Shown: positions 1 to 64,000 of the stretch, piece after piece
How positions within the stretch are numbered: position 1 is the stretch's first letter
How the letters are laid out: every line of letters starts with the position of its first letter
Virus record (IMG/VR): IMGVR_UViG_2576861453_000002
DNA length: 64,000 nt
Reading direction: 5' to 3' (one strand)
Origin: a virus
Lineage: Duplodnaviria > Caudoviricetes
The notes under the pieces: model-generated
The model's input: the letters and a program-made list of their open reading frames with translations, nothing else
What the model was told of the DNA's origin: nothing
The model's database searches: none
Position numbers and translations under genes: made by a program

Positions 1-110
1 TGTCATCGTTCCGGATGGGTATTGGGAATAATGGGTTAATCACGCCTCACTAATGCTTTTCGTAATGCCCTGCTGTCGCGCCACTTAAAAAAGGTATCAA
101 TAGCCAGCGT

Positions 111-251
111 TTATCCAGCACCTACACTGCCGGCAATAATGCCTATGGCGTTCCATTCATCGGGACTGAATTTCGTCAACACGCCGTTAGCCACGGTTTC
201 AGCTGAAGCGCCGCACGCGGCCGCTGTCATTAGTCTGCTCATATTTTGCAT
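111..251 (-). pseudogene. decayed phage holin (phage 21 S-like) of an older prophage relic
   Basis: MSRLMTAAACGASAETVANGVLTKFSPDEWNAIGIIAG resembles class II holins; premature TAA at 111-113. Confidence 0.55.
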
Positions 252-451
252 GGTCCACCTCCCGTGTTCGCGGTTGGTGCTATGTGTGGGTGAGAACAAG
301 CAGAAACCGACCCTGAAGCAGGCAGGGTAACATCGGCGTACTGAAACTCAAAATTTGAATATTTAATCTTTGAAATAAATGCATACTTAAATGAGCGATT
401 TTTTAAATTATCGCTCACAGAAATCATTTAAGTTTATTTTTTTCTTCGGAG

Positions 452-880
452 GTGATAAAAATGCCACGTTGGGTTTTGGGGGTGTCCCTTTCCGAAAGGG
501 AATATTTATGCAACACAGCGGCTAACGATATCATGGACTCTGGTAGCGTTACCACAGATTCTTTAGTCAAAATCATGAAAGCCATGGCAAAAACGGAAAT
601 TATTCTTGATGATGGTTCTTCAGTAAAAATCATTCCTAAATGTAGAAAGGTAACATATAGACTTGTGTCAGGATTAACCCAAGTAGAAAGTTATAAACCG
701 CTTTACCTAAAAAAAATGTTAAAACGCCTTAACGGTCATCCAGCGTTGCATACGACTGTTCCGCTGCCTTCCTTCTCAAAATTACCGCAGCCTAAGATAT
801 CAGTGCAGCAAAACAATAATGCCACCATTAGCCAGCACACTGAGGGAAAATCGCCGGAACCTAGTAGCAGTGGATGTTGA
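452..880 (+). CDS. hypothetical protein (AT-rich moron in the relic region)
   Basis: 142-aa ORF with GGAGGT upstream; no recognisable motif. Confidence 0.4.
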   Translation: MIKMPRWVLGVSLSEREYLCNTAANDIMDSGSVTTDSLVKIMKAMAKTEIILDDGSSVKIIPKCRKVTYRLVSGLTQVESYKPLYLKKMLKRLNGHPALHTTVPLPSFSKLPQPKISVQQNNNATISQHTEGKSPEPSSSGC

Positions 881-940
881 CAGCACGGCATCCAGGCCGT
901 GGCTTATATGTGCAGGTCTTAATGCCAATCATGCGGGAGT

Positions 941-1082
941 GTAGCGTCCGGTGCTGGACTAAACCCGGCATTGATGATTTCTCGCCGGGTTATCCTGACA
1001 GAACCCTATGGCGAACCAAAGCCGGTCATACACGACAGACATTATTTTGACGTCTCAGCGCATCAGCCTGCACATTCACCAC
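941..1082 (-). ncRNA. C4/IsrK-like phage structured RNA, copy 1 (degenerate)
   Basis: Starts GTGGTGAATGTGCAGGCTGATGCGC and ends GCCGGG…CAGCACCGG, ends recalled from phage C4-type RNAs. Confidence 0.45.
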
Positions 1083-1130
1083 AGGAAAGAGCACTGGTAT
1101 TAGACCCTTTCACAATGCTGGTACCTGTGT

Positions 1131-1300
1131 AATAAAGAAGCCCCGACAAATTGCCGAGGCTTGATTGTCCCGTGAGGTTTCTGACGTAATCTTCATTTTT
1201 ATTAAAATATATCAATTTTTACGATCGTAAAGAGATTTTATGCAGCGACCTCATTCACCCCAGAACTTTGACAGTTTTGCCAGCCCTTATACGTTAACCA
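1131..1300 (-). pseudogene. relic of an antirepressor 3' end plus late-promoter region
   Basis: Colinear similarity to 43029-43200, including the TTTACGATCGTAAA palindrome and …GVNEVAA* versus …GLNDIAA*. Confidence 0.65.
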
Positions 1301-1321
1301 AAGCCAAATAGGCTTTGGGGT

Positions 1322-1457
1322 GATGTGAATGTGCAAGCTGATGTGCCGAGAACGGGAATGTAGGCTCCCTTTTAGCGACTTTGTCGGGGTCACGTGCCTG
1401 CCAAATAACAGAGAAATTTGCTTTAAAGGAGGCGCTGGAGATCAGCGCGGTCACCAT
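1322..1457 (+). ncRNA. C4/IsrK-like phage structured RNA, copy 2 (degenerate)
   Basis: GTGAATGTGCAAGCTGATGTGC…GCTGGAGATCAGCGCGGTCACC; inverted relative to copy 1. Confidence 0.45.
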
Positions 1458-1486
1458 ACCAGCAAAGCTAATTGTAGGTGGTAAGC

Positions 1487-1777
1487 ATGGTTCAGGTCAT
1501 CGTGAAGAGGCATAAGGAAAATTCAAAATCACGCAGGATGCGGGAACGTGGTGAGCATTATGCAATGACAAAAGCAAAGTACGATGTGGACCGGCTAATA
1601 GCAAGAAAGATTGACGCGGCATTGACGAAATTGAGCACAGGATGTAGCGCGAAGGTAGCGGCAGCAACCGCCCTCCCTCACTCCGTTACAAACCGAACAG
1701 CTCGGCGTGTTGCCTCCCGGCGGTATCCATTTACTGTGCAGGTCATCGGAGCGTTCGTAAAGAAGCGACGCATATAA
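1487..1777 (+). pseudogene. phage 21-type N antiterminator relic
   Basis: Arg-rich KENSKSRRMRER followed by LIARKI…KLSTGC, similar to recalled phage 21 N. Confidence 0.45.
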
Positions 1778-2513
1778 CCAGGTGAATGAGAGTAAGGCCG
1801 GAGAAAAAGAAAACCTGACCATTAGCCGCTGGCGACATGATAAAGCATCCGTGAAACGGGAAGTTCTACCCCTTCAAGTCTTTGGAAAAGTCCGGCGCTG
1901 GATACTTCGTGACACCTTCGCCAGACAGTATTGATGGGAATGGCTATTACGCGGAATATGCAAACCATCACGAACGACAATAATCATAATTACGCCCGGT
2001 CGCCGGGCGATTGCAAATGACTTCTGCCGTATCATGGATGAGTATAAAGATATAATAGATATTTCATCTAATTGATTTTTATACATTAAATCCAAAGCGG
2101 CAGATAGAGATAGGTTGACGCAAAAAGCGCTCGCATATTGAAATACGAGCACTGACAATCCCATATTTAATCTAAATTAATGGGCCCAAAGCGGACAACT
2201 TATCAGTTAAAACTTACTCATGGGTTGGTTGAAATACGAACTTTAATAAAACCAGGTCTAAAAGCAGGCGAAGAAGAGGTTACCTATCCCTGCCGACCAA
2301 CGCGCCATGCTCAGCTGGATATTACCGTGAGGTGTTGACAACGATAACCGCTTACACGGCAGCGCTGCGTTCTGAGGGGCCAGCGCCGGAAGATTGGCAA
2401 GAACTGGCGGAATGCGTCTACGATGATTGGGTTAAGCGAACAAAGCGATAGACCGTTACTTGACCTTATCGGGCAACAGGAACAGTTGAAATCACGTAAC
2501 CCACTGTTTTTAC

Positions 2514-2558
2514 TGGTACGCCCTACTGGATTCGAACCAGTGACCTACGGCTTAGAAG
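2514..2558 (-). repeat. distal att site: duplicated 3' 45 bp of tRNA-Arg
   Basis: TGGTACGCCCTACTGGATTCGAACCAGTGACCTACGGCTTAGAAG, 44/45 identical to 62868-62912. Confidence 0.95.
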
Positions 2559-2960
2559 TTCCTAGAACTACCATGTAACACAGTAACTTACCGCATCCTG
2601 CCGCGCTCACACGTCCCATGATGCTGAAAGATGCAACAACTTGCAGTAGCTTGCGAACGGTTGCATGTCTCAGTATTGTCCCAACCCGGATCAACCGATA
2701 TATCGCATTCCTCGACTCGACTTCAAACCCAGCACTTCAAAAAACCATGATATTCGGCCCGAAAGTTAGCACGATAGCACCCATTACTTTTCGTTCGGCA
2801 TAGCGACAATAATTACAGTGCTATTTTATGGCTTTACAACCTGATATCAACATCCTGTATTATTGGGGGAATATACTCTTTACTAAAGTGAGTAAAAATG
2901 TGATTTTTACTCTCCTTGACAATTTATTTTAGCACCTTCCAATTTCATAGAGGCTCAATT

Positions 2961-3674
2961 ATGGAGAAAAAGCCAAAAATAAGCAACAAACCGTTAATGT
3001 TAGAATCTTTAAATAATATTACAGTTCTATCATTAATTGAACATTCAGCGCTTCCATGGGGCATCAAAGATACTAATTCACGCCATGTCTACATGAACGA
3101 TGCATGCAAAGATTTCTTGGATATCCCTGAGAAATTTAACTATGAGGGGAGGACAGATAAAGAATTCCCCTGCCTTTGGGCCCCCCTTGAGCCTGAATTT
3201 ACCGCACAGGATAGGAAATCAGAGCTAAGCCCAAACGGAACTGAGATAATTTCTACCACTTACTACGGAAGAGATCATGAACTTGCACCATACTATTCCC
3301 CTAAGTTTCCAATAAAGAATTGCGCAGGTGAGATTTTAGGAACAATTTATTATGCTAAAAGGTTTTCATATATATCTATCCAAGACTTCTTTAGCAGCCT
3401 TAAACCTTCAGTTTTGACCTTTAATTCTCCGGTTGATATTTTCACAGAAAGAGAGTTAGAAATAATTTTTTATGCAATTCAGAAAATACCCGCTAAAGAG
3501 ATTGCACCTATACTGTGTATTTCTCATAGAACTGTTGAAAATAGGTTATTAAAGATATATGAAAAAGTCGGCACCAACTCGATAAAGGGTCTAATTGAAT
3601 ACTGTCATAATGTCGGATTGAATAATTACGTACCAAAAAAACTCCTCAGAGAAGGTGTTAACTTTTGCTGGTGA
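2961..3674 (+). CDS. PAS-domain + LuxR-type HTH transcriptional regulator (copy 1)
   Basis: PAS-like WGIKDTNSRHVYMN; HTH FTERELEIIFY…AKEIA…ISHRTVENRL; 237 aa. Confidence 0.88.
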   Translation: MEKKPKISNKPLMLESLNNITVLSLIEHSALPWGIKDTNSRHVYMNDACKDFLDIPEKFNYEGRTDKEFPCLWAPLEPEFTAQDRKSELSPNGTEIISTTYYGRDHELAPYYSPKFPIKNCAGEILGTIYYAKRFSYISIQDFFSSLKPSVLTFNSPVDIFTERELEIIFYAIQKIPAKEIAPILCISHRTVENRLLKIYEKVGTNSIKGLIEYCHNVGLNNYVPKKLLREGVNFCW

Positions 3675-3729
3675 AAATTATGGTCAACTTAATGCACTGC
3701 TAGCCCGCCACTTCAGAGCGGGCTTAACA

Positions 3730-4107
3730 TTATATGCACGGATCATCATCAAATTCGCCCGTCCGCATATCATTCAGTACATATGTGACAACGCCAAATC
3801 CAACGACCCCATCATGCTCTTCCACCCCTTCCAGTCTGCCAGGGTAGTCAAGTCGCTCTAACCCCCGTGATGGGTACAGCTTATAGCGACGAAGCGCATA
3901 CTCTCCCCCAACCTCCGCCACCACAATGCTACCGTCAACCGGCGTGAGGGATCGGTCAACAACGATAATACTTCCCTGATGTATGCCATGGCGGATAGAT
4001 CCCTCGCTGGCTCGCATAAGGAACGTTGCCGCCGGTCGATGGATGCACATTTTGTCCAGGCTTAGAGACGCTTCAACGTAGTCAGCCGCTGGAGAAGGAA
4101 AGCCCAT
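3730..4107 (-). CDS. UmuD'-like (HumD-type) S24-family protein
   Basis: Begins MGFPSPAADYVE, the UmuD' N-terminus; VVDRS…GSIVVA motif; LexA box upstream. Confidence 0.85.
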   Translation of the reverse strand: MGFPSPAADYVEASLSLDKMCIHRPAATFLMRASEGSIRHGIHQGSIIVVDRSLTPVDGSIVVAEVGGEYALRRYKLYPSRGLERLDYPGRLEGVEEHDGVVGFGVVTYVLNDMRTGEFDDDPCI

Positions 4108-4124
4108 TTTAAACACCTCAAACA

Positions 4125-4140
4125 CTGTACATGCATACAG
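4125..4140. promoter_or_regulatory. LexA (SOS) box
   Basis: CTGTACATGCATACAG (CTG-N10-CAG) just upstream of the umuD-like start. Confidence 0.85.
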
Positions 4141-4283
4141 TATAAGCGCGCTATTTAAAGGGTGTAAATGGGCTGGATGGCTCAAGCATGTATATCACTG
4201 ACGTTTAGTGTAATTTAGTTATCACCGCATCATGAAAGGATGAAGCGGTTACTGAAATACCGATTAGGCAGTGGCTAGACACA

Positions 4284-5396
4284 TCACTGCGGGATGATAT
4301 TGCTAGGAGTTGCTTTATTTTGCTTACTCGTTAGTCTTTTCCCCAGCTTAATCATGGGCTTCTCGATGTATTTGTGTGTAAGTGCAGATACCCCAATTGA
4401 CACCACAATGGTGAGCAAAGGAACAACGAAATATTTTAAAGATAAGGGCATGTCAATTTCATGGCAAATGCGAAGAACAAAAAATAATAGAATCATGTGC
4501 ACCATGTATATTGAGTATGATATCCGTCCCAAAAATAATACGGGCTTACTGTCTAAAAATGATGCCAGTAATGAATTATTATTATATTTCTGTTTAAGAA
4601 TCGTAAAATAAAAGACTGTTGCCCATATAAATATAGGGATCATACCTTTCCTCAAGAACAGGAAAGAGATAAAAGATATCGCCGCATAAAGGTAGAAAAG
4701 TTGTATAGCTGTGATTCTTTCAGAATAGTTTTTATAGAAAAAGAACGTTGCGAAACCTACCGAAAATAGAGATAGGTTCTTTCCTATAAATCCGTGCGCA
4801 AAGTTCCCATTAAGTATTATAATGAGAGATGCAATAACACATAAAAGCAAGCAGTTGTATTTATTGTATATTCCCCTAATCAGCATGAACAGAACTGGAG
4901 CTATTAAGTAGAACTGCCATTCTACTGAGACGCTCCACGCTTGCCCTAGTAAAGTATATGCTGTATCTGGAAGAAAGTTCTCAGGAATAATCCCTTGAAG
5001 AAGTAATGAATGAAATAGAAAGTGTAGACTTGGATTAGATTGATAATTGTTGATTATTTCAAGCCTTCTTGCGGTAAATGGACTTAATGCAAGAACATTT
5101 AAGCTTTCTTCTGTAAAATCTATCAAAATTGCACTAGCTATTAACGCGAAAATATAAACAGGAAAGATTCGGAAAAAACGCTGCGTGATAAAAACCGGGT
5201 ATGATTGTTTTTTATTATCAATCATAAAAAATATCACAAAACCACTAAGTATGATAAATACATCAACGGCGTATATATTAAGTAATGAAGGCGGTACACG
5301 CGGATGCATTAAAGGCAACCCTGCAAGGCTGTGTCCGACAACTACCCAAAGAGCCATTATCCCCCTGAGGCCTTCCAATTCGTTAATATAACGCAT
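4284..5396 (-). CDS. acyltransferase-3 family membrane O-acyltransferase (OafA/Oac-like)
   Basis: LEGLRG, VDVFIILSGF, RFFRIFP, WSVSVEWQFY, GRISYSIY and IEKP motifs; many hydrophobic segments; AT-rich. Confidence 0.92.
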   Translation of the reverse strand: MRYINELEGLRGIMALWVVVGHSLAGLPLMHPRVPPSLLNIYAVDVFIILSGFVIFFMIDNKKQSYPVFITQRFFRIFPVYIFALIASAILIDFTEESLNVLALSPFTARRLEIINNYQSNPSLHFLFHSLLLQGIIPENFLPDTAYTLLGQAWSVSVEWQFYLIAPVLFMLIRGIYNKYNCLLLCVIASLIIILNGNFAHGFIGKNLSLFSVGFATFFFYKNYSERITAIQLFYLYAAISFISFLFLRKGMIPIFIWATVFYFTILKQKYNNNSLLASFLDSKPVLFLGRISYSIYMVHMILLFFVLRICHEIDMPLSLKYFVVPLLTIVVSIGVSALTHKYIEKPMIKLGKRLTSKQNKATPSNIIPQ

Positions 5397-5622
5397 AATT
5401 TACCCGCTAATAATTAGAAGTTTCTTGCCATTACATATCTAAATGTAAAGATATGCAATAAAAAACTTACATAATTAAGAATACCTTTACCTCACTCTTT
5501 TGTAACTTACTGTATTTACATTGTTTATTGTGCACGACGCCAAGAAGGTCAAGGCGTCGCGTATGTCATCTTGTCCACCAAACATCTTTTATGGGTGGAC
5601 AGTACAATACAATGCACAGTCG

Positions 5623-5880
5623 CTATGATGTCGCGTTCGCAGCATAAAGAGCTTTAGCGGCAGCGAGAGCGGCATCGGAGGTTATAGAGCTATCGTTTGC
5701 GGTAATCTTATCCGCAAGTGCCTGGACTGCTATATCCTCTGCGGTCTCAGGGACTGTCAGTGCCGTTTGTTGGATCAGCAACGGAACGCCGTTAGTCTCT
5801 GTCTGCACTATAATCACACCGTCTGTGGTAGACGGGCCAACATACTGAGCCCTTGCACCGTAAGCTCCGACGATTGACGA
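5623..5880 (-). pseudogene. 5'-truncated ORF remnant, possibly a tail protein C-terminus
   Basis: Open Ala/Thr-rich frame without a convincing start, cut off by the integrase relic; tail-operon orientation. Confidence 0.3.
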
Positions 5881-5898
5881 AGTCGCTAATTCTGCACT

Positions 5899-6246
5899 TT
5901 CATTTCAATCTGTTGTTCCGCCGGGATAAATCTGCGCGATGTCATCGAAACATGCCGGCAAGGAAATCCTACTGGTTACCTCGTTTGCTCTTCAGTCAGA
6001 AAAGGACAAAGTAAAGCGGGTTCGGTTTTACCTGATGCCATTACCAGCGCATTTGCAGAAGCCAGTGAATCGAGCGGTGTCCAATTTGGCAACCATTCCC
6101 CTTCTATTCATGAGATAAGGAGTCTTGTAAGCCGGCTGTACGCTGTGGAGAATTGAAATGAATTTGCACAAAAATCACTCGGACATAAGCACAGGTCGAT
6201 GACCAAAAAATACCTCGATTCTCGTGATCAGGCATATGTGATGGTA
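5899..6246 (+). pseudogene. lambda-family tyrosine integrase C-terminal fragment
   Basis: Manual translation SPSIHEIRSLVSRLYAVEN*NEFAQKSLGHKHRSMTKKYLDSR gives HxxR, LGH and catalytic Y; in-frame TGA at 6154-6156. Confidence 0.85.
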
Positions 6247-6325
6247 CGATCCAATTATCGCGTTATCGGACATAATGCGGTTAATTTTGGACAAAAGCGA
6301 AATTTTCGCTGTATTTCAATCGGAT

Positions 6326-6351
6326 AAAAAAAGACCGAATACGATTCCTGT
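6326..6351 (-). repeat. att core matching the 3' end of the RyeB/SdsR sRNA
   Basis: AAAAAAAGACCGAATACGATTCCTGT matches the recalled reverse complement of the ryeB terminator; lies just after the int fragment. Confidence 0.7.
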
Positions 6352-6505
6352 TTACGGAACAACCACTAAATATCATTATTTTTCAATATGATATGTGACA
6401 AATAGCCCAAAAAAACACTTACCAATACGAATCAACGAATTACTTTAGTTCCAATTAGTTAGCATGACCTTCGGACCTTCGACGGACTATTTTCGGAACC
6501 CCGCC

Positions 6506-6712
6506 TCATATGCACGGGTCGTCATCAAACTTTTTCGGCTGCGCATCGTTAATGATGAATGTAATCACACCAAAAATCGCCGCGTGATCTCCGAGCTGTT
6601 CACTTTCTAATGACTCCGCATCGATCAGATCGTCCAGCCTGTCCAGGTGTTGCAGCGCTGGCCGATCTCTAAGCAGCAACCGACGCATCACATAGCGCCC
6701 ATTCATCGCGGC
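6506..6712 (-). pseudogene. 3' half of a UmuD-like gene
   Basis: Near copy of the C-terminal half of 7644-8021 (NGRYVMRRLLLR…FDDDPCI); 5' half missing. Confidence 0.85.
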
Positions 6713-6873
6713 TGACTGAATAGTTATATATCTCTCCTCTCTTATTTTTAGCTCGATAATCTGGTAATAAATTCGTACTTAATTAGGGGGAATGTACTCT
6801 TTACCAATTTGCATAACTATGTAATGGTAGCTTTTGGTTGAAAAAAAATGGAGTATTCGATGGAGGCTGTCCC

Positions 6874-7587
6874 ATGGATAAAAAAACCTTAGAGTCACCT
6901 AGCCGATTGACTTTTGAGTCGCTTAACAATTTCCCCCTAAAAAAATTTATGGAGAAATCTGATATTGCATGGGCTATTAAAAGTAATGATTCTCGATTTG
7001 TGTATATAAACAGGGCTGGCCTTGACTTTTCTAATATTCCGTTGGAATATGATTATGAAGGAAGGTTTGATGAGGAGTTCCCATGCGCTTGGTCTGAGCT
7101 GGCACCAGAATTTAAGGCGCATGATAGAAAAGCTGAATCCAGCCCGCAAGGGGCAGAGATAATAACCACTTCCTACTTTACACGCAACTCACTTTTAGAA
7201 CCTTGGTATTGTCATAAGTTCCCAATTTATGGAGGTGACGACCAAATACTAGGAACGCTTTGCTATTGCAAAAGGTTTAGCTTTTTCTCTACCTTTGAAT
7301 TTTTTGCAAACTTGAAGCCTTCAGTTATAACACTTAACCCTCCCGTGGATATCTTCACAGAAAGAGAACTTGAGATAATATTTTATGCCATACAGAAATT
7401 TTCAGCCAAGGAAATTGCTTTAAAACTAATTATTTCTCATAGAACTGTCGAAAATAGGTTACTAAGAATTTACGAAAAAATAGGCGTCAATTCAATTAAC
7501 GGGCTGATTGAATATTGTCATAATGTCGGCTTAAATAACTATGTACCTAAGAAACTCCTCAGAGAAGGGGTTAACTTTTGTTGGTGA
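6874..7587 (+). CDS. PAS-domain + LuxR-type HTH transcriptional regulator (copy 2)
   Basis: 237 aa paralog of 2961-3674 with a near-identical HTH region. Confidence 0.88.
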   Translation: MDKKTLESPSRLTFESLNNFPLKKFMEKSDIAWAIKSNDSRFVYINRAGLDFSNIPLEYDYEGRFDEEFPCAWSELAPEFKAHDRKAESSPQGAEIITTSYFTRNSLLEPWYCHKFPIYGGDDQILGTLCYCKRFSFFSTFEFFANLKPSVITLNPPVDIFTERELEIIFYAIQKFSAKEIALKLIISHRTVENRLLRIYEKIGVNSINGLIEYCHNVGLNNYVPKKLLREGVNFCW

Positions 7588-7643
7588 AACTTATGGTCAA
7601 CTTAATGCACTGCTAGCCCGCCAGCTTGAAGCGGGCTACCTAC

Positions 7644-8021
7644 TCAAATACACGGATTATCATCGAATTTCTTTTTCCGCGCGTCGTTGATGATATACGT
7701 GATCACTCCGAAAATCGCCGCGTCACCCTCCTGTTCATCCTCTAACGACTCCGCGTCTATCAAATCATTCAATCTGTCCAAGTGTTGCAGCGCTGGCCGC
7801 TCGCGCAGCAGTAATCTGCGCATCACATAGCGCCCATTCACCGCTGCTATGACTATGCTGCCGTGGACTGGCTTCACAGAGCAGTCAACAACCAACAGCG
7901 CTCCTTCCCTGATGCCAGCATTAACAGAGCTGCTACCCGATCGCATGTAGTAAGTAGCAGCGCTGGCGCTGACTAGCGCATTCAAATCAACCCCCTGCTC
8001 CATCATTTCACGCATAACCAT
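7644..8021 (-). CDS. UmuD-like S24-family protein
   Basis: DLNAL…ATYYMR…GIREGALLVVD…HGSIVIAAVNG; same length as 3730-4107. Confidence 0.8.
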   Translation of the reverse strand: MVMREMMEQGVDLNALVSASAATYYMRSGSSSVNAGIREGALLVVDCSVKPVHGSIVIAAVNGRYVMRRLLLRERPALQHLDRLNDLIDAESLEDEQEGDAAIFGVITYIINDARKKKFDDNPCI

Positions 8022-8034
8022 TCGCCTTAAAATA

Positions 8035-8050
8035 CTGTACATACATACAG
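8035..8050. promoter_or_regulatory. LexA (SOS) box
   Basis: CTGTACATACATACAG upstream of the umuD-like gene. Confidence 0.88.
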
Positions 8051-8148
8051 CATAGATCGACCTTAGTTGAAAGTGAATAGCTCAATTAACAATCAATTTT
8101 GCTTAGTACAGGAACATATTGAAAGAAATGGGGATTGGATCGGGGGAC

Positions 8149-8961
8149 TCAGCTGAACCGGCTAACGTTAGCAGCATAGTCGGATGCCAATACATCAGAA
8201 GCAGTGATATCCAGTCCGTCCAGGACGTCTAGCCGTGCGCGATATACGGCCCCTGTAAATGCCCCCGCATAGCCCGCATCAGTGCCGACATAACGCTGAG
8301 TAGGCGGCAATGTCGGCAACGTGGACGGGAAGGTTTGCGATGCTGATGTATAGACTAAAGCGTTATCGAGGTAGACGTAAAAGATAAATGTTGTGCCATC
8401 AGATGCGACTTTGCATCTCACAGCAACCTGATGAACCCCGCCCCCCATAATGCCATTCAAGACAGCGCCAACAGACAAGTCGACACCAAGAACAACAACC
8501 TGAGTTCGCGCTAAATTCGTCAAATCTCCGGAGGCAGCAACAGGTCTTACCTCGCAAATTTTATCAGCAGTTACCGACCGACCGCCGCCGACGAGGAAAA
8601 TATTGTTGTTAGTGCTTGTATTAGCTAGGGTAGATATTTTTAACCAAAACGTATACATCCAATCTTTAGCGGTCGTGATGTCGGGAACCATTACAGCCGG
8701 GAGCGTAAATTGATCACCAGCCTGCCCAGGCCAAACCATGCCGCCATTTGCGTAGGTGTGCGCCTTTGTGAATGAGCCTGTGGAATTCTCAAACGAAAGG
8801 CTTTTAATAGTGTCGCCTGCTGCCACGTCTTTTTTCCCGCCGCTCCAGGCAATACCAAAATCAAACGGGCCGACAGTACCCGCATTCATCGTAGAATCAC
8901 GATAAAGCTTCTCGCCCGTGTCGATAGTGACGTCTACTAACTGCTCAATTTTTCCGGCCAT
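8149..8961 (-). CDS. tail-associated protein, probable ConA/LamG-like lectin fold
   Basis: Beta-rich YTFWLK…HQVAV…YVYLDN…FTGAVY pattern; coupled to the upstream tail gene by a TGATG overlap. Confidence 0.55.
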   Translation of the reverse strand: MAGKIEQLVDVTIDTGEKLYRDSTMNAGTVGPFDFGIAWSGGKKDVAAGDTIKSLSFENSTGSFTKAHTYANGGMVWPGQAGDQFTLPAVMVPDITTAKDWMYTFWLKISTLANTSTNNNIFLVGGGRSVTADKICEVRPVAASGDLTNLARTQVVVLGVDLSVGAVLNGIMGGGVHQVAVRCKVASDGTTFIFYVYLDNALVYTSASQTFPSTLPTLPPTQRYVGTDAGYAGAFTGAVYRARLDVLDGLDITASDVLASDYAANVSRFS

Positions 8962-11366
8962 CAGACCCATCCTTTCAATTGCATAAAGTTATAAACAAAT
9001 TCCGCGTTTACTTCGGCACCCACATACAGGGCATAATCCGGCGCCATTGAACTGGATTTCGCTTGTGAGGGGTGTAAGTAGTCATAACGAAGAGAGCGAG
9101 GTGTCACGCCGTTTGTTACATCAGTAACATCGTCTGCGTAATCTGGGTTGTGGTGATTGATAAAGTTCTGCAACATATCAACACCATCAATCTGGCAATA
9201 GAATTCCGGGAATTGCTTCTTAAACGTATTATTCAATAAAGCAACTTGCCCCGCTCCGGTGCTTCCTGTCGTATCGGTTGCCCCGGGAAAGTCAGGCAAT
9301 ATCACTACACGCTTACCAATGCTCTTGAGGTACTTCACCATGTTAACGGCATTGCCAATTATTTCATCGGTGTAAGCAATATTATTCCGGCCCAGCCAAA
9401 ATATATTGATACATTCATCATGCCCATAATACACCGTTCCCGCCGGCGCACCGTTCGGGATGGGCTGCGTTGTCGTCGGGATAACATTGATGGGGGTCAT
9501 ATCTGTCACCGTTACCGCATCCCCAGCGGCGGAGCGGGCAAAGTACGGCGCAGAGCCATCCCAGATAAACGTCCCAGGGATACCCGCGTAGGTACAGGCA
9601 ATGCTGTTGGCTTCGGCCGGATTATAAAGAAAGCACGGCCCTTGTGCCCACTGTCCAGTTTTAGCCGTCAGCGGTACGTTCTGGACGTCTGCCGGAATGG
9701 TGCCGGCGGTCGGGACATAATAAGCCGGGTCGCCACCCTGGCGCGCAGCAACAGCCACAGACCGCGCAGAGCTGCGGCCGAAATTGTAGGCGTATAATCC
9801 GGTCAGCTCCTGCAATCGATTCATCATGCGGGCGTTTTCCATCATTGAATGCCCCCAACCGACTAATTTTAGCCTCGCGATATATGGATACGGGATTAGG
9901 TTTGTTTTATTAGCGTAAAATAGACCGCCCGGCGCATTGTCGGCCCGATCAGAGGTCCAAACTATGCGCTCGGTCCCGTCGATATGCGGGTTAGTCTCGT
10001 TTGAGTCACCCGATGTAATGGTCGTCTCGGTGTTATTATCCGTGTTATAAACGCGAATTTGAGATTTACCTGCACTGTCAGTCACTGTGAAGGGTGCTAG
10101 GGGATTGGTTTCGACAGTCGGGATAGTTTGGGATGCTTTATATGCCTCGTCCCATAACGATTTTTTCTTAAGCCATTCCTCAACATCAAAAAGCATGTTT
10201 TTATTGCTATCGACAAGCACAAACGGTTTTTTGTTAAGCTCATACTCTCCCGTTGAGGCAATATATTTTGACTGAGACGACAGAACGGTTATATTTTCTG
10301 ATGTCGCGCTATCGGGAAGTGAAGTTAAGTCAATGTCTTTCCCGCCCGCCGTCAGTTTCTCAATTGTCGCATTTTTCAGCACAATCGGCAGCAGATAGGT
10401 TTTAACGCCGTCCCGCGTCATCTCGATAATGTTATTATCATCATCAAGGAGAATGGATTGAACATTGCCGAAAAGCTCGTACTCTCCCGCTGCGCCGAAC
10501 TCGTCGGAAGAAAGAAACTTAGCCGCATCAGCATAACGGATCAGATTTTGCACGAAATATTCGGGAGGTATTGAGTCTGATGTAAAATCTACGCCGCCTA
10601 AAACTAGTCTGTCCCCTATCAACGCTGGCGCAGTCAGTGGCTTTTTGAAGGTGAATAAATCTCCGTCAAATTTTTGAAGTATGTTGCCCTGATCATCAAC
10701 CACAGCTAGAACAAGCCTTTGCGCTAGTTCATATTCCCCACCGTAATCAGGACTTGAATAAGCGGCCAGCTTGTTCAAGGTGGCGAGGTTGCTTATAGAA
10801 GCTTCTCCCACCGTTTTAGAAACAGCAGTCGCGGAACCGGCATCATTTAACCAGTACGTAATTCCATCGGTCGGAACATCGCTGGATGGCGTGGCAAAAA
10901 TATCTCCTGCGGACGTCGCGGCCAGACCGGTCGACGTGTCAGCGTAAAAACGTCCCGCAGCCATCGCAGAAGTTGCGGCAGACTCGGCGCGTTCGGCGGC
11001 AGCAATAGCAGCAACAGAAGATTCATTAGCCGCAGCTCGCATTTCTTCGACAGTTTGTATTATCACTGGCGTGATTTCAGACTCGCCCGGCGTTGTCAGG
11101 TAATCGTTCAACGTTCCGGGCAGGGAGTCATTAAAAACCGTGATTGTTCCAACCTTCTCCGGCGGCTGTCCGTACGCCTCTATAATGACTTCATGCTTGC
11201 CAGTTTGCGCCGTTAGCGAATATCTGCCATCACTGCCCGTTTCAGTAGTAGATGGCGCGTACTGCACTACCGCCGACGATGTTTTCACCGCACGCAAGGT
11301 AATGGTTACCCCTGCGCGTGGGTCACCATTTGGCCCTATTAATTTGCCGCTAATAACTACTGACAT
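8961..11366 (-). CDS. tail fibre/spike with Stf-like N-terminus and C-terminal SGNH hydrolase domain
   Basis: N-terminal VISGKLIGPNG…GTLNDYL; SGNH blocks GWGHS, GRSS, LGRNN, DYLHP. Confidence 0.8.
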   Translation of the reverse strand: MSVVISGKLIGPNGDPRAGVTITLRAVKTSSAVVQYAPSTTETGSDGRYSLTAQTGKHEVIIEAYGQPPEKVGTITVFNDSLPGTLNDYLTTPGESEITPVIIQTVEEMRAAANESSVAAIAAAERAESAATSAMAAGRFYADTSTGLAATSAGDIFATPSSDVPTDGITYWLNDAGSATAVSKTVGEASISNLATLNKLAAYSSPDYGGEYELAQRLVLAVVDDQGNILQKFDGDLFTFKKPLTAPALIGDRLVLGGVDFTSDSIPPEYFVQNLIRYADAAKFLSSDEFGAAGEYELFGNVQSILLDDDNNIIEMTRDGVKTYLLPIVLKNATIEKLTAGGKDIDLTSLPDSATSENITVLSSQSKYIASTGEYELNKKPFVLVDSNKNMLFDVEEWLKKKSLWDEAYKASQTIPTVETNPLAPFTVTDSAGKSQIRVYNTDNNTETTITSGDSNETNPHIDGTERIVWTSDRADNAPGGLFYANKTNLIPYPYIARLKLVGWGHSMMENARMMNRLQELTGLYAYNFGRSSARSVAVAARQGGDPAYYVPTAGTIPADVQNVPLTAKTGQWAQGPCFLYNPAEANSIACTYAGIPGTFIWDGSAPYFARSAAGDAVTVTDMTPINVIPTTTQPIPNGAPAGTVYYGHDECINIFWLGRNNIAYTDEIIGNAVNMVKYLKSIGKRVVILPDFPGATDTTGSTGAGQVALLNNTFKKQFPEFYCQIDGVDMLQNFINHHNPDYADDVTDVTNGVTPRSLRYDYLHPSQAKSSSMAPDYALYVGAEVNAEFVYNFMQLKGWV

Positions 11367-11431
11367 CGGTTTCTCCAGCAATACCCCGCAAAAGGAGCAT
11401 AGTTAATTAAAAGATATTGGCGACGAAGTGT

Positions 11432-12421
11432 TTAATAAATGCGGATTATTGACATATCGATGTGAGCTGAGCTTGTTACAGTAGAGCCACTATCTTGATA
11501 AACATACAAAGATACGGCCCGACCCTGTGTTAAATATACAGCACATGTTAGTTCAAATATCATATCAATGGGCCAGTAATCCTTTGATGTCTGCCCTATA
11601 ACGGCCTGCGCACTAGGAGAGGTTGAGCTATCAATTTTAAGGTACACGCTCGCCGTGGCTGGCGGACCTGAAAATCTTATGTGTGCTGTGAACAGGTAAT
11701 AACCTTCTTTGGGGGCAGTGTAATTTCCGCTTGAGTATGCATTTTCAGTATCAACAACTTTCGTAGAAAAGGTCACTTTCTTAAATGTTGTATTGGGAAT
11801 TGATAAACCAGACGATGTCTCTTTAAGAATAACCAATCCTTTGGACGTGTCGCCCGTTCCGCCTTGTGAAATACTGAGTGGGATCGTAAGTCCTGATAGG
11901 GATGTAATGTCGGAATTGTCGCCCGCTGATGCTTTCCCATCAAGTTCAGTTTTATCAGCTTTTTTATCTAACTCAGTATTGAAAACATCAGAGCCAATTT
12001 TATCATTAATAGAGTCGGTGATTTCGGCCATGCTTTTAATTGTGACTTGAGTACCGTCCGGCGCGGTCAGTGTAATGTCCCCTGCCCCGGTTAAAATCTG
12101 CTGCCAGCCGTCCAATTGCGATTGATAAAATGCTAATTGAGCAGATAAGCGGCGGGCAAAATCAGGAACGGAGTCAACGTAAAAAGAGAGTATCGCATAG
12201 GGCTGGTCAGTCAATGCTTCTCCCGGCGAAGTTACCAGCCTGAGCTGAGTGTTACTGTCAACCGCTTGAATTTCATAAGCGCGAACTGAACCTGAACCTG
12301 GTACCAGCAAAATCTGCCCAGGCCCGATACCATAAACATTATTGGCCCATTGCGTCCCTGTACCTGTCACGACAGTTGAGCTTTCCTCAGCATTTATTGT
12401 TCCTGCTTTATACCATGCCAT
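11432..12421 (-). CDS. tail fibre with C-terminal C1q/TNF-like domain
   Basis: MAWYKAGTI…VTGTGTQW fibre N-terminus; VTF…YTAPKEGYYLFTAHI…VYLTQG C1q-like signature. Confidence 0.75.
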   Translation of the reverse strand: MAWYKAGTINAEESSTVVTGTGTQWANNVYGIGPGQILLVPGSGSVRAYEIQAVDSNTQLRLVTSPGEALTDQPYAILSFYVDSVPDFARRLSAQLAFYQSQLDGWQQILTGAGDITLTAPDGTQVTIKSMAEITDSINDKIGSDVFNTELDKKADKTELDGKASAGDNSDITSLSGLTIPLSISQGGTGDTSKGLVILKETSSGLSIPNTTFKKVTFSTKVVDTENAYSSGNYTAPKEGYYLFTAHIRFSGPPATASVYLKIDSSTSPSAQAVIGQTSKDYWPIDMIFELTCAVYLTQGRAVSLYVYQDSGSTVTSSAHIDMSIIRIY

Positions 12422-12430
12422 GCGTTGACC

Positions 12431-13108
12431 TTATTGAAGTGAAAATTGATAGTTATCGTCATAAAATTGGGTTTCTATATAAAGCGACTTAGTCATTGAT
12501 ACAGGTAAATCCGGCGCACCGCCATTGTATTGGGCAACAAAATAAACCACTGGCGCGATTCCATCCGACGCCCCCATCCAATTATAAAAAATCGTCACAC
12601 CAATGTTGGGATCACCCGGGGAAGTCGGCTGATTCACTGCATACGAAAATCCGGAATACGCAGCGGCAGAAAAACCGCTAAGTCCGTTGATGTTATCGAC
12701 CCGTTTTATCTGTAATGGCAATGACGTGCCCGTATAGATGCATTTGCCTGACGCATCATAGAAGGCAATGCCCCAGCCAGAAGGATTAGGAACGTAATTA
12801 CCAAACACATACAAACGGAAACCATAAGTTCCGCTGGGGGTGCTATTATCTAGTATGACGTTAGCCACCCATTCAGAATTGTTAATTTCTAATGATGTCA
12901 GTGCCCCGACTTTATTGTCTGAGGTTGCCTTGATAAAAAGGATTGCTCGTTGACTCGATGGGATACCCGTTGCGTAGCTTTGTGTTATTCCTCCAGTCTG
13001 TGCGGTGACGGTCAAGTCAATGACTTTAACCAATACCATAGGGGTATATTGTGGCGACGCAAAAAAACTGCCGTCCTGTCGCCAAATTTCCATACCATAA
13101 TTTGCCAT
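12431..13108 (-). CDS. tail tip accessory protein
   Basis: YGMEIW and WGIAFYDASGKCIY motifs typical of genes after J in T1/phi80-like tails. Confidence 0.7.
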   Translation of the reverse strand: MANYGMEIWRQDGSFFASPQYTPMVLVKVIDLTVTAQTGGITQSYATGIPSSQRAILFIKATSDNKVGALTSLEINNSEWVANVILDNSTPSGTYGFRLYVFGNYVPNPSGWGIAFYDASGKCIYTGTSLPLQIKRVDNINGLSGFSAAAYSGFSYAVNQPTSPGDPNIGVTIFYNWMGASDGIAPVVYFVAQYNGGAPDLPVSMTKSLYIETQFYDDNYQFSLQ

Positions 13109-13110
13109 AT

Positions 13111-13389
13111 TTATCCCGCATACACTACCAGTTGAACATAAGCGGCATTCAAATTAGACCACGTAATGGTACTACCATTGATCGATACATTGGGTTGGTT
13201 AGCTGCTGCAAACCCATTTCTAGAAATTAACTCATATGTGAGTGTTTTATCGGGCGGAATGTCATATGACCTGTTGCCTGACGTTCCTCCGTTGTAATCC
13301 ACGATATCCATTAAATACGTTGGTAGAAACGAATTCACGACATCATAATCCGAGTTGTTGACGTAAATACTCGCACCGAATTCAGCCAT
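13111..13389 (-). CDS. small tail tip accessory protein
   Basis: 92 aa, coupled to J; VSINGSTITW motif. Confidence 0.65.
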   Translation of the reverse strand: MAEFGASIYVNNSDYDVVNSFLPTYLMDIVDYNGGTSGNRSYDIPPDKTLTYELISRNGFAAANQPNVSINGSTITWSNLNAAYVQLVVYAG

Positions 13390-16300
13390 TATTCTAAGTT
13401 TCCTATCTTGACTCGAATCGCATTATTTCCATCATAAACGCTGATTTTATGCGGCTCGATAGTCAGTCTCCCACCGGAGCCACCATTAATCTGAAAGTCT
13501 CCATCTTTAGTTAATTTCCAACCACTCTGCAGATCCACAAAATTTGTGGATTGAATATAGTTACCAATTTTCGCGTTAGTGATGCTTGCGTCTTCAATGT
13601 AAGCGCTATTTATGAAAACCTGACCACCTTGTGCGACAAAGGCCAAATCATAAGTTCCACTGTTAGCGTTGTAAATCCCGAATTGATCAGCATTGAACAG
13701 CACCAAGCTTTTTACTACCGAGCCGTTAGCCTCCGCTCCGATAGACATACCTGCGCCATAGTACGTCCCATTCAAGTTGACCCCTGCCTTTACGCTATAG
13801 ATTGCGCTTCCAGTGCCATCAGCATTAAAAACTGTCGTGGCCTTGGTTTCGATTGAGGCTTCATTTGCATTAAGCCTTGCCGTAACTAACTGCTGGTATT
13901 CGGCGAAAGCGCTGTTTGCATCAGCTTGGGCAGTTCTGACTTCAACTATCCCTGCGCGATTTTCCCCGTACTGCTGCCATTTTTGATAAACATCGGCATC
14001 ATTGGCTAAAGCATTTTCGATAATGGCGTCTGTATTGGTATCTATCTGACCAATAAGCTGGGCATATGTTTCGCTCTGCTTAATACTGTTATCGATATAG
14101 TCGATCATTCCGGCGGGATCGCTGTCAACTTCTCCTCTTGCCTCAACAAAGATTGATTTACCATAAGCATTTACACTTCGCACATAAAACCAGTAAGTAA
14201 TCCCCGGCTTTAAGCTATCCTTTATCCAATATGTCGCCGTTCCGAGATAATCTGCCTCAGATTCGATGTCATTTATATTGATAATTTCTTCACTCGAAAA
14301 CCAAAACTCAAATTGAGTCCCGTAAATTTTCGGCGCTGAAATATGAGGGGTTATGGTTATCTGAAAGAAACCCCCTTCTACTTCTATGGAAGTGGGCGCA
14401 GCGGGGGCGCCTATTACCATCTCAACCTGAGTCTCATCCCCAAGTCTACCCTGTTCATCCCTGCCACGTACGCCTACCAAGTAATCACCAACGTCTAGCC
14501 CATTGAAATAGTATTCAAGTTCAGCAGTGTTGCCCTTACTGACAAGCTTTGTTTCTCTGTATAGGGTGACATCAAACGTAATATTTCGGTTTACCGTTGC
14601 CGTGGTCCACGTGATTTTAGCCTGAGCCAAGGTACTGTCATTGATAGGGATAACCGTCAGATGCTCGATTGCAGGTATTTTGGTCGTGTTGTTTGTGGTT
14701 GGGTCTCCTTCAAATTGCGCCCCTTCATCCACTACAGACTCTTTTTGTGGCTCATGCTGTAAAGCCGTTACCGTGTAGGTTCCATCGTCTGTATTCTCAG
14801 CAATCGCCATGATGCGGAAATAGCGAGTTGCCAGGGTGGACTTAGATAGTGTGAAAATACCCCATTTCTTTATACCTGCCGGCTCGCTTTCCAAGGTGAT
14901 TATGCTGTCATTTGATTGGCCTATGACACGGATCTTCACCAACTTAGCCAAATCATTCAGATAAGAAAAATACGCTGTTTCATCGGCTGCAAGTTCTAAA
15001 GGCGCATCTAAGGTAACCTGCCGCCCGGTGAAGGCAATAACACGACCGCCCATTCTCGCGCTGGCGTAGTCATTATCTGCCACGGTGATTATATCGCCCG
15101 GCAGCCCCACTAATCCCTCACGCCCCGCATCGAAAACCACAGTTTGGGTTTCTAATTGTTCGGTCTTGAGGATCCAGCGTCCAACCCTATTCGCCTGCCC
15201 ACGCGACGTGCATCCGAAAGCTGTGACTTTGGTCACATTGAGCCCGTAGCGCGCTATCAGCGTGTCGTCAGAGACATACTCAATATCAGAAGACCAGCCG
15301 TTGTCCGGGTTAACCCATTCCACTTGAATAGCGGTATGGCGTGCCTTGCGCGCACTAGAGGAGTATTTGAAAGTCCCATCAACGACATTTGCGTTAGTGT
15401 ATTGCCAGACAGGATCGGATGGTCTGTCCTGAACGCAAGTCATCTGTAGACCATCCCAGATAGGCATGCCCCGGAAGCACGATGACAGGTCATAGAGCAC
15501 ATCGTATGCCTGCCGTTGATCGGTAATGTAAACGTTGCAAGTGAAACGAGGTTCTTGACCTCCGTACCCATCATCAACCAACACATCGCAATATTGGGCT
15601 ACGGCAAACATGGCGAACTTATCACATCCAAAGCTCCCCAGTCGTTTCCCCAGCCCGTAACGCTCGTTAGTCACAAGGTCATAGAAAACCCATGCCGGAT
15701 TGTTGGTCCATGCCAGCTTAAAACCCCCTGACCAAATTCCTGAATAGGTTCGCGTGTCAGGGTCGTAATTGTCCGGCACATTGACCATCAAGCCCTTCAT
15801 GTCATAAGTCCGGGTGGGTATGCCGCTGAACTGCCCTGTATAATCAATCGTGGTGCCGACTACTACGCTATTGGGGTAATTAAGCTTGGCGTCGATAATT
15901 TCCGTATAGCTGCTAAAATACGTGGAATTTTGAAGCTTGCTTGAAGTGCTATCCGGCTCAACTCGCACCAGCCTAAACGACCAAGGCGTATAACCGGGCG
16001 CATCGATAATGTGCGATTCGAGATACTGCCCACTGATTTTACCGTCGATATTCACCGTCTCTTCAGTGATCCACTGTTCGCTCTGGTTCTGAACCTGAAT
16101 CATGATATTGACGCTGGTATAGCCCAAGTTGCCGTCATCGTCCTGTTCTACTAACGATTGAACTCCAAGCGTTACACGCACCCTGTCAACATCGCTATCG
16201 GTAACTGTTTTTACAATGGGCGAAGCCTGTAGCAGGACCGTGCTGACCCCCACCTCATTTTCAATATCAGAGTAACCGGGCAGATATGTTTGGTCCTGCG

Positions 16301-16517
16301 TCCCAGGCGTCCAGCTTGCATCCACGCCTGAGAAATTGGCGTTACCGTTGGAATCAAGCACGGGCGTGTCGTTTAGGTAAAAGGATTTCAGTCCATCAAC
16401 AGGCCCGTAAATTGGCCCCTCAGATATGAGGTCGACAATTTGCAAACGTTGAGTTGATTTGAGATTGTCCGCTTTTTCTGTTGGAGTGCTTGCGCTACTG
16501 CTGCTTCCGCCACCCAT
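13389..16517 (-). CDS. host-specificity / central tail tip protein J
   Basis: DLISEGPIYG, WTNNPAW and FGCTSRGQANRVGRW motifs of lambda J. Confidence 0.95.
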   Translation of the reverse strand: MGGGSSSSASTPTEKADNLKSTQRLQIVDLISEGPIYGPVDGLKSFYLNDTPVLDSNGNANFSGVDASWTPGTQDQTYLPGYSDIENEVGVSTVLLQASPIVKTVTDSDVDRVRVTLGVQSLVEQDDDGNLGYTSVNIMIQVQNQSEQWITEETVNIDGKISGQYLESHIIDAPGYTPWSFRLVRVEPDSTSSKLQNSTYFSSYTEIIDAKLNYPNSVVVGTTIDYTGQFSGIPTRTYDMKGLMVNVPDNYDPDTRTYSGIWSGGFKLAWTNNPAWVFYDLVTNERYGLGKRLGSFGCDKFAMFAVAQYCDVLVDDGYGGQEPRFTCNVYITDQRQAYDVLYDLSSCFRGMPIWDGLQMTCVQDRPSDPVWQYTNANVVDGTFKYSSSARKARHTAIQVEWVNPDNGWSSDIEYVSDDTLIARYGLNVTKVTAFGCTSRGQANRVGRWILKTEQLETQTVVFDAGREGLVGLPGDIITVADNDYASARMGGRVIAFTGRQVTLDAPLELAADETAYFSYLNDLAKLVKIRVIGQSNDSIITLESEPAGIKKWGIFTLSKSTLATRYFRIMAIAENTDDGTYTVTALQHEPQKESVVDEGAQFEGDPTTNNTTKIPAIEHLTVIPINDSTLAQAKITWTTATVNRNITFDVTLYRETKLVSKGNTAELEYYFNGLDVGDYLVGVRGRDEQGRLGDETQVEMVIGAPAAPTSIEVEGGFFQITITPHISAPKIYGTQFEFWFSSEEIININDIESEADYLGTATYWIKDSLKPGITYWFYVRSVNAYGKSIFVEARGEVDSDPAGMIDYIDNSIKQSETYAQLIGQIDTNTDAIIENALANDADVYQKWQQYGENRAGIVEVRTAQADANSAFAEYQQLVTARLNANEASIETKATTVFNADGTGSAIYSVKAGVNLNGTYYGAGMSIGAEANGSVVKSLVLFNADQFGIYNANSGTYDLAFVAQGGQVFINSAYIEDASITNAKIGNYIQSTNFVDLQSGWKLTKDGDFQINGGSGGRLTIEPHKISVYDGNNAIRVKIGNLE

Positions 16518-16681
16518 GTTTTACTCCCATTAAATAAAGCTCGCTGAATCGAGCCGATGACTGATCAAATATCAGGATTTACTTATGTAGTGTAAGGTTT
16601 ACGTTAAGTGTTCGGCTCGCCCATGTGAGTGTGGACACGCTTATCACTGGGTGAATGGTTGGAAGCTGAGTTAGGAAAATT

Positions 16682-16903
16682 ATGCAAATTCATTCAAAAG
16701 CGACAGATGACGGCAGAATGATTGCTTTACAAGTTGCTTTCACTGCTTTGGTTGACCTATGGGGAAGGGATAGACCCGAACTTAAAAAAAAATTAATCAG
16801 CTTTTTAGAGGAAACGGGGATGGACCCTGAAAATAAACGTTCATCTGCTGCATTCTATGAGCTTATCGAAATGATAAGGGCACTCGAAGAACGACGCGGA
16901 TAG
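16682..16903 (+). CDS. small hypothetical moron protein
   Basis: 73 aa, AGGA RBS, antisense to the tail operon. Confidence 0.55.
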   Translation: MQIHSKATDDGRMIALQVAFTALVDLWGRDRPELKKKLISFLEETGMDPENKRSSAAFYELIEMIRALEERRG

Positions 16904-16970
16904 TGCCATCAGGGTTACGAATAGTGACCCTTCTTTTTTCTAAATCATATCTTGTTTTTTTCTTTTTCAT
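16863..16970 (-). CDS. 35-aa basic peptide
   Basis: AGGAGAG RBS; MKKKKTRYDLEKRRVTIRNPDGTIRVVLRVPLSFR (manual translation). Confidence 0.4.
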   Translation of the reverse strand: MKKKKTRYDLEKRRVTIRNPDGTIRVVLRVPLSFR

Positions 16971-17034
16971 ATTCTCTCCTGTGTTTCGGGCCATAAAAAA
17001 ACCCGCCGAGGCGGGTCAGTTATGGTGTTTGTAG

Positions 17035-17382
17035 TTAGGGGTACTGTATCAATCCATAATCAGTTTGGGCCTCAAACTCTACGGTAAGAAGCCGGTTTTT
17101 TCTGTCTAGATCCCACGTGAAGTCTTTCAGTCCGGTGACGCCATCTATTGCTAAAATTTCGGCTCGTAGGGCATTTATAGCGCCGTTAATTGTCAGATGT
17201 TTGCCCAATATGGACTGAAAATATGGCGTTCCAAAGTCTGCATCTAGGAACCATTCACCGCGAAACAGTGACAGCCGAAATTCTATCTGCTGTCTAACTC
17301 GTTCGGCACCATCCACATATTGCAAATCGCCACTTTGAAACACGATTTTCCCATCTGTAATTTTGATATCAATCATAGTCAT
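17035..17382 (-). CDS. gp25-like contractile-tail baseplate wedge/sheath-initiator protein
   Basis: VRQQIEFRLSLFRGEWFLDADFGTPY…ILAIDGV…TDYG motif of myovirus baseplate proteins. Confidence 0.75.
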   Translation of the reverse strand: MTMIDIKITDGKIVFQSGDLQYVDGAERVRQQIEFRLSLFRGEWFLDADFGTPYFQSILGKHLTINGAINALRAEILAIDGVTGLKDFTWDLDRKNRLLTVEFEAQTDYGLIQYP

Positions 17383-17419
17383 CCCGGCAATAAAAAGCCC
17401 ACCTGGGTGGGCTTCGGCA

Positions 17420-17698
17420 TTACCAATAGTAAACATGGGGTTTGCTGTTACCGAGCGGGAAAGCGACTCCATCGTAGTCACGACACCCTTGCATAATGGC
17501 ACGGCACAAGGCTTTGTTCTTGCGCCGGCGTGGGCGATTCATGAACAGATTTACCCACCAGCCGGGACTGTTGCCATAGTTAACAGGCCGGCGCGAGTAT
17601 GGTACGAACTCCCGACTTTTAACCCCTGGATAAACCGTGTAAAGAGGGCGAATTTTACCATCGCCCATGCGGTCTTTTACTTTGTTTTTTATGGACAT
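17420..17698 (-). CDS. small basic hypothetical protein
   Basis: 92 aa, AGGAG RBS, SPGWW…RPRRRK…KPHVYYW; terminator-like hairpin downstream. Confidence 0.65.
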   Translation of the reverse strand: MSIKNKVKDRMGDGKIRPLYTVYPGVKSREFVPYSRRPVNYGNSPGWWVNLFMNRPRRRKNKALCRAIMQGCRDYDGVAFPLGNSKPHVYYW

Positions 17699-17750
17699 TT
17701 TAGGCTCCTATAAGTTACCTAAAAAATGTCCTCCGCGTAGTAGTACATTG

Positions 17751-17981
17751 TCAGTCCTTATGCTTAAGCTCTGCCCTGCGTTCCTGCATATTCGCACCGA
17801 AATGTTGACGTTGGTTCCCACACATCCAGCATGAACAACGACAAGGTGTATGATAAGCCACGCCTGCGTTTCTAGGCGTAACCTGTCCAAATTGGCAGAA
17901 GCCAGAACTATTGTATTGGCCTCGTTTAGCCTTTAACCGCTTTTGATGGTGCCGTCGAAGGGCACGATTTCTGTTTGTCAT
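17751..17981 (-). CDS. small basic protein with CxCxCxxC motif
   Basis: 76 aa, Arg/His-rich N-terminus, TPCRCSCWMCGNQR. Confidence 0.65.
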   Translation of the reverse strand: MTNRNRALRRHHQKRLKAKRGQYNSSGFCQFGQVTPRNAGVAYHTPCRCSCWMCGNQRQHFGANMQERRAELKHKD

Positions 17982-18105
17982 TTCGTAACTCCCGAGTTAA
18001 AACAGGAGCGGCCACACCTTCGCATGACCGCCTGAACGGGAGTTCAGAATGATTAAGTTGTCTGTTCATAAGATGCCACCTTCATACTGGATAGCACTGC
18101 ATCGA

Positions 18106-18477
18106 TTAGCTCAGCTTGCGTAATTCCGCAGCGACCGAAAGAACATCGTGAATTCCTTGAGCGGCCTCCACTACATAGTCAGCCAGCCCCGGCACAGGCG
18201 TGATTGTCACCCCATTCATCTCAAGGAAAATCATTGCGCTCGCAATTGCAGTCCTTTTGTTCGCATCGTTAAATCCATGGCCCCGTGCTATCGCCAGGAG
18301 TAATGCTGCCGCAAGTTCAAAAGGGTCGTTTTTTTGGTCGTAAACGTGTAGATTTTCCACGCGAGCAACCATCCCCTCAACCAAACCGATATCGCGGTAA
18401 CCACTAAGGCCGCCAAACTCCTCTAACTGTCTATCGTGGATAGCTATCACCTGCTCTACAGTTAGAAAAAAAATCAT
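18106..18477 (-). CDS. doc: Doc (Fic-family) toxin
   Basis: HGFNDANKRTA Doc motif; overlaps the antitoxin stop codon. Confidence 0.93.
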   Translation of the reverse strand: MIFFLTVEQVIAIHDRQLEEFGGLSGYRDIGLVEGMVARVENLHVYDQKNDPFELAAALLLAIARGHGFNDANKRTAIASAMIFLEMNGVTITPVPGLADYVVEAAQGIHDVLSVAAELRKLS

Positions 18478-18698
18478 TTATCGGCCAGTTCTTCAAACAG
18501 TGCCTTGCTCTCAGGCTTGCTCATGACTCGGCCCAAAGCGGCATCAAATTTAGCCTGCTGCAAGGCGGCAAACTGTTCTGCACTGATAACCACCACATCA
18601 GGAGCCGTGCGTCGAGTGATGGTAACCGGCTGCTCGTTAGCTTTATCCAGCACATCGGCAAGCTTTGCTCTAGCGTCCGAATACGTGAATGTGATCAT
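18474..18698 (-). CDS. phd: Phd/YefM antitoxin
   Basis: TYSDARAKLADVLD…PVTITRR…VVIS. Confidence 0.92.
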   Translation of the reverse strand: MITFTYSDARAKLADVLDKANEQPVTITRRTAPDVVVISAEQFAALQQAKFDAALGRVMSKPESKALFEELADK

Positions 18699-18851
18699 GT
18701 GATTTAACTCCGCTGGATACGAAAACTACTCTTCAATTGTACAACTCAAGTGAGTGAGGCGTCAAATTGAGCAGCCGTATGCGTCAACTGTGCATGCGAT
18801 CATCCTCTTTTGCACCTATCACCGCGTCGTCAACTCTGGATAAAATAAAAA

Positions 18852-19772
18852 TCATTGGATACTCGCATTATCTTTATTAGGTATATTATTTGAGACAGGA
18901 GAGTAATTTACTATTAGAGTAATCCCATTCTTTTTATCCAATGACATGAATATACTAGTCACGTCACTATATTCGTCAGCACCCCATAAATATAAGACAT
19001 TAGTTATTTTACCTAAGTTACCTCTAAATCCTCCTATTTCTGAGGCCATCTTTTTAAAATTAACTGTGTTATATGGGTATCTAGCCACAACAGAATCCAA
19101 GTATCCCTCAAAACCGCAATATTCGACATCTGATAATGAATTTATTGTTTTGAATAACTCTTCTTTTTGCAATACAAAACATGACTCGCCATTATTTTTT
19201 TGTTTTCCATTTTTTAGATTTAAAACAAGTTCATTTGTTAATTTTCCGAAGGGATATGTCCCGACCAGTGTCACGAATGGTAAGTTTTCAGGGGCACCTC
19301 TCCATTTTGAACCATCTAAATTGAATTTGAATTGTGTTGGCCCCTCTCTATAAACGGGGACCTCCACTATCATTGTTTTAGATAAATAAATACTCTCTGC
19401 GAATCCTCTAGGCTCTTCAACTGCTGCAACATTCGAGTTATCTTTTCCGATTCTAAGGTTTAGTTCAATTATATTCCCATTATCAAATTTAGCATGAGCC
19501 TTACAGTTATCTTCTTGTTGGCAAAAAAATTGGCCTTTCGTTAAGAAAAATCCTGATTTTTTCGTTATTTTATCATCTTGGCTTATCATAACAATGCTTA
19601 GTTTTGAACCGCCATTATATGGAAATTGGAACTCTTTTGAATTAAGCGATTCTAGATAGGCTGAATATTCTCTTACCCCCCTCATTTCATCTTTAGTTTC
19701 TTTATAATCCCAAGCATCCACCCGAATAGAAATAAAAAACAAGACTAGAGTTAATAAGTTAATTATCTTCAT
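18852..19772 (-). CDS. exported hypothetical protein (AT-rich moron)
   Basis: Signal peptide ending VDA; 306 aa. Confidence 0.7.
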   Translation of the reverse strand: MKIINLLTLVLFFISIRVDAWDYKETKDEMRGVREYSAYLESLNSKEFQFPYNGGSKLSIVMISQDDKITKKSGFFLTKGQFFCQQEDNCKAHAKFDNGNIIELNLRIGKDNSNVAAVEEPRGFAESIYLSKTMIVEVPVYREGPTQFKFNLDGSKWRGAPENLPFVTLVGTYPFGKLTNELVLNLKNGKQKNNGESCFVLQKEELFKTINSLSDVEYCGFEGYLDSVVARYPYNTVNFKKMASEIGGFRGNLGKITNVLYLWGADEYSDVTSIFMSLDKKNGITLIVNYSPVSNNIPNKDNASIQ

Positions 19773-19820
19773 TTTAATGGCCCACCTATGGCATCACATC
19801 ACGAAAACTCATAGATTTTT

Positions 19821-20153
19821 TCACAGACAGTTACGCGCTGACTCAAGCCACCCATCAGCCAACCACACCGGTTGCAGGTGCGTCCGCACCACTGAACCGC
19901 TGTCTGTTTTATCGACATCGGTGAGCGCTATAACACCAGTAAATGTAACGCTCACTGAAATTCTATAGCCATTCTCAGTCTCGATGCTCGTTGTCGCTGG
20001 ATTAAGCCTTTGCCATGCGGGAGCAAGACATAGTGCATACTCTCTCGGTGTTTTTGATGTTTTGACTTCCAGGGCGGGTTTTTTGTTTTCCAAGCCAGAC
20101 ATTGAGCATCCCGTCAAAACAATGACAGCCAGACACAACAAAGATATTTTCAT
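19821..20153 (-). CDS. lipoprotein
   Basis: Lipobox LTGC after a hydrophobic stretch. Confidence 0.8.
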   Translation of the reverse strand: MKISLLCLAVIVLTGCSMSGLENKKPALEVKTSKTPREYALCLAPAWQRLNPATTSIETENGYRISVSVTFTGVIALTDVDKTDSGSVVRTHLQPVWLADGWLESARNCL

Positions 20154-20234
20154 TGATAACCCTTACCGTTACATTTCGCAACAGCATATCACCAGACAAA
20201 AGTAACGTAACGCAAATTGTAAGTAAGCTTGCGA

Positions 20235-20798
20235 TCAACTCTTGTCAGTTATCAACCCTTGGGAAATAACATGAGACCCCACGCGCATCCTGCCGTAAAG
20301 CAACGGCACCGGGTCGCCCTGTCCCACAACGTTTTCTAGTGAGCTAAAGTAGTTGTTCGCTTCGCCATTGTCGGCGTTCGAGGACGAGCTGGTCTTCGGG
20401 GTTCGAGTAAGCATCTGGGCTACGCCGCCAGCCATCAATCCAATGCCTGTTGCAATTAAGGGCGCGCCAAATGGAGTGCCCGATAACCAAACCCCCACGG
20501 CGACTAACGCAGTCCCCAGAATGGTCTGAAACAAGCCACCACTCTTTGCCCCGGCCACCACCGGCGTGATCCGCACCTCGGTATCTTTCCCAATTTTGGC
20601 GTGCATACCCTTTTCAAGCGTATCCATACTCAGGCTTTTTTTGCCTACCCGGACCCGATAACGCCCCTCGCTTATGTGCTGGCGTAAGCCGGGAATTTGA
20701 ATTAACAGTCCTCGCAGCGCTTCCGCTCCAGTATCTACGACCATGTCGAAGTGAGAACCAAATCGTTTGAGATCCCCGTCAAATCGGACTCGTGCCAT
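20235..20798 (-). CDS. tail assembly protein I
   Basis: Ubiquitin-like N-terminus ending PVVAGAK; GDPVPLLYGRMRVGS. Confidence 0.92.
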   Translation of the reverse strand: MARVRFDGDLKRFGSHFDMVVDTGAEALRGLLIQIPGLRQHISEGRYRVRVGKKSLSMDTLEKGMHAKIGKDTEVRITPVVAGAKSGGLFQTILGTALVAVGVWLSGTPFGAPLIATGIGLMAGGVAQMLTRTPKTSSSSNADNGEANNYFSSLENVVGQGDPVPLLYGRMRVGSHVISQGLITDKS

Positions 20799-21478
20799 TT
20801 ATCATATCTCCAGGTGGAATGGGTGATTTTTTTCCAGAAACCCCCGTAGCAATCACGCTTACTCAGGGTATTAGGTCGTTGGTGCAAGATAAGCTGTTCA
20901 CCGATGTAAATTGCCGAATGCGTCGCTTTTGGTACCGTCTGGCCGGCAAGGTCAAGGCACATCAGAAAGACATCTCCCGGCAGAACTTCGGCGTCGTCAG
21001 CAAGTCGCGTAAAGCCGTTGGCGGCCATATTGGCGATGTATAAATCCTCCTCGCCTTTCCACCAGCCATCGTTACGCTCGAAATAAGGTAGTTCGTGGCC
21101 GCAGAGGTGATAGGCGTCTCGCATTAGCGTGTAGCAGTCCATAACGCCATGCTCAAACGTACGCCCTATCAGGCGCGGTACGTTGCGAAATTTCCGTATC
21201 TCTTCATCACATACAAGCCACCATGGCAAACCACTTCGACGCTGTGCTATCCGGTCTGCCTCACTGAGAAATGGGTTCCCGTCAGGATGACTATGTACAA
21301 TGGCTTCTATCTCGCCCTTGTCTTCTGCCGCAGCCCAACTAACAGGGTCTATCTCAAAATGATTATCCGGGTCGGCTGCAATGTTTCTGCAAGGAAAATA
21401 CTGGCCCGCTACAATCAAACCGCAGCACTCAGCCGGAGCGCATGCCTCAGCATGAGCTAAAATGTCATCGTCTATCAT
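20735..21478 (-). CDS. tail assembly protein K (JAB + NlpC/P60)
   Basis: ECCG, VHSHP…SEAD and DCYTL motifs. Confidence 0.93.
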   Translation of the reverse strand: MIDDDILAHAEACAPAECCGLIVAGQYFPCRNIAADPDNHFEIDPVSWAAAEDKGEIEAIVHSHPDGNPFLSEADRIAQRRSGLPWWLVCDEEIRKFRNVPRLIGRTFEHGVMDCYTLMRDAYHLCGHELPYFERNDGWWKGEEDLYIANMAANGFTRLADDAEVLPGDVFLMCLDLAGQTVPKATHSAIYIGEQLILHQRPNTLSKRDCYGGFWKKITHSTWRYDKWHESDLTGISNDLVLTSTWS

Positions 21479-21487
21479 GAGGGCCTG

Positions 21488-22192
21488 CTATTTGATTTTA
21501 TTTGCTGCCGGGAAAGCGGAGGTATTAAGCGGACTTGTTGCGCCGAAACGCAGCTTGCAGGAGCCTAGCCGCTTGCCGCATTTGTCTTTGGTGCCGTCCG
21601 AGGTTGGCTGATCGAACTCATCCGCTACCGGGCCGCCGGTATAGCCACAATCTGCTGACCGGTAAACCCATTGGCAAACATCTGCCAGAATCGTTCTGGC
21701 AGGCAATAACGCGCCATCTGTCTCGCATGGCAAGCAAAGTGTATAAGTAACAAATTCCGCTTGTTGCGCGGTGCATTGTTCTATTTCATATCGGTTTACC
21801 GATTCCATTGTCGGATCTGCTTGCGGATTGCCGTTATCGAAGTTCTCAGCGTCTAGATACTGCTCGTAAACTTCCCGCCGCGTCACTATCGCTCCGACTG
21901 CATCGTCGAAATCCTGATTGATGCCAGTAATCAGGCCGCTTATATTCGCCAGGGTCAAAGTTGGTCGGTTGCTGGTTCCCTTACCGTTAGCCTCAAACCC
22001 TGACGCCTCTACAGGATAAGGCTGATAAGTGTTCCCCTGCCACACCACCGATTGCCGCAACCCATTAAGGCCCGAATGAAACCTGTATAAGTCGCCGCCG
22101 ATGTAACTTAAATCGACTTCATAAAGCACCAGCAGCGCATCTTGCTCAATATTCTGAACATCGATACGCATCCCGGCTGGGATATCGCGCAT
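21488..22192 (-). CDS. minor tail protein L
   Basis: VVWQGNTYQPYP; C-terminal CQW…CGY…DKCGK…C cysteines. Confidence 0.93.
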   Translation of the reverse strand: MRDIPAGMRIDVQNIEQDALLVLYEVDLSYIGGDLYRFHSGLNGLRQSVVWQGNTYQPYPVEASGFEANGKGTSNRPTLTLANISGLITGINQDFDDAVGAIVTRREVYEQYLDAENFDNGNPQADPTMESVNRYEIEQCTAQQAEFVTYTLCLPCETDGALLPARTILADVCQWVYRSADCGYTGGPVADEFDQPTSDGTKDKCGKRLGSCKLRFGATSPLNTSAFPAANKIK

Positions 22193-22213
22193 TGATTCCT
22201 CCGTACTGCATCA

Positions 22214-22543
22214 CTAGGCAACCACTTCCTGAAACGTGGCCGTGATAGTTTCCCAAAGCCCATTAACCTTGCGGCTCCATGTAGCGCACTTGAAAGTGCG
22301 AGGCGTCCACTTATCCTGCGCCTTCCAGGTGAACGCCTCTACACCTCCCCGCTCGGTGAGGAAATTTTCGATGTGATCGATGTAGTCAGCGTCACCCGTA
22401 AAGGTTAAGGAGTAAGAACGCAAGTCACTGTTGATGCCGTTCTTCTGGCGCTGCTCGTAGCCGTCCCCATAGCTGACCACTCGCACTCTCGGTTCAACTG
22501 TAGAGGTGAAATCCTGGTCTGGAAGCCACTGAAATTCATACAT
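22214..22543 (-). CDS. distal tail protein M
   Basis: YGDGYEQR…GIN…FL…GG…F.W. Confidence 0.92.
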   Translation of the reverse strand: MYEFQWLPDQDFTSTVEPRVRVVSYGDGYEQRQKNGINSDLRSYSLTFTGDADYIDHIENFLTERGGVEAFTWKAQDKWTPRTFKCATWSRKVNGLWETITATFQEVVA

Positions 22544-22595
22544 ATCTTAACCTTAAATTGGTATGCTATCTCAGCCCACAAAAGAGGATTCGTAA

Positions 22596-22805
22596 ATGCA
22601 ACTCAAGTTATGGAAAGTGTCGCACCCGGTAAGAAATGAAAATTCTAATAGTCAAATAACTGTCGAATTAGTCATCTTATCCAAGGAGTCATTTGACTCA
22701 GTTTTCGATGGCGTTTTATAAATCAAGTTGCCTTATGACCAAACAATGTCACTTGAACAAATAGAATCCGCCGCAATAAAATTAGCCCTAGATGCACTGT
22801 CCTGA
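22596..22805 (+). pseudogene. small moron ORF with an in-frame stop
   Basis: GAGGA RBS; 69-codon frame interrupted by TAA at 22719-22721. Confidence 0.45.
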
Positions 22806-22830
22806 GCATTGGGCGCTATATGCGCCCGTC

Positions 22831-25800
22831 TTAGGCCCTCAATATTCCTCCATCACGCTGCTGATTTAGCAAGGCACTATTTATCCGACTATCTACCATT
22901 CTCTGAAGTGTCTTTAGAAGGTTGTCGTTGTTTTGCTGTTGTTGATCATTGGTGTTTCCACGCTGATCAACATTAAGTGTAATTGGTGCGTTAAGGGTCA
23001 CCCCTGCACCGCCAACACCTTTAGCCCTCACGCCCAATGAACCATCAGAACTCCGTTTCAAGGGCAAAATAGCCTCCGGTCCTGCTTCACCCATCACTCC
23101 GCCGCCGTTCGCGAAGGCGAAGAACGTCGGCTTGCTAACCACCCTCCCGCTGTATGCGCTCAGGCTGGGAGAGTCGTAAACGCCGCCTTTGGCATTGAGG
23201 CTCAGATTGTTATAAGCACCAGTATTGAAACCAGTACTTGCTGAAGCGCTGCCGCCCGCAGCAGAGGACGCGGCACTACCTACCAAACCGAAGAGGCTTT
23301 GCAATGCCGATGACGAAGCCGAACGGATGGCGATGCGCGCCATATCGTTAAGCACCGATGTGGCAAAGCTGCTAAAGCTCGCCTTACCCGTCGTCACGAA
23401 CGAAACAAGACTATCTTCCATACTACTAAAGGCATTAGTAAAAGCGTCCTTAGTCTGCCCGGCGATATTCTTGGCAGAATCGATGTAATTCTGATATGCA
23501 GCGGTGGCCCCATTCGTCCAATCACCTTGTAGCGCATCCAATTGGGCATAGGAATCGCTTTGCTGTTTTAGACGTGCATCAAGCTGAGATTTGATATTTG
23601 CCGTTTCTTGCTTATAGGCATCAGATTCTAAGAGCGATTTAGGGGTAGCCTTGTCTAGTTGCTCTTGATAGCGCTGAAATTCTTTGTAAATACTGGCAGT
23701 GCTTTCGGTACGTTCAACCTCCTTATCACCTTTGCCATATGCATTGAGCTGACGCTGATATTGCTCTCCAGCTCCGTTATAAGCTGAAGCCATGGACTCG
23801 TTAAGTTGAGCCGATCTCTCTTCCAGCTTCTGCAATGCTTCCCGCTGTTGTATTCGCTGGGCCAATGCCGCATTTTGCTCGTAGGCACCCCGCAAAGCGT
23901 CTTCATTTGCGAGTATGCTTTTCTGCTCTGCGGTTAATATTGACTTGCTTTTCAGATCGGCAATCTGCTGGTTGAATTTAACTAGCGCCTGCTCTGATGT
24001 AGAAAGCTTGTCTGTGGTAGCGAGTTGGGCCTCAAGCGTGGCGTGTTGCTCCTGCAACTGTAATAGCTCGCGAGTAGCAGCACTGTCAGTAACAGCTTTT
24101 TCCTTCGGGGTTTTGGGGTCCTTATATTTGTCACTGATTTGCTGGCGAATCTGATCAGCCGTTACACCATCAGGAAGAATTCCACCGTTCTGAAGGTTTT
24201 TCTCAAATGCATCCAGCTCCTTTTTGCGCTGCTGTGCCTTAGTCATGACGGTGTCATACGTCGAGTTTATGGCCTTCGTAGCTTGTATGGCCTGTTCCTC
24301 AAAGTATTGACGAGTTTGGTTTGTGGCCGCTTTGTTTAGATCACGCTGATTGTCAGCTAACGCACTCTGCAATTCACTTTGTGCGGCGGCAAGCTGTTCC
24401 TTGAATCGCGCCTTTGCATTTCCGACACCAGCAGTTGCCATGCCTCCTTGTGACGTATCAATTGATTCTAATCCGCTTAAGCTAGCTTGTAGATTATTGA
24501 CTTTCGCAGTTGCTTCTTTAACCCGATCTGCAGGTGTTTGAGTCCTGCCGATATCGAGCATTGCATCCCAGGCACCCTTAGCGGCATTTGCTACGGTGTC
24601 CCACGCCGACTCTAAGGCACCCAGATTTTGCTTCACCTCAGCAGCAGCTTTTTGCTGGGCGGAAGCATATGCGCTTACAGCCACCGCAGCGGCTTGTTGT
24701 GTATTTCCCTGACGTTCAAGCGCCGCTATCTGCTCGTAAACAGAAGCGGTCAGGTAATGATATTGGTCGTTTAGGGTTTCTGAAGCGCGAACCGGATCTT
24801 GCTCCAACTTCTTAAAATCAGAGATAGTTTCATCAATGCTTTTACCTGTAGCGTCTTGCATCGCCACAGCCGCCTGCGCCACCATCTTGAGCTGATCGCC
24901 GCTAAAAGCACCGGTATTTAAAGCTGCAGTTAAAGCCTTTGCGGCATTAGCTGTAGTGCCGATATTTGAGCTGATCGATTTAGACATATCAGCGAGTTGG
25001 CTAGCAGAAATGCCGGCATAGTTACCAGTGGTGATGATCGCCTGATTGAAGGCGTCCATTTCACCTTGGCCTTTTTTATAGGCCAGCGCCAGCGCACCTG
25101 CTGTGACTGCAAGCGCCGTGATACCTAACGTTAGGGGATTGATGAAACTTAACAGTGCCTTAGCTGCGTTGCCGACGCCACCAAATGAATCCTTGATTTG
25201 CCCACCCTGCTGTATAGCGACCAGCCACACGGGCATGCCAGAGGCTAAAGAGGTCACCACATCGGTGATTTGCATCGGAAGATAGCGCATTGCCTGAGCG
25301 TACTGTTTGGCGCTGAGGGTTGCAGCTTTGATCGTTCCGTTCTGCTGATTCAATTTCTGAATGTATGGCGCCACTTGGGCAGAAACACCTAGCTGTGCGG
25401 CTTTGTATTCCAGCAATTCGGCCGTGGTCATTCCCATGGTGTCGGATTGCTGTTTAAGGCTTGCGATAAATGATTCTTTTGCTGTTTGTGCCCGCTGATC
25501 CGCTGCGGCCGATTCCCTCGCTGCTTTCGCTGCGGCTTGGCCCTCAGCTGTTGAGGCAAGCGCCGCCTGCTCAAGTTGGGTGCGCATCTGTTCAATCTTA
25601 GCGGAATACTCAGCCAGATCTTCGCCGCCAAGCAGTCCAGAGGCGCCAAAGCCTTTAAGCTGCTTTTCCATCTCATCTAACCGACCATAGGCACCGACAA
25701 CCGGATCGATTTTCCCCAAAAGTGACACTAGAGCAGATTGTTGTTCTGCCAAGCTCGAATTAACGGCCTTGCCTGACTTGGCAGCGGCTATGGCGCTTCT

Positions 25801-26010
25801 ATTCATTTCCTCAGTTTGACGCGTCCATCCTGCCGCCGCAGTTGACGCGCGACGAGCGGCGCTATCAGTTTTGGCAAATTCACTGGCTAACGAGCTGGCA
25901 ACGCCTTCCGCCTTTTCTCCTGCTCCCGTCAGCCTATCCAGTGAATCCGCCGCTTTAGCTACGCCATCTTGCTGAACCTTAATGATTAGGGCGGCTGTTT
26001 CTTGCGGCAT
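22831..26010 (-). CDS. tape measure protein
   Basis: ~1060 aa, Ala/Gln-rich; lambda H-like QQGGQIKDSFGG; MGEAGPEAILPL. Confidence 0.95.
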   Translation of the reverse strand: MPQETAALIIKVQQDGVAKAADSLDRLTGAGEKAEGVASSLASEFAKTDSAARRASTAAAGWTRQTEEMNRSAIAAAKSGKAVNSSLAEQQSALVSLLGKIDPVVGAYGRLDEMEKQLKGFGASGLLGGEDLAEYSAKIEQMRTQLEQAALASTAEGQAAAKAARESAAADQRAQTAKESFIASLKQQSDTMGMTTAELLEYKAAQLGVSAQVAPYIQKLNQQNGTIKAATLSAKQYAQAMRYLPMQITDVVTSLASGMPVWLVAIQQGGQIKDSFGGVGNAAKALLSFINPLTLGITALAVTAGALALAYKKGQGEMDAFNQAIITTGNYAGISASQLADMSKSISSNIGTTANAAKALTAALNTGAFSGDQLKMVAQAAVAMQDATGKSIDETISDFKKLEQDPVRASETLNDQYHYLTASVYEQIAALERQGNTQQAAAVAVSAYASAQQKAAAEVKQNLGALESAWDTVANAAKGAWDAMLDIGRTQTPADRVKEATAKVNNLQASLSGLESIDTSQGGMATAGVGNAKARFKEQLAAAQSELQSALADNQRDLNKAATNQTRQYFEEQAIQATKAINSTYDTVMTKAQQRKKELDAFEKNLQNGGILPDGVTADQIRQQISDKYKDPKTPKEKAVTDSAATRELLQLQEQHATLEAQLATTDKLSTSEQALVKFNQQIADLKSKSILTAEQKSILANEDALRGAYEQNAALAQRIQQREALQKLEERSAQLNESMASAYNGAGEQYQRQLNAYGKGDKEVERTESTASIYKEFQRYQEQLDKATPKSLLESDAYKQETANIKSQLDARLKQQSDSYAQLDALQGDWTNGATAAYQNYIDSAKNIAGQTKDAFTNAFSSMEDSLVSFVTTGKASFSSFATSVLNDMARIAIRSASSSALQSLFGLVGSAASSAAGGSASASTGFNTGAYNNLSLNAKGGVYDSPSLSAYSGRVVSKPTFFAFANGGGVMGEAGPEAILPLKRSSDGSLGVRAKGVGGAGVTLNAPITLNVDQRGNTNDQQQQNNDNLLKTLQRMVDSRINSALLNQQRDGGILRA

Positions 26011-26083
26011 GTGGGGATCTCCAGACAATAAAAAACCCCGCTTCAGCAGGGTTTTAATTAATTATGCTTTTTTAGAACGGGAT

Positions 26084-26440
26084 TTACTTGAGTAAGTTAG
26101 TAATGATGATCGTGGCTGCGGTTTTGATCGAATCTACTGTTAATTCAATTCCCTTTGACTTAACAAGCGCTACTGTTTTGCTCCAAACATTATTCGACCT
26201 GATATTATCCAGAAAATCATGCCCCTCAAATGTTAACCCTGTCGTGTAATATGCAGAAGAAGCTAATGTTGAAACGTCAATAATTTCAAGCAATCCCGCC
26301 TGACCAAGTATCTTGATATGATAGTTAACCAATTCGGATGATACTTCTGGAAAATCCTCGTCTGTAACCACTTCGCTTCTCTCTGAGAGATTTTCCGCTT
26401 TCAACATGATACTTCTGACCAGATCCCAGTCCCTTTTCAT
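26084..26440 (-). CDS. DUF2513-like winged-helix protein (moron)
   Basis: MKRDWDLVRSI…LTFEGHDFLDNIR. Confidence 0.8.
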   Translation of the reverse strand: MKRDWDLVRSIMLKAENLSERSEVVTDEDFPEVSSELVNYHIKILGQAGLLEIIDVSTLASSAYYTTGLTFEGHDFLDNIRSNNVWSKTVALVKSKGIELTVDSIKTAATIIITNLLK

Positions 26441-26494
26441 CGCATCACCCATGAACTAAAATAATTACCATCATAATACTACCAAACGGCATGT

Positions 26495-27195
26495 TCAAAA
26501 TAGCTTTGGTACGTCTTTCATGACCTCATAGGCCATGTCCATGATGATCTCGACTTCGGCAGGGGTTGGACGGTTGCCGGTTAACTCCGTCCAGGCTTTT
26601 AGCTCCGAGTAAGTCAGCTCTCCGCCAGAGCCGCGCATAAGGTCAATGAACCATCCCCAAAGATATCCAGTACCTTCTGGCAGGTTTGGCGGATTGACCA
26701 TGAGATCAGGCGTGATGCCAAGTTTCATCGCTGCCTGATAATGCTCTCTTAGGCTCTTTCCATCCTTTTGCCTTTTGTCGAGCTTTCGCTGGAATTCTGT
26801 GTAACGGACGAGTCCAGCGGCTTTTTTTTAAAAAACTCTGCCCGGTTAGCAGCAAAGTTATTGATACGGTCTTTGAGATATGGTGATTCAGTAAGCAATA
26901 GCTTCAGGTTCTCGGGCGTCAACTCTTCTTCCAGGGACCAATCGATAATGAGTGCCTGGAACTGTTTAAACTCGTTCTCTTCATCAAACTCTTTCGTGAA
27001 CGCCTTATCTTTAAGTTGCTGAGGAGTCAGATCGAATACTGCGCGGCTTGCTTCAGTTTTCGCGGCGCGGAACTCATCACTGTCTATGCCGCGAACAAGT
27101 AAATATTCTTGCGTTGGGGTACCATCAGGGAGGGTCAGGAAAAGTTTCTTGCCCTCATTTGCGGCACCGCGTGTAGCGAAATCACTTAGTTTCAT
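26495..27195 (-). CDS. tail assembly chaperones G (26749-27195) and GT via -1 frameshift
   Basis: Slippery TTT TTT AAA AAA AAG at 26821-26835; the -1 frame reads open into ORF 26495-26728. Confidence 0.85.
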
Positions 27196-27237
27196 TAATA
27201 ACTCCATTGGGAAAACCCGGCTAACCGGGCATTAAGA

Positions 27238-28182
27238 TTAAGAGCCTTGACCGTCTGCGGTGCGGGTGATCTGAAGAAGAATGCCGGTTGCTTTGTCTTC
27301 ATAAGCGGTGAAATCAAAAGTGAGTGCCTGAAAAGCGTCGGCCTCAGCCAATGCTTCTGAGGAAAACTTAATGCGGGGAAGCAGAAAGGTATACGCCCCA
27401 CCCTGCCCGCTTAGCGTAAACTCAAGCGAGATATCGGAATGGTCGTAGAACATCTGCGACAAATCTTCGTTCTGATACAGAAAGGTAATCGACCCTGTAG
27501 TAGCGGCATTAGTTGAACCACTGGCCGCAACGCCGCGTTGCCCGTAAACGTGGGCCTGTGATATGCCATTATCGATGTTCAACGAAACAGACGTAACCGC
27601 ATTAGATGCCACACCATTTACCTTAATGGCCGCCGTCAAGGTTGCATTTTCGCCCGTAGAGTCGAACGGATCATTATTCTCTGGCTCGGCATATGTAGCT
27701 CCCGAGATAGCGGAAGCCCCATAGAGCACGGACGCGCCCATAATGCCGAAATCAGCAGTTACTATGGCATTAGGTGCCGCCGTTAGAGCAAATGTGTTAA
27801 CCAGACATCCTGGGTAGCGGCGTAAAGTATCGATGTCGGTTTGCTTTCGCTCAATCGTAAAAGATTTTTTGGTGGCGCCGATGACCAAAACATCATCGTT
27901 CCACGTGTTAAATAACAAGCTTTGCAACAGATAGTCGAAATCACCATACGCGAATTCGGTATTAAGTGTTCCTGACGAACTTTCGGAGCCACGGGCGGAG
28001 AAGATCGCCTTTCGGTCGCTCCTGACCTGGTTGGAACTCAGTTCATCTCGGGTTAGTGTTAATTCGCCGGGCGTTTTGGGAATGCGGATAAAGGCTGGTG
28101 TTGCCGGCGTATCCCCTTCAATAGTTTCAGGCACCAGCCAGTAATCGACCTGTTTGGCTCCAGCAGCAGCTACCATAACCAT
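27238..28182 (-). CDS. major tail tube protein
   Basis: Lies between terminator and chaperone genes; KSFTIER…YPGC.V motif; ends …DGQGS. Confidence 0.88.
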   Translation of the reverse strand: MVMVAAAGAKQVDYWLVPETIEGDTPATPAFIRIPKTPGELTLTRDELSSNQVRSDRKAIFSARGSESSSGTLNTEFAYGDFDYLLQSLLFNTWNDDVLVIGATKKSFTIERKQTDIDTLRRYPGCLVNTFALTAAPNAIVTADFGIMGASVLYGASAISGATYAEPENNDPFDSTGENATLTAAIKVNGVASNAVTSVSLNIDNGISQAHVYGQRGVAASGSTNAATTGSITFLYQNEDLSQMFYDHSDISLEFTLSGQGGAYTFLLPRIKFSSEALAEADAFQALTFDFTAYEDKATGILLQITRTADGQGS

Positions 28183-28187
28183 AATTT

Positions 28188-28598
28188 TTAGCTCCGTAAT
28201 TCGTATGATGACCAATAAAAAGTCAGATGAGCGACCGCCCAGCCATCAACAGACTGCGGATCGGTGTATTCGCGGTTTTTGATGGTGACGCGAGTGTTGT
28301 TATAGGTGAGCACAGTCCCAATTTTAAACTGTCCCCGTAAAGTGTCGAAAATAGCCAGCATGGCGCCGTTGACACCCGCGCGGACCTTGCAAACGACATC
28401 AATCTGAACAAAGCCGCTGATCGAATCCAGACCACCTTGTCCAAAGGTTGTTGCAGTGTCGCCGGCAGGTGAAAAATAGAATCGAAGATAATCGCCATCT
28501 GGCGGATCAAACGACTCAAGCGGCCACGCCACCGGTACCGACAATGCAGCGGCCGCCGCTACCATGCGCGAGCGCAAAGCGGAGGAAATATCCTTCAC
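28188..28598 (-). CDS. tail terminator protein
   Basis: Synteny; FDPP…YLR…GFVQIDV. Confidence 0.75.
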   Translation of the reverse strand: MKDISSALRSRMVAAAAALSVPVAWPLESFDPPDGDYLRFYFSPAGDTATTFGQGGLDSISGFVQIDVVCKVRAGVNGAMLAIFDTLRGQFKIGTVLTYNNTRVTIKNREYTDPQSVDGWAVAHLTFYWSSYELRS

Positions 28599-28607
28599 GG
28601 GTTAGCC

Positions 28608-29057
28608 TCACTTAACGAGTATCATGGCCTTATTGAGGTTGGTGTTGATGCGGGACATGTTGCGGCGAACCATGCCAGCGGGCGCTTGAGTGGAATAGCC
28701 AGCTACTGTATGAGGCCCGTTTGCCGGATTTCCATTTTTGTCCTTCCATTCGCCATACTCGGCAACTTGGGCATAAGGCAAGTTGTTGGTCATATAGACC
28801 GTGAAATTACGCCCCTGGGCAAGCACGACGGTTGTCATTTTCTCTACCGTCTGAGCGCCGTCTTTGTCGTCTAATGCGAGTTGTCCGAATACAGGCGAAT
28901 CAGCGGAAACCTGCCAGTTGGCCCGGAGTCTGCCCGTATCAACCGGAGTATCAAGGATAATGCCGCGAAATAACGCTATGGCAGCCTCTTTACCGACGTA
29001 CTCAGAGCGCTTAATGGTTTCGCCGGACCATTTACCAATCGATGCGGAGAATCCCAT
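28608..29057 (-). CDS. HK97 gp10-like neck protein
   Basis: TPVDTGRLRANW…NNLPYA…EYG…QAPAGMV. Confidence 0.9.
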   Translation of the reverse strand: MGFSASIGKWSGETIKRSEYVGKEAAIALFRGIILDTPVDTGRLRANWQVSADSPVFGQLALDDKDGAQTVEKMTTVVLAQGRNFTVYMTNNLPYAQVAEYGEWKDKNGNPANGPHTVAGYSTQAPAGMVRRNMSRINTNLNKAMILVK

Positions 29058-29413
29058 TAGCGCCTCACTTGCAGCTGATAGCAGACCGTCACGTCAGCCG
29101 GAGTTTTGTCGCTGATGTTGATGATCCGCCATTTAGTTGTCCCGTCTTGGAGAAAATCACCGATAAGCGGCGTTGTATCGGCAGAGATAGTAACTTTCTT
29201 GTCGCTGGCGAGGATGAATGTGCCGTCAACCTCAACGCGGTTAAAGTCCTGCACTACGCCGATAACAGACAGCATTTGCGGCGGTTGAGTCACTGCATCA
29301 CCGGTCACCGGGTCAATCACAGAAGTGCCGGCGCGTTCGATGTACATCGTTTTACCGTATTTCGTCAGTAACCGTGTTGCGGTAGCCTGCATGCGTGGAT
29401 AAAAGGCCGCCAT
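29057..29413 (-). CDS. head closure protein
   Basis: Synteny; ATRLLTKYG…DGTFILASD. Confidence 0.75.
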   Translation of the reverse strand: MAAFYPRMQATATRLLTKYGKTMYIERAGTSVIDPVTGDAVTQPPQMLSVIGVVQDFNRVEVDGTFILASDKKVTISADTTPLIGDFLQDGTTKWRIINISDKTPADVTVCYQLQVRR

Positions 29414-29414
29414 A

Positions 29415-29897
29415 TCATCCCCTTATCACATCAAAGTTAACGGAAGACCCGGTGCCGACAAGGCCGCGAAGCAGGCCAGAAAGCCACGCAAAGTAAGGAG
29501 CTGATGTGCTGCTACCCTCGGCATAGGAAACGCTGACAACGCCGGTAACGGCCTCCTGTACCACTTCGCCACCACCAGAATAAGAAGGTGTGAGGTCGAT
29601 AGTTTGCGCTTCGACTGCTAAACGGCATTGGGCCTGTATCAATTGGCGCGGGATGGTGGTCAAAGCAACACCGCCGGCATAGACCTTTGTGCGTGGCCAC
29701 TGAAGCGGCTGATTAGCATTAAGGGGAAGCCCCCGCCACGCCATTCCCTCCAGATAATCCATGGCCTGCATAAGCAATTGCTCTTTTACTTCATCCGATG
29801 GTGGGATGCTGTAGCCCCTGGCTGCGGCGAACATGTCAAGGTCAGCAACGCTAGCGTAGCTATTGAAGTCGGGTGATGTCGGATCGGTGTTTATCAT
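29415..29897 (-). CDS. head-tail adaptor (DnaT-like family)
   Basis: NSYASVAD…AMDYLE…QPLQWPR…AQCRLA. Confidence 0.8.
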   Translation of the reverse strand: MINTDPTSPDFNSYASVADLDMFAAARGYSIPPSDEVKEQLLMQAMDYLEGMAWRGLPLNANQPLQWPRTKVYAGGVALTTIPRQLIQAQCRLAVEAQTIDLTPSYSGGGEVVQEAVTGVVSVSYAEGSSTSAPYFAWLSGLLRGLVGTGSSVNFDVIRG

Positions 29898-29911
29898 AAC
29901 GTCCTCGTCGT

Positions 29912-30502
29912 TCAGGCCAATCTCCAGGCTTTACGGCGCTCAAGCCTTGGCTGACCATCCGGGTGTTTTTCGACACTAACCACATCAGCATGGTCGACCA
30001 GTGAATAGCATGGGTAGATAACAGGCCCATCCCATGCATCCCCTATTGCAAAGTCCGCCGCTTTTGTAGAGTTCCAGCGCGATAACACTCGGTTGATATG
30101 CTGTGGTGGTACGCTGTAACAGACACCGTGAATCAGCCGTGGCAGCGTGATGTAGTCAGCCCTTGCTTTGTCAGCGGCTATTAGCCGTTCCGCTATCTGT
30201 ATCTGGTATTGTGGCGGCCGGCCGGTGCCGAGATAGAAAGAACACAAGTAGTCAGGGAAACGCGTCAACCATTCGTTCACAAGCGCCTTAAACCCAGCGA
30301 CAGGAATCGCATCATCTTCACAGATAACAACCCTGCATTCCTGCTCAGCAGCCCACTCAAGCGCACGGCGATGGTTTGCATTGGCGCCGTTGCTGCCCTC
30401 ATCAATCACCAGATGAGCATTAAGTGATGCCGCTAAATCGATAGCCATCGACCTGCGCATATGATGGCCGACCACGGCAAACTTTATTTGTGGGCAAACC
30501 AT
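29912..30502 (-). CDS. glycosyltransferase (GT25-like, GT-A fold)
   Basis: GANANHRRAL…VVICEDDA…SLVDHAD pattern. Confidence 0.75.
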   Translation of the reverse strand: MVCPQIKFAVVGHHMRRSMAIDLAASLNAHLVIDEGSNGANANHRRALEWAAEQECRVVICEDDAIPVAGFKALVNEWLTRFPDYLCSFYLGTGRPPQYQIQIAERLIAADKARADYITLPRLIHGVCYSVPPQHINRVLSRWNSTKAADFAIGDAWDGPVIYPCYSLVDHADVVSVEKHPDGQPRLERRKAWRLA

Positions 30503-31935
30503 GCGAACTCCTTCCCTATGCCGTTCGTTCGGAAAACGGTATGCACCTGGGGTCCAGTGACAACGCGGTCACCGAATGTTTTCGCCACGATGCCAAACGC
30601 CAACATATCGCCGATTGCCCCATCGGGCTGTTCCGTCTTCCAGAAACGCATGCTCTCGATGCGGTAATACAGACGGACGATGCAATGCGCGAACGCCATA
30701 ACGTCATCGCGTGTTCCGCCGAGTAAACCGGCATTGAGCATGGTCTCGTTACGGTGTTGTTCGATGAACTGCTGATAAATCCGTTCTGGATGTTTCTCAC
30801 GCGCCCACGCATCAGCGTGGGTTTTCGGCTCGGAGCCTACATAGATTTTACCCGGCTCCATGTCCTGCCACGGCTCGCAGAGCATCTCAACGTCTGTCCC
30901 GTCCGTGCACCAAACTAAACGGTATTCAGGATGCTCGCGTAGGTATTGATAGATATGCAGCCATCGCCGGAAATAGACGTTCATATCGACCGCCGGAACG
31001 CGAACCAGAGACGCGCCAACTGGCGCCTTCTCCAGCTCATCCACAAGCACTAGGGCATCAGCACCTTTCATCGACGCTGACCATTTCGCCAGCAAAGACG
31101 CATCCGGCTTAATCTTCACATTGCGCTGTGGGTCTGGCTGGCTTGTCAGCAATGTTGTGATTACTGCATTACGCTGACGCCTGTACTCTGCATAACCTGC
31201 ATACCCTTTATCGCGCCGCTCATTGTGTATCGTGACGTTGCGCTTTACCTGTTGTTCCCTGTCCGGGCGCGGCACTGAACGTTCTACGGCCTCATGCTCA
31301 TCCAGCGAATGAATAAGTTTTCCCGATCCCGCTACATCAGCAAATGCCCAGCTTGTTAGCCCTGCATTGTGGATACGTAATGCCAGGTCGCTGTGCTCGT
31401 ACATGCCTCGCCCATATATTGGGTCAAAGCCGCCGAGCTTCTCGATAACCGAGCGGTGATAATAGAGCATTACGCCGCGTTGCCCGGTGTAAGCGACGTG
31501 TTTATCATCCCTGTAAAGCACTGCGATATCCTTTAATTTTCGCGGCCCAGCTAAATCCAGAAACTGATAAGCAAGATGTGGCTCGGGGGATTCAATGTAA
31601 GGCAGGTGCCAGTTATCAGCGATAGGCCAGGCGTCATCGTCCCACAGGAATATATGCTCACAGCCTGCCCCCATAAGCGCTTCAAGGCTTGCGTTTTTGG
31701 AAGCCACAATGCCTAGAGATATCTCATTGCGTATAAGCTTTATACCTTCAGGAGCTTCGGCTTGAGGGTTTGAGCCGTCATCCATGACGACCATCATGGC
31801 ACCTAAAGGGAAATGCTTTTGATGCTGCTCAATTGCTCGCTTGAGAACATCAGGTCTATTGTGCGTGGTTATAGCAATACCGATACTTGCGCTGTTATGT
31901 GGGGAATACAAAACCCCGTCAATCATAACCTTCAT
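30484..31935 (-). CDS. two-domain glycosyltransferase (GT2 plus a second GT-A domain)
   Basis: IAITTHNRP, VMDDGS, FLWDDD, GGFD…YEHSD; second domain WCTDGTDV…LNAGLLGG. Confidence 0.88.
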   Translation of the reverse strand: MKVMIDGVLYSPHNSASIGIAITTHNRPDVLKRAIEQHQKHFPLGAMMVVMDDGSNPQAEAPEGIKLIRNEISLGIVASKNASLEALMGAGCEHIFLWDDDAWPIADNWHLPYIESPEPHLAYQFLDLAGPRKLKDIAVLYRDDKHVAYTGQRGVMLYYHRSVIEKLGGFDPIYGRGMYEHSDLALRIHNAGLTSWAFADVAGSGKLIHSLDEHEAVERSVPRPDREQQVKRNVTIHNERRDKGYAGYAEYRRQRNAVITTLLTSQPDPQRNVKIKPDASLLAKWSASMKGADALVLVDELEKAPVGASLVRVPAVDMNVYFRRWLHIYQYLREHPEYRLVWCTDGTDVEMLCEPWQDMEPGKIYVGSEPKTHADAWAREKHPERIYQQFIEQHRNETMLNAGLLGGTRDDVMAFAHCIVRLYYRIESMRFWKTEQPDGAIGDMLAFGIVAKTFGDRVVTGPQVHTVFRTNGIGKEFAWFAHK

Positions 31936-31949
31936 GCTTCCCTCTCATG

Positions 31950-31971
31950 AAAAAAGGGGCCGAAGCCCCTT
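31950..31971 (-). terminator. intrinsic terminator after the major capsid gene
   Basis: AAGGGGC-TTCG-GCCCCTTTTTT on the minus strand. Confidence 0.8.
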
Positions 31972-31976
31972 GATAG

Positions 31977-32951
31977 TTATGAACCGGAACCACCAGACAA
32001 CACGGCAGCAAAAGGAACCTGCTTACGGTCAAATACTCGCGTCCAGTTAGCAGCATCGGCCATCTGGGTGTATGTCGGCGAAAGGTTCGGATCATCCTCA
32101 CCTACCCAGGAGAACCCTGCCGGCTGGATGATATAGGTTTTGCGCTCCCACAACACTTCTGCACCACCACCATTACCACCATCCGGTTTGCGCTGAAGCT
32201 CAACCGGGGTATGCGGAGTGCCAACGCCATAACCAAATGCGCCAGAGCCGAAGAACACGGAAAGGAACTGACCTGAGTTATATTTCAGGCTGTCATCCAT
32301 GAACACCGGCTTACCCAGATACGTGGCGAGGATGATATTGCCGGTCGAATCGCGAAGGTATTCGATCAGGTCGGCTTTAACCATCTGGTTCATAACAGTC
32401 GAATGCACGCCGATTGCCGAGAACTGATCTGCGGCATCACCCGCAGTGAAGGCGGCATCCTGGAATGACTCGGCCAGCGAAGCGCCAGCGTCAACCACCA
32501 TGTCGCCATCATCGTTAGCGATATTGGACGCAATAATGCCCCGCGCCTCGCCAATCAAATAACGCTGCCATTGGCGGGTCCAGTAAGTGCCAAAGCGATT
32601 GCGGATTTGCGTCATCGGGTCGCTGTTGGCCAATTCAGAGGCCAAATCGGCCACGCCATAGCCTTTATTCAGGTACAACGTGCGGGCGCGCATGCTTCCC
32701 TGGGTTACCTTGCCGACTTCGCCCAGATCGTCCGGGTTATCGTTGGAGGCGTTTGGTGCTTCGTCTGCATCCAGATCCTGCCAGTAGCTGACAGTCGCGG
32801 TGCCTTGGCCGTTTTGTGCGACTGCATCCAATGCCGGCAGGCGTGTGATAATCCCAGAGTTATAGACTGCGGTTTTTTCAGGGCTATTTACCGGAGCTAT
32901 GGTCTGATAATAGTCCGAGACAAAAATGTCAGTAAGACGAGTGGTAGCCAT
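31977..32951 (-). CDS. major capsid protein
   Basis: MATTRLTD…DPMTQIRNRFGTYW…NWTRVFDRKQVP coat family; follows scaffold; ends SGGSGS. Confidence 0.9.
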   Translation of the reverse strand: MATTRLTDIFVSDYYQTIAPVNSPEKTAVYNSGIITRLPALDAVAQNGQGTATVSYWQDLDADEAPNASNDNPDDLGEVGKVTQGSMRARTLYLNKGYGVADLASELANSDPMTQIRNRFGTYWTRQWQRYLIGEARGIIASNIANDDGDMVVDAGASLAESFQDAAFTAGDAADQFSAIGVHSTVMNQMVKADLIEYLRDSTGNIILATYLGKPVFMDDSLKYNSGQFLSVFFGSGAFGYGVGTPHTPVELQRKPDGGNGGGAEVLWERKTYIIQPAGFSWVGEDDPNLSPTYTQMADAANWTRVFDRKQVPFAAVLSGGSGS

Positions 32952-32962
32952 TCGGCAACTCC

Positions 32963-33661
32963 TTAAGTGTTTTGTGTTGCTGCGAGTCGTTTAAACTCGT
33001 CAGGGTTTTCTTTGAATAACTGAAGCCTCTGGGCTTCTGTGTAATCAGTCCATTTTTTGCCGTCGCCGCTGACGAACGTCTGGCTACCGTTACCGCCGGT
33101 CCCGGATGCCTTACTACCGATAACAATTGGTGCAAAAAGCTTGTTGCTACGGAATTCTTTTTCCAAATCTTCGAGCGTTGACGCTGACGGTTTGCCATCC
33201 GCATCTAAAATTCGTGTCTTTCCGTCTTCAACAACCAGACGGGATTTAATGTGTGGGGTGAGTACTGCTGCGCTATCTCCAGCCAGGCGAGTCGCCAAGG
33301 ATTGTGCGACGTTATCGACTAGCAAAGTTTGCAGTTTTCCGTCTCGTTCTTCGATCTGCGCCAGAAGCTCTCTCTCGCGGCTGGAAAGCTTTTCTGCCCA
33401 ACTCTTTTCTAGGGTATCTAAATCCCCTTTTTTTCGGGCCTGCTCTTCTGCCGCCTTTCTCGCTTCTTCTTCAGCCTGCCGACGCTTTTCTTGTTCCGTT
33501 TTTTTCTCGCCCAGCAATTCGTTTACTTTCTTTTCCAGACCAGAGACATCAGGAATGCCATCAACGGCGAGCTGAAACCCTTCGCCGGCTTCCGCGTACA
33601 TGGTTTTTGCAGACTCTTCCAGGTCGTCGAATTCTTCTTTGGTTAATTTGAACTTAAGCAT
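32963..33661 (-). CDS. head scaffolding protein
   Basis: Charged coiled coil with ASGTGG tail; directly upstream of capsid. Confidence 0.8.
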   Translation of the reverse strand: MLKFKLTKEEFDDLEESAKTMYAEAGEGFQLAVDGIPDVSGLEKKVNELLGEKKTEQEKRRQAEEEARKAAEEQARKKGDLDTLEKSWAEKLSSRERELLAQIEERDGKLQTLLVDNVAQSLATRLAGDSAAVLTPHIKSRLVVEDGKTRILDADGKPSASTLEDLEKEFRSNKLFAPIVIGSKASGTGGNGSQTFVSGDGKKWTDYTEAQRLQLFKENPDEFKRLAATQNT

Positions 33662-33750
33662 CTATAACCTCGGGTTAGATGTTGCAGTCTCGGACTGCGA
33701 GTAAAAAAAAGCCCAACCAATGACGGCCGGGCCAATATGTTTATGGATGG

Positions 33751-34137
33751 CTAATGAATTTGCCTTACTGTCTCAACTGTCGAGCCCGATGAGTTCATGA
33801 CATAAACCTCATCGCCGGGATAAATGAACTGGTACTGTGTTTCGCGGATGTCCTCACCATCAAAAATGGTAATAGCGTAGGGAGCGCCGCCGCTTGAATT
33901 TCCACGATGAACGACGATGTTATGCCCTTCATATGCAACGTCTGTCATGCTCTCATCGTAAAATTCAGGAGAGCGGCTCAGGATATAATCAACGTCACCG
34001 TCATATCCCATTGCGCCGCTGACGTTAAGCAGCTTCATAGCATCTACCCACTGGTCAGATCCCGGCATGGCAATAACGATGGACTCAACTTGGAAAAGAG
34101 TGGTTGCGTTATTAACTCTCTGTTTAACCGTAAACAT
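33751..34137 (-). CDS. hypothetical protein (head-region moron)
   Basis: 128 aa, flanked by terminator-like hairpins; GDEVYVMNSSGSTVE. Confidence 0.6.
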   Translation of the reverse strand: MFTVKQRVNNATTLFQVESIVIAMPGSDQWVDAMKLLNVSGAMGYDGDVDYILSRSPEFYDESMTDVAYEGHNIVVHRGNSSGGAPYAITIFDGEDIRETQYQFIYPGDEVYVMNSSGSTVETVRQIH

Positions 34138-34203
34138 TCGTCTTCGCCTTCTTCGTTGCATAAAAAAAGGCCGCACATGGCGACCCTGTAAAATGAAGAA
34201 CAC

Positions 34204-35271
34204 TCAAATTCCAGCGCGTTTAAATGCCTCTGGTGCTATTTTGCGCATCTCTTCCAATGTCATCGGCTCGAAGTTTCTATCTAGCTGCAAAGCTGCAAAT
34301 CTCTCAGCACTAAGTCCACCATCACGCAGCAACTTTCCCCGATTCTTGCCGATAATCATGTCCTGTTGTTTGTCTGGTTGCCTCAATAGCCATTGATAAT
34401 AGGTTTCATCGGAAGAAATATAACCATCAGAAGATGCCCGCGTTTCACCTTCCCTAAGAATGTCATTAAGCGCAGAATCAGCCAGCACCGGGATAATCGT
34501 ACTTCGGCACCGAATGTGAAGAGGCGGTCGCGGACCGACGTTAATCGCAAATTCTCGCCCATCGAGAGAACGGCAAATTGCTGTTGTTCTGTTATCAAGC
34601 GTGGCGACAAATTGGACTTTATCAACCACATCATCGTTAACGTCAAAAAAAGTTTCGCGGGCCACTGTAGCGGTATGTTGGATGGCTGTCCTGGCTATCG
34701 CGTCAGCGTTCTTAACGTACTGCCCGATAATGCCGTCAGCGCCGTTTAATGCCCTAGTGCCGCGCAGTGCAGTAGTCAGTTGTTGAATGGTCTGTCCTTC
34801 GCGCCATGATCTCAATACGGCGTTATTTGCGGCCGTTAAGGTGAGTGTTTCCCAATCTTTAATGAACGGGTCGAGTAATAACTCACCACGCCAGTTCCTT
34901 ATTGAAAGTGGTCGATTGTGGACCTGCCTAATGATTTTGTCAGTGTCGGGAACAATCAGGCCCGGCATGCCAGGAATAGAACTTAGGGAATTGAGTTCGA
35001 GCTGGGCAACGTCGCCGGAAAGTTGATCGCATAGGGCCAAAAGTTGCTTGGAGTATCCATCGACTGGCCCATACATTGCATTAGCCAACAGTTTAGATAT
35101 TTCGTCACGCTGACCCATCGTATTGATAGTGCCATCGTACTCTTGTAAAACGTAGCCAGTAGACGCGCGCAATTCATTGTAGAGCGTCGTCAGTTCCGTT
35201 CCCTGGCTGGCTTTAAGTCGCTCAATCAGGGTCTGGATGAGAACAGAATTATCATGGAGTAACGTTGCCAC
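34204..35271 (-). CDS. head morphogenesis protein (SPP1 gp7/Mu F-like)
   Basis: ATLDNRTTAICRSLDG…PPLHIRCRS. Confidence 0.9.
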   Translation of the reverse strand: MATLLHDNSVLIQTLIERLKASQGTELTTLYNELRASTGYVLQEYDGTINTMGQRDEISKLLANAMYGPVDGYSKQLLALCDQLSGDVAQLELNSLSSIPGMPGLIVPDTDKIIRQVHNRPLSIRNWRGELLLDPFIKDWETLTLTAANNAVLRSWREGQTIQQLTTALRGTRALNGADGIIGQYVKNADAIARTAIQHTATVARETFFDVNDDVVDKVQFVATLDNRTTAICRSLDGREFAINVGPRPPLHIRCRSTIIPVLADSALNDILREGETRASSDGYISSDETYYQWLLRQPDKQQDMIIGKNRGKLLRDGGLSAERFAALQLDRNFEPMTLEEMRKIAPEAFKRAGI

Positions 35272-36661
35272 TGATGTATGCCCCCATTCCTGGCGCAGTT
35301 TCAGCCAATTCCGTCTCTATTTCCTCCGGCGACTTATCAGCCGGGGCCAATCCCACGTTCTGTTGATAGCGTATGAAATCGACTAAACGCATGTTGCCAC
35401 TTTGCACAGCCGCCATTAGTGCGCTTATCCCTTGAGAGTCTAAAAGCGCAATTTCATACTTCTTGCTCAGCTCAACAATCGCTTCACCGCTGCCGGCGAA
35501 CTGAATAGCAAACTGTATGGCCCGGTTTACGGCCTGCTCAACATTCCCAGCGCACAGTGATAGGATGGAATTGTCGGTTTGCGCCTCATCACCTGCCTGT
35601 GTTGCCGTTTTGGTCGAAGTGTTGCGCTCAACTAATTTAGCGCCGAGCATTGCCATCTGTTTTTCACGGCGCTCAGCCAAAGCAATAAGAATATTTCTCT
35701 CTTCAGGCTGGGCAAACTTCATATCACCGCCCTTCGGCAACAAAACGCCCTTTCGAGAACCAACCTTAAACCCATCAGCCAGATATTTATCGGCCCACTG
35801 CTCATCCAGTCCGGTAAGTGCAACCATAGGTTGCCCTACGGTATGCGCCGCTTCGGCAATGTCGGCCTCAGCCTGATAATGCTTAATGTTGACATACGCG
35901 ATATCAGCCAAGGGCGGAGCATCTGGAGTGTGGTCGTTGTTACTTGAGCCAATCCATGACCAGGGCAGTTCTTTCAAATCGATGCCATTGGCGTCTGATA
36001 ATGGTCTCAAATCGCTACCGCTGATGGCCCTGTCTCCTTCGGACCATTTACGAGCGTGGGCGATACCGTTGATTAGCCTTAGCTCAATCCAGTGCCGCTG
36101 CATGGTTAACTGAAATCCGGCCTCATCATTAATCGGTTCTTCAAAATGCAAAACTACCAGCGACGTTTGTCCGTTCGTGACGCGCCAGTTTATGATCTGC
36201 TTCGCGGTGAACAGGCGCAGAACCGGACGGCCTTTCGTCGCTTGGGTTTGGGTTCCTGTACCCGTGAAATCAGTCAGGATACCGCCGCGACCACGCTGCA
36301 AATTTTGGCTCAGTGCATCTCGGATAAGTTGCGAAAGGGGTTGGCCCTCCCCGTCTGCGTCAGATGCAATATCTTCGATCCCGCCTGACAGTTCGATTTT
36401 CGGCGGCTTATTGAAAGCTATCCCCAGTAACCCGGAGAGTGTGCGCCCGGTGGCGTTGATGAATGCGGCGCGCTTAAGGTAGGAGCTATATCGGATGCCT
36501 TGCGGATCATCGTTAGCGCTGTCGTCACTCGGATGCGGAAGGTATTTTCCCTTTTTCTTCTTAATCTTTCGCTCACCATCAACGCAGTCGCCAATCATTT
36601 CCCATTCGGGCAAGAACTCAGCATATGCAGGGTGACGGTAATCAATGTCTAAATCTGCCAT
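35252..36661 (-). CDS. portal protein (DUF4055-like)
   Basis: Follows terL; YLKRA.F.N.TGRT, IINW, N..HYQ..AD. Confidence 0.85.
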   Translation of the reverse strand: MADLDIDYRHPAYAEFLPEWEMIGDCVDGERKIKKKKGKYLPHPSDDSANDDPQGIRYSSYLKRAAFINATGRTLSGLLGIAFNKPPKIELSGGIEDIASDADGEGQPLSQLIRDALSQNLQRGRGGILTDFTGTGTQTQATKGRPVLRLFTAKQIINWRVTNGQTSLVVLHFEEPINDEAGFQLTMQRHWIELRLINGIAHARKWSEGDRAISGSDLRPLSDANGIDLKELPWSWIGSSNNDHTPDAPPLADIAYVNIKHYQAEADIAEAAHTVGQPMVALTGLDEQWADKYLADGFKVGSRKGVLLPKGGDMKFAQPEERNILIALAERREKQMAMLGAKLVERNTSTKTATQAGDEAQTDNSILSLCAGNVEQAVNRAIQFAIQFAGSGEAIVELSKKYEIALLDSQGISALMAAVQSGNMRLVDFIRYQQNVGLAPADKSPEEIETELAETAPGMGAYISGNVTP

Positions 36662-36662
36662 T

Positions 36663-38144
36663 TTATGCCCACTTGAAGTTAAGAGATTTGACGGGTTTTT
36701 TCTTGCTCTTTGCTACGCCGAAGTAACGAAATCCATCAGCACCGTGCGAAGTGAAATCATGGAGTGGCTTGTCTTTCCAACAACCGCGTTTGTCATCCCA
36801 CTCTTTGCGATAGCCTTCAAGATGGGAAATCCCTAACTCGCATTTTGACTCATCGAATACGCATTTCGGTAAAATCTCGCGTACGGTCTCAATCCCTTCA
36901 TCAATGCCTATTTTCGGCACAACCTGAAAATTAATTCGGTACGTTTCGCCGTCTATTTCATAACCTTCATACGCGAGCTGCTTCCGTGTCTTGCCATCGC
37001 CCGCGAATTCCCGGTTTTCGATATCGTGCGGCGCCCAATGCTCACCGTATTCATAACCACGGTCTTTTAATACCTTTAAGTAGTGGCGCAGCCCTTCGCC
37101 GCTGTTTTCGTAATAGTCGATGACGTGAAACTCTTCCCCGACCTCGCGAACAAACCAGATAGCGGTTGAGTCGCCCACGCCGATATCCCAGAAGGTGTGA
37201 ACCGGTAAATGCGAGTTTTCCGGTATTGCCCCGATGCGCTTATTTTCGTAGAGCCAACGGAACTGTTTAGCGTAATACGCGCCTTCTACGGATTGCTGGA
37301 ACGCTTCGGCGGGTATTGATGGGTACTCGCGCTTCATGTCATCGCCAAGGGTCTTCTCCTTAGCGTAATACCAGGCGCGCTGGCGTTCATCTGTCACAAC
37401 GCCGTGCTTTGCTTCAATCTCTGCGAAATAATCAATCAGTCGCTGTGGAAGCGGCTCTACGGGCTCGATTGCGTACTGCGGATTCTTCCACCATGAGAAG
37501 AAAAAGAACTTCCAGTCGAGGTTGGATAGAACCTTGCCAAGCATCTGCGCCTTTTCAGCAGTCTGACAGTAATCGAAGAAGTAACCAGCGCGACCCTCAG
37601 CTGTACTCTCGATAGTGGTAAAGCATTCGCTGGATACAGCTTCAAACGCGCCGGTGACTATCTCGCGGGCCTTATCTGGGAACTTTGCGCATATCTTGCC
37701 GAACTCTGACACGTGCAGGTAACGCAGGGTGCCGCCACGGAATGACGTGCTGACGTAGAGCGAGCCGCCCTTTTTGAACACCAGCTCACCGGCAGCATCA
37801 TTGCTGGCCGGATTGGCCGCCTTAATCTCATCAGGGAGATTGTCATAGGCATACTTGACCTTTTCACGAAACAGTCGCTTGGCATCATTCAACGTGTGGG
37901 CAATGAGCGCACACTTAGCTGCCTCAAACAGCGCCGCGTCAAGCTGGATAATGCAAACCTCAGTCGTGAAGCCAAGCTGACGAGCCTTCAAGATAATGTT
38001 GCGGGTGTGCATGCCCTTGAAGTAATCAAGCTGTTCCGGGGTCATTGTAAACCGGACAGGCTTACCTTCTTTATCAGTAATCCAGTAAAGGTGATTTAGC
38101 CGCCATAACTTGTCCCGCAAATGATTGAGGTGCTCAGGTTTCAT
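36663..38144 (-). CDS. terminase large subunit
   Basis: ILKARQLGFTT Walker A, LHVSE Walker B, WDIG nuclease, HGADGFRY. Confidence 0.95.
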   Translation of the reverse strand: MKPEHLNHLRDKLWRLNHLYWITDKEGKPVRFTMTPEQLDYFKGMHTRNIILKARQLGFTTEVCIIQLDAALFEAAKCALIAHTLNDAKRLFREKVKYAYDNLPDEIKAANPASNDAAGELVFKKGGSLYVSTSFRGGTLRYLHVSEFGKICAKFPDKAREIVTGAFEAVSSECFTTIESTAEGRAGYFFDYCQTAEKAQMLGKVLSNLDWKFFFFSWWKNPQYAIEPVEPLPQRLIDYFAEIEAKHGVVTDERQRAWYYAKEKTLGDDMKREYPSIPAEAFQQSVEGAYYAKQFRWLYENKRIGAIPENSHLPVHTFWDIGVGDSTAIWFVREVGEEFHVIDYYENSGEGLRHYLKVLKDRGYEYGEHWAPHDIENREFAGDGKTRKQLAYEGYEIDGETYRINFQVVPKIGIDEGIETVREILPKCVFDESKCELGISHLEGYRKEWDDKRGCWKDKPLHDFTSHGADGFRYFGVAKSKKKPVKSLNFKWA

Positions 38145-38662
38145 TAAGCCCCCTGAGACAATGAATCCATCAGGTCAGATAATGAATTGACAGTATGATC
38201 AGCTTTAATTTGCTCGCGGAACGCCTGAACGTTAACGTGCTTGCCGAGCAACTCAAGGTTCTTCACTTTGTCAGGCCATTTGATTTTCTTGAGTAATGCC
38301 GTGCCCTCTTCTTCCCCAGAAGCTATGACGGTTACATCTAACCCGCAAAGGGTAATGCGCCAGCACTTAGGCCAATCCTTTACAGGCTTCAATTCGCCCG
38401 ATTCGGTCAGAATGTCGAGCACGTCCATTTGGTCAATTTCAACCAGTCTTTTAAGGACATAAGCCGCATCTATGCCGATCTCCTCATTGCGTTCCGCTTT
38501 GAGTTGCGCGATTCTGTTCTGAATGTCAAGTTTTGACAATAATTGAGCGGCAATGCGGTTAGCGGTCTTCTCGCTGTACCCCGCCCGAATGGCCGCTTGT
38601 GTGGCGTTCAAATCGATGAGGTACTCGCGACAGAACATTTCCTGTTTGTCGGTGAGTGCCAT
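38144..38662 (-). CDS. terminase small subunit
   Basis: LTDKQEMFCREYLIDLNATQAAIRAGYS. Confidence 0.95.
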   Translation of the reverse strand: MALTDKQEMFCREYLIDLNATQAAIRAGYSEKTANRIAAQLLSKLDIQNRIAQLKAERNEEIGIDAAYVLKRLVEIDQMDVLDILTESGELKPVKDWPKCWRITLCGLDVTVIASGEEEGTALLKKIKWPDKVKNLELLGKHVNVQAFREQIKADHTVNSLSDLMDSLSQGA

Positions 38663-38825
38663 TTTAGAATTTCCTGCTGTGAAATGAAGGTGCGCCACCG
38701 AGGGGTATCAGGCTGCATGCTGCGATATCGATATTTTGAAGTGATTGATCCCAATTCAGCCACCAGGCGCACGCGTTAATGCGCCTTGTGAATAAGAGCC
38801 GTTGTGAAAGAGGCTCTCTTGCCCA

Positions 38826-39353
38826 TTAGTCGATAAAAAGGAGCTTCGGCTGGGTGAGAGAAAGGATCTGATCGTATTCAAGCTGAAGCAGCTTTTTCTC
38901 TCGTTTCCGGTTATTCATCAGGTGGCTTCCCATACGTGCCTTGGCTTCAGATTTCGCAACCTTGATTGCATGCCGATGCTGGGCCTCTTCACCCATTTCA
39001 TTCCAGCGGAAAAGCTGATCAGCCATCCAATTAAAGGCTTGAATGTATCTAACCTTGATTAGCGTTGCTGCTGCACCAGTAAATCCCATCACGACCAACA
39101 TGTAGCCATCTTTCGTCAACTTAAACATCGGCTGCGCTTCACCGTTTTTATCAATGAAATCAGCCTCCTCAAAATTGAGGGCCGCAAAATCATCGGGGCA
39201 TTCCGCTTTTACTTGCCTTATCTTCCTGAGTACGTTGTCGTGACGCTTACCGAAATAATCAGCAATTTTTTGGCTTGTGGTAAAAGCCTTCCCCTGAATA
39301 GCCATAACCATTTTTGAGAAATCGAACTCATGAATTACCAATGTCTCTGTCAT
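38826..39353 (-). CDS. Rha family phage regulatory protein
   Basis: TTSQKIADYFGKRHDNVLR…LVVMGFTG…YIQAFN. Confidence 0.9.
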   Translation of the reverse strand: MTETLVIHEFDFSKMVMAIQGKAFTTSQKIADYFGKRHDNVLRKIRQVKAECPDDFAALNFEEADFIDKNGEAQPMFKLTKDGYMLVVMGFTGAAATLIKVRYIQAFNWMADQLFRWNEMGEEAQHRHAIKVAKSEAKARMGSHLMNNRKREKKLLQLEYDQILSLTQPKLLFID

Positions 39354-39749
39354 TGCGTATTACCTTACTTTGAAATGAACCGTTGCCGCATAGGAAATCA
39401 GCCCACCGAGGCTCGCCAGCACTAACTGACTTCCTCAACGGCTCATTTCAAAGGGTTTGGTTCGGTGGGTGTAGATGCGCATGCGTTGCGCAGGGATTTA
39501 TTGCAGGCATAAAAAAGCCCCGCGGGTGCGAGGCTTAATTTTGGGTTGAACAGCCAAGTGGCTGCGTTTAATGTGCTTTTCAGTGGGGTACACCCAGCTT
39601 AACGCCACGATAATGTACATAACTCAAAGATAATATCACTACAACATTATGATTTAATTCGTCTTATTAAATAAATCTTCATTGATACCGCATTGAAACT
39701 ATTAACATCAATTCGGTATATGTTAAAGATGCAATTAATAGGAGGAAAC

Positions 39750-39923
39750 ATGAAAAAATTTATCGCACTGTTTTTAATTTCTTTTGGATTGTCTTCAGCA
39801 ACTGCATATGCGTGTACACAGTCGGGTGCACCAGGAGTTCTATGTAAACAAATTTGTAGCAAGTTCGCTCCTTTAAATGATAATTCTTACGCGGCCTGTA
39901 TGTTCGGGGCTACGAAAAAGTAA
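39750..39923 (+). CDS. small secreted 4-Cys peptide
   Basis: AGGAGG RBS, Sec signal ending AYA, 36-aa mature peptide, terminator at 39944-39968. Confidence 0.75.
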   Translation: MKKFIALFLISFGLSSATAYACTQSGAPGVLCKQICSKFAPLNDNSYAACMFGATKK

Positions 39924-39979
39924 GTTGCAATCATTCTGTAAGAAAAGCCCACTGAAGTGTGGGCTTTTACATTGAGCTT

Positions 39980-40246
39980 TCATAAATACTTCTTCGCTAG
40001 CACCTTCAGCTCCTCTTTCGCAGCGTCACCCAGCTGCTCTACACCGTTTTCCACGAATGCCAGGGCGGCTTCAAAATCATTCACTCCCGTCTTAACTTCT
40101 GCCGCCGGCGTCTCAACGGCAATTTCGGTGCCCGTATCAACGATTGCGGGTTGCTCAACTTCTGTGCTTGCAGCTGTTGTGTCAGTCACTTTTGTTTCCT
40201 CTGATTTCGTTGTGAGCCATGTCCAGGCTCGTTTGAAAATGTTCAT
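39980..40246 (-). CDS. small acidic protein of the lysis region
   Basis: 88 aa, coupled to the spanin gene. Confidence 0.65.
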   Translation of the reverse strand: MNIFKRAWTWLTTKSEETKVTDTTAASTEVEQPAIVDTGTEIAVETPAAEVKTGVNDFEAALAFVENGVEQLGDAAKEELKVLAKKYL

Positions 40247-40470
40247 TTGCTATCCCCGCATAACCTGTCCCACAAATCGTTATGCGCGTTAATGGCCCGC
40301 ACAGTGCGAATATCCATTACGTCAGCGTCTTTACCGTGGGTGTGAATTGGCTGGAATAGTGTGCAGGAGGAATCAACGGTTACTGTATTAGTCTTCGGAG
40401 TTGTATTTTGACTTGCGCAGCTTGTCGCGACTAGCGTCATCAGTAAGAGCGTCGTTCTCAGACTCCACAT
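40243..40470 (-). CDS. outer-membrane spanin-like lipoprotein (Rz1-like); start uncertain
   Basis: Lipobox ATSC; overlaps the i-spanin; HNDLWDRLC. Confidence 0.7.
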   Translation of the reverse strand: MWSLRTTLLLMTLVATSCASQNTTPKTNTVTVDSSCTLFQPIHTHGKDADVMDIRTVRAINAHNDLWDRLCGDSK

Positions 40471-40684
40471 TTTTTGCCACCTCAATGTTGTCACTCTGCT
40501 TTTTAGCTATTGCCTGAATCTGCGCTATTTCTTTCTCTGTAGCCGCAACATCCGCTTTAGCTTGCGTCTGTACAGTGCCGATTTTCTTACCGCCGAAATA
40601 GACGCTAACAAGCGCTACAGCTGCTGCAGCAATCCCAGCCACCCATTCCCAACCATTGGTAAAAATTGAGGCTATCCACGTCAT
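40388..40684 (-). CDS. inner-membrane spanin (Rz-like)
   Basis: N-terminal TM segment plus coiled coil, downstream of endolysin. Confidence 0.65.
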   Translation of the reverse strand: MTWIASIFTNGWEWVAGIAAAAVALVSVYFGGKKIGTVQTQAKADVAATEKEIAQIQAIAKKQSDNIEVAKNVESENDALTDDASRDKLRKSKYNSED

Positions 40685-41031
40685 GACGCTACCCCGCTTT
40701 GCATTTCTGCCTTTTTAGCCAACAGCTTTTTCTGCCGGACAAACTGCGACATAACTGCCATCGCTACCATAAAGGCGCCTATCATCCCCAAATAATTTTG
40801 CGGGAGATATGACTTGATATCAGGAGGCAGCATGTTCCAGGCATTCATAGCGGCATCAGGGAACGACTGCACCCACGCACTGATCGCGGAACCCGCCGAA
40901 GCCAGCCAGACAGACCACGCTTTAAACAGTAATCTCGCGTGACTGACGAATTCCAAAGAACTGTATTTGCGGATTAGCAACAGCGCTATCACGGCCACCA
41001 GCACAACGGCGATAAAAATCAGGAATTTCAT
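40681..41031 (-). CDS. holin-like membrane protein
   Basis: Three hydrophobic segments; KAWSVWL…RQ motif; adjacent to endolysin. Confidence 0.65.
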   Translation of the reverse strand: MKFLIFIAVVLVAVIALLLIRKYSSLEFVSHARLLFKAWSVWLASAGSAISAWVQSFPDAAMNAWNMLPPDIKSYLPQNYLGMIGAFMVAMAVMSQFVRQKKLLAKKAEMQSGVAS

Positions 41032-41495
41032 ATCAGCCCCTTGTAGGCTTCCATCGTGCCTGTGCGCATCACTTCAGCGTGACGTTTAGCCCGTGCCGGC
41101 GTTTGCCGGGCCCAGGCGCTGTTAAGCATGCCAGATGCCGCACCCGTAAAATTTTCAGCGGCAATCATTGCTAACGTGTTTTTGAATCCCGCCAAACCCT
41201 GCACGCCCATTTGAAACGACATACTTGTTAAAACGTCCTGCCGTGGGCCATTACAAGCGTTAATAGCCGCCATGATGATGGGCGTGGAGTGCATCTGAAC
41301 GAGGATTTTCGCTATAAGTGTTTGCAGCCAAACGTCAGAAACTTCTTTCGGCAATGTAAACGTGTAATACGACAGCGGCGCATTTTTCGGGCCAATCAGA
41401 AAACCAGTCCCGATAGTCGGGTAGCCGAGAGAATCATAATAAGGGGTCGCTTTAAACCCCTCTTCAAATCCAAGCAGGGGAATTATCTGGCTCAT
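41028..41495 (-). CDS. endolysin, T4-lysozyme-like (GH24)
   Basis: EEG…YYDSLGYPTIGTG; MSFQMG; SAWARQTPARAKR. Confidence 0.93.
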   Translation of the reverse strand: MSQIIPLLGFEEGFKATPYYDSLGYPTIGTGFLIGPKNAPLSYYTFTLPKEVSDVWLQTLIAKILVQMHSTPIIMAAINACNGPRQDVLTSMSFQMGVQGLAGFKNTLAMIAAENFTGAASGMLNSAWARQTPARAKRHAEVMRTGTMEAYKGLI

Positions 41496-41755
41496 TTTGG
41501 TGCGTCCTCTTGTACTACTTGTTTGACCTTGTCTGCGGTTTTTGTCGCCGTCTGGTCAGGTATCTGGTCCACTTTCAGCTTAATTTCCCCAACGGTCTTA
41601 TCTCGCTTGTCAGCTCGCTGTGAATACTGCGCTTGCGCTATGAAATAGCCTGTTGACGTCCCGCTTAGGTAAATACTGAATCCGGTAGCAATGACAATGA
41701 GCCACATGCGCCAAGTGATCGTTAACTCAGTATTCTTGAATGTGAAATGCATCAT
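41492..41755 (-). CDS. lysis-cassette membrane protein
   Basis: Single TM segment, coupled to endolysin. Confidence 0.6.
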   Translation of the reverse strand: MMHFTFKNTELTITWRMWLIVIATGFSIYLSGTSTGYFIAQAQYSQRADKRDKTVGEIKLKVDQIPDQTATKTADKVKQVVQEDAPK

Positions 41756-42159
41756 GGCTTGGCCTCCACCGCTGCGCGCAGCCTTACGACCTCAGCCGTA
41801 AGCTGTTGATTGGATTCGGTAAGTGTGGTGACCTGCTTTGATAATGACTCGTTCTGTCGCTTCAGATAGTCCTGAGAGCTTTCGATTATCTGTAGCCTGG
41901 CCTGAGTCTCAGTGATAGTTTTCCAATAATCCCGTATGACCTGTTCTTTCTGATCGATCTCTTCTTTCAGAAGGTTTATTTCACCCTGCATGCTCTCACG
42001 CACTTTTTCTTGCCACTCGAGCATGTTTACCTGTTGACGGTCATTTGCGGATAGCGTTTTATTGATGCTTAGCTGTCGGCCAAATGCCATCAGGCCGACC
42101 GCGCCAGTAGCAATAGCTGTACCAAAGCCCGTCGCTATAGATGTCCAATCAAAGGTCAT
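41752..42159 (-). CDS. lysis-cassette membrane/coiled-coil protein (holin or antiholin candidate)
   Basis: N-terminal TM segment then long coiled coil; first gene of the cassette. Confidence 0.6.
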   Translation of the reverse strand: MTFDWTSIATGFGTAIATGAVGLMAFGRQLSINKTLSANDRQQVNMLEWQEKVRESMQGEINLLKEEIDQKEQVIRDYWKTITETQARLQIIESSQDYLKRQNESLSKQVTTLTESNQQLTAEVVRLRAAVEAKP

Positions 42160-42304
42160 AAAATCACCGGCTATTTTCCGGTTGTACCGGCGCATGTGTG
42201 AGAAAAGAAAATGCAGCCGCCTACCCTAGAGGAATGGCAGGGGAAATCATCGGCGCGCTGAAATAAAAAAGGCCCGCCGAAGCGAGCCTTTAAGTCTTAT
42301 GAGA

Positions 42305-42715
42305 TTATGCAGCTTGTAGTTCTAGCCGCTTTCCGAGCGCCACCATAGCGCGCTGCACTGTATCTATTTTTGTTGAGTGATGCAGGTCAAACAGGCGTGT
42401 TACCTCCTGTTTTTTTACTCCCATGCGCGACGCCAGCTCAACCTGGGTTAAGCCGGAATCAACAAACGCATTAAGCAGCACCACTTTTGAAGCGACGCTA
42501 AGCGGGACGTCTACATAATCGCCAGTGATGACGCCGGGCGGTGGGACTTTACGATTATCCTCAAAGTAAAAATCAAACGAGGTAACCAACCCATCGAGCC
42601 CCATCGCCAATGCTTCCTCTCGCGTATCGCCCTGGGTAAGCGCCTCCGGGATATCGGGGAACGAGACAAAAAATCCCCCCTCATCGCACGGCTCAATATT
42701 AACGGGATATCGCAT
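42305..42715 (-). CDS. hicB: HicB antitoxin
   Basis: FFVSFPDIPEALTQGDT…; C-terminal HTH. Confidence 0.95.
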   Translation of the reverse strand: MRYPVNIEPCDEGGFFVSFPDIPEALTQGDTREEALAMGLDGLVTSFDFYFEDNRKVPPPGVITGDYVDVPLSVASKVVLLNAFVDSGLTQVELASRMGVKKQEVTRLFDLHHSTKIDTVQRAMVALGKRLELQAA

Positions 42716-42763
42716 ATCGTCTTAGTGAATCTCCGCGAGTACCAGCCCCGGAGGGCTGGTTTT

Positions 42764-42940
42764 TTATTTCAGGCCAAGCTGCTTAAGTATGGCCTTTCGC
42801 AGCGCTTCTTTTATCTCAGCTCCGGGATGCCTCGGCATTACGCTTCGCTTCCCGCCTAGTTTGAGCTTCAAATGGTTTGTGCCGTTTGAAACCTCTACCC
42901 CCTGAGATTCAAGCCACCGCCTGAACTCGCTTTGCTTCAC
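42764..42940 (-). CDS. hicA: HicA toxin (58 aa, below the ORF-track cutoff)
   Basis: GTG start with AGGAGG RBS; MKQSEFRRWLESQGVEVSNGTNHLKL…MPRHP. Confidence 0.93.
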   Translation of the reverse strand: MKQSEFRRWLESQGVEVSNGTNHLKLKLGGKRSVMPRHPGAEIKEALRKAILKQLGLK

Positions 42941-43134
42941 TACTCCTCCTGTCTGTTGAACATGGGACTATAGTAAACAATATTGCTTACCATGTCAACA
43001 TTTTTGTTTACTACATTTCAGGAGGTTTATAAAAAAGCCCCGGCGTTTTGCCGAGGCTGAATTAACTGGTAAGGCTGCTGACGTAGTCGTCACTCTTATC
43101 AGAATATCTTAAATTTTACGATCGTAAATAGTTT

Positions 43135-43869
43135 TTATGCGGCAATATCATTTAACCCCAGCATTTTTGATAGTTTCGTCAGCCCTTTCGGGGTCACCAA
43201 TACTTGCTCCACAACTTTTTCACTACCATCGGATCGTTCAACGGTTGTTATCTTATGTTCCAGCACGCCTGACTGAATACGATGCTGATAAGCAAGCCAT
43301 ACTTTTCCACCAGTACGGCGATAGATCCAATGATTTGCATACATTAGTTTGAACAGAAATTTCGGCTGCACCTGTAGGTGTTTTGCCGCATTAGTGATGC
43401 ACATACTACCCTCTGCTTTCGCAATGCGATCCAGCGCTTCAACATCTGGTTTCATTTCTTCGACTTTGTGTTCGAGCGCAATTACCTTCTCACTGTAAGT
43501 GAGCAATGTGCCACGCAGGAACTCCGCGTCGTTAAGAGCGGCCATAGGGTCGAAAGCTGGCGAGGCAATCAGTTTTTCCAGTTCCTGCCAGCGGTCGACC
43601 AGCTTGGCGGTGAACTCAGGGGAAAGCTGGGCCACGACAACAATACTGTCACGCTTACCCTGCTCGCCTTCAAACACGTACAGTTTTGACACCACCCCGT
43701 TCGCTGACTTTTCCCCATCCTCCATTGGAGGTTGGGATATCACGCCCGATGCAACCAATCTTTCTATTGCTCTCTTAACATTGTCATGCCTGCTTCCAAC
43801 CAGCTCGGCAATTTCCAGGCTGGACATAGTGACAACGTCGTTCTGTACTGCTAAATTGTCTTTAAGCAT
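43135..43869 (-). CDS. antirepressor (Rha-like N-terminus + KilA-C/ANT domain)
   Basis: MSSLEIAELVGSRHDNVKR; QVLVTPKGL. Confidence 0.9.
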   Translation of the reverse strand: MLKDNLAVQNDVVTMSSLEIAELVGSRHDNVKRAIERLVASGVISQPPMEDGEKSANGVVSKLYVFEGEQGKRDSIVVVAQLSPEFTAKLVDRWQELEKLIASPAFDPMAALNDAEFLRGTLLTYSEKVIALEHKVEEMKPDVEALDRIAKAEGSMCITNAAKHLQVQPKFLFKLMYANHWIYRRTGGKVWLAYQHRIQSGVLEHKITTVERSDGSEKVVEQVLVTPKGLTKLSKMLGLNDIAA

Positions 43870-43946
43870 TGATTGAACCTTTCCGTTAGTTGATGTCGAC
43901 CGCCAGCGGCCACTGGCGGTTTTTCTTTGCGCCATCCCTTGCGACT

Positions 43947-44495
43947 TCAGTGGAGCTTCCTTAATTTCTTCTGGTTAACTGGTACGTGAGTGAAAGCGTT
44001 TGGGCGATAACCAAGGTCGTTTGCTAAACCGAAAGCCACTTGCCGCATATCCTGTGCCTGCCCCAAAATCTCGAACCTTTCACCGGTCATGTCATCGCGT
44101 ATCTCTAGACGAGCTTTGTATCGATAGAAGGGGGTTAGATCCGGCTGCTTCTCAACTTCCCGATCTAATATATCTAGCACCCAGCGGCGGAATTGTTTCG
44201 CAACCGGTGTCTCGGCAAACATAGCGATCAGGTGAGCGCCACGAATTGAGAACACACGGACCTTTTTCTTACGTAAGCTATTGTTTATTCCATTGGTTGT
44301 CATATTGATAACCATTGACATAGCCGGCGTGAACTCGTCCTGGTTGCGGTTGAACAGGATGCTGACGGCTTTGGTATCAGCATATCCGAGGGCAATCGCC
44401 AATTCGGTAGACGTCAACCACATAGAACCGCCATCAATTACCGGGTGGAACGTGGTCCGCTGGAACTTCAATTCGTAACTTGCTATATTGTTCAT
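43947..44495 (-). CDS. BRO-N domain antirepressor-like protein
   Basis: ELAIALGY…FSIRGAHLIAMFAETPVAKQFRRWVLD. Confidence 0.88.
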   Translation of the reverse strand: MNNIASYELKFQRTTFHPVIDGGSMWLTSTELAIALGYADTKAVSILFNRNQDEFTPAMSMVINMTTNGINNSLRKKKVRVFSIRGAHLIAMFAETPVAKQFRRWVLDILDREVEKQPDLTPFYRYKARLEIRDDMTGERFEILGQAQDMRQVAFGLANDLGYRPNAFTHVPVNQKKLRKLH

Positions 44496-44523
44496 GTCGA
44501 TATCTCTAGCGGGATTAGACAAA

Positions 44524-45156
44524 TCAGAGGCCCTGACTATCGCTAATAGTTGGGGCTTCGCTCTTGTAATCATCTACTTCTTTTAATCCGGAAAATCTTT
44601 TATATTTTGTTTGACCATTACTTTTAAGGTGTCTTTTGTATACATTCGATGGAATCCCGAGATCTTTTTCTGGCCATCCTGCCGAGATTCTTTGTTCTAG
44701 CGTTCCTGGATTGACCTCTAACTGCTGCGCCCATTCATATATCGTTTTTATTTCACCGCCAATCTCATAGAATACGCGACCGAAACGTACACTTTCTCCT
44801 CCTCCGTATCGTTTAAACCCCATTCGTTGCCGCTTTCGATCAATCATGTCATTGGCATTGTCCTTTGCGTTCCCAAGATAAAGATGCATTGGATTACAAC
44901 ATGCAGGGTTGTCACATTTATGCAGAACCCACCACTTAGGTGCATATTGTGGGATAAAGCCATTTGCAATTTCATAAGCAAGACGATGTGAAGCCCAAGT
45001 GCGCCCCTCAAATGAGAACTGCCCGTACCCGCAATAATTTAGTGCGCCCTTCCACTCCATACACCCATCGGCATTAGGTTTACTTAGAAGCTTTTCGAAT
45101 TTGAGCTTCATCAGCCTGAGGTCTTGAATATCCTCTATTGATTTTCTTACCCTCAT
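44524..45156 (-). CDS. HNH endonuclease (homing-type)
   Basis: CMEWKG…HRLAY…VLHKCDNPACCNPMHL…N..D. Confidence 0.9.
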   Translation of the reverse strand: MRVRKSIEDIQDLRLMKLKFEKLLSKPNADGCMEWKGALNYCGYGQFSFEGRTWASHRLAYEIANGFIPQYAPKWWVLHKCDNPACCNPMHLYLGNAKDNANDMIDRKRQRMGFKRYGGGESVRFGRVFYEIGGEIKTIYEWAQQLEVNPGTLEQRISAGWPEKDLGIPSNVYKRHLKSNGQTKYKRFSGLKEVDDYKSEAPTISDSQGL

Positions 45157-45250
45157 TTCATCACCATTAGTATTTAAGTGTCATGAAGTATCATGTATAG
45201 TGAATCTTATGGCTCAAAACTAACCATGTCAATACACTTCAATACTAAAT

Positions 45251-45646
45251 ATGACTAAGCATGATGATTTGGCATCTCGATTGATTGAGCGACGCGCACA
45301 ACTAGGTTGGTCGCAAGAGCAGCTATCGAAAGAAACTGGTGTGGCCGCCGCCCAGATATCTCGCTACGAAGCACGGATCAACAAGCCGCGAGCAAATGTG
45401 ATCGCAAAATTGGCCAAAGGATTATTGGTTCCTTTCGCATGGCTAGCCAATGGAGATACATCAGAGTTTCGCATTGATGATGCACCTAAGGGGTTCATAG
45501 ACCTAATGCTTAACATACCTGACGATATTGCAGAGGATATGTCTAGGGCGGCTGCAACATATGGCATCAGTGAGGACGAATACATACTTAAGGCGCTTGA
45601 GGAATCGATTAAAGAAGACCTCATGAAAAACAAAAAGCCCACCTGA
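45251..45646 (+). CDS. XRE-family HTH regulator
   Basis: SQEQLSKETGVAAAQISRYE; divergent from the antirepressor block. Confidence 0.85.
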   Translation: MTKHDDLASRLIERRAQLGWSQEQLSKETGVAAAQISRYEARINKPRANVIAKLAKGLLVPFAWLANGDTSEFRIDDAPKGFIDLMLNIPDDIAEDMSRAAATYGISEDEYILKALEESIKEDLMKNKKPT

Positions 45647-45653
45647 TGGTGGG

Positions 45654-46043
45654 TTACGCCGCCACCTCGCGCGTGACGTACTTGTCCATATCAAGTTTTA
45701 TTTCCATTGCCATCAAGAAACCGTCCACCACGCCTTCCGCGTTCTGAAGTTTTTTCCCTATATGCGTATCAGAGCAATGATGCTCCGTGGCAAGCGTCAT
45801 AAATGTCTTACCAAAAACGTAGTAGTCGAATAGGAGGTCGTGTGTCGCGGGTTGTTTGCTGCGAAGTCCCGCCATGATTCCAGATATGACTAGGCCATCA
45901 TCATCTGTGCATTGTGTGCGCGACTTAATTTTAGATGGTATAAGGCCCATAAACCCGGCAGCTATGGGGGGCCAGTAAACATCCTCATGATTGTTGGCTG
46001 CCCAAGCGCCCCAACGTTCTAATACCTGCTGAATGTCTCTCAT
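45654..46043 (-). CDS. late antiterminator Q
   Basis: [15 protein letters not shown]…CTDDDG…LQNAEG. Confidence 0.92.
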
Positions 46044-46636
46044 GCTGCATCCTCCCGGCTCGTCTTAAGCGCTTTAAGCTTGGCCCTGTATAGGGCCCTA
46101 ATTCGCTCATAATCCTCGCGGCGATATCTGACCGCATCATGTGGCCCCATGAGTCTGTCAAAACGCTCCAGACCGATTTTGGCTATTAGATTTGGCGTGT
46201 AGCTGGCTATGTTGCCTGAAAGATGGTTATTACAGACTGAACACTGCCTGTGACAATTGTCTTCATTGAACCTGAGTTCAGGATTTGCGCCCGTGGAACG
46301 ATAATGGCCGGCATGATATTGCCCATCGTGATATCGGTCGCAGCTGATACACGGCAACCCAGCGTCACGCTCCCGGATGTAGGTGTTAAAATCAGCTTGC
46401 GCCAGCTTTGCGAAATAGCTAAGAGGCTTAACGGAAAGCTTTCGTACTTTCAGCTTATCCCGTCTTGCCGCTTCTTCCTGCTTCCGCTTTTTTTCTAATA
46501 CGGCGATAGCTTTTTGCGTTTCCTTCTTCCGACGCTTTATGGCAAGCTTCGCGCCGCATTCTGGGCTACACCACTGGATATTCTGATAGGCTGGAATAAA
46601 CCATATTCCGCATTCTTTGCACTTACGCCTTGCCAT
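46040..46636 (-). CDS. ninG: NinG/Rap recombination endonuclease
   Basis: WCSPECG; RERD…CISC…HAGHY…[13 protein letters not shown]. Confidence 0.92.
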
Positions 46637-46802
46637 ATACCCTCCTGCTGCGCACGCGGTCCCATCGCGCACGAAGTGGCGATATGAGAGCGTCGTATGT
46701 GATGATTTCAGTTGCCGGAATGTGTTTCTGTTTGCGGGGTTTGCTGTGGATGTAGATGAGCTTATCTTCGAGTTTTTGCCATGCTGAGCGCCTTCGGCTC
46801 AT
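46623..46802 (-). CDS. NinE-like protein
   Basis: Basic ~59 aa; I.TYD…LRARWDRVR; precedes ninG. Confidence 0.6.
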   Translation of the reverse strand: MSRRRSAWQKLEDKLIYIHSKPRKQKHIPATEIITYDALISPLRARWDRVRSRRVYGKA

Positions 46803-47134
46803 AGCCTCGCCCTCGCCTCTCGCTGACGCTGGTCGAACCAATAAACTTTGCTGTGTCGGCAGTACTCTTCGACGATATCAGGCACGCATTTACCGTTAAG
46901 CTCATCAAATACCGCCGCCCGGCTGGCGCTGATGTGATAGTGAACAAACTTCTTCGGGTCGCGAGTGCGGAATATCTTCTTATCAGCAAGCAGCTCAGGC
47001 ATAACTCTACTAATGTTCGTCTCATCAGTTTGCAAAGCTGCTGCTATCTCAAATCTGTTTGTCGCATCGTGATCGCGTACATAATCAACAATGAGCTGTT
47101 TTAGTGTTGAGCGTTTTCTCAGTAGTCTTGTCAT
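46799..47134 (-). CDS. HTH-containing hypothetical protein
   Basis: Winged-HTH-like pattern in the nin region. Confidence 0.6.
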   Translation of the reverse strand: MTRLLRKRSTLKQLIVDYVRDHDATNRFEIAAALQTDETNISRVMPELLADKKIFRTRDPKKFVHYHISASRAAVFDELNGKCVPDIVEEYCRHSKVYWFDQRQREARARL

Positions 47135-47143
47135 ACGGTAGCC

Positions 47144-47593
47144 TCAAAAATATGAGTAAAGCTGGTTGATGATGTTTTGGTTTTTGGTGCCGCCAAATAT
47201 TCGCTTAATGGCTGCGTTTATCAGCGCTGAGTAACACTGCTCAAATTCGTCCTGCTCCATGTTCCCGTACGCGAGGCTTTTCGCTTCCGTCCTAATGGAG
47301 CCGTCAAGCCGTACCGTCTGTTCGTAGTAACCTGCCAATATTGTCAGGTCTTTGCGAAAGCGGTCGAATTGAGCGGACTCGTCCATAAATTTCAGGTCGG
47401 TTTTATCAGCGGCCCAGTGGTCAAAGCAGAATTTAAAGAAAGCGAAAACTTTTCTATGAAATTGGGGGTTGCGGCTTAATTTTGCTTCGAGGGTGTACAG
47501 CTCTCCGTTTCTAAACTTTGCCAGCCTTGGCAGGTCCATATCGAACGCCGGGACAAAGACGCCGCCGGCGCTCTTTATCATTTCGATTTGCAC
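47144..47593 (-). CDS. DUF1367/NinB-like protein
   Basis: RNPQFHRKVFA…FRKDLTILAGYY…AKSL…M…F. Confidence 0.8.
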   Translation of the reverse strand: MQIEMIKSAGGVFVPAFDMDLPRLAKFRNGELYTLEAKLSRNPQFHRKVFAFFKFCFDHWAADKTDLKFMDESAQFDRFRKDLTILAGYYEQTVRLDGSIRTEAKSLAYGNMEQDEFEQCYSALINAAIKRIFGGTKNQNIINQLYSYF

Positions 47594-47608
47594 GGCTCAC
47601 CTCTCTTT

Positions 47609-48705
47609 CTAGCCATCTTTAACGGATATGCCTTCCGACTTAACAGCGTTTTCGCAGCGCTCCAGACAGTCATTCCAAATATCACTTTGTAGTGTTCCTG
47701 CGCATTCATAATTCGGAAATTCAAACACCAGCGCCGCACGGCTGGCCTGCCATGCCGCTTGCCAGGCTTCCCATTGATTTTGAGCTGTAAGGAAGAGATA
47801 TTTATTCCCTCTTTTCTCAACCGCTCGTGGGTACTGACCTTTGTCTGATGCCCAATATTCAAACCGCTGGCGCTCAATTTCATCTTTGTCGCTCATTCTT
47901 CCTCTCCCCGCTTCATCGCTTGCGCGGCACAAACAAAAAGGGCCGCTATTACAAGCAGCCCCACGATTAACTCTGTTAGATATGTGATCATCGCTCCTCC
48001 TTGCGATATATCAGGATTATCAAATCGCCTTTTTCCGCGAAACGTAAATATCCGCCCTCTGTTATCTTGTCCAACTCAAAGGCTTCATAAAACTCGTCCA
48101 CAGCTTTCTGACGGCGCGACGATTTCCGGCGCTTGCTCCATTGCCTGAGAAATATGCCCGTGAGCCACCCTCCGGCTCGGACAGTGATATACAGATATCC
48201 GACAATCATCAGGCCAATCGTCATCCATTCGCTAACGCTGATTTCTTTCATGATCCATCCTTCACTTTCAGGCCTGCGGCGCGAATGACTTTGCCGGCAG
48301 CGTTGATTCCAGCGTTATACCCCTCATCCCACTCTGTATCATTTTCTCCATTGCCAAGCAGATATCCGGTATCAATTTCAATAGCGGCGCGGGATGCCTG
48401 CCATGCTATCCAAAGAGCTTCGGTTACATCATGGTCAGGAGCATCCTTCACACTCCAGCCAGTCTCATCCCTGTACCATTCCTCAAAAACAATCCGGCTG
48501 TTCTTCATCCTTCCCCCTGTGTCTCGATAATGTCCTGCAAAATGTCGTGTGCCTCAGCAACCCTTTCGGCAATGACATCACGCATCATCCTGCCGTTCTC
48601 GTTCTCGACGGGGATAAGCTCAAGATTGTCAGCCATGCCGGCCAGTAAATCCCGAGCTTCTTCAATCGGGCCCGTCGGCTTGTGAAGTAGAATTACGTCA
48701 CCCAT
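47609..48705 (-). other. cluster of small nin-region hypothetical ORFs (47609-47896, 47988-48251, 48248-48508, 48505-48705)
   Basis: Translationally coupled small ORFs; two share WQASRAA. Confidence 0.6.
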
Positions 48706-49556
48706 TAGGCAGCACTCCGCGATCGGTAACTATCCCAGGTAAACGCGAGTGTGCAGCCGCCGCCATCGTTCATGCGGTCGATTACGCGCTCACCGATGAA
48801 GGCCGACAACTCATCTTTGGGCAAATTGCTGATTAATATCGTGGGCTTCATTTTCTCGTAGCGAGTATTGATAACCTCGAACAGGATCAGCTTTTCGGTA
48901 TCGCTTCCAAATTGCACTCCAACTTCGTCAATGATGAGCAGTGCCGGGTCCGTGTAGGCATGAATAACGTCATACTCTGAGCGTTCCGAATTCTTTCCCC
49001 AGGTCGATTTAAACGCCCTGCCTAGCCTTAACGCGGTTGTGAATAGGGCGGCGCTCTGGTGGACGGTAATGACATGCTTGGCAATAGCAAGTGCAAGATG
49101 GTTTTTCCCCGTGCCAGGCTTCCCGCACAAGACCAACCCGCCGCCCTGCTTCAAACGGTCTGGCCATTTCGATGCGTAGGCTTTGCAAAGCTTTAGACAG
49201 CGTGCGGCATCGTCGTTGACGGGCTCGTAATTATCCAGCGTCACGTCTGCAAAACGCTCGGGCAGGTTCAACTCTCCCATGAGCCTGTTTATCTCGTTGC
49301 GCTTACGCCTTTGGTCCGCTTCATCCGCATCCTGCTGCAACTTCACGAGCTTTTCGCGCAAGCACGCAGGACACTCGCTTTTTGTTTCCATAACTTTGCT
49401 AAGCACCAACATTTTCCGGCACCGTTGATTAAACGTTCCATGCTTATCACAGACAGCCTGTACCTCCTCATAAACCGTGTTTTCAATAGGCTTGGGTGGC
49501 GCGCTAATGTCTGCCAGTTTCTGCTTAATGGCCTCGATATTTTCTCGGTAGTCCAT
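48705..49556 (-). CDS. DnaC/IstB-like helicase loader ATPase
   Basis: GKPGTGKNH Walker A, LLIIDEVG Walker B. Confidence 0.92.
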   Translation of the reverse strand: MDYRENIEAIKQKLADISAPPKPIENTVYEEVQAVCDKHGTFNQRCRKMLVLSKVMETKSECPACLREKLVKLQQDADEADQRRKRNEINRLMGELNLPERFADVTLDNYEPVNDDAARCLKLCKAYASKWPDRLKQGGGLVLCGKPGTGKNHLALAIAKHVITVHQSAALFTTALRLGRAFKSTWGKNSERSEYDVIHAYTDPALLIIDEVGVQFGSDTEKLILFEVINTRYEKMKPTILISNLPKDELSAFIGERVIDRMNDGGGCTLAFTWDSYRSRSAA

Positions 49557-49559
49557 AGA

Positions 49560-50438
49560 TTACTCCCTGGCCCAACTGGGCATTTGAGTAGAGCCGTAGT
49601 CTTTGGCGTTGAAATTCTCGGTCATGGTGCGATGTTGCACGGGCTTTGCGGCTTGTTTGGGCTCAAACAGCCCTGTCCAGCCGTTTGCAATACTCTGGTT
49701 TATTACGTCCTCCGGCGTTGCACCTTTGCTTCGGCTCCGGTCCAGCACGTTAATTGCCTGTGTAACCGTCTGCTGGGACTTGATGGCCTTTTTGATGTCT
49801 TTCCGATAGCAAACCCATGATTGCCATGTCTGCCGCGATAGCCACTCAGGTAGCGTCACCTGCATCGGATCGAATTTGCTTGATGGCTGTTTTTTCTCAG
49901 CCTCTGAATTTATAGCCTGGGGGATTATAGGGGGATTAATATTGTCTTTATTGTCTTTTGTATGTTTGTCTTTTGTGTTTAACGGATTCCGTAAAGGGTC
50001 GATTACAGATTCCGTAAAACTTTTCTTTACGGATTGCGTAAAGGTTGACGGATTACGTAAAGGTTTACAGATTCCGTTAATCTTCGTCAGCCAGCCTGAT
50101 ATTTCCTTGTTAACGCCCGTTTGCCTACCTTCTGCCCGAATGACATTAAGCTTGATCAATTCATTTCTGGTCGTGCTACAACGCGTCTCAGGGATGCCTG
50201 TAAGCTCGGACAATTGGCTGTTGCTTATCCAGTCTGATTTCCTGTTGTACCCGTACGTTTTACGAATGACTGCCAAAGCAATAAGTAACTGGTTCTGGGT
50301 CAAGCCAGATAGCATTACCGCTTCAAGAAGCTCGTTAGCGATACGGGTGTACCCATCATCGGTATCGACCACGCGGCGCTCCACGGCCCGCAAGTCGGGC
50401 CTGATTGGGATGACTATGTTTTCTGCGAGGCTACCCAT
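49560..50438 (-). CDS. replication initiator O
   Basis: DDGYTRIANELLEA…RKTYGYN; SIANGWTGLF. Confidence 0.92.
   Translation of the reverse strand: MGSLAENIVIPIRPDLRAVERRVVDTDDGYTRIANELLEAVMLSGLTQNQLLIALAVIRKTYGYNRKSDWISNSQLSELTGIPETRCSTTRNELIKLNVIRAEGRQTGVNKEISGWLTKINGICKPLRNPSTFTQSVKKSFTESVIDPLRNPLNTKDKHTKDNKDNINPPIIPQAINSEAEKKQPSSKFDPMQVTLPEWLSRQTWQSWVCYRKDIKKAIKSQQTVTQAINVLDRSRSKGATPEDVINQSIANGWTGLFEPKQAAKPVQHRTMTENFNAKDYGSTQMPSWARE
49981..50080. repeat. replication origin iterons within O
   Basis: Five copies of ACRGATTNCGTWAA next to an AT-rich tract. Confidence 0.85.
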
Positions 50439-50489
50439 AGATACCCCCGACACTGTTTACAAAAACAGTTGTTTGCATGTATAATTACC

Positions 50490-50786
50490 TCAGAAATCGA
50501 TAGAAAATTGTTGTACTGAATCCCTGGTTGCCGCCGGGGATTTTTTCTTTGTGAGCACCCTTGCAACCTGCTTAGCCAGCCGCGCTAAGTCCTCGTCCTC
50601 TACTCCGTAATTCAAAATGGCCAGAGCCATGCTCATGGTTTCAAGCATCCCATTTTTCCATCGGCTGACCTGGGATTCATGAACCCCCATTGCTTCAGCA
50701 AACCGACGCTGGCCCATCACGGAAATCTTGTTCAGCAATGACGAGTGGATCCTCATTGCCGTCTTGCGTGTACTTGCAATATCCAT
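50490..50786 (-). CDS. cII: CII transcriptional activator
   Basis: LLNKI…GQ…A…GVHESQVSRWK. Confidence 0.9.
   Translation of the reverse strand: MDIASTRKTAMRIHSSLLNKISVMGQRRFAEAMGVHESQVSRWKNGMLETMSMALAILNYGVEDEDLARLAKQVARVLTKKKSPAATRDSVQQFSIDF
50764..50777 (+). promoter_or_regulatory. CII-binding site of pRE
   Basis: TTGC-N6-TTGC in the 5' part of cII, as in lambda. Confidence 0.7.
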
Positions 50787-50930
50787 CTGTGATACTTCTC
50801 CTATCGAACTGAATCGATTGTTAAAATTACGGGTTCTTTGTTTGTTCATCCGACTTTTAGCCGTCCTGGCTGATCCTCGGGGCCGCCGTATACCGGGCGT
50901 TCGGTTGAAGCGGTGGCGCCGAAGCGCCGG

Positions 50931-51146
50931 TTATGCTGCGTTCTGTTTAGGGGGGAAAACGTCGTCTAATTGGACGGTTGCCCCAAGATTATTTAATGCG
51001 TTAACCAGTTGGCGGCACGTACTTAAATCAGGAGTTCGGCGACCAGATTCGTAATGGCCGATCGCTCCCTGCGTGCATCCAACCAGATCAGCAAGTACGG
51101 ATTGAGAGACCGGAATTGCCTCCCGAATCTTGCGTAAGTTGCTCAT
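50931..51146 (-). CDS. Cro-like repressor
   Basis: HTH SQSVLADLVGCTQGAIGHYESGRR; divergent from cI. Confidence 0.88.
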   Translation of the reverse strand: MSNLRKIREAIPVSQSVLADLVGCTQGAIGHYESGRRTPDLSTCRQLVNALNNLGATVQLDDVFPPKQNAA

Positions 51147-51178
51147 ATGCGACTCCATGAATGGCTGGTAATTACGAT

Positions 51179-51252
51179 AATACATATTGTACTTAACAAC
51201 TGCAAATGATTAATACGTTTTGTACGTTGCGAGTTTTAATACATTGCGTAAT
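51179..51252. promoter_or_regulatory. OR operators (three sites)
   Basis: AATAC-N5-GTA sites at 51179, 51212 and 51238 between cro and cI. Confidence 0.75.
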
Positions 51253-51261
51253 ATTTTGGGC

Positions 51262-51930
51262 ATGAAAATGAAATGGACTGACTTAGCCAAAGACAAGATG
51301 AGGGAATTAGGCATCTCACAAGAGAAGCTTGGGGAACTCATTGGCAAAACCCAGGGCGCCGTCGGGCACTGGCTGAATGGCCGACGCGAGCCAAGCATTG
51401 ATGACATCGCCCAAATCATGAAGGCGCTTAAGATGCCAGAAATGGTACTTTTGTCGGATGGCTACGTGAGGTCTATAGGCGACGAGGAAGGCGACAACGT
51501 TTCTTACGTAGGGCCTTTTACGCCTACAAAAAAACTCCCCTTAATCAGTTGGGTTAGCGCCGGGCAGTGGAGTGAGGCGCTGGAGCCGTACAAGATCGAT
51601 GACATTGAAGAGTGGCCTGAAACAACCGTGCATTGTAGTGATGGTTCGTTTTGGCTGAAGGTGCGTGGGGACTCGATGACGTCGCCAACAGGATTGAGTA
51701 TCCCGGAGGGAATGATCATCCTGATTGACCCGGAGGTTGAACCTAGCAACGGTAAACTTGTTGTGGCTAAACTTGAAAACGAGAACGAAGCCACCTTTAA
51801 ACGTTACGTCACCGACGCCGGGCAAAAATATCTGAAACCATTAAACCCGCAGTACGCGATGATTCAGATTAACGGCAATTGCACCATTATCGGTGTGGTA
51901 GTCGATGCCAAAGTTGACAACCTTCCGTAG
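51262..51930 (+). CDS. cI: CI repressor (HTH + S24 peptidase)
   Basis: HTH, VSAG cleavage site, GDSM Ser and TFKR Lys. Confidence 0.95.
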   Translation: MKMKWTDLAKDKMRELGISQEKLGELIGKTQGAVGHWLNGRREPSIDDIAQIMKALKMPEMVLLSDGYVRSIGDEEGDNVSYVGPFTPTKKLPLISWVSAGQWSEALEPYKIDDIEEWPETTVHCSDGSFWLKVRGDSMTSPTGLSIPEGMIILIDPEVEPSNGKLVVAKLENENEATFKRYVTDAGQKYLKPLNPQYAMIQINGNCTIIGVVVDAKVDNLP

Positions 51931-52263
51931 AGATAGCCCCGCCCGTGTGTTCTGGTACTCAGTGTTGGTTTGATGCTTTCCTAGCAGTCTATGTGTGCCT
52001 ATCCAAGGGAGCATAATTACTCTTAATCTAAGCCATGCACATGCATGCACGTGAGATAGGCTCAGTGGCCGGAGGAGACCTTCAACTGAGGGGGGCGAGG
52101 TAACATCTTGAACTGATTAATCTTATAGTTCTGCAATATCGCCTCACATGTGTTATGATTGTAATCAATAAAATCGCTGTATTTTTAACCAGTACATTTC
52201 TGAAAATCTTGTGTTTTTAGAATCGGATTGATTGTCTAAAGTTAACCTCAAAGGAGGCGCATC

Positions 52264-52887
52264 ATGGCTTACTCCGCTATCGCAGTAGCTAATGCCTTCA
52301 TTGACAAGGCAAATCAAGAAGGAATTTCTGACCTTTCACAAATGAAGTTGCAGAAACTGGTTTTCTTCGCACAATCATGGTCTTTAAGACTTTATGAAAA
52401 ACCGATTACAGAAGATTTCTTTGCGAAATGGACCTTTGGACCAGTGATACCCTCACTCTACCACGCAACAAAACAATATGGCAGCGAGCATATTTCATCA
52501 TTGATAAGTACACTAGAGTTCTCGAGTGGGGGCATGCCTGAGACAGTAACCCCTACCATTCCTGATCCAACCGCAGAATTAATATGCTTGATTGACAATA
52601 TATTAAAGGTTTACGGTCATATGACTGCGGCGGCTCTTTCCAGGCTTACCCATTTACCTGGATCTGCATGGTCTCGAGCTGGCGAAGAAGAAGCTGTACT
52701 TGATAATCAATTACTTAAAGAATGCATTGTCATTGAAGAGGGAAGATTCATGTCCTGTGCAGAATTTCCCTACAACTATGATTTATCTAGGATAGAAAAA
52801 GCACTATCAGATGACTTTATAACTGTTCCAGAGGGATTGGAAACGCTTGATGACTTCACTACTTGGCTTCGCGAGGCTGTCAAGTAA
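52264..52887 (+). CDS. Panacea-domain (DUF4065) antitoxin
   Basis: AVANAF…MKLQKLVFFAQ…WTFGPVIPSLY…LTH…W. Confidence 0.88.
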   Translation: MAYSAIAVANAFIDKANQEGISDLSQMKLQKLVFFAQSWSLRLYEKPITEDFFAKWTFGPVIPSLYHATKQYGSEHISSLISTLEFSSGGMPETVTPTIPDPTAELICLIDNILKVYGHMTAAALSRLTHLPGSAWSRAGEEEAVLDNQLLKECIVIEEGRFMSCAEFPYNYDLSRIEKALSDDFITVPEGLETLDDFTTWLREAVK

Positions 52888-53264
52888 TGAAGGTTGAGAT
52901 TGGTAAGCTTTTTGGAAGGGAATTGCTCAATTTCCCTCCCAGCGATCAGCTTAAGATCAAGAACTTTATCAAACATGTACAAGCTCATGGTTTAAATAAC
53001 CTTGAGGGAAGGAACAAAAATTCTGACAACGTTCCTACTGATGACAAAGATTTTGTCAAAAAAGTTAAATTAGCTCAAGCACACCGCTTATGGCATTACC
53101 ACATTGGTATAGTCGATTATGATATGACAAAGTCTTTTGGTGATAGAACTTCTGAATATGTTCTTCACTATAAAAATGAGCTAAGTCCAGGTGAGTTGCG
53201 GATTATTGATTTCTCAACTCATCCACCATTCAGGCCCCCTACCCCCCCATACTTAGAAGAATAA
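52887..53264 (+). CDS. putative RelE-fold toxin paired with Panacea
   Basis: TAATG coupling; GRNK.S…LWHYHIG…YVLHY…HPPF. Confidence 0.65.
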   Translation: MKVEIGKLFGRELLNFPPSDQLKIKNFIKHVQAHGLNNLEGRNKNSDNVPTDDKDFVKKVKLAQAHRLWHYHIGIVDYDMTKSFGDRTSEYVLHYKNELSPGELRIIDFSTHPPFRPPTPPYLEE

Positions 53265-53535
53265 CCCGGCCCCGCACCGGGTTTTTTTATGCCTGTCATC
53301 CTGCCGTAACCTCTATTGATAAAAATATGGAGATCCGCTACTGTACTGATGTCTAGGCAGTACGGTTGCGGGTGTCCTAAATTCCCCAATCTGAGCCCGC
53401 GCTCGCGGGCTTTTTTATGCACTCGGTGCGCGATTTAGCACACCGAACCGGCATCCCTACTCCGCTATGATGCCCACCTAACTACAAGAGAATCACGATC
53501 CCTCTGCCCGCGTCGTCCATGCCGCGGGCTTTTTT
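53263..53535 (+). terminator. three tandem intrinsic terminators
   Basis: GC hairpins with T-tracts at ~53263-53288, 53393-53416 and 53506-53535. Confidence 0.7.
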
Positions 53536-53635
53536 GTGCCTGAAATCCGCCAATCCCCTCCCCGGTCGGTCGGTCGGTCTGTCAAAAACTTTAAACCCTC
53601 ACTATTCAAATACATATCGTTTTATAATCATCTTT

Positions 53636-53677
53636 AGTACGAATTGTATTGACTGCATTTAGTACATTTTGTATTGT
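53636..53677 (+). promoter_or_regulatory. pL promoter with two OL operators
   Basis: AGTAC-N5-GTATT at 53636 and 53661; TTGACT-17 bp-TATTGT. Confidence 0.8.
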
Positions 53678-53979
53678 TTACCCATCGGCAGGGAACACGC
53701 CGCCACGGAGCACCACCCGGCAGGACGCCGACAGGAGCAGCAAGCACATTCCCGTATGTGGAGACAGTCGGTAAGAATTACCGGCATAAACGGAGATAGT
53801 CTGACGGTGGACAATAAACGTAGCCGGGCTTGAAGCGAGGGTGGAACCCTTCCGACGAACAGGGCGGAGTGACCAGGACACGGAATGTCCGATTGCGGTC
53901 ATCAAATCAAGCACAAGAAAATTTATACAGCATCCTGATTTTAGGATGCTGAATTAAATCTTCTTACCTGGAGGTTCAG

Positions 53980-54228
53980 ATGAAAAACGAAATAGCTTGC
54001 CCGGTGTGTGGACGGATGTTCAGCCCGAAGACACCGTATACGCACATCCAGCAGCACCACAAGGGCGCGAAGGATTCCGAGCTGGCAAAGATACGGGATG
54101 CTCGCCGCAAATGCTTTGACGAAGTTCCAGAGCGTAAGAAGGGGGATCGGCGCTGTCTCCCGGAAGTAGCGCTCTACAGAGCGGGTTATCGAAGCGTACG
54201 CGAAGAAGCGACGCATATTGTGAAGTGA
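53980..54228 (+). CDS. N-like antiterminator candidate with a C2H2 zinc finger
   Basis: First pL gene; CPVC…H…HH N-terminus; CLPEVALYRAGYR C-terminus as in P22-type N. Confidence 0.6.
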   Translation: MKNEIACPVCGRMFSPKTPYTHIQQHHKGAKDSELAKIRDARRKCFDEVPERKKGDRRCLPEVALYRAGYRSVREEATHIVK

Positions 54229-54235
54229 GCGAAAC

Positions 54236-54727
54236 ATGAGCAAACGGCTTGAGATTTTGAAAGCCTCTCTCGCGAAGAAAGAGGCGCGATTTGATGAGCG
54301 ATTGCAGAACCACTTTGACACTGTAGCCCAGGCAAATGGACAGCCACTTAATGACAAGCGCAATGGACGCGCAACGCTGCAAAAGTGGAATGAGCAGGGC
54401 GATGGCCTGAGGACGCTACAGGACAGTATAAAGCGCACAACGGATGCTATCGATCGCGAAGAAACCATGATTGCCAAGGTCGGCATGGTTGACCTGCCGG
54501 CCTACCTTCAGCAAGCGATTGTCGATGGACTGATAACTCAATGGCGCAAGTTCCCCCGATTCTTTTTTGTGACAGGCGTGAAGCATGGCCGCATTGTTTT
54601 AGACAATAAAACCGGGGCCATTGCTCATCGATATCTGAGCAAGGTCACAAAAGATGAATATCCAACCTTTCGAGATGTATTTAACAAGCTGAACCAGCAA
54701 TGCCGGGAATCATCAAAGGCTGCTTAG
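54236..54727 (+). CDS. hypothetical phage protein
   Basis: 163 aa; ANGQPLNDKRNG. Confidence 0.7.
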   Translation: MSKRLEILKASLAKKEARFDERLQNHFDTVAQANGQPLNDKRNGRATLQKWNEQGDGLRTLQDSIKRTTDAIDREETMIAKVGMVDLPAYLQQAIVDGLITQWRKFPRFFFVTGVKHGRIVLDNKTGAIAHRYLSKVTKDEYPTFRDVFNKLNQQCRESSKAA

Positions 54728-54763
54728 CGGCCTTTTTTATTGGCTAAATTCAGGATTAACAAT

Positions 54764-55147
54764 ATGAACACAGCAGACCTGAAAAAGATTTTAGATGATC
54801 ACAAAGTATGGGTAGAAAGCTTATATCTGTCAGGATCAAGAGCGAACCTGTGCGGTGCCAACCTGTGCGATGCAAACCTGTGCGGTGCCGACCTGCCAGA
54901 AAAAACCTTCGTAAGGATGGGTGGGGCTTATCCAGTGTTCATAACAAACGGTGAATACGTCCGGGCAGGATGCCAGAACCACACTGTCGATAAATGGCGC
55001 AGGTTCACCAAAAAGGACATTGCCGATATGGATGGACGTAAAGCGCTGCGTTTCTATCCGATACTGCTGGATATTATTGATTTTCATCTCGGCAAAGGCG
55101 ATCGGCCGGAATGGCTTAGCGAGCCTGATTCGGAAGAGGCTGCCTAA
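54764..55147 (+). CDS. short pentapeptide-repeat protein
   Basis: ANLCG ANLCD ANLCG ADL from a 15-bp tandem repeat; GCQNH…W C-terminal domain. Confidence 0.8.
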   Translation: MNTADLKKILDDHKVWVESLYLSGSRANLCGANLCDANLCGADLPEKTFVRMGGAYPVFITNGEYVRAGCQNHTVDKWRRFTKKDIADMDGRKALRFYPILLDIIDFHLGKGDRPEWLSEPDSEEAA

Positions 55148-55209
55148 CCCACAGCTTTTTTATTACCTGTTAACCCATCGTGGACGCAGCAAAACTTATA
55201 GAGGTGAGT

Positions 55210-55942
55210 ATGGGCAATCTAGGTTATTTCGAGGGTGACACGTGCGCCCGAGATGGTTGCGAGGGAGTTATCGAGCTGGAAGAGGTAGAGAATTGCAGTT
55301 GCCATTTGTATGCACCCTGCTGGCGTCACGAAAATGCAGATATGTGGTGTCCCGAGTGCGGTTGGCAAGCATCTAAAGACCCCCTTTGCGTTCGCGAAAT
55401 ATCAACAATCAGTTTAGGTGGCCCACTTCCATTAATCGAAACGCGGCGCCGCGTTCTTGACCCAACAAAAATCGACTGGATCACAAAAATGCATAGTAGC
55501 AGCTCGATGATTAAAGAAGGCGTCTATCCAGAGTATCTGACAAGGCAAGAAGTCGAAAAAGAGGTGCGCGGAACTTTCGGAGGTCGATTCGAGTATTTTG
55601 GAGACGGCAAGTTTAAGTACATTGCATACACAGACTAGCCCGCCCCGAGCGGGTATATTTTTGCCAGTAGCTCGGTAATGCCGGACAAATGGCGGCTTTA
55701 TACGCATGACAAAAGGAGATGATATGAGCAAAGAAACAGGTGGACAGGCGTTTCCCGTGCAGGGATATGAAGGCGTGACCATACGCGATTATTTTGCAAA
55801 AGAGGCTCTTGGATTGTGTTATGCCCAATACCTTAATTACGCCGAAGTTGAGGGTTTTCACGAAGATTGGCGCACGGGTGTAGCAATTGACGCTTACATG
55901 ATGGCTGATGCAATGCTCGCCGCCCGGGCCAGTAACAGCTGA
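55210..55942 (+). other. two early-left hypothetical ORFs (Cys-rich 55210-55638; 55706-55942)
   Basis: CSCH…PC…CPECG motif; AFP…RDYFA…ADAML motif common in phage early genes. Confidence 0.65.
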
Positions 55943-56096
55943 CAGGAGGACGTGTGCCTAAGACCTATTCAACAACATAGAATTAACGAATGATAGCAAA
56001 AGAAAAAAAACAAAAGTGCTCGCATGCTGGAATACGAGCACTGAAAATCAACTAATCGCTCCGTGTGAATATTATCAACACGGAAGACCTATCGAT

Positions 56097-56465
56097 TTAA
56101 ACAAACTGCAGAGAATGTGTGAATTTAATCGTTTGCTTACCTTCAAGTTCCGCTGTCAATTGTTTTCCATTTTCAATTGGCACAGATATATCTTGAATAG
56201 TGATCTCTTTCGAGTCTGGGTCGAAATATAAGGTTATGGTTCCAGCGAGAACACCTTCCAAACTACCTGTACGAACTAACTTAAGTTCACAGACATGCCT
56301 TGAAGAGAGCTCCTTAGAAGCAAACGTATGTTTTTGCAATGGTTCATTAACAGTTGTCGCAGGTATAGCTTTACTGCCTACAGTCTGACTATGGAAGTTT
56401 AATGCAAGCTGGTTTGGCTTTGCGCTTACATTATCGATAGCATATATAGTTAATTCATAGTTCAT
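56097..56465 (-). CDS. AT-rich moron, hypothetical beta-rich protein
   Basis: 122 aa, antisense to the pL operon, own RBS. Confidence 0.65.
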   Translation of the reverse strand: MNYELTIYAIDNVSAKPNQLALNFHSQTVGSKAIPATTVNEPLQKHTFASKELSSRHVCELKLVRTGSLEGVLAGTITLYFDPDSKEITIQDISVPIENGKQLTAELEGKQTIKFTHSLQFV

Positions 56466-56740
56466 GATTTACCCTTAATATAAATATAATGAATGTTGAA
56501 CTAATACACGATGCCGGGGCTAAATTCCGCTCGGCATGACGACATTAACATTTAGACCATATGTAATGACAATAAATAAGGGTTGTGCCATACATGGCCG
56601 AAAAGTAATTTAAAACTTTAATGCATACCGAATCATGCAGTTTTTAATAAAATTCTCACTTATAATTTTACTTAATTATTATTTATTTTAATAAAACCTG
56701 CCGACCCATATACATAAACAAATATTAAAGGAGTCAATCT

Positions 56741-56875
56741 ATGCAACAGTACGCCGTTGCAGGGTGGCCTGTTGCTGGCCTCCCTGAATCACAATTATCC
56801 CGCGTTGCCGACAGAATTCGCGAAGTATGTAGGAAAATAATTGAATTACTAAACCAGCCGGGCAACCCGCTATGA
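56741..56875 (+). CDS. cIII: CIII (FtsH inhibitor)
   Basis: MQQYAVAGWPVAGLPESQLSRVADRIREVCRKIIELLNQPG, close to lambda CIII; AAGGAG RBS. Confidence 0.9.
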   Translation: MQQYAVAGWPVAGLPESQLSRVADRIREVCRKIIELLNQPGNPL

Positions 56876-56982
56876 ATTATGTAATCAAACTCACCCGAGC
56901 GCTAGCCCATGAAGCTACCAGACTTAGCGACAGCGAATTATGGGTTATTAGCCACCAACTGTTTAAGCAAGTGAGGCCGTAA
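56872..56982 (+). CDS. Kil-like small protein
   Basis: 36-aa ORF overlapping the cIII stop (ATGA), the kil position. Confidence 0.5.
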   Translation: MNYVIKLTRALAHEATRLSDSELWVISHQLFKQVRP

Positions 56983-57201
56983 TGGTAATGTATGATGATT
57001 CAATAGAATACCCTAATACCATCCGTGTAGCTAAAGAATGGCGGAGATATTGTTTGATTAAGGCATTGGAGAGCAGAAGGCTAGGTTTGCGAGAAGCAAA
57101 AAAGGAATCTCTGTATTGTGCCAATATTGCAAAACTTAACCTGCGCTATTTCCTCCCAACGGGCAACGAACCATTTTAATATAGCTACTAAGGGTACAAC
57201 C

Positions 57202-57822
57202 ATGCTAGATTCAAAAGCTGTTTATAAAGCAATAAGCAATGTTGCTCGCGAGCTGGCGGCTGCCGGCATCAAAAAGGGAAGCCAGAACAAACAACAGGGG
57301 TTTATGTTTCGAGGTATAGATGCAGTTTATAATGCACTGGCTCCTGCGCTTGTTACTAACGGGCTGTTGATCTTACCTCGCATCGTCGAGAGAAGCTTAT
57401 TAGAGCGCACAAGTCAAAAAGGTGCTGCTCTTTTTTATGTGACTGTAAAGGCAGAGTTTGACTTTGTCTCTACAGAGGACGGTTCTATCCACACTGTAAC
57501 TACATATGGTGAGGCTATGGATAGCGGCGATAAAGCAACAAATAAGGCAATGTCTATTGCATATAAATATGCCGCTTTTCAGGCATTTTGTATTCCAACT
57601 GAAGAAACCGCAATTGATGCGGATGCAGAGTCCCACCAAGTCAAAACAACTTCACCAGATGAAATACTGAAAAATTTTACTGACATGGCCTCTAATGCAC
57701 CAATGGCAGATTTGAAACGGGAGTTTGCTAAAGCGTATAAGGCTCTTCATGAAACCCCTCAACAAGCCATTGCCAAAGATGTTTACGACATCCGCAAGTC
57801 TGAATTAGAGCAGCCCGCGTAG
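57202..57822 (+). CDS. ERF-family single-strand annealing protein
   Basis: FRGIDAVYNAL…GEAMDSGDKATNKAMS.AYKYA…F.IPT. Confidence 0.88.
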   Translation: MLDSKAVYKAISNVARELAAAGIKKGSQNKQQGFMFRGIDAVYNALAPALVTNGLLILPRIVERSLLERTSQKGAALFYVTVKAEFDFVSTEDGSIHTVTTYGEAMDSGDKATNKAMSIAYKYAAFQAFCIPTEETAIDADAESHQVKTTSPDEILKNFTDMASNAPMADLKREFAKAYKALHETPQQAIAKDVYDIRKSELEQPA

Positions 57823-57830
57823 GAGTGCAT

Positions 57831-64000: not shown

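Follow-up and report, generated by a model that had tools for sequence, protein, structure and literature searches.

Two overlapping glycosyltransferase (GT) genes lie behind the major capsid gene in the 64,000-nucleotide stretch of prophage DNA analysed here (the window), and at a probability of roughly 0.78 they specify a protein O-glycosylation system that is carried by the phage, works in the cytoplasm, shares the expression of the late structural operon, and glycosylates the virion. Support comes from homology to mycobacteriophage enzymes, the position of the genes in the operon, the lack of membrane segments in both enzymes, and the co-variation of the capsid and tail tube C-terminal tails with the GT pair.

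The glycosyltransferase pair within the head–tail operon

All genes of the locus were found on the minus strand where the initial annotation had placed them, with the GT pair between the capsid and head–tail adaptor genes. The major capsid protein (31977..32951, 324 aa) belongs to phrog_247, major head protein (E 1.4e-99), and to Pfam PF20036, Gp13-like, and the head module resembles the Jersey/SPP1-gp13 type rather than that of lambda. The large GT (30484..31935, 483 aa) matches PF00535 (GT2) and phrog_1579 (E 1.6e-231), and the small, Che8 gp110-like GT (29912..30502, 196 aa) matches phrog_854, annotated “glucosyltransferase” (E 9.7e-68). The downstream edge of the GT insertion is formed by the head–tail adaptor Ad1 gene (29415..29897; phrog_477, E 3.3e-51). 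The tail tube gene (27238..28215) was assigned by PF18906, Phage_tube_2 (E 3.8e-45); its mechanically called start is probably too far upstream. The GT genes overlap by 19 nt and share the strand and tight spacing of the operon, with gaps of 41 nt from capsid to GT and 14 nt from GT to adaptor.

A consensus scan placed a putative terminator-like hairpin just past the capsid stop codon (31954..31971, minus strand; 7-bp stem and TTCG loop, with a T run after it). Such a terminator may act on GT dosage, as had been suggested; similar terminators also stand 3′ of the capsid genes of GT-free HK97-like phages. Promoter-like sites were not in excess over shuffled sequences (5 versus 6.4). As had been claimed, neither GT has an apparent transmembrane segment, the maximal 19-residue Kyte–Doolittle mean being ∼1.0 in both.

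The Ser-ended tails described for the two virion proteins were likewise read from the sequence: the capsid protein ends ...AAVLSGGSGS and the tube protein ...RTADGQGS. The proposed acceptors are the terminal codons SGGSGS, with the terminal Ser (31980..31997, minus strand), and ADGQGS (27241..27258, minus strand). A GS ending was present in 3 of the 237 mechanically called window ORFs of at least 60 aa, namely capsid, tube, and one 86-aa ORF without assigned function, which ends ...KDGS. The background in GT-free related loci is 19 of 4009 ORFs (0.47%), and the chance of GS on both capsid and tube is ∼2e-5.

Relatives of the two enzymes

The likeness to cluster F mycobacteriophage GTs named in the initial annotation was borne out for both genes by sequence comparison. 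The large GT aligns over its full length with Rita gp101 (45% identity over 485 aa, E 2e-139) and also with StAnnes gp106, another cluster F GT. The small GT matches Che8 gp110 (34% identity over 195 aa, E 7e-24), Rita gp103 (33% identity; itself 85% identical to Che8 gp110), and the small GTs of cluster O. Freeman et al. in 2023 reportedly assigned Che8 virion glycosylation to genes 108–110; neither Che8 gp108 nor gp109 showed similarity to the large GT, and homology would speak to the role of that enzyme only through Rita.

In published accounts, Che8 gp110 and Corndog gp38 are named as the two GTs essential to capsid glycosylation (PMC12363180), mycobacteriophage homologues of the GT pair act on capsid and tube (PMC12363180, PMC11600133), and the capsid proteins of both Che8 and Rita are glycosylated (PMC11256854), the last of these citing a genome announcement and a poster for Rita, so that this evidence is second-hand. 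The Che8 capsid and tube end ...KTGS and ...SDGS, respectively, and GS was found at the end of 0 of 10 other Che8 left-arm proteins. The tails of Rita are the same as those of Che8, both ending in GS. In Corndog, which like Che8 is experimentally known to be glycosylated, the capsid ends ...LVGS and the tube candidate, gp49, ...KGDS.

Che8 thus resembles the window in having a homologue of the small GT, GS endings on both capsid and tube, and soluble, phage-encoded GTs. It differs in that gp108 and gp109 have no counterpart in the window pair, its GT genes stand at the right genome end rather than between capsid and adaptor, its host is a mycobacterium rather than a Gram-negative enterobacterium, and its glycosylation is experimentally established, whereas the window system is proposed from sequence. 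The Rita/StAnnes type has the same two-gene set in the same order, large then small, with capsid and tube families unlike those of the window; Rita has a 70-aa ORF between its two GT genes, and the pair is trailed at the genome end by an HNH endonuclease, a feature shared with HK542, ECP1, and mEp390. In cluster O, Corndog gp35–38 comprise a methyltransferase and three GTs. These genes are embedded among the head genes and precede the GS-ended capsid gene, but three separate GTs and an O-methyltransferase stand in place of the two-domain GT of the window, and the tube candidate ends in GDS.

On the large GT, the Pfam GT2 domain covers residues 20–107 (27.6 bits, cut-off 23.3), and the acidic motifs DDGS, DDD, and D345/D348 are invariant. 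The second DxxD GT-A domain is less certain than the initial annotation had it, being indicated by the invariant D345 and D348 and by a low-confidence model (pLDDT 62.7); the protein probably consists of an N-terminal GT2 domain and a second GT-A domain. The best Foldseek matches, with more than 400 aligned columns, were PmHS2 (Pasteurella heparosan synthase) and K4CP (E. coli K4 chondroitin polymerase), which likewise carry two acidic motifs in two domains, but TM-scores were only ∼0.25 with this model. No sequence-level match to the large GT was found among solved structures, and a polymerising activity would be pure conjecture.

For the small GT, an AF2 model of high confidence (pLDDT 95.7) has a GT-A fold, and in the EDD motif D64 is invariant and D63 nearly so. 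The EDD motif had been described correctly; the GT25 label was not supported, as no Pfam family was matched even at E up to 10. The top structural match was Mimivirus R655 (E 1e-6, TM 0.61), also a virus-encoded GT-A enzyme and, with R699, one of the giant-virus virion glycosylation enzymes, although it is only ∼13% identical in sequence and belongs to a eukaryotic virus. The nearest solved structures were mostly protein- or glycan-modifying enzymes.

Capsid and tube tails with and without the glycosyltransferase pair

Co-occurrence of GS tails with the GT pair, proposed in the initial annotation as a check, was examined in 63 genome loci with relatives of the window capsid. All 5 loci with the GT pair had a capsid ending in GS (SGGAGS twice, SAGAGS, SPASGS, and SPGAGS), against 0 of the 58 without it, where the ending was mostly SGT[ATV]TP. 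Tubes ended in GS in four of five GT-bearing loci (SS in the fifth) versus 1 of 51 GT-free tubes; the latter came from 50 genome loci and phage Aurca01, 8 loci having given no tube match. Fisher p values with the window included (1e-8 for capsids, 8e-6 for tubes) are descriptive, the rows being related. A Sodalis relative with the GT pair has the tube ending APVVQGS, and five GT-free relatives of the window tube type end DPAP, RIAA, IIAP, RSVA, and PDGK. The one GS tube among the 51 GT-free tubes (...GGGS) belongs to a Pseudomonas prophage in whose genome no GT homologue was found. On a capsid tree built after removal of the last 10 residues, at least two changes of GT state are needed inside one enterobacterial clade, of which the GT-free branches (Rouxiella, Xenorhabdus/Providencia) have other tails.

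The pattern recurs in unrelated families: four further enterobacterial lineages of capsid accompany the same GT pair, as do several families of tube, and almost all of them end in G, T, or S followed by a final Ser. Ser-ended tails accompany the pair in at least five capsid families (phrog_247, HK97-type, the 403-aa phrog_10 type, the phrog_617 fusion, and the ENT47670 type) and in tubes of PF18906 and of phrog_584 and phrog_158 subtypes. The pair occupies four different genome positions. HK97-like coliphages have it behind the lysis genes, ENT47670 has it behind the tube gene, and in the protease–capsid-fusion lineage it lies upstream of the terminase. Across 17 IMG/VR loci, all 13 complete capsid genes ended in GS, as did 12 of the 13 tube genes, with AS in the remaining one; nine sampled GS-ending ORFs were annotated by PHROG as major head (four), major tail (three), adaptor (one), and unknown (one). 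Among 80 relatives of the fusion capsid, GTs were present in all 72 that could be assessed, with capsid endings GS (44), TS (27), and DF (1), so that the tail sequence varies but 71 of the 72 retain its terminal Ser. The motif is loose elsewhere too, as in the ENT47670 capsid (...EATS) and tube (...EPSS) and the Rahnella tube (...EPSS), besides the many fusion capsids in ...TS. Independent events are fewer than all these counts suggest, since many of the loci are closely related and some of the IMG/VR contigs appear twice.

In HK97-like coliphages, all six GT-bearing phages (mEp390, HK542, ECP1, ENT39118, AsXd-1, and SaltyDalty) combine a capsid in ...SSGS with a short tube in ...GS. The GT-free HK446, HK106, and mEpX1 combine a capsid in ...FSAD with an Ig-domain tube in ...TLTIS. 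A search of whole records detected GTs in 0 of 5 GT-free HK97-like phages (positive control, 5 of 5). HK97 has no GT and yet its capsid ends ...SSGS, so glycosylation cannot be read from a GS tail by itself. In mEp506 the GTs are absent and both GS tails are kept; a recent loss is hinted at by a weak GT remnant of 9 codons, 8 of them identical (E 0.65). In this one lineage, the GS capsid tails of HK97 and mEp506 count in part against the proposal, for which the initial annotation had named GS tails equally common in relatives lacking GTs as adverse evidence.

Possible targets and role of the pair

We infer that the small gp110-like GT-A enzyme would place a first sugar on the C-terminal Ser-ended tail of capsid and tube subunits, usually ...G-S-COOH and sometimes T-S or S-S, and that the large two-domain GT would elongate it to a short glycan. 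Host nucleotide sugars would serve as donors, since no sugar-synthesis gene adjoins the pair. A glycan on a flexible tail could then be borne by each copy of capsid and tube, the most abundant proteins of the surface, and any benefit to the phage, such as evasion of immunity or of defence systems, is conjectural.

The enzymes might instead glycosylate another protein (a host factor during takeover, or a further phage protein such as an adaptor or fibre), with capsid and tube not the main substrates or not substrates at all. The adaptor of one GT-bearing contig ends ...EEEEGS and the 86-aa window ORF also ends in GS, and further or different targets are therefore possible. Only capsid and tube, however, carry the tail consistently across lineages, and the homologous mycobacteriophage enzymes, according to PMC12363180 and PMC11600133, act on these two proteins. 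As a replacement for virion glycosylation, this explanation is unlikely.

Phage-borne O-antigen GTs such as GtrABC are common; they are membrane proteins that act on lipid-linked sugars, with genes beside the integrase. A role as lysogenic-conversion cargo, in which the pair alters an envelope glycan of the host cell surface (the O-antigen, the capsule, or some other) and blocks superinfection, the GS tails being unrelated, would fit the PHROG class of both GT families (“moron, auxiliary metabolic gene and host takeover”) and the treatment of prophage GTs as cell-surface modification genes in PMC11332146. We regard it as slightly less probable again, as the window pair is soluble, no flippase or membrane GT adjoins it, it lies on the late strand in the head–tail operon away from the integrase, and the tail co-variation would be left unexplained. 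The two systems occur in the same kinds of prophage, and ENT47670 has both, a separate gtrABC by the integrase and the GT pair by the tube gene.

It is very unlikely that the link reflects hitch-hiking in a few mosaic modules, with the GTs inactive or irrelevant: many loci are indeed closely related, HK97 and mEp506 have tails without GTs, and one GT-free tube ends in GS, but the pattern recurs over the capsid families, tube families, and genome positions listed above, the catalytic acidic motifs show little or no variation, and the terminal Ser outlasts variation in the tail around it. Least likely is glycosylation of a hypermodified base in phage DNA against restriction, for although phages are well known to carry GTs that act on hydroxymethylated bases (such enzymes are the subject of a preprint), no hydroxymethylase or dioxygenase gene was found in the annotated HK542 and ECP1, the latter having only an ordinary DNA methyltransferase, the fold of the small GT is nearest mostly to protein- or glycan-modifying enzymes, and a DNA target gives no reason for the tail co-variation.

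Our literature search retrieved nothing in print on virion glycosylation in enterobacterial phages. Judged from these genomes, phages of enteric bacteria probably coat their particles with sugars too, and this reading of the GT pair can be tested directly in phages of E. coli K-12.

Placement of the glycosyltransferase pair and the ends of capsid and tube

The head-tail operon of the window lies on the minus strand and runs from the genes for the small terminase (38144-38698), large terminase (36663-38144), portal (35252-36661) and head-morphogenesis protein (34204-35271) through those for the scaffold (32963-33661) and major capsid protein (31977-32951) to the adaptor (29415-29897), head closure (29057-29413), neck (28608-29057), tail terminator (28188-28598) and tube (27238-28215). 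The chaperone genes come after the tube gene and are followed by the tape measure gene (22831-26028); a 122-aa ORF (26084-26452, minus strand) lies between the two. Placed between the capsid and adaptor genes are two glycosyltransferase (GT) genes on the same strand, the large GT (483 aa, 30484-31935) and the small GT (196 aa, 29912-30502), which overlap each other by 19 nt and lie 41 nt from the capsid gene and 14 nt from the adaptor gene. The capsid protein ends in ...VLSGGSGS and the tube protein in ...TADGQGS, and the coordinates and translated ends thus confirm both the position of the GT genes and the Ser-ended tails of capsid and tube on which the initial annotation had been based. When all 237 mechanically called ORFs of the window were screened, Gly-Ser (GS) ends were found in three, two of which are the capsid and the tube. 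The third is an 86-aa ORF (48248-48508, minus strand; phrog_343, function unknown) ending in ...KVKDGS, which could represent a further substrate or chance.

No hydrophobic segment was found in either GT (maximum KD19 of about 1.0), in agreement with the earlier statement that both lack a transmembrane segment. It had also been proposed that a terminator after the capsid gene would hold the GTs at catalytic levels. A hairpin with a T run is indeed present in the 41-nt gap, but as a control of GT dosage it tells little, because similar terminators are annotated in GT-free HK97-like phages. No DNA-level relative of the 5.7-kb region was returned by megablast from the phage collection, every link being at the protein level.

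Relatives of the two enzymes and the mycobacteriophage systems

A GT2 domain (PF00535) was detected at residues 20-107 of the large GT, scoring 27.6 bits against a curated cut-off of 23.3; for residues 250-483, Pfam searches at E values up to 10 gave nothing. The protein is covered over its whole length by phrog_1579. The acidic DxD-type motif D99-D101 is invariant among 17 sequences, and invariant acidic motifs were seen in both halves of the protein. By tblastn, the large GT was matched in 605 of 50,697 phage records, 571 of which are Mycobacterium/Mycolicibacterium phages (~45% identity, full length). Enterobacterial matches amounted to 17 records representing 12 phages (71-76% identity), and a group of ~300-kb Klebsiella phages was matched at 53-55% identity. 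The predicted model of the large GT was poor (pLDDT 62.7, built from 17 near-identical rows), and its best fold matches, the two-domain polymerases PmHS2 and K4CP, are to be read as hints only.

The small GT, assigned to phrog_854, was matched by tblastn in 720 phage records, 661 of them from Mycobacterium phages, with Che8 gene 110 and cluster O included. At 90% identity its sequences form 1739 clusters, and at 50% identity 500; in an alignment of 80 representatives taken at 50% identity, D64 of the EDD motif is invariant and D63 nearly so. A GT-A fold was predicted by AlphaFold (pLDDT 95.7), and the solved structures nearest to this model are Mimivirus R655, POMGnT1, the LH3 glycosyltransferase domain, GnT-I, polypeptide GalNAc transferases and COLGALT1. 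The last of these, a GT25 family member, appeared at ranks 23 and 36. The label "GT25-like" given to the small GT could not be kept, as no Pfam family was returned at E values up to 10 and the likeness, at the level of fold only, extends to many GT-A enzymes. A sequence search of solved structures with the GTs gave nothing useful.

A likeness of both proteins to GTs of cluster F mycobacteriophages had been proposed, and this was borne out by direct comparison: Rita gp101 aligned with the large GT at 45% identity (E 2e-139) and Che8 gp110 with the small GT at 34% identity (E 7e-24, BLASTP). The large GT was also considered as a fusion of Che8 gp108 and gp109, an idea dropped when no significant similarity to either was found. 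An entry from the protein collection, P0177 (649 aa), carries a small-GT-like domain at residues 447-641 behind GT-like sequence that includes a VFVDDDD motif resembling one in Che8 gp108. That this protein is a small GT fused to the large GT was ruled out.

According to the founding study (Freeman et al. 2023), the glycans are reportedly O-linked and situated at C termini, and there is said to be little evidence of virion glycosylation in the wider phage population, outside the actinobacteriophages. In papers citing that study, virion proteins of Che8, Corndog and Myrna are described as glycosylated, with capsid and tail-tube proteins modified by phage GTs, and Che8 gp110 and Corndog gp38 are given as the essential GTs (PMC12363180; PMC11600133; PMC13445384); another citing paper describes Rita as likewise glycosylated (PMC11256854). 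Che8 capsid gp6 ends in ...KTGS and tube gp11 in ...SDGS, with GS ends in 0 of 10 neighbouring proteins, and the capsid and tube of Rita have the same endings as those of Che8. Corndog capsid gp41 ends in ...LVGS and its tube candidate gp49, so called by position before the chaperone genes, in ...KGDS. The window tails (...GSGS and ...GQGS) thus match those of the tested phages. Judged by sequence, the window holds three features of the Che8, Corndog and Rita systems: a GT homologous to gp110/gp38, an adjoining further GT, and Ser-ended capsid and tube tails. Of all the GTs, only the gp110-like enzyme recurs in each of Che8, Rita, Corndog and the enterobacterial phages. The gene order large GT, small GT, HNH endonuclease and genome end or terminase is common to Rita (L078), HK542 (L070), ECP1 (L073) and mEp390 (L001); in mEp390 a second HNH gene lies between the two GTs, and several IMG/VR loci have 0.4-1.3 kb inserted there.

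Co-occurrence of the pair with serine-ended tails

Relatives of the window capsid (phrog_247, Gp13-like) were scanned with one genome taken per prokaryote species, which yielded 63 loci. The GT pair directly follows the capsid gene in five of these (Sodalis, Rahnella, Leminorella, Superficieibacter and Erwinia), and each of their capsids has the ending [A/S]GS. Among the 58 GT-free capsids, defined by no GT within 10 kb, none ends in GS, two end in Ser and most end in SGT[A/T/V]TP. GS ends were likewise found in four of the five GT-bearing tubes, the remaining one ending in ...EPSS, and in 1 of 51 GT-free tubes (eight loci gave no tube match); the background rate was 19 of 4009 ORFs. The tubes of the GT-bearing loci belong to two families that are unrelated, PF18906 and phrog_584. 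A small-GT homologue was absent genome-wide from four of the five GT-free genomes sampled. The fifth is that of the Pantoea locus L017 (capsid ...GASS), which was scored as GT-free: its 11-kb contig carries no GT, and the GT pair of its genome lies in another prophage. When a capsid tree was built by a quick method with the last 10 residues removed, all GT-bearing rows fell within one enterobacterial clade of 16, inside which at least two changes of GT state are needed and the GT-free branches have other tails. An additional small gene occupies this slot in the Rahnella prophage: a 143-aa ORF (L005:11325-11756), whose N terminus is hydrophobic and resembles a signal peptide, is inserted after the capsid gene and ahead of the large GT.

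In HK97-like coliphages the pair is found after the lysis genes and before the HNH endonuclease and terminase genes, in the order seen at the right end of Rita. All GT-bearing members (6/6) have a capsid ending in ...SSGS and a short tube of 147-157 aa ending in ...GS; GT-free HK446, HK106 and mEpX1 have a capsid ending in ...FSAD and a 234-aa tube ending in ...TLTIS, whose Ig domain is an annotation in relatives. By locus, the short GS-ended tube occurs in GT-bearing L067, L070 and L072-L075, and the 234-aa form with its C-terminal extension in GT-free L068 and L177-L179. Absence of the GTs was assessed by profile searches of whole records, in which 0 of 5 GT-free records and 5 of 5 positive controls were matched. 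The expectation that GS tails and the pair would co-occur was thus upheld across capsid and tube relatives. Among the HK97-like phages there are two exceptions: HK97 is GT-free, yet its capsid ends in ...SSGS, and mEp506 is GT-free with both GS tails kept. Abutting the HNH gene of mEp506 are nine codons similar to the end of the small GT (L077:6423-6449; 8 of 9 identical, E 0.65), and this apparent remnant looks like the product of a recent deletion of the pair. A glycan tail and the Ig-like domain may be alternative tube decorations in the HK97-like phages.

The GT pair is a mobile two-gene unit with several genome positions. In ENT47670 it follows the tube gene, the capsid ending in ...EATS and the tube in ...EPSS, and a separate gtrABC set adjoins the integrase. 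The small GT was found on 17 IMG/VR contigs using a single small-GT protein as query, which reaches close relatives only; at these loci GS ends were found in all 13 complete capsid genes and in 12 of the 13 tubes. When nine ORFs with GS ends were assigned to PHROGs, they comprised major head (phrog_617, phrog_10) and major tail (phrog_158) proteins, one adaptor and one unknown. For the phrog_617 protease-capsid fusion, 80 relatives were collected, and all 72 assessable loci are GT-bearing, several being the same contigs as the 17 from IMG/VR and many being close kin. Their tails vary (SSSQGS, GAGAGS, GTTQTS and others), with a terminal Ser in 71 of 72. A 347-aa protein of FSL SP-016 was rejected as a capsid, as a related prophage shows the capsid of this lineage to be the upstream protease-capsid fusion, and its row was left out of the capsid counts.

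On one viral contig with the GTs, GS ends are shared by the head-tail adaptor (L083:16355-16714; ...EEEEGS), the capsid (...AESGS) and the tube (...NTPGS). On another GT-bearing viral contig (L096:11117-14200), a small terminase gene and a 235-aa fragment are followed directly by the genes for connector and tube; portal and capsid genes are missing, and the element may be satellite-like or have suffered a deletion. The ~300-kb Klebsiella myophages, for example vB_KpM_FBKp24 (L080, 6001-8070), carry the pair alone on the strand opposite to its neighbours; passages on this phage describe a long flexible C-terminal loop of the capsid protein at the hexamer centre and make no mention of capsid glycosylation (PMC9700779). 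Among complete E. coli genomes, a DNA-level match to the pair was obtained by blastn in 9 of 5426, so the pair is either rare in E. coli or too diverged for blastn.

Proposed function and significance

The GT pair and the tails are most economically explained by a virion O-glycosylation system like that of the mycobacteriophages. Were the enzymes to act on other proteins, or the genes merely to hitch-hike, neither the convergence of the tails nor the position in the late operon would be accounted for. The same holds for glycosylation of phage DNA and for conversion of the host cell surface. For DNA glucosylation in particular, a pathway gene for a hydroxymethylated or otherwise modifiable base is not annotated in GT-bearing HK542 and ECP1. 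O-antigen conversion of the GtrABC type is weakened by the setting of the window GTs in the head-tail operon and by their want of a hydrophobic segment.

In a virion O-glycosylation system, the gp110-like small GT would probably recognize the Ser-ended C terminus and initiate glycosylation, and the two-domain large GT would probably extend the glycan. A broader proposal, to which as a whole we would give somewhat less than even odds, is that a gp110-like GT and [G/S/T]-Ser-COOH constitute a portable, minimal C-terminal "sequon". This would have moved between phages of Actinobacteria and Proteobacteria, and at least five capsid families and several families of tubes would each have taken it up on their own. 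A surface protein of any sort that gained the tail would be glycosylated in the bacterial cytoplasm, and in HK97-like phages the glycan tail would be an alternative to the Ig-like domain of the tube.

In the portions of the literature examined, phage virion glycosylation is described for mycobacteriophages only. Among the papers surveyed that cite the founding study, none deals with virion glycosylation in a phage of a Gram-negative host, as judged by title and the opening of the abstract. Isolated coliphages growing on E. coli K-12 are among the carriers (HK542, mEp390 and ECP1), and HK97, HK446 and mEp506 can serve as natural GT-free comparators. Because such K-12 coliphages and natural controls exist, the proposal is of high practical interest and testable in days. 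If it is true, the same enzyme cassette, together with its acceptor tail, is widespread among the prophages of Enterobacter, Klebsiella, Cronobacter, Salmonella, E. coli and their relatives. GT genes of this kind are routinely classed as host-surface "morons". The proposal would bear on how gut antibodies and mucus perceive phage particles and on the pharmacokinetics of phages, and a simple cytoplasmic C-terminal glycosylation tag may result.
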